From an uncultured Hyphomicrobiales bacterium (lineage in GTDB: Bacteria > Bacteroidota > Ignavibacteria > Kapaibacteriales > UBA2268): a DNA stretch of 64,000 bases. A model generated the notes under the pieces. That model was not told the DNA's origin. It searched no databases and was given only the letters and a program-made list of their open reading frames with translations. Position numbers and translations under genes: made by a program. Shown here piece by piece: positions 1 through 64,000 of this stretch (positions within the stretch are counted from its first letter, which is position 1; each line of letters starts with the position of its first letter). Location: contig CAZDXB010000002.1 of assembly GCA_964509335.1 (NCBI GenBank), positions 58,253-122,252 on the forward strand, in the 5' to 3' direction.

Positions 1-2229
1 GCGAAAATCATACAAGTGCTTCGTTTGCCGAACAACTTGCTGAAAGTCCTCGTCGAAGGCTTGCTTCACGCTCGCGTCAAAAAAGCGAGGAAAAGGAAAG
101 AGTACCTGTCCGCCGAGTATCGAATAATTCCAGCTGATTACGACGAAAAAGACAAAGAGCTAAAAGCTCACGTAAGAAGAGTTTCCGAGCTGTTCACAAA
201 ATACGTCGATAGGAACAAAAATCTGCCGTCGGACTTGATTTCCGCTTTCGAGAATATCGACGACCCCGTGCGGAAGCTGTATTTCGCCGCGTCTAACATT
301 ACGCAAAAAGTTAACGTTAAGCAAAAAATCCTTAACGCAAAGAACTTTAAGCGGCAGTATTTTCAACTAGCGCAAATACTTACTTCCGAAGTCGAGATGC
401 TCAAGCTCGAAGAAGAAATCGACGGCAAAGTAAGCGACACGATACAGAAAACTCAGAAGAAATTTTATATTCAGGAGCAAATCCGAGCCCTTCAGAAAGA
501 GTTGGGAGAAGACGAAGAAGCGAGTCCGGAAATGGCGGCTCTGAAAAAGGCTATCAAGAAAGCGAAGATGCCTAAGCAAGCTCGCGAAAAAGCCGAGGAC
601 GAATTCAAAAAGCTCAAGAAAACGCCGCCGATGTCGCCGGAATACTCGGTTAACAGAACGTATATAGAATTTCTGACGCAACTGCCTTGGAAGGAAAAAA
701 CCGACGACAATCTCGACATCCAGCACGTTAAAAAAATACTCGACGACGACCACTACGACCTTGACAAACCAAAAGAGCGAATATTAGAATACATCGCCGT
801 TCTGAATTTAGTCGAAAATTTGAAACGACAAATACTATGCTTCGTCGGACCGCCGGGAGTCGGCAAAACCTCTCTCGCCCGCTCTATTGCCAGAGCATTA
901 GGCAGACGATTCGTCAGGTTCTCGCTAGGCGGCATTCGCGACGAAGCGGAAATACGCGGGCATCGGAGAACATACGTCGGCGCGCTTCCCGGCAAAATCA
1001 TCCAAGCGATGAAGCGAGCGGAAACTGTCAATCCGGTCATTCTGCTCGACGAAGTCGATAAAATGTCGATGGACTTCCGCGGCGACCCCTCGTCGGCGCT
1101 TCTCGAAGTCCTCGACCCCGAACAAAACGTAGCCTTCAACGACCACTACTTAGAAGTCGATTACGACCTCTCGAACGTTCTGTTCATAACGACGGCTAAC
1201 GTGCGATATAATATTCCCGCGCCCTTGCAAGACAGAATGGAAATAATCGAGCTTAACGGCTACTTAGAGCCGGACAAAATACAAATAGCAAAACGCCATA
1301 TTATACCGAAGATTACTGAAGAATTGGGACTCGGCGATTTCAACATTAACTTCTCGGACAATTCGCTCGTCAAAATCATACGCGATTACACCAGAGAAGC
1401 CGGCGTCAGAAATCTGGAAAGAGAAGTCTCGTCGGTTCTTAGAAAGTTAGCGAAGGAAATCGTCCAAGATTACGACAAGAAAAGAAGCAAAACTAACGGC
1501 AAGGGCGAAAGAGTTATACTAAGAGAAGACGAAAAATTTAAAGACAATCTGAAAAAGAAAAAATTCATTATAAGCGACAAAAGAGTAGAAAAATACCTGC
1601 GAGCGCCAAAATACAAAAGCAAAAAAGACAAGCTCGAAGATAAAATCGGAATAGCGACCGGACTCGCTTGGACGAGCGCGGGCGGCGACATTCTGCCCGT
1701 AGAAGTGGCTATAATGTCCGGCTCGGAAAAGCTGACGTTAACGGGCAAGCTCGGCGACGTGATGCAGGAATCCGCCAAAGCCGCTCTATCTTATATAAGA
1801 GCGAACGCTAAGGATTTGAATTTGCCGGAGAATTTCTACAAGAAAAAAGAAATACATGTTCACGCGCCGGAAGGAGCCATACCCAAAGACGGACCTTCCG
1901 CCGGAGTAACGATAGCTATGGCGCTAATTTCCGCGGCTTCGTCGAAGCCCGTTAAAGGCGACGTCGCTATGACCGGCGAATTAACACTTCGCGGGGACGT
2001 CCTGCCCGTCGGCGGTCTAGACGAAAAACTAGTCGCCGCGAAGCGTTTGGGCTACAAGAAAGTATTAATTCCCGAAGATAACCTAAAAGACGTGAAAGAC
2101 GTCAGAAAAGATGTGAAAGACGGGCTTGAAATAGTCGCTTTAAAAAAACTGGACGAAGCGATTCAGCATGTTTTCAGAAATAGCGCGAAACCGTCGTCAA
2201 AATCTAAAACCAAAAAGAAAACGAAATGA
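1..2229 (+). CDS. lon: ATP-dependent Lon protease (LonA type), 5'-truncated by window edge
   Basis: The frame is open from base 1, so the true start lies upstream. Walker A is GPPGVGKTS and Walker B is ILLDEVDK. The C-terminal Lon protease domain has PKDGPSAGV (catalytic Ser) and a downstream [12 protein letters not shown] Lys region. An N-terminal LAN/coiled-coil segment is present. Confidence 0.95.
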
Positions 2230-3119
2230 AAGATTATAGAAAATACTTACAACCTTCAACCGTAGCTAAGCTAGAAAATATCGAGTTAGTAGCGCGGCTC
2301 GTTGTTGAGGGATTTATAACGGGCTTGCACAGGTCGCCGTATCACGGCTTCAGCGTGGAATTCGCCGAGCATCGACCTTATAGAATCGGCGACGAAATAC
2401 GGCATATCGACTGGAAAGTTTACGGCAGGTCGGAAAAATTCTACGTAAAACAATTCGAGGAAGAGACGAATTTAAGAAGCATGATAGCCGTTGACTCTTC
2501 CGCTTCGATGCGTTTCGCCTCAGAAGGCAACATATCCAAATACGAATACGCATGCTATTTAGCGGCGGCTCTTTCGTATCTATTAATCAATCAGCGGGAC
2601 GCCGTCGGCTTGGCGCTATACGATTCCGAAGTTCGAACGATGATAAGACCCAGCTCGAGGAAATCCCACATCCGTGAAATACTGAAAATTCTGGACTCTA
2701 CCGTTCCCGCGAACGAAACGCAAACATCGCCCGCGTTGGATTTGCTGGCGGAGAAAATCAAAAGGCGCGGCTTGGTAGTAATTATTAGCGACTTTTTCGA
2801 CGACCCTCAACAAGTAGTAAAAGCGCTGCAACACTTTAGGCACAAGAAACACGAAGTATTAGTTTTTCAAATTCTCGACCCGAGAGAAATCGACTTCAAA
2901 TTCGGCAAAAGCGCCGTTTTCAAAGACATAGAAATTGGCGACAAAATGACCGCTCAACCTTACCAGCTACAGAAAGCTTACGCGGAAAAAATGCGTGAGT
3001 TCACGTTCAATTTGAAAAAGTCGTGCAGAAATCACAATATCGACTTTAACTTAATAAACACCGCCGACCCATTCGACAAAGCGATGAAAGAGTTTATCGC
3101 CAAAAGGAAGCGTATGTAA
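2226..3119 (+). CDS. DUF58 (vWA-like, MoxR-associated) family protein
   Basis: 297 aa. The block HRSPYHGFSVEFAEHRPYRIGDEIRHIDWKVYGRSEKFYVKQFEEE is typical of DUF58 proteins. The start overlaps the lon stop (ATGA). Confidence 0.75.
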   Translation: MKDYRKYLQPSTVAKLENIELVARLVVEGFITGLHRSPYHGFSVEFAEHRPYRIGDEIRHIDWKVYGRSEKFYVKQFEEETNLRSMIAVDSSASMRFASEGNISKYEYACYLAAALSYLLINQRDAVGLALYDSEVRTMIRPSSRKSHIREILKILDSTVPANETQTSPALDLLAEKIKRRGLVVIISDFFDDPQQVVKALQHFRHKKHEVLVFQILDPREIDFKFGKSAVFKDIEIGDKMTAQPYQLQKAYAEKMREFTFNLKKSCRNHNIDFNLINTADPFDKAMKEFIAKRKRM

Positions 3120-3120
3120 A

Positions 3121-4050
3121 ATGACTATTCGATACGTCGATTTATTCGCCGGAATAGGAGGCTTCAGAATTGCCGCCGAAAAAGCTTTCAAGGAGCTTAA
3201 CGTGAAAGGCGAATGCGTTTTTTCATGCGAAATAGATTCTCATTGCCAAAAAACATACGCCAAAAACTTCGGCGAAACGCCCTTCGGCGACGTCAAAGAA
3301 CTGGACGAAAACGAAGTCCCCGACTTTAATTTGCTATTCGCCGGCTTCCCTTGCCAATCGTTCAGCATAATCGGCAAAAAAAGAGGCTTCGGGGACGCCA
3401 GAGGCGCGCTTTTCTTCGACATCGCCCGAATCTTAAAAGCAAAAAAACCGGATGGCTTCGTCTTGGAAAACGTCCGCCAGCTTTCAACGCACGACAAAGG
3501 AAACACGCTGAAAAAAATTTTGGAAATACTGAAAGATTTGGGCTATACCGTTTACTACGAAATCCTGAACTCGCTGGATTACGGTTTGCCTCAAAAAAGA
3601 GAGCGAACCTATTTCGTCGGATTAAACAAACAGTTCGAATTCAATGCGCCACCCAAAAAGAGCAAATACAAGCCCTTATCGGAAATACTCGAAAATAAAG
3701 TCGAACCAAAATATTACGCGTCTGAAAAAATCAAAAAAAAGCGAAAAGAGAAGCATAAAAGCCGCTACAAACCAGCTATTTGGCACGAAAACAAATCGGG
3801 GCATATAAGCTCTTATCCGTATTCATGCGCGTTAAGAGCGAACGCTTCTTATAATTACTTATTAGTGGACGGCGAGCGAAGATTAACGCCGAGAGAAGCC
3901 CTAAGACTGCAGGGCTTCCCCGACTGGTTCGAAATCGTATCGCCTACTACTCAAGTCTCAAAGCAAACCGGAAACGCCGTCCCCGTTCACGTCGCCCACG
4001 CAATCCTAAAACAATTCCTGCCGGTATTTATTGAGAAAGGAATTAAGTGA
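3121..4050 (+). CDS. DNA (cytosine-5)-methyltransferase, orphan (no adjacent endonuclease)
   Basis: 309 aa with m5C-MTase motifs in canonical order: I FAGIGG, IV GFPCQSFS (catalytic Cys), VI ENV, VIII QKRER, IX REALRLQGFP, X GNAVPV. The ATG lies 1 nt after the DUF58 stop. Confidence 0.9.
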   Translation: MTIRYVDLFAGIGGFRIAAEKAFKELNVKGECVFSCEIDSHCQKTYAKNFGETPFGDVKELDENEVPDFNLLFAGFPCQSFSIIGKKRGFGDARGALFFDIARILKAKKPDGFVLENVRQLSTHDKGNTLKKILEILKDLGYTVYYEILNSLDYGLPQKRERTYFVGLNKQFEFNAPPKKSKYKPLSEILENKVEPKYYASEKIKKKRKEKHKSRYKPAIWHENKSGHISSYPYSCALRANASYNYLLVDGERRLTPREALRLQGFPDWFEIVSPTTQVSKQTGNAVPVHVAHAILKQFLPVFIEKGIK

Positions 4051-4091
4051 AATTATATGAACAATAAGTAAAGACAAACGACCCATCAGTA

Positions 4092-4138
4092 GTCATTCTC
4101 AGCTCGACTGAGAATCCAAAGAAAACGAATATTTTGGA
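4092..4138. repeat. REP-like palindromic element (GTCATTC-hairpin-GAATCCA type), copy 1
   Basis: The stem is ATTCTCAG (4095-4102) / CTGAGAAT (4108-4115) with a 5-nt loop. The ~47-nt unit aligns at roughly 80% identity with 18843-18890. Confidence 0.6.
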
Positions 4139-4323
4139 TTTTAAAATTAGATATGAAAAAACGCCGATACAATTGAATTTTAATCACGCTCAATTTTATG
4201 GAATACCAAACCGTTAAAATAAACCGAAGGTTGACATAACAACGCGATTGATAGGCGTTTCAAAAGAACGTCAACCTCGAGCAAATCTCTAGTAATGAAA
4301 CAATCCCAATATCATATCTCTTG

Positions 4324-4368
4324 TAGTAGCTCAAGCTTCTTATAGTAGCTCAAGCTTCCAGCTTGAGC
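4324..4368. repeat. Tandem 16-mer (TAGTAGCTCAAGCTTC x2, period 19) ending in a 9-bp hairpin
   Basis: Identical 16-mers lie at 4324-4339 and 4343-4358. GCTCAAGCT (4348-4356) pairs with AGCTTGAGC (4360-4368). Confidence 0.7.
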
Positions 4369-4548
4369 AAACAAAAATAAAACTCTTGAGTAAGTATAGA
4401 ATACGACATAACAAGCAAGCTAGGAATCTTTCTCTACCAATCCTCCCCCCGACAAATCTGAGTTTGGCGGAGAGGGTAAATCAGCGTTTGATATAACCGA
4501 CAAATTCGTTAAATTGGCGTAGTAAGTTAAATTTATCTGAAGATAGAT

Positions 4549-4956
4549 ATGTCGCTAAACGAAGATATTCGCTGGAAACAAAGATTTTCAAATTTTGAAA
4601 AGTCTTTTTGGCGACTAGAAAAATCGTTAAGTATCGAGAGACCGAGCGAGACCGAAAAAGCCGGCATAATTCAGTTTTTCGAAATAAATTTCGAGCTATC
4701 TTGGAAATTGATGAAAGACTACTTGGAAACGTTGGGATTCGACCTAAACAGCCCCCGCTCTTCTATTAAGCAAGCTTTTCAGTCGGAGATAATCAGCGAC
4801 GGTCATATTTGGCTTGAAGCGCTACAACATAGAAACAAAACTACTCATATCTATGACGACGAAACCGCCGATAAAATATTAAAGAGCATAAAAACCAAGT
4901 ATTTCCCCGCTATTAAAGAATTTTACGAATTTATGAAATCGAAAATAGAGAAATGA
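4549..4956 (+). CDS. HEPN-type nucleotidyltransferase substrate-binding protein (HI0074-like), toxin-antitoxin component
   Basis: 135 aa. It has an R-x4-H HEPN motif (HRNKTTH) near the C-terminus and overlaps the downstream MNT gene by 4 nt. Confidence 0.8.
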   Translation: MSLNEDIRWKQRFSNFEKSFWRLEKSLSIERPSETEKAGIIQFFEINFELSWKLMKDYLETLGFDLNSPRSSIKQAFQSEIISDGHIWLEALQHRNKTTHIYDDETADKILKSIKTKYFPAIKEFYEFMKSKIEK

Positions 4957-5264
4957 AATACGGGCTTACGAATAAAGACCTCGCACACATAACAAAAGCT
5001 CTGGCTCTCATACCTGAAATACGAAGCGGCGTTTTGTTTGGCTCAAGAGCTAAGGGCGACAACAAAAAAGGCTCGGACGTGGACTTAGCTATTAAAGGTG
5101 AAAAGCTAACTCAAGATTCCGCTTTAAAACTACAAGATATTCTCGAAGAGCAAATGCCGCTGCCTTACTTTTTCGACGTCGTTATATACGACGAAATTGA
5201 CAACAAAAACTTAAAAGAACACATCGACAGACGCGGCGAAGAAATTTACCGAAGAAAACTATGA
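4953..5264 (+). CDS. Minimal nucleotidyltransferase (MNT, HI0073-like), toxin-antitoxin component
   Basis: 103 aa. It has the Pol-beta NTase signature LFGSRAKGDNKKGSDVDLAI (G-S ... D-x-D) and is translationally coupled to the HEPN gene. Confidence 0.85.
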   Translation: MKYGLTNKDLAHITKALALIPEIRSGVLFGSRAKGDNKKGSDVDLAIKGEKLTQDSALKLQDILEEQMPLPYFFDVVIYDEIDNKNLKEHIDRRGEEIYRRKL

Positions 5265-5456
5265 GTTGCGAACAAATAACAGAGTAGCTAATCGGAAGCG
5301 ACGTCTCAATCCAATATCAAACATATCGCTATTCGCTAGACGAAGAGCGCAAAGACAACAGATGGACTCTGCAAGCGCCCCATCCCGACAAAACTCATTT
5401 CGAAATGGAGGAAGCCGGTAAGCCTAGCCGCTGGAATACGCTAAGAGCTTTAAGAA
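5261..5456 (+). pseudogene. 3'-terminal gene fragment (copy A), interrupted by TAG after 8 codons
   Basis: Nearly identical to the 70-aa ORF at 6690-6902, but CAG in copy B is TAG here (atgagttgcgaacaaataacagagTAG). There is no upstream body of the gene. Confidence 0.55.
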
Positions 5457-5619
5457 CGCTAAGGAATTTTAACATAAAGCGCTTTAAAACGGCGCGAGTC
5501 ATTTAGTTTTCAGCAGAATGATTATAAATTTAATTATCTTTTTCCTTTCTTATCTTAATTCTTATATTAGTTTATTAAACAAATACTTTTTCTTTTTAAT
5601 ATTAATTGGAGGTTACATT

Positions 5620-6273
5620 ATGATTAAAAATATTTCATTATGGATTTGCTTAATAGCTCTTACGGCGGCTTTTAGCCTAGCGTTCTTTTCTTGCAGTTCC
5701 GACGGCGGAACTGACCCGGACGATAACGACAACAACGGAGAATCTTGGGAGCCGTACCAGTTTGAACCCAATACGACATTTCACTATGATTTAACGACTG
5801 AAATCGAAGGCAAGGATTCGACTGGAGAACTCAGCGTTTATATTAAAAACCCAGCCGTAGAAATAACTTGGGTGTGGGACGGCGAGGAAGGCTCTTCTGA
5901 ATATGCGGTTGAAGATAATATTAAAGACAACTTTACCTTTGCGGCTTCAGGAACTCCTTTCCCCCATCTTTTACATAATTATACTTGGGCTTTGGGGTAC
6001 GGCCAAGGTAAAGATTTAAAAGTAGGCAATCATTGGAGCTGGTCGCATGCCGGCGTTTCGTATTCGTTTAATGTTACCGGCAAAGAAGAATACGCCGGTA
6101 TGAGCGGTTACGTAGTCGAAACAGAAATAACGGACTCGAACGAAGGAGAAGAATTTTTCTTTTTAGCTTGTATCAATCCAGACATAGCTTTACCTTTAAT
6201 GAACATTTGGGAAGGCAAAAGCGAACAAGATGAATTCTACTACAAGATGACATTAGTAAGCTATGAAAATTAA
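5620..6273 (+). CDS. Hypothetical lipoprotein
   Basis: I chose the internal ATG at 5620, preceded by GGAGG, rather than the track start at 5518. It has a signal peptide with a lipobox (LAFFSCSS). No family was recognised. Confidence 0.6.
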   Translation: MIKNISLWICLIALTAAFSLAFFSCSSDGGTDPDDNDNNGESWEPYQFEPNTTFHYDLTTEIEGKDSTGELSVYIKNPAVEITWVWDGEEGSSEYAVEDNIKDNFTFAASGTPFPHLLHNYTWALGYGQGKDLKVGNHWSWSHAGVSYSFNVTGKEEYAGMSGYVVETEITDSNEGEEFFFLACINPDIALPLMNIWEGKSEQDEFYYKMTLVSYEN

Positions 6274-6357
6274 ATATATTTTCTAGATTACCCGCTATTA
6301 ACGCTTTAATTTTAAGATTATATTTTTGGGAGCTTTCGTTCCTAAAAATTCGAATTT

Positions 6358-6399
6358 GGTAACGTAACGGACATCTTTAAAGATGTGCCTTACGTTACC
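6358..6399. repeat. 42-nt near-perfect palindrome
   Basis: GGTAACGTAACGGACATCTTTAAAGATGTGCCTTACGTTACC has 2 mismatches per arm, is centred on TTTAAA, and is not followed by a T-run. Confidence 0.7.
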
Positions 6400-6559
6400 T
6401 CTTTGCTTCATATGACGCGCATAATAACTTCAAATCAGCTAAGGCGATAGCCGCCGCTTCTATTATCGGCGCGTTACTGTATTATATTAAATCCTCGTTT
6501 GACATAACCGACAAATTCGTTAAATTGGCGTAGTAAGCTAAATTTATCTGAAGATAGAT

Positions 6560-6689
6560 ATGTCGCTAAACGAAGATATTCGCTGGAAACAAAGATTTTC
6601 AAATTTCGATAATTCTTTTCGGCGATTAGAACAATCGTTAAGTATCGAGAAACCCAAGACGCGGCGGAGATATCTACCGAAGAAAAACT
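6560..6689 (+). pseudogene. Decayed HEPN-MNT cassette (copy B) with ~590-bp internal deletion
   Basis: 6496-6652 matches 4485-4641, including the same start codon context. The sequence then jumps to the equivalent of ~5230-5260. The resulting 96-aa track ORF is an out-of-frame fusion. Confidence 0.8.
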
Positions 6690-6902
6690 ATGAGTTGCGA
6701 ACAAATAACAGAGCAGCTAATCGGAAGCGACGTCTCAATCCAATATCAAACATATCTCGATTCGCTAGACGAAGAGCGCAAAGACAACAGATGGACTCTG
6801 CAAGCGCCCCATCCCGACAAAACTCATTTCGAAATGGAGGAAGCCGGTAAGCCTAGCCGCTGGAATACGCTAAGAGCGTTAAGAGTCTTGAAACGCTTTT
6901 AA
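6690..6902 (+). pseudogene. 3'-terminal gene fragment (copy B), intact 70-codon ORF of unknown family
   Basis: It duplicates 5261-5456. It ends ...GKPSRWNTLRALRVLKRF, which looks like the C-terminus of a longer protein. No N-terminal body is present, and expression is uncertain. Confidence 0.4.
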
Positions 6903-6924
6903 AAATCAAGCGCGAAATATAATA

Positions 6925-8343
6925 TTATTTTAACGGCGGAAAATAAAACAACGTTATTCTGGGAATCGACAAAAACGAAATTGCCTCGATGGGCTCTTTG
7001 CTTTCGTCGTCTTTAATTATATTTATTTGGGAGCGTTCTAATTCAAAATTTATTCGCCACTCCCCGCTCAAAACAAAAAGTCCAAAATCGCTCGGGAAGT
7101 TTATGTAAAGTCCGAGCCCCCCAATTAGTCCAATCTGGTTTTCTTGGTCGGAATTATACGTATTAAACATGCCGGCGGCGCCGAAAGTTCCATAAAAATT
7201 CACTCTGGAATATGGATTTACAACCCAGTGAGTGCATATTTCTAAATTTCTGTAAATATTGTCCGTAAAGTCGTTATTCTCGGGAACCGCTTTTTTTCTT
7301 GAATAATTGAAAGCCGCCTCTATCAGCAATTCGTCAATTATTTGGTACGTTATCGCTCCGCCGTATGTAAAAAGTCCGTTATAAGAAATGTCATGTTCGC
7401 CGTCTTCTCTATGTTGCGTTTGCACAACGGTGTTTGTGCCTACGACAGGTCCGATACCGATAAATTTCTTATACGGATTGTAAAGCTCGTATTTAACGCT
7501 GTCTTCTTCGGCGTATTCATCGCCCTCGTAATCTTGAGCGAAAGCGACGCTTAAAGATAAAGCGAACGTTAACAAAATGTAAATCGACAAATTAAAAAAC
7601 GTCTTCGCCGTTTTGGTAGTCATTTTAATAACCTCGTCAATTGATTTTGATTTTATTTCAGCGATTTTTTTCGCTACGTATTCGACGTAAGCCGGTTCGT
7701 TTCTTTTGCCTCTGTTTGGAACCGGCGTCATAAAAGGCGAATCTGTCTCGAGCATTATTTTATTCAAAGGAGCTTTTTTAACTTCGCCGTCCAAATCCGT
7801 GTTCTTAAAAGTAATATTGCCCGTAAAAGATACCAAAAAGCCCAAATCCAAAACCTTTTTCAAAAATTCCTCGTCGCTGGAAAAGCAGTGCATAACTCCC
7901 TTAAGCGAATCGTCCCGCTCCTCCTCGATTATCTCTAAAATGTCCTCGTCGGCTTCCCTGTTATGTATTATCGCCGGCAAATCATTTTCCTTTGCTATTT
8001 GCAGTTGGCGTCTGAATACTTTTTTCTGAACGTCTTTCGGCGTAAAATCGTAATGATAATCCAAACCGATTTCGCCGACTGCTTTTACTTTTTCGCAACT
8101 TAAATTTTTTTCTATCGCGTCCAAAACCTCTTCGTTAAACTCCGACGCGTTGTGCGGATGAACCCCCATCGCGCAAAATAATCTATCGTCCGACTCCGCC
8201 AATTCGAGAACGCGACGATAATCCTTCGGCTCTACGGCGGGGATGATTACGCTCTCGACTCCCGCGTCGAAAGCCCTTTTCAGCGCTTCGTCCCTGTCCT
8301 CGTCGTAAGCGCCGAAATCAATATGAGCGTGAGTGTCTATCAT
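6925..8343 (-). CDS. TatD-family metal-dependent hydrolase continuing in frame into a signal-peptide/beta-barrel-like module
   Basis: aa 1-255 carry TatD motifs: HAHID, EIGLDYHYD, IHNREA, MHCFS, ETDSPFM. From Met241 (ATG at 7623-7621, with GAGGT 7 nt upstream) the sequence reads MTTKTAKTFFNLSIYILLTFALSLSVAFA-QD, followed by ~200 aa rich in Gly and aromatic residues in a beta-strand-like pattern. Confidence 0.85.
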   Translation of the reverse strand: MIDTHAHIDFGAYDEDRDEALKRAFDAGVESVIIPAVEPKDYRRVLELAESDDRLFCAMGVHPHNASEFNEEVLDAIEKNLSCEKVKAVGEIGLDYHYDFTPKDVQKKVFRRQLQIAKENDLPAIIHNREADEDILEIIEEERDDSLKGVMHCFSSDEEFLKKVLDLGFLVSFTGNITFKNTDLDGEVKKAPLNKIMLETDSPFMTPVPNRGKRNEPAYVEYVAKKIAEIKSKSIDEVIKMTTKTAKTFFNLSIYILLTFALSLSVAFAQDYEGDEYAEEDSVKYELYNPYKKFIGIGPVVGTNTVVQTQHREDGEHDISYNGLFTYGGAITYQIIDELLIEAAFNYSRKKAVPENNDFTDNIYRNLEICTHWVVNPYSRVNFYGTFGAAGMFNTYNSDQENQIGLIGGLGLYINFPSDFGLFVLSGEWRINFELERSQINIIKDDESKEPIEAISFLSIPRITLFYFPPLK

Positions 8344-8347
8344 AAAA

Positions 8348-8818
8348 TCAGCTTTTAAGCTCTTTTAATTTTTCCGTAACTTTTTCCGTGTGTCCGGCGA
8401 CTTTCACTTTCGGAAACACCCCTTGAATAACGCCGTCTGGGTCGATTATGTAAGTGCTTCTAACGACGCCTTTGACCTTCTTGCCAAACATATTCTTTTC
8501 TTTAATTACATCGTATTTATTACAGATTTCTTTGTCCGGGTCGGCTACTAAATGGAAATTCAAATTCAATTTCTCTCTGAATTTATCGTGAGATTTGACG
8601 CTGTCGGGGCTAACGCCGATAACCTCGGCTCCCAACTTAGTTATCTCGTCCATATTGTCCCTAAAAGAGCAAGCCTCCTTCGTGCATCCGGGCGTGTTGT
8701 CCTTCGGATAGAAATATAAAACAAGCCATTTGCCTGAATAATCGCTTAAGGATAATTTCTCTCCGCCTTCGATTTCCGCCGTAAAATCGGGCGCCTTGTC
8801 GCCGACTTTTAAAGCCAT
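8348..8818 (-). CDS. bcp: Thiol peroxidase / peroxiredoxin Bcp
   Basis: Starts MALKVGDKAPDF. The active site is PKDNTPGCTKEAC (CxxxxC). I chose the start at 8818; the longer track ORF would overlap the dnaX stop. Confidence 0.9.
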   Translation of the reverse strand: MALKVGDKAPDFTAEIEGGEKLSLSDYSGKWLVLYFYPKDNTPGCTKEACSFRDNMDEITKLGAEVIGVSPDSVKSHDKFREKLNLNFHLVADPDKEICNKYDVIKEKNMFGKKVKGVVRSTYIIDPDGVIQGVFPKVKVAGHTEKVTEKLKELKS

Positions 8819-8871
8819 TTCATTCGCTCCTATTAAATAATAATATATCTTTTCAATTATATCAACGTTCA

Positions 8872-10629
8872 TTACTTCTCGTTTTCGTCTATTTGTTTCG
8901 TTTCGACCCTATTAGCGCCGAACAAATCTTCTATCGCTTTTTCAATCGGAGATTTGTTTGATTCTTCGTTTGCCTCCGATTTTTTATTTGACGTAATTGT
9001 TTGATTTTCCTTGTTTGAACCGTCGTGATTGTTCCGCTTAACTTCCCCATCGGAATTTTCCTCGATTATTTTTACCGAAACGGGCGCGCCGTAATGCTCC
9101 TTTAGCGTGTCTTTCAGCTCGATTATTTTATTTCCCAAATTCTCTTTGAAAAATTTGTCGGTTTGCAATACTATCTCGCCGTTGTAAAACTTTGTAGTAA
9201 CAGTGTCGCTTTGCTTGAGGATAAATAAACCCCGTTTAGCGTCGGCGTAATTCTCCAAATAATCGTCCCAGCCGCTTTTCAGAGCTTCCGCCGACAAATC
9301 AGCTTTCTTACCAAGTTCTCTCTTTGGGGATTCTTTTGAAGCTGGATTTTCCTTTTCAACCGGTTTCGGCGGTTCCGGCGCGGGAGCTTTTTTGGGCGTA
9401 GGAGAAGTAGCCGGACGCGAAGCGGATTCTTCCCGTTTCGGTTCCGCTTTCGGCGTTCCGCTAGTTAACGGTTTTTTTTTAAGCTCCTCGATTTCTTTAA
9501 TCAGAGTTTTTATATCCACTACCGAATCCATAGTCGCCAGCTGCAGAAGCGTTAGCTCAAAGCGCACGCGGGGGTTAGGGGCGAACCGGATTGCCTGCTC
9601 GGCGTTCGCCGTTACGTTCATAAGCCTCAACAAATCGGATTTATTGAACTTTTCGGCTTCTTCTTTGTATTTTTCGAGAAAAGCCGCGGACGTTTCCACT
9701 AAATCCGAAGAACTCGTTACTTTAATGGTTAGAATGTTCCTGAAGTGCTCCAAAAGCCCGCCCAAGCATTCCCTCAAGTCGTATCCCTTTTCGATTACCG
9801 CCGAAGAAATATCGAAAACGTTTTCCAGCTCGCCGTTACTGATAGTTTTCGTGATTTTGAAGAAAAAATCTTGGTCGATTAAACGAAGCGCGTCCGCCAA
9901 GTTCGAATAATTAATGGTATTTCCGCAAAACGCCGCCGCCTGGTCGAACATACTTTGCGCGTCGCGCATAGAGCCGTCAGCTTTCTTGGCGATGGCAACA
10001 AGCGACTCCTCGTCGATTTTGACTTGTTCTTTTTCGGCGATTGTTCGCAATTGCTTAATAATATCGTCGATTTCTATCCTTCGAAAATCGAACCTCTGGC
10101 ACCGGCTAAGTATAGTAGGCAATACCTTCTGCGGCTCCGTCGTGGCGAATACGAACAACAAATGCGGCGGCGGCTCTTCCAACGTCTTTAAAAGCGCGTT
10201 AAAAGCCGACGAGGAAAGCATATGAACTTCGTCGATTATATATATCTTATATTTGCTGGTAGAAGGCGGATATTTGGCGTTTTCGCGCAACTTCCTCACG
10301 TCGTCCACGCTGTTGTTCGACGCGCCGTCTATTTCAATTACGTCCAAAGACTTGCCTTCGAGAATAGTCTCGCAGGACTCGCACTTATTGCAAGGTTCGG
10401 CGCCTTCCGGCTCGTAACAATTCACCGCTCTGGCGTAAATCCTAGCCGCCGTCGTCTTGCCGACCCCTCTCGGACCGCTAAATAAATACGCGTGAGAGAT
10501 TTTCCCCGCTTTAATCGCGTTCTGCAGCGTAACCGCGGCGTGGTCCTGCCCCATAATATCCTTGAACTTCAATGGGCGCCATTTCCTCGCCGTGGCTAAA
10601 TATTCTTCGGTTTTATTCATTCGCGCCAT
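8872..10629 (-). CDS. dnaX: DNA polymerase III subunit tau/gamma
   Basis: Walker A is GPRGVGKTT, the Zn module is CYEPEGAEPCNKCESC, and Walker B is IYIIDEVHMLS. A Pro/Lys-rich linker follows domain III, then a tau-specific C-terminus. Confidence 0.95.
   Translation of the reverse strand: MARMNKTEEYLATARKWRPLKFKDIMGQDHAAVTLQNAIKAGKISHAYLFSGPRGVGKTTAARIYARAVNCYEPEGAEPCNKCESCETILEGKSLDVIEIDGASNNSVDDVRKLRENAKYPPSTSKYKIYIIDEVHMLSSSAFNALLKTLEEPPPHLLFVFATTEPQKVLPTILSRCQRFDFRRIEIDDIIKQLRTIAEKEQVKIDEESLVAIAKKADGSMRDAQSMFDQAAAFCGNTINYSNLADALRLIDQDFFFKITKTISNGELENVFDISSAVIEKGYDLRECLGGLLEHFRNILTIKVTSSSDLVETSAAFLEKYKEEAEKFNKSDLLRLMNVTANAEQAIRFAPNPRVRFELTLLQLATMDSVVDIKTLIKEIEELKKKPLTSGTPKAEPKREESASRPATSPTPKKAPAPEPPKPVEKENPASKESPKRELGKKADLSAEALKSGWDDYLENYADAKRGLFILKQSDTVTTKFYNGEIVLQTDKFFKENLGNKIIELKDTLKEHYGAPVSVKIIEENSDGEVKRNNHDGSNKENQTITSNKKSEANEESNKSPIEKAIEDLFGANRVETKQIDENEK
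9472..9480 (-). other. A9 homopolymer (codons 384-386, AAA AAA AAA) - candidate slippage/frameshift site for a gamma-like product
   Basis: The coding strand reads CTT AAA AAA AAA CCG TTA ACT AGC. The -1 frame gives ACC GTT AAC TAG and the +1 frame gives CGT TAA. The site sits at the domain III/linker boundary. Confidence 0.5.
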
Positions 10630-10793
10630 TATACTACTTCGCTATTTAAAAAATAAACTTAAATCGAAAGTTTAAGCTACAAAAAAAACTTTAGTTTTCA
10701 AATTCAAAGCTAATTATTGTTTCCTTATTGCCGATATTTTGTTATTTTATATTGTATTTTGAAAACTTTTTTTCAACTATGAAACGGTAGCGT

Positions 10794-11810
10794 ATGAGAA
10801 AGTTTAAACGAGATTTAATTAAGTTGTCTAAAAGCGTCTTTCTGTTCTTGATTTCAATAACGACCGCTTTAACGTTCTTTTCCTGCGGAACTTCCAAGGA
10901 CGTAATAACTTGGAACGTGGAAATCAAAGAAGAAGAGATGCCGATTACGGATAAGTGCAATCCGAGCCGCAAGCTACAAGCGGTTAAATCGCCCGAAAAG
11001 CCCAAATATTTGCCGGAAACCGAAGTTATGCCGGCTCGCGTTAGAATAATAGGGACGCCTTGCGACAAAGGCGAAAAGCCGCCCGTTTACGAAATTCCGT
11101 CTAACAGAGTTCAACGAATAACTTACGTGGCGGACCCTTTGAAACCGCCTAAGCTTATCGCAATTGAAGAATTGCCGGTAATCGAAGGATGCTGTAGAGT
11201 CAGAGACGGAATATTGTTCTTCGACAAACTTGAATTTAAAGGCGCTCTTGGATATCGCGGCTCCGGCGACGAAGTAGTTTACCCGACCCCCGCCGGAACG
11301 AAAACTTATGAATCGTCGTTTTTCGGCTTCGACCGCGGCGGCTCGTCGATGTTCGTAGGGCTAGAGCTAATGGGCTTATGGAGCGTTCCGTCTATCGACG
11401 AGAGCGAAGCCTTTCAACTTGGATTCTTAACCGGTCTTTTGCCCCTCGACGGCTCTGCCTTCGTTCCCGTCGGCGCTTACGGCAGATACACTTTTAATCA
11501 AACGCCGTCCAAATATTCGGAGTATTGCGACTCGTGGTTCCTTTACGCTACCGCCGGTCTGCCCTTGGACTTCGAGACGGAAGCCCCTCTTATCGGCGAA
11601 AGCTCCGACTATCAGAGATATTTCTACGGTCTGGGATTAGGCTACGACTGGGCTGTTTCCTGCAATATGGATTTATCGGTAGATTTGGGATTAAGAGGCA
11701 TGAATTTGCCCTTGCCGCCCTACACTTGCTGCTCAGACGTCCCAGACGAGAACAGAAATCCGTTTCGCAATTCGACAGCCGTATTATTAAGAATTGGCGT
11801 CGTTTTTTAA
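10794..11810 (+). CDS. Hypothetical outer-membrane lipoprotein / beta-barrel-like protein
   Basis: 338 aa. It has a lipobox (LTFFSCGTS). The C-terminal half is rich in Gly and aromatic residues and ends ...LLRIGVVF; a terminal Phe is typical of OM barrels. Confidence 0.5.
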   Translation: MRKFKRDLIKLSKSVFLFLISITTALTFFSCGTSKDVITWNVEIKEEEMPITDKCNPSRKLQAVKSPEKPKYLPETEVMPARVRIIGTPCDKGEKPPVYEIPSNRVQRITYVADPLKPPKLIAIEELPVIEGCCRVRDGILFFDKLEFKGALGYRGSGDEVVYPTPAGTKTYESSFFGFDRGGSSMFVGLELMGLWSVPSIDESEAFQLGFLTGLLPLDGSAFVPVGAYGRYTFNQTPSKYSEYCDSWFLYATAGLPLDFETEAPLIGESSDYQRYFYGLGLGYDWAVSCNMDLSVDLGLRGMNLPLPPYTCCSDVPDENRNPFRNSTAVLLRIGVVF

Positions 11811-11843
11811 TAGAAAAAATGTATAACTTTTATAGACTCAATT

Positions 11844-13949
11844 ATGAAAGCTAGAAAATTCAATAAAACGATAATAAGTTTAATTTCAGTCGTTCTGGTC
11901 GTTTCCTTAGCGTTCGTTAACTCTTGTATGGACACCGCCGAACCGGCGGACGAGCAAGAAAGAAACTTGACGGTCGCGGTTTACAGAATAATCGACCAAG
12001 CGACCGGCGAAACGAAGCCAGTCGCCAATTCCGACATTCAAATATTTAGAAAAGACGAAGCCTCTTTATACGAAGCCGGCGAAGGAACGACAAACGCGAC
12101 CGGCGTCGCGAGCTTTTCCCTCGACGTTCCATTAATAGGACAACTATACTCGATTTCCGCTTCATACGGCGGTCAAACGCAAACTTTGTCGTCCGTTCTG
12201 ATATGCAAGGACACAACCGTTAGATTCATCTTCGGCGACGAATCGACGAATATCGCCTGCGGCGATTTAGACCGTTCAGACTCGCTTATTTTCAGCGATT
12301 ACGAAGGCTCGCGCAGATTGATAGTCAACACGCCCGAAAACGTCAATAGATACGAACGATGCTATAGCTACTCTGTATCCGCTAACAGCTCGGGAGCCGT
12401 CCAATTCATTTTAGACCGTCCCGATTCGCCGTTCGAATTAATATCGGTATCAGTCGGCGGCGACAACCTATCCCCGACAATAGACAGAGTCGATATCCAG
12501 CCGGGAGAAACGCTAACGTTTTGCTTTTCCGTAAGTACTCAGCGAATCGGCTCGTTTAATCAAACTTTGCAATTCGCCCTTTCCTGCGACGACGGAACCC
12601 AAGGAACGGCGAACTTAGAACTTCAAGCCGACGTAGTCGAGCCGAGATGCGATTGCGAAGACATTCCCGAAACGGTTTCGTTGATTGTTGAAGACATAAT
12701 ACCCGTCGGGGAAACTTATAGTTTCGAAGACGAAGAACTGTTCGTTAACAAAGCCGCTTGTCCCGTTCAAGTTATTCTCGACAGTTCGAACGTTGCGGGC
12801 GGATGGTCCTTTAGCGAACCAAATTTCCCCGTAAATCTGGGCGTAGGCGAAGCGTTGCTCGTTTCGGGAGAATTTACTCCGACGACGACCAACAGCGCCG
12901 TTTCGACGCTTTATCTGACAATTATACCCGAAGGCTCCGGCTTGAACTGCCATACCGAAGCAATCTTCGAAGGCGAGGGATGCGTCAACCAATGCCCGTT
13001 TATTAGATTCGACGACGGCGATGATTTCGAGACATTCGGCGTTAACTCGCCTTACGGCGAAATTCTAAGCTATCGAGACGACAATCGCGTTTTTATTTCT
13101 TCGGTTAATTATCCTTCGCGGGTGGAAAAAACATATTACGTTAAAAATCCCGATTCAGCTTGCGGCGAAGTGGAAATCATCCTAGAAGAAAGCCCTGCGG
13201 ACGTTTATTCGAGCCGATACTTTAGCGTTTCGCCAACGCGTTTCACTTTGCTTCCCGGCGAAATCGGACAAGTTAGCGTCGTTTTCACGGCTCCGACGAT
13301 TAGCGCGCTAGACGATATAGTAGCCGCGAGAGGCGACAATCGAATTACGTCCGACAGCGCGTTCGCGGTCGATTTATACATCCGCGGCGCCGGCTGCGAG
13401 CAAGTCATAAAAGATACCGCTATCGTTACTTTCGTTCCCGACTTAAGTCCGATTATAAATCTGAGAGCATACGCTCAAAGAACGCCGCAACAACCAATTC
13501 CCGAAAACGAAGTTTACTATCTCGGCGCCGATTCGAGAACGGTGTTAAAAGAAGAAGACGGAACGCCCGTTCCTCCTCCACCGAACTTAGGCGATATATG
13601 GGTGGACGTTCGAGACACTAGCGTGTCCGCTAAGCCGCCGCAAGAGCCGATTCTCAAATTAGTAGATAACAATTTGGAAGTCAAGCGCTGGCGACAAAAT
13701 TATATGGAATCCGACTTCGTGGACGTTCCCAACTTAGTTCAGGAATTCCAAAACGACCCGACTTACAATACCGGCTACGGACCGGGACCGATAACCGGCA
13801 TACAGGTCAACGAAGTTTACGCTTTCAAATTCAGCGAAAATCAATACGCTCTTATATTTATTAGAAGGGTGGACGACGGAACTGAGAATACGTCGAGCAA
13901 GCAATCGGCTTTAGAATTCCGTTGCGTTCATCCTATTTTTGTTTACTAA
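11844..13949 (+). CDS. Hypothetical secreted lipoprotein with Ig-like beta-rich modules
   Basis: 701 aa. It has a signal peptide with a lipobox (LAFVNSCMD). No catalytic motif was recognised. Confidence 0.5.
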   Translation: MKARKFNKTIISLISVVLVVSLAFVNSCMDTAEPADEQERNLTVAVYRIIDQATGETKPVANSDIQIFRKDEASLYEAGEGTTNATGVASFSLDVPLIGQLYSISASYGGQTQTLSSVLICKDTTVRFIFGDESTNIACGDLDRSDSLIFSDYEGSRRLIVNTPENVNRYERCYSYSVSANSSGAVQFILDRPDSPFELISVSVGGDNLSPTIDRVDIQPGETLTFCFSVSTQRIGSFNQTLQFALSCDDGTQGTANLELQADVVEPRCDCEDIPETVSLIVEDIIPVGETYSFEDEELFVNKAACPVQVILDSSNVAGGWSFSEPNFPVNLGVGEALLVSGEFTPTTTNSAVSTLYLTIIPEGSGLNCHTEAIFEGEGCVNQCPFIRFDDGDDFETFGVNSPYGEILSYRDDNRVFISSVNYPSRVEKTYYVKNPDSACGEVEIILEESPADVYSSRYFSVSPTRFTLLPGEIGQVSVVFTAPTISALDDIVAARGDNRITSDSAFAVDLYIRGAGCEQVIKDTAIVTFVPDLSPIINLRAYAQRTPQQPIPENEVYYLGADSRTVLKEEDGTPVPPPPNLGDIWVDVRDTSVSAKPPQEPILKLVDNNLEVKRWRQNYMESDFVDVPNLVQEFQNDPTYNTGYGPGPITGIQVNEVYAFKFSENQYALIFIRRVDDGTENTSSKQSALEFRCVHPIFVY

Positions 13950-13964
13950 TAGCGGGGTTACAAA

Positions 13965-16583
13965 ATGCGCAAAATCCTATTTGTTATAATCGCGATAACG
14001 CTGTCGTTTTCGTTAAACGCCGTCAGTAAAGATAAAGAAACGCTTAAAGGCGGCGTCCTAAGCGGCAAAGTAAATTCAGACCACGAAGATTACGGAGCTT
14101 TCTTAGTTCAGGGAATCGACAACGACACGCTGTTTTTCACAAGCTCGCGCCGCGTGAAAAAAAGAAGGAAAATCGCTTTGAGAGCGGAAATGTTTTATAG
14201 CGTCCGCCCAGCCGCCGAACGCGGCAAAAAAGCAATAAACAAGGGCTGGTCAAAAGCTAAACGCATCGTGGCGGAAGACTCGCGAATAGCGCAATACACC
14301 CGCGGCTCTCAAGCAATTAGCGAATCCAGGATTATATTCGCCGCCGAACGCGATTTGACTAATAAAAAAAGCGTAGGAACAAGCTTCTTATTCGATTTAT
14401 GGCAAATGACCCGGCAAGCCGACGGCTTCTCCAATCCAGAGCCGCTCGAAAATATAAACAATCCCGACTCTTGGGAATCTCAACCCGCGTTAAGTTTGGA
14501 CGGCAAAGTTCTCTTCTTTGTTTCCAATCGGCAAGGCGGCAAAGGCGGTTTGGATATATGGTATTCCATAAGAGACGCCGGCGGCAAATGGGGCGAGCCG
14601 CGCTTAGTCCCTAATATTAATACTTCCGGCGACGAAAAATCGCCGCACTGCGGCGCCGACGGTAGATTTTACTTCTCAAGCGATTGGAATTACGAAGAAA
14701 ACGAACCCGGCGAGAACAAATGCGACATTTATCGAGCGAATTACGACGAAACGAACGGCGCGCTGCTGCCGATAAACCCCATCCCGCTCGATAAAGCCAT
14801 ACGAACCGACGCAAAAAAATTCGGGCTGAAAATTCCCGAAGGCGTCGAATACAATTCCGAAGCCGACGACGAATTCCCCTTCATTACTCGCGACCGGAAA
14901 TATATATTCATAACTTCCAACAGAGACGCCGACTATAAAAAAAGAAATCTATACGCTTTCGCTCTGCCGAAATCGAGGATTCGTCTCCAAGTTAACGTTA
15001 TGGAAAAAATACTCGACTCCGACGGAACGGTAATCCAAGAACCGACGCCGAAAATCGGTCTGAATCTGACTCTTGAAGATTTAGAAAGCGGAACATCGAG
15101 AGAAATAGAATCCGGCAAACCTTACGAAGCGGAAGCCGAAAAAACGTATCGAATGAAATTTTCGAAATTCGTTGAAGAAGAATGCTATGACAATAAAATC
15201 GAAGGTCCGAGCGACTTAAAAATCAAAACCGTCAGACCGTTCGGCTGGGACACTTTATTCCAAGAGGACGTTCTAATAATTAGAAGAAAAATCGAAATAG
15301 AACCGGTGGTGTTCAATTCTACCGACACTCTCCCATACTTTATTACTGGCTACTGGTACCCAAACACCGCGGAAAATATCCGAGAATACAGAAATCGCGA
15401 AGCAACCGGCTTTTTCGACGCAACCGGCTACGTCGATTCAAGCGGTTACAGCTACGACAGCATAGCGACGCAAATCAACAAAAGTTTCGAAGAGAAAATA
15501 TACGAGCCTCTGGAAAAAATACTCCCCTACTTCCAAGACATCTGCCGCGACACGCTATTTCTCAAAGTAACCGTTCACGGCTACACCGACCCGAGAGGAC
15601 TGTCTTCCGGTAAAGACCATCCATACAGGTCGGCGTCCGAAGGAAAGCGAGAGTATCCCGACAAAACAATAACAGCGGGCGTAGATAAATACGGCAACCG
15701 GGTAACGATACCTACCAAATTAAATATGTGGAAGCACAACTGGACGGTCGAGAGAAACGGCGAAGAAAAGAAAATCGTTTTGCCGAACGAAGGCGAGAAC
15801 GGCAACGTAACCCTTTCCATATTACGAGCGTATTTTACGTTCATTACTTTTGACGAAGAAATGAGAGAGCGCTCGCCTATATACAGTCAATTGCGAGCCA
15901 ACAACAAAGTTGCTTTGGACGTGCAAGGCTTCGGCGTCGATAAGGAAGGTTACGCCAAACGCGGCTTGCGAGACGACCCGCAAAGCCGAAGAATCGAGAT
16001 ATATCTAGACATTCTGCGCCCAAACGAACTCGACTCGCACATAAGACTAAAGGGCGGAAAAGTCGCCGGCGAAAAACAAACTTCCGTTACCGCTAAAGCT
16101 AAAATTAGCGAGAAAGAGCAACCGCAAGTAGAAGAACCGGAAAAAGAAGTCGAAACCAATACCGTTCAAAAAGAAACCAGCGAAGAAATAAAAACCGTAG
16201 AAGTAGGAAGCAAGAAAACCGAGAGAGTAGAAAGGCATAAGTTCGACGAAGAACAGCCAAGAACCGAAGTAGCCGACGTTAACTTGCCGCCGAAAGAAAC
16301 CGAAGTCAAAAAAGTCGAGAAAAAAGAAGAAAAAAATTTCAAAATATATTACAAAGCTTACGAGAAAAGAAAAGATGCCGAAGCGGCTCGGAAAATATTA
16401 GAAGAGAGGGGCGTCGAAAATCCGAGAGTAGTGGAAATAATCGACCAATTCGGCTCGGAAAAAACATACGAGCTATATTCCGGCAACTTCAATTCCGCTC
16501 TAGACGCCATAAAAACACTGAAAAAATTAGACTGGACAATCGAAGAGTTAAATCTGCGGCAAAAACCGGTGATAATAAGGTAA
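13965..16583 (+). CDS. PD40 (TolB-like) repeat / OmpA-like / SPOR domain envelope protein
   Basis: 872 aa with a signal peptide. PD40-type repeats include LFFVSNRQGGKGGLDIWYS and IFITSNRD. OmpA-like motifs are VHGYTDPRG ... NVTLSILRA ... RRIEIYL. The C-terminal SPOR-like module reads KIYYKAYEKRKDAEAARKILEERG.... Confidence 0.7.
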   Translation: MRKILFVIIAITLSFSLNAVSKDKETLKGGVLSGKVNSDHEDYGAFLVQGIDNDTLFFTSSRRVKKRRKIALRAEMFYSVRPAAERGKKAINKGWSKAKRIVAEDSRIAQYTRGSQAISESRIIFAAERDLTNKKSVGTSFLFDLWQMTRQADGFSNPEPLENINNPDSWESQPALSLDGKVLFFVSNRQGGKGGLDIWYSIRDAGGKWGEPRLVPNINTSGDEKSPHCGADGRFYFSSDWNYEENEPGENKCDIYRANYDETNGALLPINPIPLDKAIRTDAKKFGLKIPEGVEYNSEADDEFPFITRDRKYIFITSNRDADYKKRNLYAFALPKSRIRLQVNVMEKILDSDGTVIQEPTPKIGLNLTLEDLESGTSREIESGKPYEAEAEKTYRMKFSKFVEEECYDNKIEGPSDLKIKTVRPFGWDTLFQEDVLIIRRKIEIEPVVFNSTDTLPYFITGYWYPNTAENIREYRNREATGFFDATGYVDSSGYSYDSIATQINKSFEEKIYEPLEKILPYFQDICRDTLFLKVTVHGYTDPRGLSSGKDHPYRSASEGKREYPDKTITAGVDKYGNRVTIPTKLNMWKHNWTVERNGEEKKIVLPNEGENGNVTLSILRAYFTFITFDEEMRERSPIYSQLRANNKVALDVQGFGVDKEGYAKRGLRDDPQSRRIEIYLDILRPNELDSHIRLKGGKVAGEKQTSVTAKAKISEKEQPQVEEPEKEVETNTVQKETSEEIKTVEVGSKKTERVERHKFDEEQPRTEVADVNLPPKETEVKKVEKKEEKNFKIYYKAYEKRKDAEAARKILEERGVENPRVVEIIDQFGSEKTYELYSGNFNSALDAIKTLKKLDWTIEELNLRQKPVIIR

Positions 16584-16697
16584 GCGTCCAATTCTATATT
16601 TTGTGTTACGCGTTATTTTAACACTACTCGTAAGCAGATAAAGTTAGAATGCTAAATACATTTTGCTTTTAATAAATTTTTTAGAATTTATATTATT

Positions 16698-17675
16698 GTG
16701 AAAGGCAAAATTTTAATATATGAAACTGAAGATAACCAAACCCAAGTTGAAGTTCGTTTGGAAGAGGAAACTATATGGCTTAATCAATATCAAATGGCAG
16801 CTTTATTTAATACGGATAGAACTTCTATCTTGCGTCATTTAAAGAATATCTACAAAAGTAAAGAACTATCGGAAGATTCAACTTGTGCAAAATCTGCACA
16901 AGTTCGAAACGAAGGCGACAGGCGAGTGGAACGGAATATTAAATACTATAATTTAGACGCTATAATATCCGTAGGCTACCGAGTAAATTCTAAAAGAGGA
17001 ACTCAGTTTAGGATTTGGGCTAACAAAGTTTTGAAAGAGTATCTCGTCGACGGATACGCCTTAAATAAAAAACTATTAAGAAAACAAACCGAAAAAGTGG
17101 AACGCTTAAATGAAGCTATTAAGACTATATCGTCGATTTCCTTATCTGAAGATATTGACGAGGAAAGTAAAAACGCGTTTTTTGCGCTTTTAGATAAATA
17201 CTCAACGGCTCTAAATCTTTTAGACAACTACGATAGCAAAAGAATAAAAAAAATAGAAACTCGAAGTAGCGAATCTAAAAGTCTAAGTTATGATGAAGTA
17301 AAAAAGATTATTAACGAAATGAAATTAAAATGGAAAAGCTCGAACCTTTTTGGTAAAGAAAAAGATGAATCTTTAAAGAGTTCAATTTCAGCGGCATTCC
17401 AAACATTTGACGGAAAAGATTTATATCCGACAATTGAAGAAAAAGCCGTAAATCTATTGTATTTCCTAGTAAAGAATCATTCCTTCGTAGATGGCAATAA
17501 AAGAATTGCCGCGTCAATCTTTTTATATTTTCTTAAAAAGAATAAACAACTCAACAATATACATTTAGACAATAATTTGTTAGTCGCTCTAACGCTACTA
17601 ATAGCAAATAGCGATCCATCCGAAAAAGAGCTTTTAGTTAATATTGCTACGATATTGCTGTTAAACAAAACATAA
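16698..17675 (+). CDS. RhuM-family N-terminal domain fused to Fic/Doc (death-on-curing type) domain
   Basis: 325 aa with a GTG start. The N-terminus (NQYQMAALFNTDRTSILRHLKNIY ... ISVGYRVNSKRGTQFRIWA) is RhuM-like. The C-terminus has a Doc-type motif, HSFVDGNKR (H-x-F-x-D-G-N-K-R). The gene is AT-rich with long AT-rich flanks. Confidence 0.8.
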   Translation: MKGKILIYETEDNQTQVEVRLEEETIWLNQYQMAALFNTDRTSILRHLKNIYKSKELSEDSTCAKSAQVRNEGDRRVERNIKYYNLDAIISVGYRVNSKRGTQFRIWANKVLKEYLVDGYALNKKLLRKQTEKVERLNEAIKTISSISLSEDIDEESKNAFFALLDKYSTALNLLDNYDSKRIKKIETRSSESKSLSYDEVKKIINEMKLKWKSSNLFGKEKDESLKSSISAAFQTFDGKDLYPTIEEKAVNLLYFLVKNHSFVDGNKRIAASIFLYFLKKNKQLNNIHLDNNLLVALTLLIANSDPSEKELLVNIATILLLNKT

Positions 17676-18054
17676 AGACGTTTCTATGCTACGGGACTTA
17701 ATCTATATAAATTATTGACGCTTAAGCGATTCAATTGCGCGCTAATTAAAAGTCAACCCGCAACTTTTTAGCTCTCGATTTACAATTCAACTTCTCAATC
17801 GTTTGCTATTTTCCATAAATCTTTTATTTCATTTCCAAAAAAATATAGCAAAGAGATATTTCTCTTTGATAGCTCTTTAATAAAAATTAAATTACAACTA
17901 TTATTTTGTTAATAAAGAAGTATAGAAAAATGAACGACGTTCCTTCACCGGTTTTGCCAGAATTCGAAATTTAACCCAATAGGCAATTGTTATCGGCTAT
18001 CGAAGAATTGATATAGAAGTAATAGTAATAACAATACATAAAAGAGGTTTAAAT

Positions 18055-18642
18055 ATGAGAAATTTAGTTTATTTTTTGATTTTGCTCGCTACGGCTGTAT
18101 TTTTAGTCTCCTGCGTTCAGGTCTATCAAGAAGATTACGCTACGGATAGCGAAGCAAAAAGAGATTACGAAATACAAACGGCGAAAAGCGTAACGATACC
18201 GGAAGACGGTTCAGGTCCCATCGCCGGAATGACCGAAGCGGAAAGTCCCGACGCAATTGTAACATTCAACGAACTCGGCGAAAGAACTTTTGTCGAAAAC
18301 GGCTCTACGGTCAATTTCATCTACGACGGCGTTGACCCAGCCGAAACATACGTAATGTACGAATCGACAAAGGACGGCTATTATCTGACTTTAGTAAAAA
18401 AAGACGAGCGCGTAAACGTCTATTTTAAGGAAATGTGCCAGATATTCATCGTCGGCAGACCGGATATGACAACAATCGACGTACCCGAGAACCTGCGCTA
18501 CGAGCAAATCATCTGGACGCCGCGTAGCGACGGCACTTGGGAATTGCGAATAGGAACAACTCAAAGAGGCTGCAAAAGCCGCGCTCTAAACCAACTTCAG
18601 GAATTAAGAACGTCCGAATACGAAGACAACGTTCCGAAATAG
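18055..18642 (+). CDS. Hypothetical lipoprotein
   Basis: 195 aa with a signal peptide and lipobox (VFLVSCVQ). Confidence 0.6.
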   Translation: MRNLVYFLILLATAVFLVSCVQVYQEDYATDSEAKRDYEIQTAKSVTIPEDGSGPIAGMTEAESPDAIVTFNELGERTFVENGSTVNFIYDGVDPAETYVMYESTKDGYYLTLVKKDERVNVYFKEMCQIFIVGRPDMTTIDVPENLRYEQIIWTPRSDGTWELRIGTTQRGCKSRALNQLQELRTSEYEDNVPK

Positions 18643-18649
18643 GATTTCT

Positions 18650-18682
18650 ACTCATCCGACGACTCTGAGTCATCGGATGAGT
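18650..18682. terminator. 33-nt near-perfect palindrome / hairpin downstream of the lipoprotein gene
   Basis: ACTCATCCGACGACTC-T-GAGTCATCGGATGAGT has one mismatch and no T-run, so a terminator function is uncertain. Confidence 0.4.
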
Positions 18683-18809
18683 TATGCCCTCTCAATAGCT
18701 CCGTCCTTTAGAGCGGTGGCATTAATTCCAACTCGTTCTATGGGGCTGTTTCAGATGTATATTAATAAAGCATTTTCTAATATCTTCGCGTCAAAAAATC
18801 TCCATCTCT

Positions 18810-18890
18810 GGATTCCCGCTTCAGCGGGAATGACGTCTATATGTCATTCCCAACTTGATTGGGAATCCAGAAAAGACGATAATTTTTGGA
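18810..18890. repeat. Cluster of REP-like hairpins (GGAATC/GATTCC type), includes copy 2 of the 4092-4138 element
   Basis: ATTCCCGC-TTCA-GCGGGAAT lies at 18812-18831. ATTCCCAA-CTTGA-TTGGGAAT lies at 18846-18866. The 93-aa track ORF across the cluster (…IPASAGMTSICHSQLDWESRKD…) is the kind of spurious ORF such repeats typically generate. Confidence 0.6.
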
Positions 18891-19056
18891 ACTGTACTAT
18901 TAGACTTTGCAATATTGTCAATACAATCGAGTCTTTAGACAGCCCCAATGCATACTGAGACGCTCAGCGTCGGTTCCCTGTTCTCTTCTCCGCGCAGAGC
19001 GCCTTTATACGTCCGCGACGCAAGAGCGTCGGGACGCGTAAGACGAGTTGAAAATA

Positions 19057-21129
19057 TTACTCCGTCTTTATAAGCTTACCGCTTTCAATCTTTCCGTTTA
19101 TTTGGAGCCGATAGAAATAAACGCCGGGACTTAGAGAGCTAAGAGACAGTTTGATTTTTTCGTCTTGTCGATTGTTGATTGTCTTCTCTATAATTGCTTC
19201 GCCAACGAGATTAGTCAGCGTAATTTTTGTTACCAGCGTTAAAGGCGCTTCAATTATTAAATAATTGCTTGCGGGATTTGGATATATCTTTATTTTCAGC
19301 GTTCTTTGTTCCTCAACTGCGGTAGAGAAGTCGTAAGGTTCCGACATTTCCGACTCGCAACCGTTATTGCCGGTAACTTTGACCGAATATAAGCCGTCGG
19401 CTTCGGGAACGTAATATTTATTGTTCGCTCCCAGTATCTCTTCGCCGTTTTTATACCATTGATTACCCGTTTCGGCGCTGGAAAAGAGAGTGTCTCCCTC
19501 TCTGCTTATTACGGGCTTCGGCGGCGCCGGCAATACTTCCAAATCCTTTGTCGCGCTGTTCGAACAGCCGAACTCGTCGGTATATGAATAAGTTATAAGA
19601 TGCGTTCCAATTCCGGCATCCGAGGGATAGAAGCGATTGTTTTCGACGCCCTCGCCGAAGTATTCGCCGCCTTGCGGCATACCACCCGTAAGCGGAAACG
19701 AGGAGTCGCTCTCGCATACGTCGCTGAAATCGCGCAACGTAACTTGCGGCGCTTCTCTGACGTTTACATCCTTTAATACGGAATCTTTGTAGCTGACGGA
19801 AAAATCCGTTACGACGTATTTAATTGAATATCCTCCAGCCGCCAGCCAGTTAACTTGAACCGTGAAATTATTGTCCGCCCCGATAATCTCGCCGCCCTCG
19901 GCTTTCCATTTTATCGCTATATCGGATATTTCTTCGGTCGAATATTCTACGACGTCGCCTTGACAGACGGAAAAGTCGCCGGCAATTTCGCCGAGTTCGG
20001 GAGGAATGTAAACGTCTATTTCACGAGTAGCCGTATCGGCGCAGCCGGTATGTCTATTGGTTTGAATTAACGTAATAGTAGCATTCTCTACCTCTTGCCA
20101 TTCAATTGCGGCGGAATCAAGAGTGGAATCGCCGAGTAGAGCGCCGCCCTCTACTCTCCAAAGATAATAGAGGCTGTCGGCGTAATCGGTATGATAGACA
20201 TTTGTATCGCCCGACACTACCGAGTTCGGTCCCGTAATAATAGCGTTCGGTTTGGGAGTTATAACGACGGTTTTCGTATCGACGCCCACACAGCCAAACG
20301 CTCCGGTTTTTCTGAGTTCAATAGTTCCTTCGCCGGGAGAATTCCAAAGAACTTCGGCGTATGCTATGTCAGATTCAAGAATAACTCCGCCTTGGACATT
20401 CCAGTCCACTAACGAAGTCTCTCCGGGTTCCGCGAGATACTCAATGATTTCGCCTTCGCATACATTGTAATCGCCGCTAGCTATAGTAGCTTCCGGCGGC
20501 GTTATTAAAGTTATCTCGACGTTTGCAGTATCCACGCATCCAGTAGATTTATTTTTCTTAACTAACCGCAAAATTCCGGTACCCGTTCCCGTCCATCTGA
20601 CGTTAACGTTTGGCATACTCGAGTCTGAAACTATCTCTCCGCCCTGAGCGCTCCAGTTGAACGTAAAAGTAATCGGTTCTCCGCTGTCGGAATATTCATA
20701 TGTATCCCCGCTACAAGAGGAATCAGAGCCAATAATATTGAAGCTAGGGGCTTCGAAAATAGTTAAGTCTTCGCCGTTGTCGGAGCCCACTGTTTCAGGG
20801 TCGGACGCTACGACTCTCACGCGGTAGGCGAACCCTTCCGGCAAATCTTTCGGCAAAACCGACGTAATATCGCCGGAAATTACGCTTTCGACCGACCCGA
20901 TATTGACAGGGTCTGAGAAATCGCCCAGAGCGTCCGAAAGTTGCGCCGTAAAAACGTTGCCTTCGTCGAACTCTCCGTTAGCCGTATAGGACGTTTGGAA
21001 AGTTTCGCCGGCGCAAAGCGGCGAAGCAATCGGAAGCGTCTCGACAGTTTGCGCTTTCGCTAGCGCGGCGCAAAAAAATATTATTAAGCCTAACAAGTAA
21101 AACAATATGAGCTTAGCGTATTTTTTCAT
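19057..21129 (-). CDS. Secreted T9SS cargo protein with four ~70-aa Cys-bracketed Ig/PKD-like repeats
   Basis: 690 aa with a signal peptide. The repeats follow the pattern C-x-G-[DE]-x3-Y ... W ... GG ... GC. The C-terminal T9SS sorting domain reads KIYPNPASNYLIIE ... GVYFYRLQINGKIESGKLIK. Confidence 0.8.
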   Translation of the reverse strand: MKKYAKLILFYLLGLIIFFCAALAKAQTVETLPIASPLCAGETFQTSYTANGEFDEGNVFTAQLSDALGDFSDPVNIGSVESVISGDITSVLPKDLPEGFAYRVRVVASDPETVGSDNGEDLTIFEAPSFNIIGSDSSCSGDTYEYSDSGEPITFTFNWSAQGGEIVSDSSMPNVNVRWTGTGTGILRLVKKNKSTGCVDTANVEITLITPPEATIASGDYNVCEGEIIEYLAEPGETSLVDWNVQGGVILESDIAYAEVLWNSPGEGTIELRKTGAFGCVGVDTKTVVITPKPNAIITGPNSVVSGDTNVYHTDYADSLYYLWRVEGGALLGDSTLDSAAIEWQEVENATITLIQTNRHTGCADTATREIDVYIPPELGEIAGDFSVCQGDVVEYSTEEISDIAIKWKAEGGEIIGADNNFTVQVNWLAAGGYSIKYVVTDFSVSYKDSVLKDVNVREAPQVTLRDFSDVCESDSSFPLTGGMPQGGEYFGEGVENNRFYPSDAGIGTHLITYSYTDEFGCSNSATKDLEVLPAPPKPVISREGDTLFSSAETGNQWYKNGEEILGANNKYYVPEADGLYSVKVTGNNGCESEMSEPYDFSTAVEEQRTLKIKIYPNPASNYLIIEAPLTLVTKITLTNLVGEAIIEKTINNRQDEKIKLSLSSLSPGVYFYRLQINGKIESGKLIKTE

Positions 21130-21254
21130 AGTTTTTTAGCAAGTTTTTTTTCGCTTAAAGTTCATTTTAACGTAAATATAAAACCAATATTTAGGAAATT
21201 TACAAGGTTTTTTTTAATTTTATCAAGTTTGAAAACATAAAAACGGAAAGAATT

Positions 21255-21899
21255 ATGAAAAAGTTAATCATAGTAATAGTTAGCTTGATAGTATCGCTTC
21301 TGTTAAACTTTGCCGCTAGCGGCGCGAAGGATAAGGGCTTTATGCAACAGGCTTTTGAATCGATGGAAGCCAACGAATACGAAACGGCGATAGTATTTTA
21401 CGACAAAGCCGTGGAAGCTAAGCCCGACTACGCGCCCGCTTACTACGGTCGCGGGTTGGCGAAAGCTCATTCCGACGACATAAGCGGTTCGATAGAGGAT
21501 TTGGAGAAAGCGACCGATTTAAAGTCCGACTATCATCAGGCTCACTACGCTTTAGGTTTGAGCTATATACAAAACGGCGATTACGAAAAAGCCGTGAAAT
21601 CTTTGTCGGAAGCCGTTTCCGTCGAGGAGAAAGCGGATTATTATTACGCCAGAGCCAACGCTTATAAATTAGCCGAGAATTACGACAAAGCCTTAGTGGA
21701 TTATTCAAACGCTATAGAAACAGACCAATACTACGGTATAGCGTATTACGGGCGCGGCGCTTTACATAAATTACAAGGTAGGGGCGACGCTTCGTTGCAG
21801 GATTTGGAAAAATATCTTGAAATGAGAGGCAATCAAGACGGTTTGGAAAAAGAAGTAAAAAGACTGATAAAGGAAATCAAAGAGGGAAGAGTGAATTAA
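21255..21899 (+). CDS. Secreted tetratricopeptide (TPR) repeat protein
   Basis: 214 aa with a signal peptide and repeated A-x3-Y-x-x-A-[IL]-x-x-x-P-x-Y-x-x-A-Y-Y-x-R-G units. Confidence 0.8.
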   Translation: MKKLIIVIVSLIVSLLLNFAASGAKDKGFMQQAFESMEANEYETAIVFYDKAVEAKPDYAPAYYGRGLAKAHSDDISGSIEDLEKATDLKSDYHQAHYALGLSYIQNGDYEKAVKSLSEAVSVEEKADYYYARANAYKLAENYDKALVDYSNAIETDQYYGIAYYGRGALHKLQGRGDASLQDLEKYLEMRGNQDGLEKEVKRLIKEIKEGRVN

Positions 21900-22007
21900 T
21901 TTCGTGAGTAGTTGTAGCTTGTAGTCAAGACGGACTTAGTTTTAAGAATTTTTGAAATCTTGGTTTGCCAATATTCTATTGTAAATGTTATAAGTTAGAG
22001 AAGAATA

Positions 22008-22847
22008 ATGCAAGACTTCGGGGGGAAGTGGACCAAAAATAAGATTGAAATTTTGGAAAAGTACGCTGGCGCTTATCTTCAAATAATGAAGAAACATCCT
22101 TATTGGAAAAAAATTTATTTCGACGGTTTCGCCGGTTCGGGACTTATTAAAAGAAGCGGCGAATCCGGATATAAAGACGATACAATTGGAGCGGCAAGAA
22201 GAATAATTGAAATAGACAACCCAATCTCGTTCGACGAATATCGTTTTGTTGAAAAAGACAAACAGAATTTCAACAAGCTAAAAAAGAATCTGAGCGGATT
22301 TTCGAAAACAAAAAATGTCGAATGTTTAAACTCGGATTGTAATGAAGAATTAAAAAGGCTAGCGGACGATTTAAAGCGGTCAAAATCAAAGTGCTTAGCT
22401 TATATAGACCCTTACGGGATGCAGTTAGAATGGGAAGCGATATCCAGATTGAAAGAATTAAATAATATTGATATTTGGTTGTTAATCCCCACTGGTATGG
22501 GTGTTAATAGGCTATTAAAAAGAGACGGGAACATAAATGATAGATGGTTAGAAAGACTCGAAAAAACGTTTGGATTAACATATCAAGAAATTAAGAGGTA
22601 TTTCTATGAAGAGAGAAAGGAAATAACCTTATTTGGCGAAGAAGATATTAAAACTAAAAGAGAAAACGCTATAAGAAGAGCGGCGGATTTATATATAGAA
22701 AGATTGAAAAGTGTTTTTAAATTCGTTTCAAATCCATATATTCTAACAAATACAAAAGGATATATTATGTATCATTTCCTTATGGCTTCAAATTATGATA
22801 AGGCTGAAAAAATTGCGAACGATATTATCAAAAAATACAATAGATAA
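22008..22847 (+). CDS. tcmP: Three-Cys-motif partner protein TcmP (methyltransferase-like)
   Basis: 279 aa. The N-terminus GGKWTKNKIEILEKYAGAYLQIM ... IYFDGFAGSG matches my memory of the TcmP family. D-x-F-x-G-x-G lies at aa 39-45, FVEKD at aa 80-84, and IDPYG at aa 133-137. Confidence 0.7.
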   Translation: MQDFGGKWTKNKIEILEKYAGAYLQIMKKHPYWKKIYFDGFAGSGLIKRSGESGYKDDTIGAARRIIEIDNPISFDEYRFVEKDKQNFNKLKKNLSGFSKTKNVECLNSDCNEELKRLADDLKRSKSKCLAYIDPYGMQLEWEAISRLKELNNIDIWLLIPTGMGVNRLLKRDGNINDRWLERLEKTFGLTYQEIKRYFYEERKEITLFGEEDIKTKRENAIRRAADLYIERLKSVFKFVSNPYILTNTKGYIMYHFLMASNYDKAEKIANDIIKKYNR

Positions 22848-22850
22848 GAA

Positions 22851-23570
22851 ATGGCTAAATCAAAAATAGAATGGACAGAAGTTACTTGGAATCCCTCAAC
22901 GGGTTGCTCGAAAATATCTGAGGGGTGTAAGTATTGTTACGCCGAAAAAATGGCGTTAAGGTTAAAAGCGATGGGTTTGAAGAAATATTGGAACGGTTTC
23001 AAATTGACTTGTCATAATAAAGACTTGGACGCCCCTTACGCTTGGAAGAAACCGCGAATAGTATTTGTAAACTCTATGAGCGATTTGTTTCACGAAGATA
23101 TGCCGCTAGAGTTTATTCAAAAAGTTTTTTCTGTAATGAATGATAATCCTCGCCACATATTCCAAGTCTTAACTAAAAGAGCTAACGTTTTAAGAGAGTA
23201 TTCGCCTCTTTTAAAGTGGTCGGAAAATATCTGGATGGGAGTAACGGTTGAGAATAACAATTATACCGATAGAATAGACGAATTGAGAAAGATTTCAGCG
23301 GCTATAAAATTCGTTTCATTTGAACCGCTGTTGGGACCAATTGAAGAACCGAATCTTCAAGGTATTGATTGGGTCATTGTAGGGGGAGAAAGCGGCCCTA
23401 AGTCTAGAACAATCAAAAAAGAATGGATTTGTCCCATAAAAGATTTATGTGAAAGTCTTAAAATACCATTCTTTTTCAAGCAGTGGGGCGGTAAAAATAA
23501 AAAAGCAAACGGCAATACCTTATCTGGAAAAAAGTTTTTAGAAACGCCTCAAGTATCACTAGAACTATAA
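22851..23570 (+). CDS. Phage Gp37/Gp68 (DUF5131) family three-Cys-motif protein
   Basis: 239 aa. It has IEWTEVTWNPSTGCSKISEGCKYCYA (C19-x6-C26-x2-C29), SMSDLFHE, WVIVGGESGP and PFFFKQWGG. It starts 3 nt after tcmP. Confidence 0.75.
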   Translation: MAKSKIEWTEVTWNPSTGCSKISEGCKYCYAEKMALRLKAMGLKKYWNGFKLTCHNKDLDAPYAWKKPRIVFVNSMSDLFHEDMPLEFIQKVFSVMNDNPRHIFQVLTKRANVLREYSPLLKWSENIWMGVTVENNNYTDRIDELRKISAAIKFVSFEPLLGPIEEPNLQGIDWVIVGGESGPKSRTIKKEWICPIKDLCESLKIPFFFKQWGGKNKKANGNTLSGKKFLETPQVSLEL

Positions 23571-23575
23571 ATAAT

Positions 23576-23610
23576 AACGCCGCCGAAAGAATCTTCCGGC
23601 GGCGTTTTTT
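23576..23610. terminator. Bidirectional rho-independent terminator
   Basis: A 10-bp GC-rich stem, AACGCCGCCG (23576-23585) / CGGCGGCGTT (23597-23606), is followed by T-run. It lies between convergent genes. Confidence 0.85.
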
Positions 23611-23613
23611 ATT

Positions 23614-24756
23614 TTACATCTTTCCGTTGCGTTTAAGTACGTCTCTTGCGATGATGCCTTTTTGGATTTCGTTGGTTCCTTCGAATATCTTATTAATTCT
23701 CCCGTCTCTATAGAATCTTTCGATGGGAAGTTCTTTTGAAAAGCCCATTCCGCCGTGAATTTGCATAGCGGTATCCGCTATTCTTTGTAGCGATTCCGAA
23801 GCGACGTATTTAACAATTGCGGCTTGTCTTCCTAGCATAGAACCGTCGTCGTAATCTATCGCGGTTCGGTAAATAATCGATTCGGCATTATAAATTTCGG
23901 TAGCCATATCGGCTAACATATTTTGAACGGATTGGAAATGAGCGATAGGTTGGTCGAATTGCTTGCGGTTTTTGGCGTATTCTACGGAAATTTCGAGCAA
24001 TTCCTTCATTCCTCCTAAACAAGCGGCTCCTAAACCGAGTCTGCCGGCGTCCAAAACTTTCATAGCGATTAAAAAGCCGCGTCCGTCCCTGCCGATTATA
24101 TTTTCTCCCGGAACTCTAACGTTGTCGAAAGTAATAGTCGAGGTTTCGCTGCCTTTTATTCCCATTTTCTTTTCGGGCGCGCCGTGAGAAAACCCGGGCA
24201 TATCCTTTTCCACTACGAAACCGGAAATTCCTTTTTTCGTTCGCGCGAAAACCGAAACGACGTCGGCGAACGGTCCGTTTGTAATCCACATTTTTTCGCC
24301 GTTCAAAATCCAATCGTCTCCGTCTTTTTCGGCTCGCGTTTGCAAATTAAAGGCGTCCGAGCCCGCTCCCTGTTCGGTTAAAGCGTAGGCGGCGTATTTT
24401 TCGCCCGAGTTGAGAATCGGAAGATATTTTTGCTTTAACTCTTCGCTGCCGCCGAGATATATCGCGTTTGCTCCAATGGAAACGTGAGCTCCTATAAAAG
24501 TGGCGGTTGAAAGACAAGCTCTCGATATTTCCTCTTGGATTATACAATAGCCAACTTCTCCAAAACCGCTGCCTCCGTATTCTTCCGGATACGGCGCTCC
24601 GAGCAATCCTAATTCGCCAATCTTTTTCTTTATTTCTCCCGGTATCTTTTCTTCATCGTCGATTTTAGCCGCTACGGGTTTTAATTCATTATTGACGAAA
24701 TCCCTTACCATATCTCGCAACATTTCTTGTTCTTCGGTAAAGCCGAACTTGAACAT
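23614..24756 (-). CDS. Acyl-CoA dehydrogenase
   Basis: 380 aa with typical ACAD blocks (YALTEQGAGSD, MWITNG, QIHGGMGF, IFEGTNEIQ). Confidence 0.9.
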   Translation of the reverse strand: MFKFGFTEEQEMLRDMVRDFVNNELKPVAAKIDDEEKIPGEIKKKIGELGLLGAPYPEEYGGSGFGEVGYCIIQEEISRACLSTATFIGAHVSIGANAIYLGGSEELKQKYLPILNSGEKYAAYALTEQGAGSDAFNLQTRAEKDGDDWILNGEKMWITNGPFADVVSVFARTKKGISGFVVEKDMPGFSHGAPEKKMGIKGSETSTITFDNVRVPGENIIGRDGRGFLIAMKVLDAGRLGLGAACLGGMKELLEISVEYAKNRKQFDQPIAHFQSVQNMLADMATEIYNAESIIYRTAIDYDDGSMLGRQAAIVKYVASESLQRIADTAMQIHGGMGFSKELPIERFYRDGRINKIFEGTNEIQKGIIARDVLKRNGKM

Positions 24757-24886
24757 ACGTTATTCCTCGTATTTATTTTAAATTCAATTATCAAAAAAAC
24801 AAAGTTATGGATTTTTTGTCTATTTTAAAATTTTTTAAAGCTAAGAGGCGCTCGGAATATCTAATCTATCTGTTTGCAAGTCAATT

Positions 24887-24915
24887 AAAAAGCTCCGACG
24901 CTTTCGCGCCGGAGC
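24887..24915 (-). terminator. Rho-independent terminator of pepD
   Basis: On the minus strand, GCTCCGGCGC-GAAA-GCGTCGGAGC (1 mismatch) is followed by TTTTT. Confidence 0.7.
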
Positions 24916-24963
24916 CAATATCATAACGTTTCAATTTTCAAACGCTTTTCTACTTGAAATAGA

Positions 24964-26421
24964 CTATTTCTTTGGAGTGTTTTTTATGATTTCCAAAAGA
25001 AGCTTCCAGCAGTTTTGCGTCGTTGAAATCGATATTTTTTCGTCGGGCGAATGAACGTCCAGCAACGTAGGGCCGAACGAAAGCATATCCATATCCGGGT
25101 ATTTCTCGCCGATTAAGCCGTTTTCCAGACCGGCGTGAATTGCTTGGATAATCGGTTCTTTATCAAAGAGTTCCTTGAATATTTCAACCGATTGATTAAG
25201 TATAGTTGAGTCCATATTCGGTTGCCAAGCGGGATATCCGCCTTCTTTCCAGACTTTAGCTCCGCCCAATTCCATCGACGTTCTGACGGTGTTCGCCATA
25301 TCTACTTTTTCAGTCTCTAACGAGCTTCTTTGGCTGGTTAGTATGAAAATTTCGTCGTCGCGAGTTTCCACAACGGCAAAGTTGGTCGAAGTCTGCACCA
25401 AACCTTTAATGTCGGGGCTCATTCTATAAACGCCGTGCGGCATCGCGTACATTGAACTGACAAAATTAGTTTGCAATTCTTTAGTCATTACCTTATCAGG
25501 CAAATCGACCTTTTTAGCTTCCGCGGCGATTTTCTTTTCAATCGTTTTGTATTCGTTCTTGACTAGTTTGTCGAATTCTTCAACGAACGCTTTGAAATCG
25601 CCTTCCTGCGCTTCGGGGAGAGTAACGACGGCGAAAGCTTCTCTCGGAATGGCGTTGTGGGCTTTTCCGCCGTTTACGCTCGAAACGCGAAGGTCGAATT
25701 TCTTTTGCGCTTCGTATAAGAATCTGTTGACGTATTTTAGCGCGTTAGCTCTTCCCGAGCTGATTACCAAACCTGAGTGTCCGCCGAGCATCCCTTTTAC
25801 GCCGACTTCGTAAGCGATTGAACCGCCGGGAACCGAATCGGATTCGTATTTGAAAGAACCGACTGTGTTAATGCCGCCCGCGCAACCGATTGTAAAGGTT
25901 CTGTCTTCTTCCGAATCCAAATTAATCAATATCTTGGATTTCAACAGCTTGTCGCTTAATTCCATCGCTCCGGTCAAACCGGTTTCTTCGTCGCGGGTGC
26001 AAAGTAATTCGATATCCGGATGAGGTATATCGCCAGTCATAATAACCATCCCCATAGCCAAACCAACGCCGTTGTCCGCGCCGAGCGTAGTGCCTTTGGC
26101 TTTTACCCAATCGCCGTCGATATACGGCTGTATAGCGTCGTTTTCGAAGTCAAACTCTACGTCGCTGTTCTTCTCGCAGACCATATCCATATGCCCTTGA
26201 ATGCAGATGGGAATTCTGTCTTCCATTCCTTCGGTCGCCGGCTTGCGTATTACCATATTGCCGGCGTCGTCTTCCTCCACTTCGAAATTATGTTTCTTTG
26301 CCCATTGCCTAAAGTATTCAGCGACTTTGTCTTCGTTCTTCGAAGGTCGCGGATACTGGCAAATTTCCTCGAAATAATCCCAAACCATTTGCGGTTCGAT
26401 TCCTTTTAGAGCTTGTGCCAT
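24964..26421 (-). CDS. pepD: Aminoacyl-histidine (Xaa-His) dipeptidase, M20C family
   Basis: 485 aa with QGHMDMVCEKN, GADNGVGLA and TRDEETGLTGA. Confidence 0.9.
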   Translation of the reverse strand: MAQALKGIEPQMVWDYFEEICQYPRPSKNEDKVAEYFRQWAKKHNFEVEEDDAGNMVIRKPATEGMEDRIPICIQGHMDMVCEKNSDVEFDFENDAIQPYIDGDWVKAKGTTLGADNGVGLAMGMVIMTGDIPHPDIELLCTRDEETGLTGAMELSDKLLKSKILINLDSEEDRTFTIGCAGGINTVGSFKYESDSVPGGSIAYEVGVKGMLGGHSGLVISSGRANALKYVNRFLYEAQKKFDLRVSSVNGGKAHNAIPREAFAVVTLPEAQEGDFKAFVEEFDKLVKNEYKTIEKKIAAEAKKVDLPDKVMTKELQTNFVSSMYAMPHGVYRMSPDIKGLVQTSTNFAVVETRDDEIFILTSQRSSLETEKVDMANTVRTSMELGGAKVWKEGGYPAWQPNMDSTILNQSVEIFKELFDKEPIIQAIHAGLENGLIGEKYPDMDMLSFGPTLLDVHSPDEKISISTTQNCWKLLLEIIKNTPKK

Positions 26422-26425
26422 TTTT

Positions 26426-26788
26426 TTAACCTTTCTTTAGTTCTTTAAAAGTAATAAAACCATTTCTATATAAGTTGTTTAAAAACTTGATAAGTCTATC
26501 CGTTACCGGACGAATTTCCTCGCCGAATTTTTCGTCTAGTTCCTCGGCAATTTCTTCAACTCTGCTCTCTCCGTCCATCAAGAGCCAAGTAGCGGCGCCT
26601 TTGTCGTCCAGATTTGCCCGTATGTGCGGGTTTTTCAGATATTTACTGAAATATTTTCTCGCGAATTTGTTGTTGAATTTCGGCACGAGAACGTCCACCA
26701 ACCCGTCGTCTTTGACCTTGTAATCGTGCAGTCTGATAGGCGTCAGCTTTAAGTAATTCAAGTCTTTCTTCTTTTTCCCGCCGAACAT
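26426..26788 (-). CDS. PqqD-family (peptide-chaperone-like) protein
   Basis: 120 aa. The C-terminal half (ATWLLMDGESRVEEIAEELDEKFGEEIRPVTDRLIKFLNNLYRNGFI) fits the PqqD pattern. No radical SAM partner lies nearby. Confidence 0.55.
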   Translation of the reverse strand: MFGGKKKKDLNYLKLTPIRLHDYKVKDDGLVDVLVPKFNNKFARKYFSKYLKNPHIRANLDDKGAATWLLMDGESRVEEIAEELDEKFGEEIRPVTDRLIKFLNNLYRNGFITFKELKKG

Positions 26789-27016
26789 ATTTAACTCTTT
26801 ATTCTATTTTATGCTTTCATTAAAACTTGCAATTTATCAAAAAAAAAGCTCTTATTGAAATATCGTTGAAAATTTAGGAGAATTGGCAAATCTTCGCTAC
26901 TACGGCTGATTTTATCTTGTTTCAAATAGAGCTCCGACCGACGTTCAATTCAAAAACAATTACAAAACGGTTTTCTTTAATATATCGGCTCGCTCGTATT
27001 AAATTAAAGTCCAAAA

Positions 27017-28510
27017 ATGGAAAGGCAATTTAAAGAATTGATCGAATCGCTGATTAGGGCGACTCCCGGCTGGGCGGCTTATTTCGCCTCCGACGGCGAG
27101 TGGAAATATCCGCCTCATCTGGCGTTATTAGACAGATTGCTCGTTAAGATTTGCAGGAGGGAAATCGACAGGCTCGTCGTAAATATGCCGCCGCGTCACG
27201 GTAAATCGGAGCTTATATCAAAATATCTGCCTTTTTGGACATTGGGGAGCGCGCCTTCGACAAGGATAATCCTAACGAGCTACGGCGCTAAATTATCCGA
27301 AACTTTCGGATTGAAAGCGAGGGAGCTAATCAAAACCGACGGAGCGTATTTGTTCAATCGAAAAATCAATGCGGCGGAGCGGTCGGTCGCGAGATTCGGG
27401 CTACAAGACGAAAGCGGCGGGATGGATTGTTTAGGAGCCGGCGGGGCGATTACCGGCAAAGGCGCGGATTTACTATTAATAGACGACCCCATCAAAAACG
27501 ACGCCCAAGCTAACTCGCCGGTAATTCGCGAAAAATTGTGGGAGTGGTTTCTCTCTACCGCTCTCACAAGACTGGAACCGGGCGGCGCGGTAATAGTTAT
27601 AGCGACGCGCTGGAACGAAGACGATTTATGCGGCAGAATCGAGAAGAATTTCGACTGCGTCTATCTCGACAATTTCCGCTCGCTCGATTTTACGCTGGAA
27701 TCGGATGAATGGTTAATTACGAAACTGCCCGTTATCGCCGCGTCCGACGATATTAGCGGCAGGAAGGAAGGCGAAACGCTCTGGAAAGAAAGATTTAGCG
27801 TTTCGGATATATTGAAAAGAAAAGAAGCGTTAGGCTCGTATTGGTTTTCCGCTCTTTACCAACAAAGTCCCGCGCCTTTGGACGGCGGCATATTCAAAAG
27901 AAGTTTTTTCAAATATTTCGAGGAGGACGAGGAATTTTATTATTTAGTAACGGACGATTCCAAACGAACGGCGGCGAAATCCGATTGCCCGATTTACGCC
28001 GTTCTAGATTTGGCGGTAACGACTAAGGAGACGTCCGATTACACGGTTGCCTTAATTTTCGCGCTAACGCCAAGGCGAGACGCGTTGGTTCTTGAAGTAA
28101 TCCGCGAGCGATTCGAAGGCGCCGACCACGTTAAAGCTCTCGAGAATATATATAATCGCTGGAATCCGTCGCTGATAGGCATTGAGAGTTCGCAGTACCA
28201 ACTGTCGCTCGTGCAAAGCGCTTTGCGGCTCGGACTTCCGGCTAAAGAGCTGAAACCGGATAAGGACAAAGTATCTAGAGCGCTGCCTATGCAAGCGCGC
28301 TTGGAAGCGGGCAAAGTGTATTTTAAAAGGCGCGCGCATTGGCTCGACGCTTTCGAAAACGAACTGCTGAATTTTCCGAGAGGCGAACGCGACGACCAAG
28401 TTGACGCTTTCGCCTATATTTCGTATTTAATTCCCGAAGCGAGAGGCGTCGAACCGGTCGGCAATCAAATTAAGCGAAATAACAAGAGGAAAGTAACGAC
28501 GGGTTTTTGA
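27017..28510 (+). CDS. Phage terminase large subunit (TerL)-like protein, orphan
   Basis: 497 aa. Walker A is MPPRHGKSE, Walker B is DLLLIDDP, and the coupling motif is IATRWNEDD. The C-terminal RNaseH-like nuclease has acidic residues (AVLDLAV ... GERDDQVDAF). No small terminase, portal or capsid gene lies adjacent. Confidence 0.8.
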   Translation: MERQFKELIESLIRATPGWAAYFASDGEWKYPPHLALLDRLLVKICRREIDRLVVNMPPRHGKSELISKYLPFWTLGSAPSTRIILTSYGAKLSETFGLKARELIKTDGAYLFNRKINAAERSVARFGLQDESGGMDCLGAGGAITGKGADLLLIDDPIKNDAQANSPVIREKLWEWFLSTALTRLEPGGAVIVIATRWNEDDLCGRIEKNFDCVYLDNFRSLDFTLESDEWLITKLPVIAASDDISGRKEGETLWKERFSVSDILKRKEALGSYWFSALYQQSPAPLDGGIFKRSFFKYFEEDEEFYYLVTDDSKRTAAKSDCPIYAVLDLAVTTKETSDYTVALIFALTPRRDALVLEVIRERFEGADHVKALENIYNRWNPSLIGIESSQYQLSLVQSALRLGLPAKELKPDKDKVSRALPMQARLEAGKVYFKRRAHWLDAFENELLNFPRGERDDQVDAFAYISYLIPEARGVEPVGNQIKRNNKRKVTTGF

Positions 28511-28666
28511 ATGGGCGCGGCGTTATGATAGCTTCCTCTCTCTCCCGCGGCGCCAACATCGCCCTATGTTTTTCTTTCTACAGCGCCGCGCTCGACAAAA
28601 AATATAGAAAAATCCACGCTTCTTCAAATTTCCTATGAAATACGCCGTCTTTAAGTAAAAAAATCT

Positions 28667-29449
28667 ATGAAAATAGCGATTTCATATACGCCGAACCCGA
28701 TTAATATTAACGATTTAATATATCGAATTCTACGCGACAACAAAAATAAAATCGTAGGAGTCGTCGCTACAGAAGGCTCTAAAATCAAAAAACGCAAATT
28801 GATAGATAAAATCGACTACTATTTGGGTATGATGTTAATCATAGGTCCTTTCGCCGCTCTTAATAGCGTATTTAAAATAATGAAAGACAAAACCAAAAAA
28901 GACCGCAGAATAGAGAAATTCTGTAAAGCCAACGGCATAAAGCTTATCAAAGTGAAAACTATAAACGGCGAAACGGCGAAGAACTTCCTAAAAGAACTTA
29001 AACCGGACTTGATTTTCAACCAAGCTCACCACATAATCAAACGAGACGTCATAGATATTCCGCTAATCGGCGTTCTAAACATTCACGGCGGAACTTTGCC
29101 GAAATATCGCGGGGCGTTCACTTCCTTTTGGCAACTCTACAACGAGGAAGAACGCCGCGGAATCTGCTACCATCTCCTCGACGAAAAACTCGACAGCGGA
29201 CCGATAGTTTACCAAGAAGAAATCCCGATAAACAACAGCGACACCGTAAACAAACTCATTAAACAGAAATTCGACGTCGGAGTAAAACTCTTCTCGAAAG
29301 TAATAGACTTACTTAGCCGCGACGACTGGAAAGAGCGGCTAATCAAAAACGACGACGAAAACGCCGGCTACTATACTTTCCCCAACTTCAAGCAAGCGCT
29401 GCAATACCGGCTGCGCAGAATAAAATATTTTTCGAAGGTTAAATTTTAA
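28667..29449 (+). CDS. Formyltransferase-domain protein (Fmt/ArnA N-terminal-like)
   Basis: 260 aa with LNIHGGTLPKYRG (the H-x-x-x-LP-x-x-RG motif) and LDEKLDSGPI. No Fmt C-terminal tRNA-binding domain is evident. Confidence 0.7.
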   Translation: MKIAISYTPNPININDLIYRILRDNKNKIVGVVATEGSKIKKRKLIDKIDYYLGMMLIIGPFAALNSVFKIMKDKTKKDRRIEKFCKANGIKLIKVKTINGETAKNFLKELKPDLIFNQAHHIIKRDVIDIPLIGVLNIHGGTLPKYRGAFTSFWQLYNEEERRGICYHLLDEKLDSGPIVYQEEIPINNSDTVNKLIKQKFDVGVKLFSKVIDLLSRDDWKERLIKNDDENAGYYTFPNFKQALQYRLRRIKYFSKVKF

Positions 29450-29774
29450 ATGGCAGATAACCAAACTCACTCCAACAAAATCATCTTTATCGTTCCGTTG
29501 AATGATTCGCCGACTAACCTGCAGTTAACTCTGTCGAAAAATCGCTAAATTTATCATATTATATTATTCGCCGACATTACGCTCTGACAATTTGACGCTA
29601 ATAAATATGACCGAGAAAAATTGTCGTTCTTTTAACCCGCTATGCTGTCAAAAACTTACTTATATATGACATAAATGCAGGAATTTTCTTTTGGCACGCT
29701 TTTCGTATAGTAGGGAAAACAAATGTCGGAAATGAAAAATAAAAATGATTTACATAACAAAGGAGGAATAAATA

Positions 29775-30212
29775 ATGACTTTAATAAGATTTGAACCGCA
29801 CAGAAGCTTCGAAAAGCTAAGCAAAAGGCTTAACGAGCTTAGCGACGAGATGGAAAAAGGCGTGAGCTTCGAAATTGGCGGATTTAATCCGAGAATAGAC
29901 ATTACCGAAGACGACGAACATTTATTCATAGACGCCGAATTGCCCGGCGTTGATAAAAAGAACGTGAAAATTTCGGTAAACGAAGATAGAATGCTGACCA
30001 TAAGAGGAGAAAAAGAGAAAACCAAAAAAGCGAAAGAGAAAAACTATCACAGAACCGAAAGAGTTTTCGGCGAGTTTGAACGCTCGTTCCAAATGCCCGA
30101 AAACTTGGATTTGGAGAAAATCAACGCTAAATACGACGACGGCGTGCTTAAGGTCTCGATACCTAAGGTAGAGCCGCCAAAACCGAAAGAAATCAACATC
30201 GACGTTGAATAA
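29775..30212 (+). CDS. Small heat-shock protein (Hsp20/alpha-crystallin)
   Basis: 145 aa with the alpha-crystallin core (PRIDITEDDEHLFIDAELPGV ... ERVFGEFERSFQMPENL ... AKYDDGVLKVSIPK). A strong GGAGG lies upstream. Confidence 0.9.
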   Translation: MTLIRFEPHRSFEKLSKRLNELSDEMEKGVSFEIGGFNPRIDITEDDEHLFIDAELPGVDKKNVKISVNEDRMLTIRGEKEKTKKAKEKNYHRTERVFGEFERSFQMPENLDLEKINAKYDDGVLKVSIPKVEPPKPKEINIDVE

Positions 30213-30262
30213 ATTATCGACAATAAAATAAATATTAATCATAAATAAAAGAGGTGAGAACA

Positions 30263-30709
30263 ATGGCTGCAGTAGGATTTAATCCATTTTGGGAATTTCA
30301 AAACGCAATGCGCAACTTAGGCAAGTATATGAGTAGCGAAGCGCCCGCGGATTACAAACCGCGCGTCGAGGTCGGCGACTTCAAGCCCAGAGTAGATATA
30401 ACCGAAGACGACAACGCTCTTTATTTCGACGCGGAAATACCGGGCGTTAAGAAAGACGACATCAAGGTTTCCGTAAACGAACATAACATCTTGTCCATCA
30501 AAGGCGAGAAGAAATTCGACCGAGAAAAAGACGTCAAGACTTGTTGCAGAAACGAAAGAAGCTACGGCGAATTCGCCCGCTCTTTCCAACTGCCGGACAA
30601 CGTAAATTCGGACGACGTAAAAGCTAATTACGAAAAAGGAATCCTGACCTTGAAAATCGCAAAGAAAGAACCGGAAAAACCGAAAGAGAAGGAAGTATCT
30701 ATTGATTAG
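30263..30709 (+). CDS. Small heat-shock protein (Hsp20/alpha-crystallin), second paralog
   Basis: I prefer the ATG at 30263 (AGAGGTGA upstream) to the GTG at 30254. Core blocks are PRVDITEDDNALYFDAEIPGV and ANYEKGILTLKIAK. Confidence 0.9.
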   Translation: MAAVGFNPFWEFQNAMRNLGKYMSSEAPADYKPRVEVGDFKPRVDITEDDNALYFDAEIPGVKKDDIKVSVNEHNILSIKGEKKFDREKDVKTCCRNERSYGEFARSFQLPDNVNSDDVKANYEKGILTLKIAKKEPEKPKEKEVSID

Positions 30710-30735
30710 TTATACAAACGAGAAAAAAAGACGCG

Positions 30736-30766
30736 GAAGCAAAAGGGTTTTTAGCTCTTTTGCTTC
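30736..30766 (+). terminator. 10-bp hairpin between hsp20 and dnaK (terminator/attenuator candidate)
   Basis: GAAGCAAAAG (30736-30745) pairs with CTTTTGCTTC (30757-30766). There is no clean T-run. Confidence 0.45.
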
Positions 30767-30817
30767 TGTCGCTATAAATTTTATTAGAAAACAATTTAAA
30801 AAAGGAGGCTGTTTATT

Positions 30818-32773
30818 ATGGGTAAAGTTATAGGAATTGACTTAGGAACTACAAACTCGGTTGTCGCCGTGATGGAGGGTAGCTCTCCAAACGTGATAGC
30901 CAACACCGAGGGAGCTAGAACGACTCCTTCGATGGTCGGCTTTAGCAAAGACGGCGAACGTTTGGTAGGACAAGCGGCGAAAAGACAAGCCGTTACTAAT
31001 CCGAACAAAACCGTGTTCTCAATAAAACGATTTATGGGCAGGAGACCCGAGGAAGTTGACGAAGAAAACAAAATGGTGCCTTTCGAAGTAGCCCCTTCCG
31101 ACGACGGCAACTCCGTAAAAGTTAAAATCGACGATAGGCAGTATTCCCCGCCTGAAATTTCGGCGATGGTGCTTAAGAAAATGAAACAAACGGCTGAAGA
31201 CTACTTAGGCCAAAAAGTAGAAGAAGCCGTAATCACCGTCCCCGCTTACTTTAACGATTCGCAACGACAAGCGACAAAAGACGCCGGCGAAATTGCCGGA
31301 TTGAAGGTTCGCAGAATAATCAACGAACCAACAGCCGCCGCTTTGTCCTACGGATTGGACAAAAAAGGCGAGAATATGACTGTAGCCGTTTTCGACCTCG
31401 GCGGAGGAACTTTCGACATTTCGATTCTCGAAATTGGCGACGGAGTTTTCGAAGTTAAATCCACCAACGGAGACACCCACTTGGGCGGAGACAACTTCGA
31501 CAAACGATTGATTGATTACCTCGCCGACGAATTCAACAAGCAAGAGGGAATCGACTTGCGCAAAGACCCGATGGCTCTCCAAAGATTGAGAGAAGCCGCC
31601 GAGAAAGCGAAAATCGAGCTTTCGCAAAGTCTGCAAACGGACGTCAACTTGCCTTTCGTTACCGCGACGCAGGACGGTCCGAAACACTTGGACATAAAAA
31701 TAACAAGAGCGAAATTCGAAAGTCTCTGCGAAGACTTATTCAATAAAACAAAAGCGCCTATTGAAAAAGCGCTTAAAGACGCCGGAATCTCGTCTAGCGA
31801 AGTTGACCAAGTAATTTTGGTCGGCGGTTCGACGAGAATCCCCAAAATTCAAGGAATAGTCAAAGACTACTTCGGCAAAGACCCCTCCAAAGGCGTAAAT
31901 CCGGACGAAGTCGTCGCCATCGGCGCGGCTATTCAAGCCGGAGTCCTCGCCGGAGACGTCGAAGACGTATTGCTCTTGGACGTTACGCCGCTTACGCTCG
32001 GAATCGAAACGCTAGGAGGCGTATTTACACCTATGATTCCGGCAAACACGACAATACCGACGAAGAAAACAGAAATCTTCTCCACGGCGGCGGACAGTCA
32101 AACTTCGGTAGAAATACACGCTCTTCAGGGCGAACGCTCCATGGCGAAAGACAACCGTTCGCTCGGCAGATTCCATCTCGACGGAATTCCCCCCGCTCCA
32201 AGAGGAGTGCCGCAAGTCGAAGTAACCTTCGACATAGACGCCAACGGTATTTTATCGGTTTACGCTAAAGACAAAGCGACCGGTAAAGAACAGAATATCC
32301 GCATAGAAGCGTCGAGCGGACTTTCCAAAGAAGAAGTCGAGCAAATGAAACAAGAAGCCGAAAAGCACGCCGCCGAAGACAAGAAGCGCAAAGAAGAAAT
32401 CGATATGAGAAATCAAGCGGACAATTTAGTCCACTCGACTAACAAACAACTCGAAGAGCTTGGAGACAAACTAAAACCCGAACAGAAACAGAAAATCGAA
32501 GACGCGAAATCCAAGCTCGAAGAAGCCATTAAGAATAATCCCGAACAGATTCGCTCCGCTATGGACGAGCTTAACAAAGTCTGGAGCGAAGCTTCTTCGA
32601 CAATTTACGAAGGAGCTCAAGGAGCGCAAGGCGCCGGCGGTCCAGAAGCCGAAGCGCAAGGTCAAGCGCAAAAAGAGCAAGCCAAAGAAGAAAAGAAAGA
32701 CGAGAACGTCGAAGAAGCCGACTACACAATAGTGGACGACGACGAGAAGAAAGACGACAAAGACGAGAAGTAA
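30818..32773 (+). CDS. dnaK: Molecular chaperone DnaK (Hsp70)
   Basis: 651 aa with [17 protein letters not shown] and [11 protein letters not shown], plus an acidic C-terminal tail. Confidence 0.98.
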
Positions 32774-32798
32774 TCGGTAAATACGATTCGAATAAATA

Positions 32799-32828
32799 AA
32801 AGGGCGGTTCTTTAACCGCCCTTTTTTA
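32799..32828 (+). terminator. Rho-independent terminator of dnaK
   Basis: GGGCGGTT-CTTT-AACCGCCC is followed by TTTTTT. Confidence 0.9.
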
Positions 32829-32892
32829 TTTCATAACAAAAATTAAAATAATACGGCAACAAAATAGTTTCTAATCTTAGGTTGATTGAAAA

Positions 32893-33477
32893 ATGGAGTT
32901 AGAAATGGCTAGAATGCCTATATACAATAGTTTTCATCCAATTCTTAACAAAAAGACGGAGCCGATAAAAAATATCGACGGCGAAACCAAACAACTGGTT
33001 GACGATATGTTCGTAACTATGTATAACTCCGACGGCATCGGCTTAGCCGCAAACCAAGTCGGCGTATCGAAATCATTGGTAATCATTGACGTTTCACCTT
33101 CGCTGGACAACGGAACAAAAGAAGCTCCCATAGTAATGATAAATCCCGTCATACAAAACTTCTCAGAAGAAGAAAACGAGTTCAAAGAAGGTTGCTTAAG
33201 CGTGCCGTTGTTCTACGAGAAAGTAATCAGACCCGCGCAAATAAATATAAAATACTACGACCTTAACGGCAAAGAACACAATCGCGAAGCCGACGGAATA
33301 TTAGCGACCGTTATGCAACACGAAGTTGACCATCTAAGCGGAACGCTGTTCTACGAAAAACTAACTCCTATCCGCCGCTCGCTGGCGAAAAACAAATTGA
33401 AAAAAATCAAAAAAGGAAAAACTATTCCCGATTACCCTATGGTTCTGCCGGACGGAACCGAGACGAAAGAGATTTAA
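32893..33477 (+). CDS. def: Peptide deformylase
   Basis: Contains the motifs GIGLAANQVG, EGCLSVP and QHEVDHL. The exact start is uncertain (ATGs at 32893, 32905 and 32914). Confidence 0.9.
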   Translation: MELEMARMPIYNSFHPILNKKTEPIKNIDGETKQLVDDMFVTMYNSDGIGLAANQVGVSKSLVIIDVSPSLDNGTKEAPIVMINPVIQNFSEEENEFKEGCLSVPLFYEKVIRPAQINIKYYDLNGKEHNREADGILATVMQHEVDHLSGTLFYEKLTPIRRSLAKNKLKKIKKGKTIPDYPMVLPDGTETKEI

Positions 33478-33504
33478 AGCTAGCGACTGTATTTTTTAAA
33501 ATCC

Positions 33505-33789
33505 TTAATCCCCAAAATCTATCGGCAGGTTGAACTTCCTGATTAATTTCGGAATTTTCGCTTTCTTTTGGTCGAGTATAAAACTATAATGAAGCCTGTT
33601 ATCTAAATTGCCGAGAATCTTGTAAGCTTCCAAAACTTCTTTGAATTTACTCAGAGATTCAGCGTCGTTGGGCTTCATATCCGGATGATATTTCTTCGCT
33701 AATAGTTGAAACGCGTCTTTTATCTCTTTCGAGCTCGCGCTTCTGTCAACTCCAAGTATTTTATAGTAATTTTTGAGTTTCATCGCCAA
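33505..33789 (-). CDS. J-domain-only protein (DnaJ-like co-chaperone)
   Basis: 94 aa reading YYKILGVDRSASSKEIKDAFQLLAKKYHPDM, with an HPD motif. It has no Gly/Phe or Zn-finger regions. It lies 31 nt downstream of flhA on the same strand. Confidence 0.8.
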   Translation of the reverse strand: MAMKLKNYYKILGVDRSASSKEIKDAFQLLAKKYHPDMKPNDAESLSKFKEVLEAYKILGNLDNRLHYSFILDQKKAKIPKLIRKFNLPIDFGD

Positions 33790-33820
33790 ACTTTAATCTT
33801 TTTCCGTCAACTCATTTATA

Positions 33821-35962
33821 TCAAAAAGCTCTTTCTAAATTAAGATTCACCGCTCCGGTTATTTCCAAATCCGCGTCGGGCGGCAATTCGGTGTAACTTA
33901 TCACTTTTACCATCGGAAACTGATTGCGAATCAATCTATAAAAATACGGTCTAATTTGAGCCGAACAAATCACCACCGGCAATCTGCCCGCTAAAGTTAT
34001 TTCGTCTATGGCTTTCGACATATTCTCGCGTATCGTTTTTATCGTATCCGGCGCCAATCCCAGCGATAAACTCGGCGGCTCGCCGCTTCCCGACTGAAGC
34101 GCTTTCGTCATCGTCTCTTCCACTCCCGGGTCTAAGGCTACAGCGTGTATTACCCCATTCTCGTCCGAATACAACTTGCTTATCGTCTCCGAAATATTAT
34201 GCCGCACGTATTCCGTCAGCACGTCCGGGTTTTGCGAAGTTTTATAATACTCGAGCAACGATTCGACAATCAAAGGCATATCCTTTATCGGTATTCCTTC
34301 CTTCAACAGGTTCTGCAGGACTTTCTGCAGTACGGCAATCGGCAGGTTATCCGGCTTAATTTCCTCCACGAGAGCGGGGTAATCCTGCTTCAAATTATCG
34401 ACGAGCTTTTGAACGTCCTGTCTGGTCAACAGCTTATCGGCGTTGTCTTTTAGTATTTCGGTTAAGTGAGTCGTCAGAACGGTCGCCGATTCAACCACCG
34501 TATAACCTTTTATTTCCGCGTTCTCCCTCGCGGCGAAATTAATCCAAGTCGCCGGCAATCCGAACACCGGTTCGGTTACGTTTATTCCCTCCAAATCGCC
34601 TTCCGCCGTTCCCGGGTCCATAGCCAAGAGCATATTCGGATGCAGCGCGTTTTTCGCCGCTTCGTTGCTCCTGATTTTAATTACGTATTCGTCCGGCTCC
34701 AGCTTCAAATTATCCCTCACCCGAACGGGCGGCAGAATAATTCCCAGCTCAATCGCTAACTGTCTCCTGACGTTCGTTATTCGCTTAAACAAATCGCCGC
34801 CTTGCGCCTCGTCCACAAGCGATATAAGATTATAGCCCAATTCAATTTCGACCGGATCCACCTTAAGCAACTCTTCGACCGGTTTTTCTTCCGGTTTCTC
34901 GGCTTTCTCCGCTTCCGCCATCTCTTTTTTAAGCTCTTCGTCGGCTTTTATTTTCATAGCTTTCGAGCGTGAATAAGCAATAAACCCCGTTACCAACGCA
35001 AGCAACAAAAACGGCGTCGGCGGAAATCCCGGGAGAACAGCCAAAAGAACCATCGCCACGGCGGCTACTATTAACGCTCTCGGCTTGGAAGTGAACTGCC
35101 TCGTTATCTCGTCGTCCAAATCCGACGTAGCCGCCGAACGAGTTACAACCATACCTGCTGACACTGAAATTAACAACGAAGGAATTTGCGACACCAAACC
35201 GTCGCCTATCGTTAATATGGTATAAGTGGATAACGCCGTAGAAATATCCATCTCCAGTTGCGCCATACCCACCGCGAAACCGCCGATAATATTAATCAGC
35301 GTTATCACCAGAGCGGCTATTGCGTCTCCTTTAATAAACTTAGCGGCGCCGTCCATAGCCCCGTAAAAATCGGACTCTTGCGTCAGCGCTTCGCGCCGTT
35401 CTTTCGCAGCTTGTTCGTCTATATAACCGGCGTTTAAGTCGGCGTCTATGCTCATTTGCTTACCCGGCAAAGCGTCCAAAGTAAATCTTGCGGCGACCTC
35501 CGCTATTCTCGTCGAACCCTTGATAACGACAACATAATTAATTATCAGCAAAATCAGGAATATAATAATACCGACGACGTAATTTCCTTTGATAACAAAC
35601 GAGCCGAAAGCCCCGATGATTTCGCCCGCGTAGGCTTCCCCCAGAATTAGGCGCGTGGAGGCTACGTTCAGCCCCAGTCTAAAAAGCGTCGCTATTAATA
35701 ATATAGTCGGAAAAGAAGAAAACTCCAGCGGGCTTACTAAATACACCGCCACCATTAATATCAAAACGGCGAACGCCAAATTCAAAGCGAGCATCATATC
35801 CAGCATAGCCGAATGAACCGGTATAATCAGCAATCCGATAATCAACAAAACGCCGAGCGCAATAATCACGTCCCTGCTTCTGCCCACTATAGGACCCAAA
35901 GCGTTCTTAACCCGATTAAACGCCGGCGAATTTGTTAACCCTATGTTTCCTTCTTTTGCCAT
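33821..35962 (-). CDS. flhA: Flagellar export apparatus protein FlhA
   Basis: 713 aa. It has an N-terminal 8-TM region (FPTILLIATLFRLGLNVASTRLIL) and a cytoplasmic C-terminal domain. Confidence 0.95.
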   Translation of the reverse strand: MAKEGNIGLTNSPAFNRVKNALGPIVGRSRDVIIALGVLLIIGLLIIPVHSAMLDMMLALNLAFAVLILMVAVYLVSPLEFSSFPTILLIATLFRLGLNVASTRLILGEAYAGEIIGAFGSFVIKGNYVVGIIIFLILLIINYVVVIKGSTRIAEVAARFTLDALPGKQMSIDADLNAGYIDEQAAKERREALTQESDFYGAMDGAAKFIKGDAIAALVITLINIIGGFAVGMAQLEMDISTALSTYTILTIGDGLVSQIPSLLISVSAGMVVTRSAATSDLDDEITRQFTSKPRALIVAAVAMVLLAVLPGFPPTPFLLLALVTGFIAYSRSKAMKIKADEELKKEMAEAEKAEKPEEKPVEELLKVDPVEIELGYNLISLVDEAQGGDLFKRITNVRRQLAIELGIILPPVRVRDNLKLEPDEYVIKIRSNEAAKNALHPNMLLAMDPGTAEGDLEGINVTEPVFGLPATWINFAARENAEIKGYTVVESATVLTTHLTEILKDNADKLLTRQDVQKLVDNLKQDYPALVEEIKPDNLPIAVLQKVLQNLLKEGIPIKDMPLIVESLLEYYKTSQNPDVLTEYVRHNISETISKLYSDENGVIHAVALDPGVEETMTKALQSGSGEPPSLSLGLAPDTIKTIRENMSKAIDEITLAGRLPVVICSAQIRPYFYRLIRNQFPMVKVISYTELPPDADLEITGAVNLNLERAF

Positions 35963-36006
35963 ATCTCAGAATCTCGCCCTTAAAGCAATTATTTTGCCGA
36001 GATTTT

Positions 36007-37086
36007 TCAAGCCCTGTCCCTTAAACTGTAAACATACGCCAAAACTTGAGCTACAGCCTTGAAAAGACTCTCGGGTATCTCTTGATTAATTTCAGTCTTG
36101 TAGAAAAGCGTCCTCGCTAACGGCGGATTTTCTACAACGGGAATCTCGGTGTCTTTAGCTATATCTATTATCTTTAAAGCTAAGAAGTCGGCGCCCTTCG
36201 CCGTTACGACGGGAGCGTTCATCTTCCCCGCCTTGTATTCCAACGCTACCGCGAAATGCGTCGGATTCGTAATCACCACGTCCGCCTCCTGAGCTTTTTG
36301 CATCATTATCTTCCTTATCCTTCCCCGCATCAGCTGTTTCAATCGCTGTTTGATTTTCGGGTCTCCTTCCATTTGCCTTTGCTCTTCCTTCACCTCCTGC
36401 TTCGTCATCTTCATATCTTCCTTGAACTTATACTTCTGGTAAGCGAAATCCGCTATCGCTATTAATATATAAACCAAACCCACCTTCAAAACCAACTCTA
36501 AACTAATAGTCGCCATAAGAGAAGCGAACTCCCCAATATCCTTTTTAACCAAAGCGACGACTTCGTCCTTCCAGCTCACTAAAACTTGATAAGCTACAAT
36601 AGCTAATATCGATATTTTAACGGCGCTTTTAGCCAACTCGAATATCGACCTGCTGGATAAAAAAATCTTCTTCAAGCCGACTAAAGGATTGAAAACCTGC
36701 TTGAAATTCAATCCTTCCGTAAATTTCTTGCTAGCCAGCTTCAGCCCCACTTGAAAAATTTCCGTAGTCAAGCCGATGAGAAATACCGCCAAAACTATCG
36801 GAATCAAAACCTTCGCTAAATACGAAAGCAAAACGGGATAATAATTCGTAACGTTGGTAAAATTAATTTTAAAATCGCCCAAAGAACCGAAGATTTGCGC
36901 CGTTAGTATCTTTACGCTATCGACTAAATTAACGCCTAGAACGAAAACGACCGCTCCTCCGATAAGCATAAGAGCCGCCGTCGTCAGCTCTACGCTTTTT
37001 GAAACTTGACCTCTTTCCCTAGCTTCCCTTAAGCGTTTCAGAGTCGCCGGTTCGGTCTTTTCGTTTCCGTCTTTTGTTTCCGGCAT
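36007..37086 (-). CDS. flhB: Flagellar export apparatus protein FlhB
   Basis: 359 aa. The autocleavage motif NPTH (VITNPTHFAVALEY) is present. Confidence 0.95.
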   Translation of the reverse strand: MPETKDGNEKTEPATLKRLREARERGQVSKSVELTTAALMLIGGAVVFVLGVNLVDSVKILTAQIFGSLGDFKINFTNVTNYYPVLLSYLAKVLIPIVLAVFLIGLTTEIFQVGLKLASKKFTEGLNFKQVFNPLVGLKKIFLSSRSIFELAKSAVKISILAIVAYQVLVSWKDEVVALVKKDIGEFASLMATISLELVLKVGLVYILIAIADFAYQKYKFKEDMKMTKQEVKEEQRQMEGDPKIKQRLKQLMRGRIRKIMMQKAQEADVVITNPTHFAVALEYKAGKMNAPVVTAKGADFLALKIIDIAKDTEIPVVENPPLARTLFYKTEINQEIPESLFKAVAQVLAYVYSLRDRA

Positions 37087-37088
37087 AG

Positions 37089-37886
37089 CTATACCCTTGC
37101 TGGATTAAGCGTTAAAATAAATCTCATTAGTTCGGTTTCCATATTCAACAAAAAATGCTTGGCGACTAAAATTACAAGCGGCGACGCCGCCAACAGCGTT
37201 AGAATGCCGACAATTATCTTCATCTGGAAACTCAAAATAAATATATTCGTCTGCGGCGCCACCCTCGCGAGCAACGCCAAAGCTAAATTCGTTAAAAACA
37301 AAGCGATTAAAACCGGGGCGGACATTTTAATTGCTATAATAAAAACCGTAGTAGCAAACCTAATCAGAAGCTCGTAAGTCGATTCGGTTACTTCGAAAGT
37401 CGTTATAGGAACCGCTCTGACGCTAGCCCAAAGCGACTCAAATATATAATGATGCCCGTTAATTATAAAGAATATCATTAAAGTCGCCATATACTTCAAC
37501 TCGCCCACCATTGTCGGCGAATGCTCCTCTACGTTAAAAATCATAGACGTCTGGTAGCCCATATCAAAATCAATCAAGCCGCCCGCCATTCTCGCGCCCC
37601 AAAAAACCGCGTTCGCGGCGAAACCAATCGAGACGCCCACCATAAATTCCTTTAAAGCCAATAAAACCGCGTTCCACAAGTGAAAGTCTATCGGCGGTTG
37701 CTCCTCGCCAAAAGCGCTCGTCAAAGCTAAAGCTACAATAACCGACAACGCCGTCTTCATCTGCATCGGTATAGCGGAGCTTTTAAAAGCCGGAGCCGCG
37801 ACTAACAACCCGAGAACCCTGATGAAAAGCAGAGCCCCTATTATCAACTTCCCCGTGAAAAATTCAAGCGAATAAGCGTCGAGCAT
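37089..37886 (-). CDS. fliR: Flagellar export apparatus protein FliR
   Basis: 265 aa. It is a polytopic membrane protein in the canonical fliPQR-flhBA order. Confidence 0.85.
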   Translation of the reverse strand: MLDAYSLEFFTGKLIIGALLFIRVLGLLVAAPAFKSSAIPMQMKTALSVIVALALTSAFGEEQPPIDFHLWNAVLLALKEFMVGVSIGFAANAVFWGARMAGGLIDFDMGYQTSMIFNVEEHSPTMVGELKYMATLMIFFIINGHHYIFESLWASVRAVPITTFEVTESTYELLIRFATTVFIIAIKMSAPVLIALFLTNLALALLARVAPQTNIFILSFQMKIIVGILTLLAASPLVILVAKHFLLNMETELMRFILTLNPARV

Positions 37887-37920
37887 AACCTTCCTTTAAA
37901 GTCTTTTATTTGAGCCGCTC

Positions 37921-38187
37921 CTAATGCAGCGTCGGAATCATATTGTATAATTCGATAGTAAACTTCTTCATACTGCTTATCATAAAAGGCAGCATAATAA
38001 CGGAAACCAAGAATACGACTATCAGCTTAGGAACGAAAGTTAAGGTTTGCTCCGAAATGGAAGTAGCCGCCTGAAAAATCGATATAATCAAGCCGACGAT
38101 TAAAGACGCTAAAAGCATCGGTCCGCAAACCAGAAAAACGTAGTAGAAGGCTTGTCTTGCTAAATCGACAACGAAAACATCGGTCAT
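37921..38187 (-). CDS. fliQ: Flagellar export apparatus protein FliQ
   Basis: 88 aa with two TM helices. Its position and size are canonical. Confidence 0.85.
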   Translation of the reverse strand: MTDVFVVDLARQAFYYVFLVCGPMLLASLIVGLIISIFQAATSISEQTLTFVPKLIVVFLVSVIMLPFMISSMKKFTIELYNMIPTLH

Positions 38188-38227
38188 TGAAAATCCTTTT
38201 TATTTATTTAACATCCTTGCTTTTAAT

Positions 38228-39025
38228 CTATCCCGCGCTTAAAATGCTTTTCATTAACGAATCGACCACCAAATACCACCCGTCCACAAGGACGAACAAC
38301 AGCACCTTTATCGGCAGCGAAATCAACTGCGGAGGCAGCAAGAACATACCGAGAGACATCAATATGGAGGCTATCACCATATCTAACACGAGAAAAGGCA
38401 CGAACAAAAGAAAACCGATTTGGAAAGCCACTCTTAACTCGCTAATGCTGAAAGCCGGAATTATCGCCCAAATTGAAACGTCGTCCACGTCCTTCGGTTT
38501 GTCGGCGCCGCTCAGCTTAATAAACAACGCTAAATCCGCTTCGCGAGTGCGTTTCAGCATAAACTCCCGAAAAGGCTGAACAACGTTGGACACCGCTTCT
38601 TTCTGAGTAATCTCCTCTTTAAGATACGGCTGAATTCCTTTATTGTTCGCCTCGTTCAGAGCCGACTGCATAACGAAAAAAGTCAAAAACAGAGCCAGCC
38701 CCGTTATTAATTGATTGGGCGGTTGAGTCTGGGTGCCTATAGCTTGTTTCAAAAAATGGAATACTATTATAATCCGCGTGAAACAAGTCATCATAATCAA
38801 AATAGACGGAGCCAAAGTCAACACCGTCATAACCGCCAATATTTGAAGAGCCGTTACGTAGTCGTCCGGCGAATCCGCTTTACCTACGTTTACGGAAACG
38901 TTGGGCAAACCGACCTTAGTCGGAGCTTGCTTCTGCGAGTAACTTTCCGCGCCGCCGCAAAAAACCCCGAACGCCAGAGCTATTATAAATATCCCCGCTT
39001 TCTTTATAAATCTATTTCTCTTCAT
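38228..39025 (-). CDS. fliP: Flagellar export apparatus protein FliP
   Basis: 265 aa with a signal peptide and conserved MTCFTRIIIVF / ISELRVAFQIGF blocks. Confidence 0.9.
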   Translation of the reverse strand: MKRNRFIKKAGIFIIALAFGVFCGGAESYSQKQAPTKVGLPNVSVNVGKADSPDDYVTALQILAVMTVLTLAPSILIMMTCFTRIIIVFHFLKQAIGTQTQPPNQLITGLALFLTFFVMQSALNEANNKGIQPYLKEEITQKEAVSNVVQPFREFMLKRTREADLALFIKLSGADKPKDVDDVSIWAIIPAFSISELRVAFQIGFLLFVPFLVLDMVIASILMSLGMFLLPPQLISLPIKVLLFVLVDGWYLVVDSLMKSILSAG

Positions 39026-39385
39026 ACCTTTTCGTTCTTATTAAGTCGTTTTTCCTAAAACAATCGATATGCCATCAAAAAGGTTGCAAAATTGAAAACC
39101 GCCAATCGCGTCCCCTAAATTTTTTGAAAATAACGAAATAGCTTTCGAAAATTTTGGAACGATTTTTATTCTTTTTGAAAAATCAAAGAACAAATAATGA
39201 AAATCAATAGAAAGTCGGCTTTTTTTCGCGGCTAATATTCAAACTGCGGTCATTTTTGAACAGCGCGACCAAAAACTAAAACCGCGCCTAAATAATTGCA
39301 GAACGATTTTTTTTTGCTAATTTTACTTAGCTTATATTTTTATAATCGCAAAAAAAGGTTATCGACAATAATAACTAAACAATAA

Positions 39386-40444
39386 ATGAGCGAACTAAAA
39401 GATAAGCCGCTGATAATACGCGCTATAGCGGGCGAAAAGACTAATCGCGCGCCCGTCTGGCTGATGCGTCAAGCGGGCAGATATATGCCGGAGTATCAAG
39501 AAATTCGAAAGCGATACGACTTTAAAACTATGTTTAAAACGCCTGAATTAGCCGTCGAAATATCGCTCCAACCGGTAAAGAAATTCGCCGTGGACGGAGC
39601 TATTATCTTCTCAGACATTACCGTTCTCCCCGAAGCCTTAGGACTCGGCTTAGAATTTATCGAAGGCAAAGGTCCCGTATTCTCTAATCCCGTAAGGACG
39701 GCTAAAGACGTCGAAAAAATAACTAGCCGCGAAATCGACGGCAATCTCGACTACGTCGGCAAAATTATAAGAACGCTAAAAAGAGAAATAGACAAGCAAG
39801 TTGCTTTAATAGGCTTCAGCGGCGCTCCTTGGACGTTGACAAAATATATCGTGGACGGCTCCAACCTAAAAAGCCATCGATTTATAAAATATATGCGCTT
39901 CTCCCAACCGGAATTACTCAAACGTCTTTTAGATTTCGTCGCCGACAAAGTTATAGAACATTGCAAATCGCAAGTCGAAGCAGGCGCGGACCTTATCCAA
40001 CTTTTCGACAGCTCCGCCTCGATTATCGACGACGAAGGATTTAGCGAATTCGTCCTGCCCTACGCAAAAAAAACCATCGACGCCCTGCGTAGCGAGGGCG
40101 TCCCGGTTATTTATTTCTCGAGGGATACGGGGTATTGGCTCAACGAAATATCCGAATTGGGCGCCGATATATTAAGCGTCGATTGGACGGTAAATCCTCG
40201 TAAAACAGTTGAATTATGCCGAGACAAATGCGGACTCCAAGGCAATCTCGACCCAGGCGTTCTTTATTGCGACCCCGAAACGATACGAGGAGAAGTCAAA
40301 AAAATGCTTAACGCGTTTAAGGAATCTCCTAAATACATAGCCAATCTCGGGCACGGCGTAAAGCCCGACACGCCAAACGAAAACGTCGCCTGTTTCGTCG
40401 AAGCGGTTAAAAAAGAAAGCGAAAAGTTATACAGTAACGTTTGA
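39386..40444 (+). CDS. hemE: Uroporphyrinogen decarboxylase
   Basis: 352 aa with the signature PVWLMRQAGRYMPEY. Confidence 0.95.
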   Translation: MSELKDKPLIIRAIAGEKTNRAPVWLMRQAGRYMPEYQEIRKRYDFKTMFKTPELAVEISLQPVKKFAVDGAIIFSDITVLPEALGLGLEFIEGKGPVFSNPVRTAKDVEKITSREIDGNLDYVGKIIRTLKREIDKQVALIGFSGAPWTLTKYIVDGSNLKSHRFIKYMRFSQPELLKRLLDFVADKVIEHCKSQVEAGADLIQLFDSSASIIDDEGFSEFVLPYAKKTIDALRSEGVPVIYFSRDTGYWLNEISELGADILSVDWTVNPRKTVELCRDKCGLQGNLDPGVLYCDPETIRGEVKKMLNAFKESPKYIANLGHGVKPDTPNENVACFVEAVKKESEKLYSNV

Positions 40445-40449
40445 CGATT

Positions 40450-41829
40450 ATGCGTAAGTTCAATATAGATTTGCTGAGGAAATACGACGTTTCCGGCCCT
40501 AGATACACTAGTTACCCGACAGCGCCTCATTTTAGCGAAGACTTCGACGCAGACGATTATATCGAGGAAATCGAAAAAAACGACGCGCCAGACGGCGCAG
40601 ATTTATCGCTTTATATACATCTGCCCTTCTGCAAATCCAGATGTCTCTATTGCGCTTGCAACTCGATTATTTCGAGAAACAAAAAAATTATCGACTCCTA
40701 CTTGGATTATTTGTTCAAAGAAATCGGAATCGTCTCGAACTTGCTCGACAAAAAAAGGCAAGTCGTTCAAATACACCTTGGCGGCGGAACGCCGAATTAT
40801 TTAGGCGCCGATAAACTCTCGCTTCTAATCGAACGATTGAAAAACTCCTTTAACGTTAATAAAGACGCCGAAATCAGCGTAGAACTCGACCCGAGACTGC
40901 TCGACGCGGAATTTCTCTCGTCTCTAAATGATACCGGATTCAATCGCCTAAGCTTCGGCGTTCAGGACTTGAACGCCAAAGTGCAACAAACGGTAGCGAG
41001 AATAAATCCCAAGCAAATGATTGAAGAGCTAATAGCCGAAGCTAGAAAACTGGAATTTTCGTCGGTGAATTTCGATTTAATTTACGGGCTCCCTTATCAA
41101 ACTCGCGAAAGCTTTTCCGAAACGGTCGAGGAAGTCTCGCGAATTTCCCCCGACAGAATTGCCGTTTACAATTTCGCGTATATGCCTTGGATTAAAGAAC
41201 ATCAAAAAACGCTGCCGGAAGAAGCCATACCGCCGGCTAGCGAAAAAATAGAAATATTGGGAGCGGCTATAGAAGACTTCGTCGAAAACGGCTACGAATA
41301 TATCGGAATGGACCATTTCGCCAAACCCGAAGACGAACTCGCTAAAGCGCTAAACAACGGAAGTTTGCATCGCAATTTCCAAGGATACACAACCAAAGCC
41401 GACACTGAAACCTTAGCTTTCGGAGCGACGGGGATTAGTCAATTGAAAAACTCCTACGCTCAAAACTTCAAGACTCTCGACGAATATTATAAAGCTCTCG
41501 ACAAGGGGCGCCCGCCAATAGCTAAAGGATTGACGCTCTCCGACGACGACTTAATCCGGCGACGCGTCGTCAACCGAATAATGTGCGGCGCGTTCATCGA
41601 CAAAAAAGAATTCGCCGAGGAATTTAACGTTAATTTCGACGATTACTTCAAGCGCGAAATCCCGCGATTAAAAGATTTCGAACGCGAAGGATTGATAAAA
41701 ACGAGCGGCGACGAAATAAAAGTCGATTATTCCGGTCGTTTAGTAATCCGCAATATCGCCATGATTTTCGACGCCTACTTAAAAGAAGACCTAAAAAAAC
41801 GCAAGAAAATGTATTCCAAAACGCTATGA
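40450..41829 (+). CDS. hemN: Oxygen-independent coproporphyrinogen III oxidase (radical SAM)
   Basis: I prefer the ATG at 40450 to the TTG at 40441. It has the radical SAM motif CKSRCLYCAC, and its ~460-aa length with a HemN C-terminal region fits HemN rather than HemW. Confidence 0.85.
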   Translation: MRKFNIDLLRKYDVSGPRYTSYPTAPHFSEDFDADDYIEEIEKNDAPDGADLSLYIHLPFCKSRCLYCACNSIISRNKKIIDSYLDYLFKEIGIVSNLLDKKRQVVQIHLGGGTPNYLGADKLSLLIERLKNSFNVNKDAEISVELDPRLLDAEFLSSLNDTGFNRLSFGVQDLNAKVQQTVARINPKQMIEELIAEARKLEFSSVNFDLIYGLPYQTRESFSETVEEVSRISPDRIAVYNFAYMPWIKEHQKTLPEEAIPPASEKIEILGAAIEDFVENGYEYIGMDHFAKPEDELAKALNNGSLHRNFQGYTTKADTETLAFGATGISQLKNSYAQNFKTLDEYYKALDKGRPPIAKGLTLSDDDLIRRRVVNRIMCGAFIDKKEFAEEFNVNFDDYFKREIPRLKDFEREGLIKTSGDEIKVDYSGRLVIRNIAMIFDAYLKEDLKKRKKMYSKTL

Positions 41830-42794
41830 CAGAAAACAAAATAAGCGTTTTGCTCGTAAACTTAGGCGGACCGAGTTCCGAAACGGAAATAAAACCTTTC
41901 CTCAAAAATTTATTTCTCGACCCCGACATTATAAATATTCCCGGCGGATTTCTTCTGCGCCCCATTTTAGCGAGAATGATTTCGAGTTTGCGCTACCAAA
42001 CTTCCTCAAAACACTACGAATTGATCGGCGGCAAGTCGCCAATATTAGAAATTACAAAAGCGCAGGCTAACGCGCTGGAAAATGAATTGAACAAAGAAGC
42101 TTCGGCGAAAGTCCGGGTAGCTATGCGATATAGCGAACCGTTCATTAAAGACGCTCTAAAAGAAATTTCCGGCGAAAACTTAATCGTTCTGCCTCTTTAT
42201 CCGCAATACTCTATTACTACCACAGGCTCGGTTCTCAACGAAATCAAACGAACGAAGAAAAAAATAAAACGTAGCTTTTCAAAAATGACTTTTGTGAATG
42301 ATTTTCACGATAAAGAAGACTACATCGACGCCTTTGTTTCCGCGATAAATAGCTATTTAAACGACAAGGCGGTTAATTTCAAGTCAACGCCCGTTCTTCT
42401 CTTCAGCGCGCACGGTCTGCCGGAAAAACTAATTGAAAAAGGCGACCCGTATAAAGAACAAATCGAGAAGAGCGTAGAATTAATTATGGGAAAAATAGGC
42501 GGCGACTTCAAAAGCCTTATATCGTATCAGAGCCGAGCGGGCGTCGATAAATGGCTCAAGCCGACCACCGAAGACGTATTGGCGAAAATCGGCGAAACCG
42601 GCGGAGATGTTCTAGTCATTCCCATCAGCTTCGTATCGGAAAATCTTGAAACGCTTTACGAAATGGACATCCTATTCAAAGAAAAAGCGAAAGAATTTGG
42701 AATCGACAATTACCATAGATTGCCCTGCTTCAACGATAATCCAAAATTCATTAGTTGTTTAAAAAATATCGTATTGGAAAATGCCAAAAGATAA
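41826..42794 (+). CDS. hemH: Ferrochelatase
   Basis: 322 aa with LLVNLGGP, PLYPQYS and SAHGLP. It overlaps hemN by 4 nt. Confidence 0.9.
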   Translation: MTENKISVLLVNLGGPSSETEIKPFLKNLFLDPDIINIPGGFLLRPILARMISSLRYQTSSKHYELIGGKSPILEITKAQANALENELNKEASAKVRVAMRYSEPFIKDALKEISGENLIVLPLYPQYSITTTGSVLNEIKRTKKKIKRSFSKMTFVNDFHDKEDYIDAFVSAINSYLNDKAVNFKSTPVLLFSAHGLPEKLIEKGDPYKEQIEKSVELIMGKIGGDFKSLISYQSRAGVDKWLKPTTEDVLAKIGETGGDVLVIPISFVSENLETLYEMDILFKEKAKEFGIDNYHRLPCFNDNPKFISCLKNIVLENAKR

Positions 42795-44160
42795 ATACGA
42801 CGCGATAATTGTTGGAGGCGGAATATCCGGCTTAACCACGGCTTACTTTTTAAAAAAAGGCGGCTTAAACCCTTTAATAATAGAGAAAAAATCGACTCCG
42901 GGCGGTAGTATAATGTCCGAAAGAGACGGCGACTATCTTATCGACTACGGACCGAACAGCGGATTGGAAACAACGCATTTGCTAAAAGAAATATTCGCCG
43001 ACCTAAATTTAACCGAAAAAGTAAATTACGCTTCGTCCGCCGGTCAAAATCGATATATCTTGAAAAACGGAAAACTTACCGCTCTGCCGTTGAAACCGGG
43101 GAAATTCCTAAAAACCGAGCTGTTCTCTACGAGAGCCAAGCTCAGAGTTCTCAAAGAGCCTTTCATAAAAGCCCCGTCGGATTTGAAAGACGAAAGTTTA
43201 GCCGATTTTGTGAAAAGAAGGCTCGGCTGGGAGTTCCTCGCTTACGCCATCGACCCGTTCGTAGCCGGCATTTACGCCGGAACGCCGGAAAATTTAAGCG
43301 TCGGCGCGGCTTTCCCAAAACTGCTCGCCCTAGAAAAAGAGTATGGGAGCATAATTAAAGGAACCGTTCTCGGCGCGAGAAAACGAAAGAAGCGAAAAGA
43401 CCAATCCAAACCCTCGGCGAAAATGTTCTCGTTCTTAGAGGGTATGCAAACTCTGACAGACGCCTTAGCCGACTATAACAAAGAAAACCTCGTTACCGAC
43501 GCGGGAATAGTTTCCATAAGCAAAGAATCGAAAAAACATATAGTCGAATTTTTGGTTGACGGCGAAAAGCAAAAAGTAGAATCAGACGCGATAATTTTAA
43601 CCGCGCCGTCGCACAAATACAAATCGCTCCCTTTAGACTCTCGCCTGAAAAAAATCGTCGGCGATATATATTATCCGCCGGTTACTATGGCGTTCTTCGG
43701 CTACGAGAAAAATCCCGCCAAGCGCCCCTTGGACGGCTTCGGCTACTTAATCCCAAAATCCGAAAAAAGAAACACTCTGGGAACTATTTGGAGTTCCGTC
43801 ATATTCAAAAATCGCGCTCCGAAAGACGGCGCCGCTTTCACAACTTATATCGGTGGCTCGAGACAGCCGGAAAACGCGCTGAAAGACGAAGACGAAATAA
43901 TAAAAATGACGATGGAAGACTTCGCCGATACATTGGGAATCGAATCAAAACCGGATAAAATAGTCGTCAAAAAATGGGAAAAAGCCATACCGCAATATCA
44001 AGTCGGACACAAAGACATAATAGAATCTATAGAAAAATACGAGGACGACAATCCCGGAATTTTCGTATCCGGCAACTTCCGCGGCGGCATATCCGTCGCC
44101 GACTGCGTAAAACAAGCGCGAACGACCGCCGACTCGGCGATAAAATACGTCGGAAAGTAA
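42781..44160 (+). CDS. hemY: Protoporphyrinogen/coproporphyrinogen oxidase (HemY-type, FAD)
   Basis: 459 aa. It has an N-terminal FAD dinucleotide fold (IIVGGGISGLTTAY) and overlaps hemH. Confidence 0.85.
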   Translation: MPKDKYDAIIVGGGISGLTTAYFLKKGGLNPLIIEKKSTPGGSIMSERDGDYLIDYGPNSGLETTHLLKEIFADLNLTEKVNYASSAGQNRYILKNGKLTALPLKPGKFLKTELFSTRAKLRVLKEPFIKAPSDLKDESLADFVKRRLGWEFLAYAIDPFVAGIYAGTPENLSVGAAFPKLLALEKEYGSIIKGTVLGARKRKKRKDQSKPSAKMFSFLEGMQTLTDALADYNKENLVTDAGIVSISKESKKHIVEFLVDGEKQKVESDAIILTAPSHKYKSLPLDSRLKKIVGDIYYPPVTMAFFGYEKNPAKRPLDGFGYLIPKSEKRNTLGTIWSSVIFKNRAPKDGAAFTTYIGGSRQPENALKDEDEIIKMTMEDFADTLGIESKPDKIVVKKWEKAIPQYQVGHKDIIESIEKYEDDNPGIFVSGNFRGGISVADCVKQARTTADSAIKYVGK

Positions 44161-44179
44161 AAACATAACAAAGACAAAT

Positions 44180-44377
44180 CATTTCAATCCCTCAAAAATT
44201 TATTTCATTAATAACCTTTTAGGACGCGAGATAAAGCGACTGGCAAATAATGAGTTATTCATTTCGGGAGAACATACAACTACTTTAAACACAGAAGGCT
44301 TATCCAGCGGCGTTTATTATTGCGTCTTTAAAACTGAAACGAACCTAAAAACCGCTAAGCTAATGATACATAAATAA
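44180..44377 (+). pseudogene. Relic of a T9SS C-terminal sorting domain (no gene body, no start)
   Basis: Translation gives HFNPSKIYFINNLLGREIKRLANNELFISGEHTTTLNTEGLSSGVYYCVFKTETNLKTAKLMIHK*. This carries the CTD hallmarks (NPFNPS-like, NLLG-x-E, LSSGVYY, terminal K-rich strand) with an internal gap. Confidence 0.65.
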
Positions 44378-44486
44378 AATCGCTTACTTAGTTCTAAAAT
44401 TTTAATCTCATATCGCCGATTTGTTTTTTATTTAACCGAATCGAGATATATTCGCGTCTTATATTATTATTATTAATCGGCGATAA

Positions 44487-45164
44487 ATGAGCGAAAAAAT
44501 CAGTCTAAAACAAATCGTAATCAACAACAAATACTTCTTTGTTCCCTATATCGCTTTTCTAATCGCGGGTTTGTTCGCTATTATCTTTCTGGACAAAGGC
44601 GAATTTTTTCTATTCGTAAATTCCAACGCCGGCGGTTTTTGGGATTACTTTTTTTTCTATTCCACTTACCTCGGCGACGGCTATACATACTTAATAGTCG
44701 TAATTATCGCTCTGTTAATACGTGTAAGATACTTTGCTATAGGCGTTTTGTCATACGCTTCGAGCGGTATAGCCGCTCAAATACTAAAAAGAAGTTTCGA
44801 CGTCGCCAGACCTTGGAAATTCTTCGGCAAACCCGACTGGCTCTACTTGCCGCTTGGAATCGAGCCTCATTCTCATCATAGCTTCCCTTCGGGGCATTCG
44901 GCTTCGGCGCTCTCGCTTTTTCTTTTTCTCTCGCTCTTCATCAACAATAAAACGCTTAAAGCTATATTCTTCTTATGCGCTCTGATAACGGCTATATCTA
45001 GAATTTATATAGTTCAGCACTTCTTTATCGACGTGTATATCGGTTCTATTTTGGGAGTCGTCTTTACAGTTCTCGTTTATTATACTTTCATTAACTCCGA
45101 AAACTTAAAGAAATCAAGATTCCTCAATCGCTCATTTTTGAAAAAGCAGTCTAAAGAAACTTAG
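44487..45164 (+). CDS. PAP2-family lipid phosphatase
   Basis: 225 aa and polytopic. It has the three PAP2 motifs KRSFDVARP, PSGHS and SRIYIVQHFFIDV. Confidence 0.85.
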   Translation: MSEKISLKQIVINNKYFFVPYIAFLIAGLFAIIFLDKGEFFLFVNSNAGGFWDYFFFYSTYLGDGYTYLIVVIIALLIRVRYFAIGVLSYASSGIAAQILKRSFDVARPWKFFGKPDWLYLPLGIEPHSHHSFPSGHSASALSLFLFLSLFINNKTLKAIFFLCALITAISRIYIVQHFFIDVYIGSILGVVFTVLVYYTFINSENLKKSRFLNRSFLKKQSKET

Positions 45165-45370
45165 CCTTGAAGCCGATAATAAAAACCAACGCGAAAAGAG
45201 GCTTAGTTCGCGAAACCCTCTTGGATTTTTTTCTAAGGACTAACATAGAAATCCTCCCTTATTAAGAAACCGAGAGGGTTTTTTCGTTCGCGCTAAAAAG
45301 AGGGAAAGATAATATTAGCAAGTCAAAACTATTGCTTAATTTTGACTATTTAAATATCGAAGAAACTCAA

Positions 45371-46312
45371 ATGGATTTTGTCAATAAACGTGAAATAAGA
45401 GTCTGCGGACTCCAAAGAACGGGCAATCACGCCCTAATCGGCTGGATTCTCGATTCGGTCAAAGGCAAAAAGTGCTTGCTAAACGCCGCTACTCCGGGCA
45501 AAGACCCATTCCTGCGCCACTCCCAAAGAGAACTGTATAACATCAGCGAAAGCGAATTTGAAAAGGATAAACGCGAAAAATCGTTAAAAAAAGATTTACT
45601 TATCTACTCATACGAAGACGCCCCTTTGGACAAAATCTTCGCCGAGAAATTCGAAGAAAAAGCGCCCGATTACGTCGGCAAAAGCGAGTCCGTATTTAAC
45701 GTGATTATATTAAGAGACCCGTTCAATTTGTTCGCCAGCAGACTCCAATGGATTAAGCGAAACAAGTTTTTGCTTGATATTGGAAAAAGAGGCAGTTGCA
45801 AACTCAACTTAACCGACGAAAAACAACGCTTAAAATTAATAAACATATGGAAGGCATACGCTAAAGAATTCTTAGGCGAAAATGAGATTGTGGATGAAAA
45901 CAAACTGCCCATAAATTTCAACAAATGGTTCGCCGAAAAATCTTATAGAAAAAAGATAGCCGACACTCTACAATTAAACAAAAATTCAAACGCTCAACAA
46001 GTTACGGGATACGGCGGCGGCAGCTCCTTCGACGGTCAAAATCTAACTCTGAAAACGATAATGAATAACTGGCGTTGGCTATTCAAATACCAACTTTATA
46101 AGAACGCTTTTATTGAAGGGCAAATCTTCGACTACCTTCGGAGACTATTCAACAAACCGTTAAAAGCCGATAAAATGAAAGTCTTAGAAAGATGGAAAAC
46201 GTTCAAAGACGACCCATTCTATCGAAGTCTTTTCAAAGATAATGAATTAATAGAACTTTCAAACAGAATTTTCGGCAGAATCCCCGGAACGGAAAAATTG
46301 CTAAAAAACTGA
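45371..46312 (+). CDS. Hypothetical protein, sulfotransferase-like (weak)
   Basis: I prefer the ATG at 45371. GLQRTGNHAL resembles a 5'-PSB loop and ILRDPFNLFASRL resembles the 3'-PB RDP motif of sulfotransferases. This is motif resemblance only. Confidence 0.35.
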   Translation: MDFVNKREIRVCGLQRTGNHALIGWILDSVKGKKCLLNAATPGKDPFLRHSQRELYNISESEFEKDKREKSLKKDLLIYSYEDAPLDKIFAEKFEEKAPDYVGKSESVFNVIILRDPFNLFASRLQWIKRNKFLLDIGKRGSCKLNLTDEKQRLKLINIWKAYAKEFLGENEIVDENKLPINFNKWFAEKSYRKKIADTLQLNKNSNAQQVTGYGGGSSFDGQNLTLKTIMNNWRWLFKYQLYKNAFIEGQIFDYLRRLFNKPLKADKMKVLERWKTFKDDPFYRSLFKDNELIELSNRIFGRIPGTEKLLKN

Positions 46313-46410
46313 GAATCATAGCCGCAATTTTTAAAATATTTACTATTTAACGTATTTTTTGTAATTTAGAATCGAAAAGACGAGGCTATAAATTAAATTG
46401 AAGAGGAGTT

Positions 46411-47589
46411 TTGAAAAGCGGCGCCGATTACGAATACGAGTTGTCGATTGTGATGCCTTGTTTAAACGAGGCGGAAACCGTTGGAATATGCGTCGATAAA
46501 GCGTTTAAGTTTATCAGACGCAATAAAATAAACGCCGAAGTGGTCGTAGCCGACAACGGAAGTTCCGACGGCTCCGCTGAAATCGCAAAAAGAAACGGAG
46601 CGCGCGTCGTTAGCGTAGAGGAACGCGGTTACGGAAGCGCTTTGACTGGCGGAATCGAAAGCGCAAAAGGAAAATACATAATAATTGGCGACTCCGACGA
46701 TAGTCACGATTTAGTAAACCTAGAGCCTTTTTACGAAAAACTGCAAGAAGGATACGATTTAGTCGTGGGCAATCGCTTCGCCGGCGGAATAGAGAAAGAC
46801 GCTATGTCCTTCCTTCACAGATATGTAGGCAATCCTATTCTTTCGACTATAGGCAGAATATTTTTTAAAAGCAAAATACGCGACTTCCACTGCGGCTTGA
46901 GAGGCTTTACCGCCGAAGCGTTCAAAAAAATGGATATGCGCTCTTCCGGTATGGAATTCGCCAGCGAAATGATAGTCAAGGCGACTTTAAAGAATCTGAA
47001 AATAGCGGAAGTCCCCACTAAAATGTTCCCAGCCGGACGCGAGGGACCTCCCCATCTTAATACGTTTAGAGACGGCTGGCGACACTTGCGCTTTCTGCTG
47101 CTCTTTAGTCCCAGATGGTTGTTCTTGTATCCCAGCTTTCTACTGATAGCTATGGGATTAACTATTAACATTTGGCTCCTGCCCGGCTCTAGTTTAAATC
47201 TCGATATACACACAATGATTTACGCCGCCGCCGCGATTATTATTGGTATCAACGGCGTTAGCTTCGCGGTGCTAACAAAAGTTTACGCCGCTCAGGAAAA
47301 GCTCCTGCCCGAACATCCGAAACTCAACAGAATTTTACGTTACGCCACGTTAGAAAAAGGCTTGTTTGTCGGCGTCTTTATTGCTCTGATAGGATTATTA
47401 GGCGTCGTTTTTTCGCTTATTCTGCTAGAACGCGGCTTGTTCAAAACCCTAACAATTCAAGAAACTATGAGAATGGTCATTATCGCGGCTACTCTATTAA
47501 TAGTGGGATTTCAAATTATATTTTCTAGTTTCTTTTATAGTATTCTTAAATTGAAGTTTAGAAAAAATTCTAAAACAAATAATAATTAA
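46411..47589 (+). CDS. GT2 glycosyltransferase with C-terminal TM helices (polyprenol-phosphate sugar synthase, ArnC/GtrB-like)
   Basis: 392 aa with a TTG start after GAGGAG. It has SIVMPCLNE, VVADNGSSDGS and GDSDDSHD (DxD), plus 4 C-terminal TM segments. Confidence 0.8.
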   Translation: MKSGADYEYELSIVMPCLNEAETVGICVDKAFKFIRRNKINAEVVVADNGSSDGSAEIAKRNGARVVSVEERGYGSALTGGIESAKGKYIIIGDSDDSHDLVNLEPFYEKLQEGYDLVVGNRFAGGIEKDAMSFLHRYVGNPILSTIGRIFFKSKIRDFHCGLRGFTAEAFKKMDMRSSGMEFASEMIVKATLKNLKIAEVPTKMFPAGREGPPHLNTFRDGWRHLRFLLLFSPRWLFLYPSFLLIAMGLTINIWLLPGSSLNLDIHTMIYAAAAIIIGINGVSFAVLTKVYAAQEKLLPEHPKLNRILRYATLEKGLFVGVFIALIGLLGVVFSLILLERGLFKTLTIQETMRMVIIAATLLIVGFQIIFSSFFYSILKLKFRKNSKTNNN

Positions 47590-47596
47590 ATTAATT

Positions 47597-49030
47597 ATGG
47601 CGCAAAAACAAAAATCGACGACAAAAGACAAAGAGATACTGCCGCTTAAACCAGAATATATATTTCTCGTTCTCGGCTTTATTTTCGGTTTGCTTTTAGT
47701 TTTCAAAAATCCTCCTTGGCAAACCAACGACGAAGACCGGCATTTTATTCACGCCTATTATATCTCTCAAGGATACTTACTCCCAAAACAAGGAGACAAT
47801 AAAATCGGCGGTCCTATGCCCGTAAAACTTAAAGAAACGATTAAAAGCTTTCAAGGCATTAAGTTTTCCGACGGAGTAAAAATAAGCAAACGTAGATTAG
47901 ACGAACTCGCTGAAGAACCCCTAAACGAAAACAACAAAAAGTTCTATCATAATCATCACTATAACCAAAATCCAGTCGGATTTTTCCCCAGCGCTCTTGG
48001 AATTTTCATAGGACAAATCTTTAACGACAACGCTTTATGGTTAAATTGGTTCGCGCGCATAGGTAGTTTGATATTTTACTTGGCGATTGTTTTCTTCGCC
48101 ATAAAAACGACTCCAATTTTTAAAACTACTCTTATGTTGTTCGCTTTGACGCCAATGACGCTTTACCAAGGCGCTTCCATTACCTACGACGTGCTTCTGA
48201 TATCTATCTCGTTTTTGATTTTCGCGTTAGCCCTCAAATACGCTTTAGACGAAAACGCTTTCTTTACTTGGAAAGATTTCGCTCTGTTCTTAGCTCTCTT
48301 TGTCGTTATGAGATTCGCTAAGACAGGCTATCCTTTCATACCCTTCATCTTTCTAATTATTCCCTTAAGAAAATACAAGTTGCGCATACCGCCCGCTCTA
48401 GGAACGGCGATAATGGCTGTTGCTTTATTTGTCGTTTATTCTAATTTAGTTACTTGGACTTGGAGCTCTATTAAATCTGCTCAGAATTATAAACTCGAAA
48501 AGACTCAAGGTTTAAAAAAAGACTTTAAGCATTCTAGAACGCTAAATATCGAATACCATTTAAGCAAACCGTTCGAAATGACCGGCGATTTGTATAACAA
48601 CATTAGCCATTTCAAACAAGAATGGACTACCGGCGTTATTGGCAGATTCGGTTATTCATATACAACTTTACCCGGATGGTTCTATTTCATTTTCGGAACC
48701 GTCCTATTAACCGTCGCTTTTTTTGATTCAAACAAAAAATACAAACTGAATATTTACCAAAAAATCATTTCTTTCCTTGTAGCCGCGGGAACCGTCAGCT
48801 CAATCATTGTCGGAATGTATCTAAGCTCGCCGGTAGGCAATAAAATGGTCTTCGGACTGCAAGGCAGATATTTTATACCCGCTATCCCATTTCTATTGCT
48901 AATACTTTACAACGACAAATTCGAGTCAAAGGAATGGAAAAAATGGAAACCTCTCGCCGTGGGAATCTTTGCGTGCATTTCCCTAATATATACATTAGCT
49001 TATCTTGACAATATTTTCTATCAACCTTGA
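47597..49030 (+). CDS. Polytopic GT-C-like membrane protein (DUF2142-like)
   Basis: 477 aa with more than 10 TM helices. The first periplasmic loop has PPWQTNDEDRHF (an acidic DED motif). Confidence 0.6.
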   Translation: MAQKQKSTTKDKEILPLKPEYIFLVLGFIFGLLLVFKNPPWQTNDEDRHFIHAYYISQGYLLPKQGDNKIGGPMPVKLKETIKSFQGIKFSDGVKISKRRLDELAEEPLNENNKKFYHNHHYNQNPVGFFPSALGIFIGQIFNDNALWLNWFARIGSLIFYLAIVFFAIKTTPIFKTTLMLFALTPMTLYQGASITYDVLLISISFLIFALALKYALDENAFFTWKDFALFLALFVVMRFAKTGYPFIPFIFLIIPLRKYKLRIPPALGTAIMAVALFVVYSNLVTWTWSSIKSAQNYKLEKTQGLKKDFKHSRTLNIEYHLSKPFEMTGDLYNNISHFKQEWTTGVIGRFGYSYTTLPGWFYFIFGTVLLTVAFFDSNKKYKLNIYQKIISFLVAAGTVSSIIVGMYLSSPVGNKMVFGLQGRYFIPAIPFLLLILYNDKFESKEWKKWKPLAVGIFACISLIYTLAYLDNIFYQP

Positions 49031-49045
49031 TAATTATAATAAGAT

Positions 49046-49375
49046 ATGGACTATAAATTTCTATTAATATTCCTGACGATACTATTAGCCGCCATCGCGC
49101 AGACCTCGCTGAAAAAAGGCGGCTTTTACAACGTCAATCAAACCGAGCTTTACTTATTCGTCGGCTTGGGAGCCGCTTTATATATAGTCGTTTTCTTCCT
49201 TCAAGTATATTTGCTGCGTTTTTACCCCGTTAGCAAACTAACGCCCGTAATTACCATAGGTTCAATGGTACTGATAGTCATTCTGGGAATGATGATTTTT
49301 CAGGAAACTATGAACCCAAAACAAGTAATGGGAGTTGTTCTGGGCGGCGTTTCGATATATCTTCTACTTTCCTAG
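49046..49375 (+). CDS. Small EamA/SMR-like 4-TM protein (ArnE/F- or GtrA-like flippase candidate)
   Basis: 109 aa with four hydrophobic helices. It lies immediately after the GT2/GT-C genes. Confidence 0.6.
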   Translation: MDYKFLLIFLTILLAAIAQTSLKKGGFYNVNQTELYLFVGLGAALYIVVFFLQVYLLRFYPVSKLTPVITIGSMVLIVILGMMIFQETMNPKQVMGVVLGGVSIYLLLS

Positions 49376-49385
49376 AAGCTATAAA

Positions 49386-51041
49386 TCAGTCTCCGCCGAC
49401 TATATATTTCCTATACAAAGAAGTCATCCAATGAAAGTAAGTTTCGTAATTTTTGAAATACAACTTCTTAGGCTCGACGATTCTATAAAACTTGCCGCTG
49501 TCGTATTCCCATATCCATAATTCAGACCCTTTAGTTATTCTTTTCTGAATGAAAAGCCTTTTTGCGGCTTTTGAATCTTCCTCGTCGTATTTTTGAATCA
49601 GCTTATCGCCAGTCCAAATATTTGCCCACTTCCCGCCTTTAACGGGGTCCAAATAATTCCTCGCTATCTCTATATCTCTATTGCCAATTATATCGCGACC
49701 GTTAACTTTTATTGAATCGACGAATCTATACCCTATTTTAATCTGCCAGTCAGCCGCCCAAAAAGTGTCGAATATACCGACGTAATTATAACGAAATGGA
49801 ACGTCGATAAGTATTATCGCCGCGCTATCCGTCCGCTTGATTTTTTCATACGGAAATTCCCCGATTACTTCTTTCTGAACCGACCAAGCTTTGCTCCAAT
49901 CAAAAGTCCTAAAAACCGTCGCCGAAGCCAATAATATTATAGTAGCGCCGACCAAGACATTGACAAGTTTTCCGCTCAATTGAAAACGTTCCCTCAATAA
50001 ATATACGGAAAACGAAAAAAGAACGGCGAGCCAAAAACCAACGGTTATAAAGGTTCTACCGCGCATCCCCATTCCCCAAACAATATATCCGGCGCCCGAA
50101 TATACAATCAAAGAAATCAAAATACCCGATAAAATCGCTATTATAAATAAAACCGCCGCTTTGTATTCATCCGAACTATCGAAATTATTTTTCTTGAAGT
50201 TGGAAATTACTATAACGACAAAAAGAATAAACAATGGAATTAAAATGAAACTTATTCCTTCCGCGCTCCTAAACGCGGCGTAAGGCAAATGGACAAAGTT
50301 AGCCGCTACGGTTTCAAAAAAATGAGGATTGAACGCTTTGGTTACGCCGAACTCTATTATCCTATTCCAAAAAATCACGAAAAACTGAATTAAAAGGAAA
50401 GCTCCGAATAAATATATCGTCTTTACCTTGCCAAATCTCTTATGAAAATCCATACTAAAAGCTATGATAAATAAAGGAATGAATTGAAAATAAAAGCTTT
50501 CGTAAGTAAAACAGCTCAACAGAAAAAACAATATAGGCAAAAGAAAGGTAAGTTTTCCTTTGTTTAAATAATAAAACAGCGACCAGCCGCTTAAAAAGTA
50601 AAAAATCATTGAAAACGCGTTGTTTACCGCGGAAGACCAAACCGTAAATCCTAAATTCCAAGGCGAAACAAGCCAGAAAACCGCCGCTAAAACGCTATAA
50701 AATTCTACTTCTTCTATACATAAATAACGCAATATCTCTCTAACGAAAATATAAAGACAAACGGAGGTCAAAAGAACCAGAACGGCGGCGTATATTTGCC
50801 AATACGCCGGCTCCGAAGCTCCCAACGCCTTTGTAGATAAAAAGAAAATTGCGCCGATAACCGGTCGATTATAAAAGCGTTGAAGATAAGAACTAAAATC
50901 AGTCCCAAGTTTCTCTGTTGCCTCCGGCGCGATTATCTGAGTCCAATCATCGGAGTAAAAACCGAGCGTAAAAGGACGCCAAGAACACAGAGCCGCCCAA
51001 ATTACTATAATTAACAAACAACTTTTCGTTAGCTTTCCCAT
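49386..51041 (-). CDS. Polytopic GT-C-like membrane protein with C-terminal soluble domain
   Basis: 551 aa with about 12 TM helices. The first loop has FYSDDW (an acidic motif). It has a ~150-aa C-terminal non-membrane domain and is convergent with the flippase gene (10-nt gap). Confidence 0.5.
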   Translation of the reverse strand: MGKLTKSCLLIIVIWAALCSWRPFTLGFYSDDWTQIIAPEATEKLGTDFSSYLQRFYNRPVIGAIFFLSTKALGASEPAYWQIYAAVLVLLTSVCLYIFVREILRYLCIEEVEFYSVLAAVFWLVSPWNLGFTVWSSAVNNAFSMIFYFLSGWSLFYYLNKGKLTFLLPILFFLLSCFTYESFYFQFIPLFIIAFSMDFHKRFGKVKTIYLFGAFLLIQFFVIFWNRIIEFGVTKAFNPHFFETVAANFVHLPYAAFRSAEGISFILIPLFILFVVIVISNFKKNNFDSSDEYKAAVLFIIAILSGILISLIVYSGAGYIVWGMGMRGRTFITVGFWLAVLFSFSVYLLRERFQLSGKLVNVLVGATIILLASATVFRTFDWSKAWSVQKEVIGEFPYEKIKRTDSAAIILIDVPFRYNYVGIFDTFWAADWQIKIGYRFVDSIKVNGRDIIGNRDIEIARNYLDPVKGGKWANIWTGDKLIQKYDEEDSKAAKRLFIQKRITKGSELWIWEYDSGKFYRIVEPKKLYFKNYETYFHWMTSLYRKYIVGGD

Positions 51042-51357
51042 TTGCTTTTATTCGTCGTATAATAAATAATCGCCGCCGCTAAAAAACTTTAAAAGAAAGA
51101 TTCAAGTCAAATCCAAATTACTCAAATAGCGACAATAATACAATAATTAATGAGCGCCCGAACAAACTAAATATAGACAAGATTTTGACAAATCGCAGTC
51201 AACATTAATTATACAGAAAGCAAAAAAATCATTTGATTTTATTGTTCAAAAAAGGCAAAATCATATATTCGATAACTAAACTAAAAGTTCGGTTTAAATA
51301 TGACTGTATTTTAATTATAGGGAGTTCGGTCGAAGCAAAAGTTCCGACTTTGTTGAA

Positions 51358-51882
51358 ATGAATATATTTAATTACTTAAAAGAAAACGCCGGCAGCGTAA
51401 CCGCCGAGTGGCGTAAAGCCGTTTTCGACAGCTATCCCGACGGCTCGGGCAAATACCTGACCCGAAACAAAGACAAATTCGCCAATCCAATCGGTTGGGC
51501 GGTGAATAATGTTATACCAACTATTTATCAAGAACTTATCGGCGAAATGGATTACGCTAAAATTGCCAACGCTCTGAACGATTTCATCAAAATCAGAGCG
51601 GTTCAAAGTTTTTCAACCGAAGAAGCTCTCGGCTTTTTTCAAGAGCTTAAAAAGCTGACTAGAGAAAGAACTAAGGAATGGTTCTCCGACTCCGATTTCG
51701 TCGAAAGCCTCCTAACTTTCGAAAGCAGAGTTGACAAAGCGTTTTCGATAGCGATGGGACTTTATATGGAAGACAAAATCAAAATAGCCGAAATTAGAGC
51801 TTTGGAACAAAAAAAGCGAAATCAAAAAATGATAAGAAGACTGAGCGAGAAGTACAACTTAATAGACGACACAAGCAATTGA
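51358..51882 (+). CDS. Hypothetical cytoplasmic protein upstream of dsrM (RsbRD N-terminal-like, weak)
   Basis: 174 aa, helical, with no cofactor motif. The family assignment comes from memory only. Confidence 0.35.
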   Translation: MNIFNYLKENAGSVTAEWRKAVFDSYPDGSGKYLTRNKDKFANPIGWAVNNVIPTIYQELIGEMDYAKIANALNDFIKIRAVQSFSTEEALGFFQELKKLTRERTKEWFSDSDFVESLLTFESRVDKAFSIAMGLYMEDKIKIAEIRALEQKKRNQKMIRRLSEKYNLIDDTSN

Positions 51883-51914
51883 ATTATAAATGTTTAAATA
51901 AAAGGGCGTAATAA

Positions 51915-52946
51915 ATGGGTTTAGGCTTTTCAATTATAGCGCTGGCAGTTTTAATAGCGTTGGCGATTATAGGAGCCGTCGTTCCGGGATTGCACGTCGT
52001 TTTCGGCGTCGTAATACCTTACATAGCTTTGGCGGTTTTTGTAATCGGCGTTATAGTCAGAATAATCAAATGGGCGAAAGCGCCCGTACCGTTCAGAATT
52101 CCGACGACTTGCGGTCAGGAAAAATCGCTTTCGTGGATTAAACCAAACAAAATCGACAATCCATCGACCGCTTTCGCTACGTTTATCAGAATGGCGATGG
52201 AAGTGTTATTTTTCCGCTCGCTTTTCAGAAACACTTCGGCGGAAATTAGAAAAGGACCAAAACTAGCTTACGGCGAAACAAAATGGCTATGGCTTTTCGG
52301 TCTGATGTTCCATTGGTCTTTTCTTATTATTTTCCTAAGGCATTTTAGGTTATTCGCGAATCCCATTCCGGTATTCGTCGATTGGCTGCAATTTGCCGAC
52401 GGATTTTTCCAAATCGGACTGCCGATTATTTATATAACCGACATTGCCATATTAATAGCTGTGTCGTACCTATTCCTTAGGAGAGTATTCGACCAAAAAA
52501 TTAAAATAATGTCGTTGGCGTCGGATTACTTCCCATTGCTACTTATTTTAGGCATAGCCGTTTCCGGCGTCGTTATGAGATACTTCGTTAAAACGGACAT
52601 AGTAGCTATCAAAGAAGCCGCTGTCGGCATTTTATCGTTCAGCCCAATAGTTCCCGCGGATACAATCGGCGTTTGGTTCTACATTCACTTCTTCTTAGTG
52701 TGCTGTCTGCTCATTTATTTCCCTATGAGCAAACTAGTCCACATGGGCGGCATATTTATGAGCCCAACGAGGAACTTGGCAAACAACAACAGAATAAAAC
52801 ATCACAAAAATCCTTGGAAAGACGACGAAAGACTGTTCCCCGTCAAACCGCACACATACGAAGAATACGAAGACGAGTTCAGAAAAGTTATGAAAGCCGC
52901 AGATATGCCTCTCGAAAAGGACGTAGAAGAAAAGGAGGATAAATAA
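51915..52946 (+). CDS. dsrM: DsrM (NarI/HdrE-like membrane dihaem cytochrome b)
   Basis: 343 aa and polytopic. It has conserved His-containing helices and the YFPMSKLVHMGG motif of the NarI family. It is the first gene of an M-K-J-O-P order. Confidence 0.85.
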   Translation: MGLGFSIIALAVLIALAIIGAVVPGLHVVFGVVIPYIALAVFVIGVIVRIIKWAKAPVPFRIPTTCGQEKSLSWIKPNKIDNPSTAFATFIRMAMEVLFFRSLFRNTSAEIRKGPKLAYGETKWLWLFGLMFHWSFLIIFLRHFRLFANPIPVFVDWLQFADGFFQIGLPIIYITDIAILIAVSYLFLRRVFDQKIKIMSLASDYFPLLLILGIAVSGVVMRYFVKTDIVAIKEAAVGILSFSPIVPADTIGVWFYIHFFLVCCLLIYFPMSKLVHMGGIFMSPTRNLANNNRIKHHKNPWKDDERLFPVKPHTYEEYEDEFRKVMKAADMPLEKDVEEKEDK

Positions 52947-54602
52947 ATGTCTTTAAAACGAAAACCCGAAGAACTAGCGAGCGCTATAGATTTTAAGCCT
53001 ACGAAAAAGCGTTGGCCCGACGAGCCGCTAGATTTTGAAAAACTCAAGGGAACATATAGCTATCCGGGTGAAAAGGAAGCTTTAGAATACCTTGAACAAC
53101 CAAATCCAAGAAAATGGCAGCCCTACGAAGACGACTGGAAACTGCCGGAAAATTGGAAGGATATCATACTCGAAGGACTTAGGTTGAGATTAAAAAAATT
53201 CCGAACGCTTCAAGTCTTTATGGATTGTTGCGTTAGATGCGGCGCTTGCGCCGACAAATGCCACTTCTTCCTCGGCACCGGCGACCCTTACAATATGCCG
53301 GTAAAAAGAGCCGAACTCTTGCGAGCGGTTTACAAAAAAGAATTCACCAAAGCCGGCAAGATTATGGGCAAAATGGTCGGCGCCGAAGAGTTAACGTTCG
53401 AAGTTCTAAAAAAATGGTTCTACTATTTTTATCAATGCACCCAATGCAGACGTTGCTCGGTCTTTTGCCCCTACGGCATAGACACCGCCGAAATCACTTT
53501 CCTTGCCAGAGAGCTTATGAATTTAATCGGCATAAATATAGACTGGGTAATGACGCCGGTCAAAAACAGCCACAGAACCGGCAACCACCTCGGCGTTCAG
53601 CCGCACGGCTTCGTGGACAGTCTCGAATTCGCCGCCGAGGATTTAGAAGACGTTACTGGAGTGAAAATCGACTTGCCGATTAATAAAAAAGGCTCGGAAA
53701 TACTATTTATAACTCCTTCGGCGGACTATTTCTCCGAGCCTCATTACTACACCTTGCTCGGATATATGGCGCTTTTCCACGAGCTTGGCTTGGATTACAC
53801 TTTCAGCTCATACGCTTCCGAAGGCGGCAACTTCGGCTCCTTCGTCTCGCACGATATGATGCGTGTCCTTAATTATAAAATGTACGCCGAAGCTAAAAGA
53901 TTGGGCGTCAAATGGATTCTCGGAGGCGAATGCGGGCATATGTGGAGAGTCGTCCATCAATATATGGACACTTTGAACGGACCGCCCGACTTCCTAGAAG
54001 TTCCAAAATCGCCGATTACCGGCACGGTATTCGACAACGCGAAATCGACAAAGATGGTTCACATAATGGAATTTACCGCCGATTTAATTAAAAACGGCAA
54101 ATTGAAACTCGACCCGAGCAGAAACGACCACTGGCACGCGACGTTCCACGATTCCTGCAACCCCTCCAGAGGTATGGGACTGCTCGAAGAACCGAGATAC
54201 GTAATCAATCAAGTTATGAACAATTTTACGGAAATGCCGGACAACACTATTAAAGAACAGACTTTCTGTTGCGGCAGCGGCGCCGGACTAGGCAACGACG
54301 AAAACTTCGAAATGAGAATGCGCGGCGGCTTGCCAAGAGCCAACGCCGTAAAACACGTAGCCGACAATTATGGAGCCAATATCCTGCTCTGTATCTGCGC
54401 TATCGACAAAGCCGTGTTCCCGCCGCTATTGGATTACTGGGTTCCGGGAACGGAAGTCGGCGGCATACACGAAATGGTCGCTAACGCTATGATTATGAAA
54501 GACGAAAAGGACAGAACCACCGACCTGCGAAGTCAACCTTTCCTCAAATATCGCGATAAAGAAGAAAAAGAAAATGAGGAAAACGGAAAGGAGGATAAAT
54601 AA
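52947..54602 (+). CDS. dsrK: DsrK (HdrD-like Fe-S/CCG-domain protein)
   Basis: 551 aa with two 4Fe-4S motifs (CVRCGACADKC, CTQCRRCSVFCP) and CCG-type Cys clusters (FHDSCNPSRG, FCCGSGAG). Confidence 0.9.
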   Translation: MSLKRKPEELASAIDFKPTKKRWPDEPLDFEKLKGTYSYPGEKEALEYLEQPNPRKWQPYEDDWKLPENWKDIILEGLRLRLKKFRTLQVFMDCCVRCGACADKCHFFLGTGDPYNMPVKRAELLRAVYKKEFTKAGKIMGKMVGAEELTFEVLKKWFYYFYQCTQCRRCSVFCPYGIDTAEITFLARELMNLIGINIDWVMTPVKNSHRTGNHLGVQPHGFVDSLEFAAEDLEDVTGVKIDLPINKKGSEILFITPSADYFSEPHYYTLLGYMALFHELGLDYTFSSYASEGGNFGSFVSHDMMRVLNYKMYAEAKRLGVKWILGGECGHMWRVVHQYMDTLNGPPDFLEVPKSPITGTVFDNAKSTKMVHIMEFTADLIKNGKLKLDPSRNDHWHATFHDSCNPSRGMGLLEEPRYVINQVMNNFTEMPDNTIKEQTFCCGSGAGLGNDENFEMRMRGGLPRANAVKHVADNYGANILLCICAIDKAVFPPLLDYWVPGTEVGGIHEMVANAMIMKDEKDRTTDLRSQPFLKYRDKEEKENEENGKEDK

Positions 54603-55097
54603 ATGTACGATTCTTGGAAAGTTATTATCGGAATCATCGTATTCTTGCTAGCGTTCACTTCGCCCGTCTGGACGAACTTCTTTTCCACCGAAATAGAAGC
54701 GCCGGACTTAGTATATCCCGAAAAATACGACGAATGCGTCGAGGAAACCGAGTATATGAAATCTTATCATATGGATATGCTTAACGATTGGCGCGACTTG
54801 GTCGTGAGAGAAGATATTAGATACTATACTAAAGACGGCGAAGCGTTTATGATAGGCGACGAGAAAGCGGAAATGAGCTTGACAAAAACTTGCTTGAATT
54901 GCCACGATTCTAAAGCGGATTTCTGCGACGAATGCCATGACTATATGGACGTTACGCCTTACTGCTGGGATTGTCATATAGACGAATACAATCCCGAGGA
55001 AAAAGAAACGCCCCGCCCCGAAACCGGAATGAAAACCGACGAAAAAGAACAGACGCAAGTTACTGAAACAACCGAGGAGAAGAACAATGAAAACTAG
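54603..55097 (+). CDS. dsrJ: DsrJ (membrane-anchored trihaem cytochrome c)
   Basis: 164 aa with an N-terminal anchor helix and exactly three CxxCH motifs (CLNCH, CDECH, CWDCH). Confidence 0.85.
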   Translation: MYDSWKVIIGIIVFLLAFTSPVWTNFFSTEIEAPDLVYPEKYDECVEETEYMKSYHMDMLNDWRDLVVREDIRYYTKDGEAFMIGDEKAEMSLTKTCLNCHDSKADFCDECHDYMDVTPYCWDCHIDEYNPEEKETPRPETGMKTDEKEQTQVTETTEEKNNEN

Positions 55098-55851
55098 TAG
55101 AAGAAAGTTCTTATCCGCCGCCGGTTTAGCCGCGGCTCTCGGAATAGCAGGAAAACCGACTTACGATATCCTTGCCGGAGAGAAAACGGCTCCGAATCCC
55201 ACAACAAAACGCTGGGCTATGGCTATCGACATCCGAAAATTGATGGATAATCCTTCGGTAATGAACAAATGCATAGAAGCCTGCGCCAAGACGCATAATA
55301 TACCGAAAATTGAAAACGAAAAAGAAGAAGTTAAATGGATTTGGAAAGAGCCGTTCGAACACGCGTTTATCGAACAAGAAAACGAATATATTCCCGATGA
55401 AATTCTACATCATCCGATATTGCTGCTGTGCAATCATTGCGAAAATCCTCCTTGCACGCGCGTATGCCCCACGCAGGCGACTTGGAAACGCGAAGAAGAC
55501 GGATTGGTTATGATGGACTGGCACCGATGTATCGGTTGCCGCTATTGTATGGCGGCTTGTCCTTACGGCTCTAGAAGCTTCAATTGGAAAGACCCGAGAC
55601 CGAATATCGACGAAATCAATCAGGAATTTCCAACTCGAATGAGAGGCGTTGTCGAAAAATGTTCCTTCTGCGACGAACGAATAGCCGTAGGAAAAAAACC
55701 CGCCTGCGTCGAAGTATGCGAAAAAGACGAATTGGTATTCGGAGATTTGAACGACCCGAATTCTAAAGTCAGAAAAGTTCTTAAAAACAATTACTCTATC
55801 AGAAGAAAGCCCGAATTGGGGGCTCAACCTGGAATTTATTATATAGTTTAA
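55087..55851 (+). CDS. dsrO: DsrO (Tat-exported 4Fe-4S ferredoxin-like subunit)
   Basis: 254 aa. It has a twin-arginine signal (SRRKFLSAAG) and the Fe-S motifs CNHCENPPCTRVCP, CIGCRYCMAACP and CSFCDERI ... CVEVC. Confidence 0.9.
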   Translation: MKTSRRKFLSAAGLAAALGIAGKPTYDILAGEKTAPNPTTKRWAMAIDIRKLMDNPSVMNKCIEACAKTHNIPKIENEKEEVKWIWKEPFEHAFIEQENEYIPDEILHHPILLLCNHCENPPCTRVCPTQATWKREEDGLVMMDWHRCIGCRYCMAACPYGSRSFNWKDPRPNIDEINQEFPTRMRGVVEKCSFCDERIAVGKKPACVEVCEKDELVFGDLNDPNSKVRKVLKNNYSIRRKPELGAQPGIYYIV

Positions 55852-55864
55852 GGGATATGAGCTT

Positions 55865-57028
55865 ATGTTAGAAAAAGTATTCTCAGGAACGAAAAATTAT
55901 TGGTTATGGATTATTTTTCTGCTCGTTTTAAGCGGCGTAGGAGTCGTCGCTTTTATACATCAGTTTAACGAAGGCTTGCAGGTAACGGGAATGAGCAGAG
56001 ACGTTACTTGGGGGATTTATATCGCTCAGTTCACTTTCCTAGTCGGAGTGGCGGCTTCCGCCGTTATGGTCGTTCTGCCTTACTATTTGCACAACTACAA
56101 AAAATTCGGCAAGATTACCATTTTCGGCGAATTCTTAGCCATCGGAGCGGTTATAATGTGTATGGCGTTTATTTTTGTCGATATGGGACAACCTCTTAGA
56201 GTATTGAACGTAGCCCTATATCCCACGCCGAACTCGCCTATGTTCTGGGACTTTATATCTCTCGGCGGATATCTGGTTCTGAATATAATAATCAGCCGCG
56301 TTGCGCTGAACTCCGAGAAGAAAGGCATAAAACCGCCGAAATGGGTTAAGCCGTTCATCTATATTTCTATTCCTTGGGCGGTCAGCATCCACACCGTTAC
56401 GGCGTTTCTTTACTCGGGTCTCGCCGCGAGACCTTTCTGGATGAGCGCTATTATGGCTCCCAGATTTTTGGCGACCGCTTTCGCCGCCGGTCCCGCCCTG
56501 CTTATCTTGCTTTGCATTATAATGGAGAAACTTACGAAATTCAGCGTTGGCAAAGAAGCTCTGCACAATTTGGGCGTCATAGTTACCTATGCGATGTGCC
56601 TGAACATCTTCTTCCTATTGCTTGAATTATTCACGGCGCTTTACAGCGGAATTCCGCATCACGCGCACCATTTCGAATTCCTATACTTCGGCTTGCAGGG
56701 CAACTACAGCATAGTTCCCTTTATGTGGACTTCCTCAGTATTAGCGATTATATCCATTATTATGTTGCTTATTCCCAAAATACGGAAAAACAAAACGACG
56801 CTTATGTGGGCGTGCATTTTCGTATTCCTCTCAATCTGGCTCGACAAAGGATTGGGAATGATTGTCGCCGGATTTACGCCGACTACTCTCGGCTACGTAA
56901 CGCCTTACTGGCCTACAATTACCGAAACGCTAATATCGATCGGAATTTTCGCCATTGGAGCGCTAATCATCACGGGGCTATACAAAATAGCGCTCACAAT
57001 ACGCCGGCAATTGAAACAAAGCTACTAA
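55865..57028 (+). CDS. dsrP: DsrP (NrfD/PsrC-family integral membrane quinone-interacting subunit)
   Basis: 387 aa with about 10 TM helices. Its position after dsrO is canonical. Confidence 0.85.
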   Translation: MLEKVFSGTKNYWLWIIFLLVLSGVGVVAFIHQFNEGLQVTGMSRDVTWGIYIAQFTFLVGVAASAVMVVLPYYLHNYKKFGKITIFGEFLAIGAVIMCMAFIFVDMGQPLRVLNVALYPTPNSPMFWDFISLGGYLVLNIIISRVALNSEKKGIKPPKWVKPFIYISIPWAVSIHTVTAFLYSGLAARPFWMSAIMAPRFLATAFAAGPALLILLCIIMEKLTKFSVGKEALHNLGVIVTYAMCLNIFFLLLELFTALYSGIPHHAHHFEFLYFGLQGNYSIVPFMWTSSVLAIISIIMLLIPKIRKNKTTLMWACIFVFLSIWLDKGLGMIVAGFTPTTLGYVTPYWPTITETLISIGIFAIGALIITGLYKIALTIRRQLKQSY

Positions 57029-57060
57029 ACAAAGCAAAAAATATAATAACGAGATTCAAA

Positions 57061-57087
57061 ACCGCCTCGATTCGGGGCGGTTTTTTT
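57061..57087 (+). terminator. Rho-independent terminator of the dsr operon
   Basis: ACCGCCTCG-ATT-CGGGGCGGT is followed by TTTTTTT. Confidence 0.85.
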
Positions 57088-57181
57088 ATTTTATAAAATT
57101 AAAATTATCTCTTTACTATTAGCCAAATTTTTTTTATTATTAAGTTTATGTTAAAAGACAGCAAACTAATTTGAGGTCGCT

Positions 57182-58015
57182 ATGAGCAAATCTTCTGAAA
57201 AAAATAACGGAAAGCCGCTCAAAAAGTATAAAAAGAACGGCAAGCTGAAACGAAAATACTACGAGAAAGAACTCGCCAAATTGCAATTCGAACTGGTCAA
57301 ACTCCAGCACTGGGTCAAGCACAAAGGATTTCGGGTAGTGATTGTCTTCGAGGGAAGAGACGCCGCCGGAAAAGGGGGAACAATCAAACGAATATCCGCT
57401 CCTTTGAATCCTCGCGGTTTTCGAATAGTCGCTCTGCCAAAACCATCCGACAAAGAAAAAACGCAATGGTATTTCCAACGATACGTTTCGCATCTGCCCT
57501 CGGCTGGCGAAATCGTTTTGTTCGACAGAAGTTGGTATAACAGAGCCGGCGTCGAATGGGTGATGGGCTTCTGCACAAGAGAACAATACAGAGAGTTTAT
57601 GCGCTCCTGCCCAGAGTTTGAAAGGATGCTCGTTCGGTCGGGCATAATATTACTCAAATACTGGTTTTCCGTTAGCGACGAAGAGCAGGAAAAACGCCTG
57701 CAAGACAGAGTGAAAAACCCCGCTAAACGTTGGAAATTCTCCGATATGGACTTGGAGTCGTGGGATAAATGGGTGGAATTCTCCAAAGCTAAAGACAATA
57801 TGTTCAAATACACAGACACCAAGCAAGCGCCTTGGTTCGTAGTAGAATCCGACGACAAGAAAAAAGCCAGGCTCAACTGCATCTCGCATATACTACATAA
57901 AATAGAATACGAAGACGTAATCCCAAGACCGAGAGAATTGCCGCCGAGAAAAATCGTCGAAGACTACATCAGACCTCCTAAAGAAGAACAAACTCACGTA
58001 CCGGAAATATATTAA
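57182..58015 (+). CDS. ppk2: Polyphosphate kinase 2
   Basis: 277 aa with Walker A FEGRDAAGKGGTIKRI and the lid/Walker B region LFDRSWYNRAGVE. Confidence 0.9.
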   Translation: MSKSSEKNNGKPLKKYKKNGKLKRKYYEKELAKLQFELVKLQHWVKHKGFRVVIVFEGRDAAGKGGTIKRISAPLNPRGFRIVALPKPSDKEKTQWYFQRYVSHLPSAGEIVLFDRSWYNRAGVEWVMGFCTREQYREFMRSCPEFERMLVRSGIILLKYWFSVSDEEQEKRLQDRVKNPAKRWKFSDMDLESWDKWVEFSKAKDNMFKYTDTKQAPWFVVESDDKKKARLNCISHILHKIEYEDVIPRPRELPPRKIVEDYIRPPKEEQTHVPEIY

Positions 58016-58037
58016 TCCGCCCGCGAATAAATCAACC

Positions 58038-58074
58038 GCGCGTCGCCTCGTCCGTCGAAGCGACGCGCTTTTTT
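58038..58074 (+). terminator. Rho-independent terminator of ppk2
   Basis: GCGCGTCGC (58038-58046) pairs with GCGACGCGC (58060-58068), followed by TTTTTT. Confidence 0.85.
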
Positions 58075-58307
58075 ACGATACTCAACATAGGGAATAATAA
58101 AAACCAGCCAAAACATAAATTTAAATCCAAAATCATTTCGTTTTTCCGACGCGAAAAAATCAATTCTTGAAAAAGTTTATGAAGACGGAGAAAAAATTGA
58201 AAATTTCTCAAAAAAAAATGAAACATTTCAAGAATTTCGTGTTATACACTATATACTTCGAACAATTTTTAAAAAGAAAAAACGATAGGAAAAACGGGAG
58301 GATTAAA

Positions 58308-61300
58308 ATGAAAAAGGCTTTACTATTATTATTAGTTGCTACAGTTCTTTGCAATTCCGCTTATAGCCAAATTTTCTCAATATTCGATTTAGACGCTACG
58401 AATTTCCCCACAATCAAAGCTAAGTTCATTGTAACAAAGCAAAACGGCGACCAAATCACTAATCTTTCTCCGGAAGATTTTGAAATTATCGAAAACGGCG
58501 TCGAAAGAAACGTAACCAAAGTGTCTTGTCCTTCTTCGGCGCCTCCCGTTCCGCTTTCGTCCGTTCTTACTATCGACGTCTCGGGTTCTATGTCGGGCAA
58601 AAACTTAGAATACGCCAAAGACGCCGCTAAAGCGTGGGTAAACGAGCTTTCTCTCGGCTCCTCCGATTGCGCTATTACTACTTTCGACACAAAAAACTAC
58701 TTCAATCAAGATTTTACCGTAGAAAAACACAAACTTCTACGAGCTATAAACAATATAAGCGCGAAAGGCGGAACTAATTTTGACGCCGGCTTCATAAGCC
58801 CAATGGCGGGCGCTCTGCTCGCCGCGAAAGACGGCAAACACAAAAGAGTCGTCGTATTCCTTACCGACGGACAAGCAGAAGGAAACAAAGAAAAAATAAT
58901 CAATAAAGCAAAAGAAATTAGAGCTACCGTCTATTGCGTCGTAATAAATGAATCCTGCCCCAAAATCTTGCAAGATATCGCAAACGAAACCGGCGGGAAA
59001 TGGTATGAAAAGATTACCTCTAGCGAACAAGCGGTAAAAATTTACAAAGAAATACTGCAAACGGCGCGAATAGGCAATCCCTGCAATATCGAATGGACGA
59101 GTCAAATAGATTGCGAAGCGTTTAAAAACGCCGATATAACTTGTCTGCCAATAGCGAAAAGCGCCGTAGTAAAATACAGAGTCGAAAAAGACCAAATTGC
59201 CTCACTCGAAGTTAATCCCCTTAGCGTTAGATTTGGAGGAGTGAAACCCGGCAATTCTAAAGACACAAACGTTACCGTTACGGCTTACAATTCAGATTTC
59301 TCAATCTCAAACATAATTGACGAAAACGAAGAATTTGAAATAGAACCTAAAAGCTTCGAATTGCGAAAAGGCAAGAGTCAAGATTTGACAATTACTTTTA
59401 CCCCTCAAGATAGCGGATATTCCTTTTCGCGTTTTTCTTTGGAAGGAAGCCCCTGCGGCAGTTATCTATACGTTACCGGCGGTTTCCCCGACGTTCCACC
59501 CGACAAAAAAACGCTAACGGTAACGCATCCTAACGGCGGCGAACAATTCCTCGCCGGCGCCGACACCGTCATTACTTGGGAAGGAATTTCTCCCGACGAA
59601 ACAGTCTCTTTGGAATACAGCGTTGACGAAGGAAATAGCTGGAAAAAAATTAGCGACGCCGCTACCGGCAACAAATTCCAATGGAAAAACCTCCCCGATA
59701 CAACAAGCGATAAATGCTTGGTAAAAGCGGAAGTCAACGACATTTTATTGTGGTCAACGGAATCAATTAAAAGTCAAAGTTTAGATTGGAATTCAGACGG
59801 AACGATGATAGCTTATCCCGGCGGCAATAATATTAAGATTATCGACGCCCAATCCGGCGAAACAATCCATATCTTTTCGGGACTCGACGTTAACGGCGAT
59901 AATCTCGCGTGGAGTAGCGACGATGAAAAAATTGCTTTCTCCGGCTCAAACGGCGCTTATATAATTAACGCGTTCACGGGCAAAGTCATAGAAACTCTTG
60001 AAAAAACCAGCAGTATAAAAGGTCTTGTTTGGAGCCCAGACAACTCTAAATTAGCGGCTGTGCAAAAATACTCAGTATTAATCTGGGACGCTAAAACCGG
60101 CGATTTGCTTAATAGATTAACCCCCGAAACAGGCATTGGACTTCTTGGAGTTGAATGGAGTCCCGACGGTTCGAAAATAGCCTCTTGTTCTTGGGCTATA
60201 TCCTTTAAAATCTGGGACGTAGAATCGGGCGAACAAATCAGTACTATCGAGAAGCACTCGGGAAGCGTATTTTCCCTCTCTTGGAGCCCCGACGGTTCGA
60301 AAATAGCTTCCGGCTCGCGAGACGAATCAATAAAGATTTGGAACGCCGATACGGGAGAGGAAATAAATCAGTTTACCGGACACGCCGGTTACGTTTACAG
60401 CGTCGATTGGAGCCCAGACGGCTCGAAAATCGTTTCAGCTTCGCAAGACAAAACCGTTAAAATATGGAACGTAAATACCGGCGAGGAAATAAAACACCTC
60501 GAAGGACATAATTACGAAGTCAAAACGACGCTATGGAGTCCAGACGGCTCGAAAATCGTTTCGGGTTCTACGGCTGGCTCTATCTTTGTTTGGAAAGCGG
60601 AAACGGGCGAAATAATAACCTCGAAAATCGGACACTCCGGCGCAGTTCGAGACGTAGATTGGAGCCCAGACGGCTCGAAATTAGCCACCGCGTCCAGCGA
60701 TTATTCCGTTAAAATATGGAACGCGAAAACAGGCGAATACTTAAATACGGTTTTAGGAAAAAGAGTCGCTTGGAGCCCAGACGGCTCGAAATTAGCCACG
60801 CTCGTTCACGATATATATATTTATTTATGGGACGCCGAAACAGGAGACCAATTAGATATTTTGGAAGGACACACGAATAACATACGAGATTTCGCTTGGA
60901 ACCCAGGCGGCTCAAAAATTGCCAGCGGAGCGAAATACGGCAGAATAAAAATCTGGGATATTAATACTAGCGAAGAAATTTTAACAATTTACGAAAGTCT
61001 AACGGACGTAAACAGCGTCGCTTGGAGCCCAGACGGCTCCAAAATCCTCTCTTGTAACGCTATTGCCTTTAATTTTAGAGGCGAAATAATAATTTGGGAC
61101 GCAAACTCCGGCGACAGAATTTCTACGTTAAGCGAAGAATCCGCTTATATCGAAGACGCTGACTGGAGCCCAGACGGTTCGAAAATAGCTTCCACATCCA
61201 CTTTTTACAAAAAAATTAAGATATTCGACGCCGATACGGGAGACGAATTACGAACTTTGTCTGACCTCAGCGTCTTTATTCATACGGTCGATTGGAACCC

Positions 61301-63209
61301 CGACGGGTATAGACTTGCCACCGGCTCAAGCGACAATACTATAAGAATCTGGGACGTTGATTCCGGCGAAGAAATTGAATCGATAAAAATGCATTCAAGC
61401 GACGTTAGTAGCGTAGCTTGGGGCGCCGCCGGACTCAAAATCGCCTCAGGCTCAACGGACCAAACAGCCAAAATCTTCGACTTAGGCGTAGAACCTCTGC
61501 AAAAAGACTTTTCCGACTCCGTTTGGTCGCTCGCAACGCCCAAAGCTGAAGCGCTCGACGTAGATATGGGCAAGGTAGTCGTCGGCGAAAGCAAAGACTC
61601 CGTCGTTAAAGCGTTTCTAAAAAATACGGGAGCGTATCCCTGCAAAATCAACTCCATCAGATTCAGAGGAAATTACTACAACCAATTTGATATAATAAGC
61701 GGGGTCCCGCCCTTCACTATTCCGGCGGGAGAGGAAAAACCCGTAGAGTTCCATTTTGAACCAACAATCGCGCAAGAAATCACGGCTTCTTTAGATATTG
61801 AAACCCAAGTAAAAACATTACGCCATACAATCAAAGGCGAAGGCGTTCATCCCGAACTGGAAGTCTTCTCCGACATAATCGACTTCGGAAAAGTCAGGCT
61901 CTCTTGCGACTCAGTTATTTCTAAAGTCGTTCTGACTAACATCGCGACGGAAACAATCAACATCGACTCTACCGTTATGCTCGGACCCGATAAAACACAG
62001 TTCGAAATTATCTCCGGCGGAGGAGACTTCACTTTAGCTACCCAAGAAAGCCGCGAAATAACCGTCCGCTTCGCTCCGCAATATACCGGCAGAACCAGCG
62101 GGCAAATCGGCTTTTATTACGACCATTTCGCTTCGCCCGCCAAAACGTTACTGTTCGGAGAGGGAATTAGCGACTGCGACGAAACAGGCTTCTACTACTC
62201 CAATTTCGACAACGCAGTCGATTTAAACGTCATAGAATACGCCGAGGAACAAGGAAACTCGATGGTATTAACGCCGGCGGCGGCTTGGCAAAAAGGAGCC
62301 GTCTGGCGCTCAAACAGAATGCCGGTCAAAAAAGGATTTACGACCGAGTTTTCCTTCAGGTTATCGGAGGGAAATCAAGACGCTTCGCCTACAAAAGAAA
62401 AATACGCCGGAGCCGACGGCGTAGCTTTCGTTGTGCAAAATCAATCGCCCGCGGCAATCGGTCGTTCCGGCAAGGGCGTCGGATATTCCGGCATAAAGAA
62501 CTGTTGCGTCGTAGAGTTCGACGCATACGACAACAACGTGGAAGGTCAATTCAGCGACCCGGGAGAGGTTCACGCAGGAGTATTTTATAGCGACAGTTCA
62601 AAGGTAGTATCCAGCGAACACGGTTCGCAAACGCACGCCGAATCGACAAGCGACATTATGCCTATAATTCCCGACGGAAGAACCTATTACGCTAAAATCG
62701 ACTACAACTTGGATTCGCTAAAAAATCTGGTTATATATTTAGATACGACCCAAGAGTTCAAATCGCCTCCGGTTTTAATAATAGAGAATTTCGAAGGCTT
62801 AGACAACATCGGCTTAGAAAAAGAGGAATTCGCTTGGGTAGGATTCACTTCGGCTACTGGCGCGGCTTATGAAAAGCACGAACTGCTCGACTGGTATTTC
62901 TGCCCGAAACCGACCGACGCCGTTTTAGACGTCGATTGGCTAAAGCAAGCTCAGGGAGATTTCGAAGCGTATCCTAATCCGACGTCGGACAAATTGAATA
63001 TAATGTATTCGTTAGAAAAGACAAGCTACGTAGAAATCCGCATAGTCGATTTAATCGGCAGAACCGAAAAGCTAATAAACCGAGAATTATCTATACGGGG
63101 CGAGCACAAGATAGAAGCGAACGTAAACGACTTAAAGCCGGGAATATACAACATCGTTTTACAGACGGACAATTACGTAAAAACGAGACGAGTTATAATT
63201 GTAAGGTAA
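58308..63209 (+). CDS. Giant secreted protein: signal peptide - vWA - Ig-like modules - 14 WD40 repeats - Ig-like x2 - L-type lectin-like domain - T9SS C-terminal sorting domain
   Basis: I prefer the ATG at 58308 (GGGAGG upstream, then MKKALLLLLVATVLCNSAYSQ). The vWA MIDAS motif is DVSGSMSG. Fourteen W-[SN]-P-D-G-S-K-[IL] repeats have a ~42-aa period. The lectin-like block is GADGVAFVVQN ... VVEFDAYDN. The CTD reads YPNPTSDKLNIMY ... PGIYNIVLQTDNYVKTRRVII. Confidence 0.85.
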   Translation: MKKALLLLLVATVLCNSAYSQIFSIFDLDATNFPTIKAKFIVTKQNGDQITNLSPEDFEIIENGVERNVTKVSCPSSAPPVPLSSVLTIDVSGSMSGKNLEYAKDAAKAWVNELSLGSSDCAITTFDTKNYFNQDFTVEKHKLLRAINNISAKGGTNFDAGFISPMAGALLAAKDGKHKRVVVFLTDGQAEGNKEKIINKAKEIRATVYCVVINESCPKILQDIANETGGKWYEKITSSEQAVKIYKEILQTARIGNPCNIEWTSQIDCEAFKNADITCLPIAKSAVVKYRVEKDQIASLEVNPLSVRFGGVKPGNSKDTNVTVTAYNSDFSISNIIDENEEFEIEPKSFELRKGKSQDLTITFTPQDSGYSFSRFSLEGSPCGSYLYVTGGFPDVPPDKKTLTVTHPNGGEQFLAGADTVITWEGISPDETVSLEYSVDEGNSWKKISDAATGNKFQWKNLPDTTSDKCLVKAEVNDILLWSTESIKSQSLDWNSDGTMIAYPGGNNIKIIDAQSGETIHIFSGLDVNGDNLAWSSDDEKIAFSGSNGAYIINAFTGKVIETLEKTSSIKGLVWSPDNSKLAAVQKYSVLIWDAKTGDLLNRLTPETGIGLLGVEWSPDGSKIASCSWAISFKIWDVESGEQISTIEKHSGSVFSLSWSPDGSKIASGSRDESIKIWNADTGEEINQFTGHAGYVYSVDWSPDGSKIVSASQDKTVKIWNVNTGEEIKHLEGHNYEVKTTLWSPDGSKIVSGSTAGSIFVWKAETGEIITSKIGHSGAVRDVDWSPDGSKLATASSDYSVKIWNAKTGEYLNTVLGKRVAWSPDGSKLATLVHDIYIYLWDAETGDQLDILEGHTNNIRDFAWNPGGSKIASGAKYGRIKIWDINTSEEILTIYESLTDVNSVAWSPDGSKILSCNAIAFNFRGEIIIWDANSGDRISTLSEESAYIEDADWSPDGSKIASTSTFYKKIKIFDADTGDELRTLSDLSVFIHTVDWNPDGYRLATGSSDNTIRIWDVDSGEEIESIKMHSSDVSSVAWGAAGLKIASGSTDQTAKIFDLGVEPLQKDFSDSVWSLATPKAEALDVDMGKVVVGESKDSVVKAFLKNTGAYPCKINSIRFRGNYYNQFDIISGVPPFTIPAGEEKPVEFHFEPTIAQEITASLDIETQVKTLRHTIKGEGVHPELEVFSDIIDFGKVRLSCDSVISKVVLTNIATETINIDSTVMLGPDKTQFEIISGGGDFTLATQESREITVRFAPQYTGRTSGQIGFYYDHFASPAKTLLFGEGISDCDETGFYYSNFDNAVDLNVIEYAEEQGNSMVLTPAAAWQKGAVWRSNRMPVKKGFTTEFSFRLSEGNQDASPTKEKYAGADGVAFVVQNQSPAAIGRSGKGVGYSGIKNCCVVEFDAYDNNVEGQFSDPGEVHAGVFYSDSSKVVSSEHGSQTHAESTSDIMPIIPDGRTYYAKIDYNLDSLKNLVIYLDTTQEFKSPPVLIIENFEGLDNIGLEKEEFAWVGFTSATGAAYEKHELLDWYFCPKPTDAVLDVDWLKQAQGDFEAYPNPTSDKLNIMYSLEKTSYVEIRIVDLIGRTEKLINRELSIRGEHKIEANVNDLKPGIYNIVLQTDNYVKTRRVIIVR
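59748..61490 (+). repeat. Coding WD40 repeat array (~126-nt period, 14 units)
   Basis: The core TGGAG[CT]CC[AC]GACGG[CT]TCGAAAAT recurs at about 60153, 60283, 60409, 60533, 60660, 60771, 61023 and 61163. More diverged copies lie elsewhere. Confidence 0.85.
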
Positions 63210-63230
63210 ATTTGGCGACGAGACGGAAAA

Positions 63231-63260
63231 CTCCTTACAAAATCGGAGTTTTGTAAGGAG
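63231..63260. terminator. 12-bp hairpin between convergent genes (bidirectional terminator candidate)
   Basis: The hairpin is CTCCTTACAAAA-TCGGAG-TTTTGTAAGGAG. A TTTT run follows on the minus strand. Confidence 0.6.
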
Positions 63261-63346
63261 AACGCAAGATTTAACTCCTTCCCAAATTGCAATTTGGAGA
63301 GGAGTAGGAGACGGTAGAGACCCAAAATTTTGCATCTCTGCAACTA

Positions 63347-63646
63347 TCAATTTATCTGAATGCCCGTTTTGAGGATACGCTTTGCAAATCCGCTTTTGTC
63401 GGATTTCTCCGAAATTATTATCGGTTCTATACGAACGTCGATTTTATCGACTAATTCAAAAAGCTTAGCCGACAAAATCCAGTGATTTGGGCTTATTTCG
63501 TTTACAAAAAAAGCGACGTCGATATCGCTTTCTTCTTTTTGTTCGCCTCTTGAAAACGAACCAAAAACAACTACTCTTTCAAAATCCAAAAAACTCTTCG
63601 CTCGTTTCGCAAGCTCTTTTACTTTGTCAATAACTTCTTTATCCAT
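63347..63646 (-). CDS. Minimal nucleotidyltransferase (MNT) antitoxin-type protein
   Basis: 99 aa with VVFGSFSRGEQKEESDIDVAF (G-S ... D-x-D). Confidence 0.85.
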   Translation of the reverse strand: MDKEVIDKVKELAKRAKSFLDFERVVVFGSFSRGEQKEESDIDVAFFVNEISPNHWILSAKLFELVDKIDVRIEPIIISEKSDKSGFAKRILKTGIQIN

Positions 63647-64000
63647 TTAAAAAATTCCTTAAGTTCAGAATACAACTGTTCACAGTAATCTTGAGACAGA
63701 TGCTTACTAATTTCCGCCTTATTTGTTGGATACCTTGCCTCAATATTTAGAGGCGCCAACTTATAAAGTAATTCTTTATTTTTTTCATTAAGTAATTCGT
63801 TTATTCCAGACCTTTCCGATAGTTTTAAAAGATTATGGATATAGGGCGGCTCTTCCGATTTTTTCTTTAAAAAATAAGCCTTTAGAAGTTTTTCAGCGGT
63901 TAAATGACATAAAAATCCAAAATGAAGAAAACGTTTTGACTTTAAAACAATTTCAGCTGTAATGAAATCTTCTTCAGCTAAATCTAGCCAATATTCAATC
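63619..64000 (-). CDS. HEPN-domain protein, 5'-truncated by window end
   Basis: This ORF is not in the track because it has no start in the window. Manual translation of the minus strand gives ...IEYWLDLAEEDFITAEIVLKSKRFLHFGFLCHLTAEKLLKAYF...LNIEARYPTNK...KEFFKWIKKLLTK*. It overlaps the MNT start by 28 nt. Confidence 0.7.
   Translation of the reverse strand, partial: IEYWLDLAEEDFITAEIVLKSKRFLHFGFLCHLTAEKLLKAYFLKKKSEEPPYIHNLLKLSERSGINELLNEKNKELLYKLAPLNIEARYPTNKAEISKHLSQDYCEQLYSELKEFFKWIKKLLTK

Follow-up and report, generated by a model that had tools for sequence, protein, structure and literature searches.

The tcmP-DUF5131 gene pair is repeatedly and independently linked to LexA-controlled SOS genes in relatives of the copy studied here, and this linkage is the strongest clue to its function: placement in SOS operons points to work on damaged DNA. 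The copy that led to the analysis lies in a window of 64,000 nucleotides (the whole stretch of DNA analysed), where a first-pass annotation had proposed it as a candidate for an undescribed DNA/RNA modification or anti-phage system. The pair is in fact already listed as PADLOC candidate PDC-M41; what is new is its SOS/LexA genomic context. The window copy is one further stand-alone instance and contributes little more than that; most of the argument below is carried by its relatives.

A stand-alone cassette in a variable spot

In the window, tcmP and the DUF5131 gene form a single operon with its own terminator (Table 1). Both ORFs are intact and on the same strand, and the coordinates agree with the earlier description of two genes 3 nt apart between a TPR gene and a convergent acyl-CoA dehydrogenase gene. 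The strong bidirectional hairpin terminator described at the end of the cassette is also there: a 14 bp stem with nine G-C pairs is followed on the + strand by TTTTTTATTTT and on the - strand by a weaker A/T tail. Rfam returned only stem-loop look-alikes at the terminator, far under their gathering scores, and no family above threshold.

Table 1. Features of the tcmP-DUF5131 locus and its flanks (window coordinates)
Feature	Position	Strand	Description
TPR gene	21255-21899		upstream flank of cassette
Upstream intergenic region	21900-22007	+	108 nt, presumed cassette promoter
ORF1, tcmP (PADLOC PDC-M41A)	22008-22847	+	279 aa, predicted class I SAM-methyltransferase fold
ORF2, DUF5131/Gp37-Gp68 (PADLOC PDC-M41B/M30B)	22851-23570	+	239 aa, C19-x6-C26-x2-C29
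Intrinsic terminator	23576-23616	.	hairpin 23576-23606 plus T-run; common to cassette and convergent acyl-CoA dehydrogenase gene
Acyl-CoA dehydrogenase gene	23614-24756		convergent, downstream flank

The cassette is horizontally acquired and stands alone in a variable spot of an Ignavibacteria/Kapabacteria-type genome. Its GC content is 0.330 for ORF1 (GC3 0.329) and 0.369 for ORF2 (GC3 0.358), the second and third lowest values among the 44 window genes compared, against a window gene mean of 0.435 +/- 0.039 (GC3 0.49 +/- 0.06). The islet had been judged more AT-rich than its flanks, and these are indeed ordinary (TPR gene 0.437, acyl-CoA dehydrogenase gene 0.450). The islet is an accessory insertion. 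The spot is variable in relatives: some have toxin-antitoxin genes there, some an RsmD-like gene, and some have no gene ahead of a T9SS-cargo gene. The copy also sits on a long branch: the closest genome copies are no more than 57-62% identical to it. Genes for a T9SS cargo protein, a TPR protein, an acyl-CoA dehydrogenase, an M20 peptidase and a PqqD-like protein surround it, and it has no SOS or defence neighbours of the kind seen in relatives. No clean empty site turned up in the relatives whose acyl-CoA dehydrogenase is most similar to the flanking one (only ~80% identical), no att-like or IS-like repeats were found bracketing the islet, and no tRNA genes were found at the locus. Near the pair there are no contiguous phage structural, integration or regulatory genes of the kind that would make it part of a prophage.

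The upstream region carries no LexA operator that we could recognise: within 21900-22007 none of the motifs CTAA-N5-TTAG, GGA-N5-TCC and the Ignavibacteria-type ACCATACA-N2-TGTATGGT occurs. Nowhere in the window does the Ignavibacteria palindrome occur; its two matches with 2 mismatches are at chance level. Separately, a CTTA-N4-TAAG palindrome lies at -73 upstream of tcmP; it recurs only in one other locus (L014, at -72) and was set aside as chance.

A methyltransferase-fold protein and a radical-SAM-like partner

Profile searches place both proteins, at full length, in the families first proposed for them. ORF1 matches TIGR04474 with 153.3 bits (cutoff 53), residues 7-277 aligning to positions 1-262 of the 263 in the profile, and ORF2 matches PF07505 with 313 bits (gathering threshold 28.9), residues 3-233 aligning to the complete profile (1-243 of 243). 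The PADLOC models agree (PDC-M41A, E 3.7e-112, for ORF1; PDC-M41B, E 8e-117, for ORF2, with M30B matched equally). PHROGs contained no match for ORF1 and only a family of unknown function for ORF2, and sequence and profile searches of the PDB with TcmP and DUF5131 gave nothing under E ~0.4. All motifs quoted in the first-pass annotation are where it put them: DGFAGSG (39-45), FVEKD (80-84) and IDPYG (133-137) in ORF1, and C19/C26/C29, SMSDLFHE, VGGESGP and FFFKQWGG in ORF2. Both window proteins retain every residue that is invariant in their families.

TcmP is predicted to have a class I SAM-methyltransferase fold, in line with its earlier description as methyltransferase-like. The prediction comes from the order of its motifs and from an AlphaFold model (pLDDT 82.6) that Foldseek matched with probability 1.00 to EgtD, DUF519/RlmJ, Trm1 and KsgA. 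TM scores were 0.47 for Trm1 and 0.42-0.45 for RlmJ/DUF519, KsgA and MnmM were also among the nearest solved folds, and the model has an extra C-terminal alpha/beta domain (residues ~180-279). Alignment of homologues identified D39-G-F-A-G-x-G45, F80-V-E82, D110-C-N112 and D134-P-x-G137 as invariant. Motif IV had been read as DPPY-like, as in amino-methyltransferases that act on nucleic acids. Its family consensus is D-P-[C/Y]-G, with D134, P135 and G137 invariant and position 136 a Cys in most members and a Tyr in the window copy; the aromatic residue of the (D/N/S)PP(Y/F/W) motif of exocyclic-amine methyltransferases is thus not conserved in the TcmP family, and the DPPY-like reading is therefore weak.

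DUF5131 appears to be a radical-SAM-like protein, a divergent relative of SplB/spore-photoproduct-lyase-type enzymes. All 40 aligned homologues have C19, C26 and C29, and a fourth cysteine, C200, and the motifs SMSD, TKR, GGESG and FFFKQWGG are likewise invariant. The spacing CX6CX2C is not that of canonical radical SAM proteins, and ORF2 has no match to the Pfam Radical_SAM model (PF04055). Aligned by hhalign with SplB-like radical SAM proteins (probability 42%, E 2.7e-4), the Cys loops coincide: WNPxxGC-x6-C-x2-CYAE falls on NPYAGC-x3-C-x2-CYAR, so that the DUF5131 spacing amounts to a 3-residue insertion relative to CX3CX2C. The model (pLDDT 88.4) is a partial TIM barrel. Foldseek gives its best TM scores, 0.46-0.49, with spore photoproduct lyase, at E values (0.03-0.05) that make these matches statistically weak; MiaB is also among its fold matches. 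Residues 24-211 further match TIGR04471, "radical SAM mobile pair protein A" (97.6 bits, E 6.8e-28, against an equivalog cutoff of 355 bits), and RadicalSAM.org has DUF5131 as a subgroup, which it places in megacluster 5 beside spore photoproduct lyase and MJ0683-like proteins. These relationships favour the earlier suggestion of a Cys-cluster, radical-type protein.

An obligate pair in large families

TcmP and DUF5131 are always inherited together and are obligately paired. The recurrence claimed for the pair holds widely: in 76 of the 76 loci with enough downstream sequence tcmP precedes the DUF5131 gene in the same order and on the same strand, with gaps of -47 to +7 nt. Divergence in the two proteins is correlated (Mantel r = 0.39, reached in 0 of 999 permutations). 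No TcmP-DUF5131 fusion was found among 150 family representatives, three long proteins (434, 437 and 552 aa) proving not to be fusions. The families are very large, with matches to the TcmP profile in 3,778 clusters at 50% identity and DUF5131 matches in more than 8,000 clusters at 90% identity (a lower bound). The phage ancestry once suggested for both holds in a broad sense for DUF5131, which occurs in 178 of 50,697 phage records and is found in temperate phages, and fails for TcmP: the 2 phage records and 8 IMG/VR contigs found to carry a relative of it match at no more than 30% identity. The first-pass annotation knew of no demonstrated biochemical function for either protein; the literature searched contains none, and it refers to TcmP and PDC-M41/M30 only in annotation tables.

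SOS genes and LexA boxes around the pair

Of 81 loci, 25 have SOS-type genes next to the pair; these loci fall into at least seven separate clades and differ in arrangement. The neighbours include umuC/dinB (18 loci), S24 UmuD/LexA genes (16), SplB-like radical SAM genes (15) and DUF72 genes (7). The SplB-like gene is on the same strand and directly upstream of the pair, at 35-106 nt, in 14 of its 15 occurrences; in the other (L032) it is ~3 kb upstream. In Flagellimonas, radical SAM-HHH and DUF4130 genes precede tcmP-DUF5131 and are co-operonic with it. In Ignavibacteria the order is lexA-tcmP-DUF5131-DUF72-dinB with no terminator between the genes, and a conserved palindrome overlaps the promoter (2 loci). 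Phage phi1026b, too, has an SOS-response-associated peptidase gene close to its DUF5131 gene. SplB (COG1533) and the radical SAM protein COG4277 are recognised members of SOS regulons, and DUF72 is structurally related to UV-damage endonuclease.

The Bacteroidetes LexA box CTAA-N5-TTAG has been validated by EMSA (PMC8565304), and it heads the gene array that holds tcmP-DUF5131 in at least 11 loci; exact boxes of this type number only 37 in 1.24 Mb. In 3 further loci the array is preceded by four GGA-N5-TCC boxes in tandem, which puts the pair downstream of LexA boxes in at least 14 loci (counted over all loci except L079-L086). In one locus (L057) a LexA box is followed by dinB and then, after 12 nt, by tcmP.

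In the other 56 of the 81 loci SOS-type neighbours are absent and many defence genes are among the neighbours; these loci include defence islands, plasmids and prophage lysogeny modules. No enrichment of LexA motifs was found upstream of stand-alone cassettes, and a de novo dyad search of 49 tcmP upstream regions returned only A/T-rich palindromes at the level of shuffled sequence. Mobile elements commonly carry umuDC cassettes, and part of the SOS linkage could therefore reflect shared mobility.

What the pair might do

We tentatively favour, at somewhat less than an even chance, the reading that the pair is a two-component enzyme that acts on damaged DNA as an accessory arm of the SOS response. 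DUF5131 would hold a [4Fe-4S] cluster on C19, C26 and C29 and cleave SAM to a 5'-deoxyadenosyl radical; TcmP would bind SAM and the nucleic-acid substrate and might flip out or methylate a base. Alternatively, TcmP may methylate the invariant C200 of DUF5131, in an RlmN-like relay. Together they would repair or chemically process damaged DNA, a role that would explain why many Bacteroidota and Ignavibacteriota keep the pair under LexA beside translesion polymerases and radical SAM repair candidates. A bolder version, possible if rather doubtful, is that the pair represents an unrecognised class of SOS-inducible DNA repair or processing systems, in which a spore-photoproduct-lyase-like radical SAM protein relies on a methyltransferase-fold partner to reverse or convert a DNA lesion. 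Such a class would have reached thousands of bacteria, plasmids and temperate phages horizontally, and its defence label would be a mistake that arose because the cassette is carried in variable islands. The window copy, having neither SOS neighbours nor a recognisable LexA box, counts against repair.

The main rival, which we consider unlikely without dismissing it, is anti-phage defence: on infection the pair would modify nucleic acid or produce a nucleotide derivative that is toxic or terminates chains, and LexA control in some genomes would arm the system at prophage induction. The adjacent window ORFs satisfy both PDC-M41 models (E ~1e-112 to 1e-117), but PDC-M41 belongs to a set of 145 PADLOC candidates that were picked for being embedded in known systems and that their authors describe as untested, and the literature searched reports no test of phage protection for it. 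A Niabella copy (L006) lies in a clear defence island with an OLD-TOPRIM ATPase and UvrD helicase, SRA-HNH, NERD and SduA_C genes. The three genes on each side of the pair in other loci match PtuA, AriA, AbiLi, dCTPase, mad2/3, PglX, PDC-M01, PDC-M62 and PDC-S05 as well as type I, II and IIG restriction-modification; Septu, PARIS, AbiL, restriction-modification, BREX and MADS, with others, are among the neighbouring systems. An Echinicola copy (L004, PDC-M30 type) sits among toxin-antitoxin and transposase genes, and Gordonia phage Jablanski carries the pair between integrase/toxin-antitoxin genes and the immunity repressor. On S. meliloti pSymA the neighbour of TcmP is the Hna defence helicase, and on pKLC102 it is an SNF2 helicase. 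In the window, the low-GC islet and a PDC-S23 RhuM-Fic gene 4.3 kb from the pair fit the same picture. Variable islands, however, gather accessory cargo of all kinds, and the pair contains neither a sensor domain nor an effector of the nuclease, membrane or NADase type. Its conservation across phyla is unusually high (60-71% for DUF5131, 51-59% for TcmP), and its place in operons beside translesion polymerases, SplB and LexA, seen in at least seven lineages, fits repair better than immunity.

That the substrate is RNA seems improbable. TcmP would then be an N-methyltransferase of the Trm1/RlmJ/RsmD type acting on tRNA or rRNA, and DUF5131 would add a radical step, as in MiaB or RlmN, at the same or a neighbouring nucleotide. 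LigT-like 2H phosphoesterase genes in 13 loci and RtcB genes in 6 make RNA a possible substrate, and the nearest folds of TcmP (Trm1, RlmJ/DUF519, KsgA, MnmM), its weak HMM matches to RsmD/Cons_hypoth95 and the MiaB match of DUF5131 lean the same way. The TcmP fold matches are generic for class I methyltransferases, however; no association with translation genes was seen, a patchy mobile distribution and a low-GC islet do not fit a housekeeping modification, and the SOS and DNA-polymerase context points to DNA. Least probable by far is that the window pair does nothing in this genome at present, either as inert cargo or as a decaying prophage remnant, as its atypical composition, a lone terminase-like gene 3.4 kb away and the presence of DUF5131 in temperate phages might suggest. 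Housekeeping genes separate the pair from that terminase-like gene and no phage structural genes adjoin it, while full-length ORFs with intact invariant residues, tight spacing, a dedicated terminator and recovery of the contig with identical proteins from three sequencing runs all argue against decay.

If the SOS link is functional, the favoured DNA-damage role would bring a radical-SAM-based activity into the DNA-damage response of bacteria other than spore formers, and would provide a handle on the uncharacterised SplB-like, radical SAM-DUF4130 and DUF72 neighbours. A defence role would make the pair an unusual system, without an effector and built on radical chemistry. In either case the loci with LexA boxes make the question of function directly testable.

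Comparison with known systems

The window pair does not differ structurally from PDC-M41: the HMM matches are full length, and all 76 informative relatives have the same gene order, strand and near-zero spacing. PDC-M30 has the B component in common (M30B equals M41B for ORF2) and a related N-terminal SAM-binding half of A, but its A protein, at ~370 aa, is ~90 aa longer, and ORF1 matches it over residues 8-169 only (E ~6e-11); the Echinicola copy and, distantly, Jablanski gp43 are examples. Among methyltransferases, Trm1, RlmJ (DUF519) and RsmD have in common with TcmP the class I Rossmann fold and the order of motif I, acidic motif II and DPxG-type motif IV. Unlike them, most TcmP members have Cys in place of the motif IV aromatic, the protein has its extra C-terminal domain, and PDB sequences give no significant match.

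On the radical SAM side, SplB-like proteins (COG1533, PA0069/MJ0683-like) and spore photoproduct lyase have the NPxxGC...C-x2-CYA loop and the LTK[RN] strand in common with DUF5131, which is ~140 aa shorter than SplB-like proteins, has CX6CX2C instead of CX3CX2C, and always comes with a TcmP-type partner. The radical SAM mobile pair A/B (TIGR04471/TIGR04470) is likewise a two-gene mobile cassette, found for example on a Bacteroides plasmid, but there the partner is a second radical SAM protein, whereas in tcmP-DUF5131 it has a predicted methyltransferase fold. COG4277 (with HHH) and DUF4130 are also a two-component combination of a radical SAM protein and an accessory protein, LexA-regulated and predicted to act on nucleic acid; apart from the link through the radical SAM superfamily, these families are unrelated to TcmP and DUF5131.

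An intact cassette at a variable site

[quoted passage not shown] The first-pass annotation had singled out this islet. Its ORF coordinates were reproduced exactly, its quoted motifs all lie at the residues it assigned, and its bidirectional terminator is a hairpin that both ends the pair and serves the convergent acyl-CoA dehydrogenase gene. The AT-richness it noted by eye is real and specific to the two ORFs: GC is 0.330 in ORF1 (GC3 0.329) and 0.369 in ORF2 (GC3 0.358) against a mean of 0.435 +/- 0.039 (GC3 0.49 +/- 0.06) over 44 window genes, among which they rank second and third lowest in GC, while the TPR and acyl-CoA dehydrogenase flanks have ordinary GC. Searches for flanking att-like repeats, tRNA genes and Rfam elements found none, no LexA-type operator is recognisable in the 108 nt upstream of the pair, and no SOS neighbours (SOS being the LexA-controlled DNA-damage response) lie beside it.

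Coordinates of the cassette, its surroundings and comparison loci
Feature	Location	Strand	Remarks
ORF1, tcmP	window 22008-22847	+	279 aa
ORF2, DUF5131	window 22851-23570	+	239 aa
TPR gene	window 21255-21899		one flank of pair
Acyl-CoA dehydrogenase gene	window 23614-24756		other flank; convergent to pair
Terminator hairpin	window 23576-23606		14-bp G+C-rich stem, then TTTTTTATTTT on + strand
RhuM + Fic/DOC gene	window 16698-17675	+	325 aa; 4.3 kb upstream of pair
PqqD-like gene	window 26426-26788		neighbour of terminase-like gene
Terminase-large-subunit-like gene	window 27017-28510	+	Terminase_6N + Terminase_6C; GC normal
Formyl-transferase gene	window 28667-29449		neighbour of terminase-like gene
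Toxin-antitoxin pairs	L090/L091 7283-7757 and 11626-12305		BrnT/CopG + HEPN/nucleotidyltransferase, around T9SS-cargo genes
Four tandem GGA-N5-TCC boxes	L028 7587-7661; L040 7653-7727; L050 8925-8999		between Bacteroidetes-type lexA and radical SAM(HHH)-DUF4130-tcmP-DUF5131 operon
Perfect palindrome, 18-20 bp	L005 9229-9248; L007 6950-6969		(T)ACCATACA-N2-TGTATGGT(A); conserved; just after TTGACA-17-TATGTT promoter, upstream of lexA
Pair in reverse order on pKLC102	L105 1020-7069		SNF2-type helicase, DUF5131, 417-aa TcmP with C-terminal GMT-like wHTH domain

Relatives of the acyl-CoA dehydrogenase (closest ~81%) indicate a host of the Ignavibacteria/Kapabacteria/Chlorobi type. In the three nearest relatives, what separates this gene from a T9SS-cargo gene is a BrnT/CopG toxin-antitoxin pair, an RsmD-like gene or nothing, and the site is therefore variable; no clean empty site was obtained among them. 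Toxin-antitoxin pairs at the window pair's spot in the closest relatives (L090/L091) likewise mark the region as variable. The RhuM-Fic gene is the lowest in GC in the window (0.32; GC3 0.28), and its protein matches the PADLOC candidate system PDC-S23 (E 6e-123), which makes it another accessory "candidate defence" gene besides the pair. On a Bacteroides plasmid (L104), too, RhuM is encoded close to a "radical SAM mobile pair". No further phage genes were seen near the terminase-like gene.

An obligatory pair of catalogued families

Both family names proposed at first pass were confirmed by full-length matches: ORF1 to TIGR04474 (153.3 bits, cutoff 53) and ORF2 to PF07505 (313 bits). The pair was also put forward as a candidate for an undescribed DNA/RNA modification or anti-phage system; it is in fact already catalogued as PADLOC PDC-M41 (A component E 3.7e-112, B component E 8e-117), and ORF2 matches PDC-M30B as strongly as PDC-M41B. 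The 145 PDC candidates were chosen because their genes sit within BREX, DISARM or type I restriction-modification loci, and their own authors call them untested. The literature searched yields no functional study of TcmP or DUF5131, in agreement with the earlier statement that no biochemical function had been demonstrated: TcmP appears in annotation tables only, PDC-M41 is not mentioned, and the single mention of DUF5131 files it within the radical SAM superfamily, as a subgroup (megacluster 5-2) that neighbours MJ0683-like proteins and spore photoproduct lyase. The window pair is an ordinary member of a catalogued, uncharacterised family pair.

The pairing is obligatory. Scanning one genome per species gave 445 relatives of the TcmP subfamily; among the best 80 of these (mostly Bacteroidota, Ignavibacteriota and Balneolales), DUF5131 lies directly 3' of tcmP on the same strand in 76/76 loci with enough downstream sequence (gap -47 to +7 nt), which bears out the stated recurrence. 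Pairwise divergences of the two proteins are correlated (Mantel r = 0.39; 0/999 permutations reach it). Other arrangements occur: Echinicola DUF5131 has a longer, PDC-M30-type TcmP-like partner, the genes are convergent in Gordonia phage Jablanski and Synechococcus phages, and on pKLC102 they stand in reverse order behind an SNF2 helicase. On S. meliloti pSymA (L103), TcmP (SMa2243) adjoins the Hna defence helicase, with which it is co-regulated by NolR; a helicase precedes the pair on both proteobacterial replicons.

TcmP itself has many homologues (1,915 in an indexed search; 3,778 clusters at 50% identity in an exhaustive one), which keep D-G-F-A-G-x-G, F-V-E, D-C-N and D-P-x-G. In the predicted model (pLDDT 82.6), a class I SAM-methyltransferase fold is joined by an additional alpha/beta domain at the C terminus; the nearest structures are EgtD, DUF519/RlmJ, AzeJ, Trm1 and KsgA. 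The DPPY-like reading of motif IV in ORF1 is weak: the position after D-P is Tyr here and Cys in most members, thus the aromatic typical of amino-methyltransferases is not conserved.

LexA operators and islands

Clustering of every ORF up to 10 kb from the pair showed that the recurrent neighbours are SOS genes, not defence genes. They include a Y-family polymerase UmuC/DinB (18 loci), an S24 peptidase UmuD/LexA (16), a 378-aa SplB-like radical SAM gene akin to spore photoproduct lyase (15, strand always the same), a LigT-like 2H phosphoesterase (13), DUF72 (7) and Bacteroidetes-type LexA with HTH and S24 domains (5). The SplB-like gene lies directly upstream of tcmP (35-106 nt) in 14/15 loci and ~3 kb upstream in the other (L032); in Flagellimonas, radical SAM-HHH and DUF4130 genes are upstream. 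Altogether 25/81 loci have SOS-type neighbours, in differing gene arrangements, and a tree of TcmP+DUF5131 spreads them over at least 7 separate clades.

According to EMSAs by Sanchez-Osuna et al. (PMC8565304), the operator of Bacteroidetes LexA is CTAA-N5-TTAG or GGA-N5-TCC; the same authors assign splB, umuDC, dinB and the COG1573-COG4277 pair to its regulon. Exact CTAA-N5-TTAG boxes number only 37 in 1.24 Mb of locus sequence, and in at least 11 loci one stands in the short promoter region heading the pair's array ([LigT]-splB-tcmP-DUF5131, S24-splB-tcmP-DUF5131 or dinB-tcmP-DUF5131). Three further loci have (radical SAM)-DUF4130-tcmP-DUF5131 headed by four tandem GGA-N5-TCC boxes; in L050 the pair directly follows DUF4130, without a COG4277-type radical SAM gene. 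Two Ignavibacteria (L005, L007) have the order lexA-tcmP-DUF5131-DUF72-dinB with no terminator-like site between the genes; the palindrome upstream of lexA, absent from the window, probably serves these bacteria as LexA box. There is likewise no terminator-like site between splB, tcmP and DUF5131 in L077, and a Saprospiraceae genome runs from a canonical lexA through a 74-aa ORF into tcmP (gaps 10 nt and 5 nt). The pair has repeatedly been placed under LexA operators in other lineages, an association not found in the literature searched.

The pair's other setting is a variable or defence island. In Niabella (L006), OLD-TOPRIM with UvrD, SRA-HNH, NERD and SduA_C surround the pair, and in the remaining loci the closest three genes to either side match PADLOC models for PtuA, AriA, AbiLi, dCTPase, mad2/3, type I/II/IIG restriction-modification, PglX and several PDCs. 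The proposed phage ancestry fits one partner, and in a broad sense: DUF5131 occurs in 178/50,697 phage records (and 433/72,556 plasmids), in temperate phages near integrase and immunity genes and in phi1026b also near an SOS-response-associated peptidase gene. It does not fit TcmP: viruses hardly carry the window's kind, with relatives (<=30% identity) in 2 phage records and 8 IMG/VR contigs.

What the pair may do

The SOS neighbours and LexA boxes lead us to favour, tentatively, a repair or damage-processing system. DUF5131 would hold a [4Fe-4S] cluster and act on nucleic acid through radicals derived from SAM, TcmP would provide substrate or SAM handling, and the physiological substrate would be damaged DNA. 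Anti-phage defence, to which the PDC matches and island neighbours point, is a possibility to which we give less credence, given recurrent neighbours of another kind; repair and defence need not exclude each other altogether, since there is SOS-controlled defence, and variable islands also gather both kinds of cargo.

RNA modification seems unlikely, although the neighbours hint that RNA ends or cyclic phosphates are possibly involved. The LexA-box operon LigT-splB-tcmP-DUF5131 opens with one or two LigT-like genes, some 1-3 kb upstream of tcmP (L039, L059, L063-L065, L068, L071, L072, L074, L077), and 6 loci have RtcB RNA ligase genes ~8 kb downstream. That so intact a cassette is an inert remnant is very improbable. 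A small share of the probability goes to none of these four readings. The LexA-regulon association renders the pair's function testable.

Relation to radical SAM enzymes

DUF5131 is strongly conserved (>8,000 clusters matched; 60-71% identity among the best 120), with C19, C26, C29, C200, SMSD-F-H, TKR, GGESG and FFFKQWGG among its invariant residues. AlphaFold predicts ORF2 as a partial alpha/beta barrel (pLDDT 88.4) that resembles solved structures weakly, best spore photoproduct lyase (TM 0.46-0.49) and MiaB (0.37-0.39); no PDB chain has detectable sequence similarity to ORF1 or ORF2. NCBIfam "radical SAM mobile pair protein A" aligns with ORF2 under its cutoff (97.6 bits), and Pfam Radical_SAM does not match. 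Together with the alignment to SplB-like proteins, these results make DUF5131, in our view, only a divergent relative of the superfamily, not a proven radical SAM enzyme. Homology to SplB/spore-photoproduct-lyase-type proteins is indicated by hhalign (probability 42%, E 2.7e-4) in the cluster loop, where WNPSTGC-x6-C-x2-CYAE aligns with MNPYAGC-x3-C-x2-CYAR: SplB-like proteins have CX3CX2C, whereas DUF5131 has CX6CX2C, which therefore reads as the canonical loop with a three-residue insertion.
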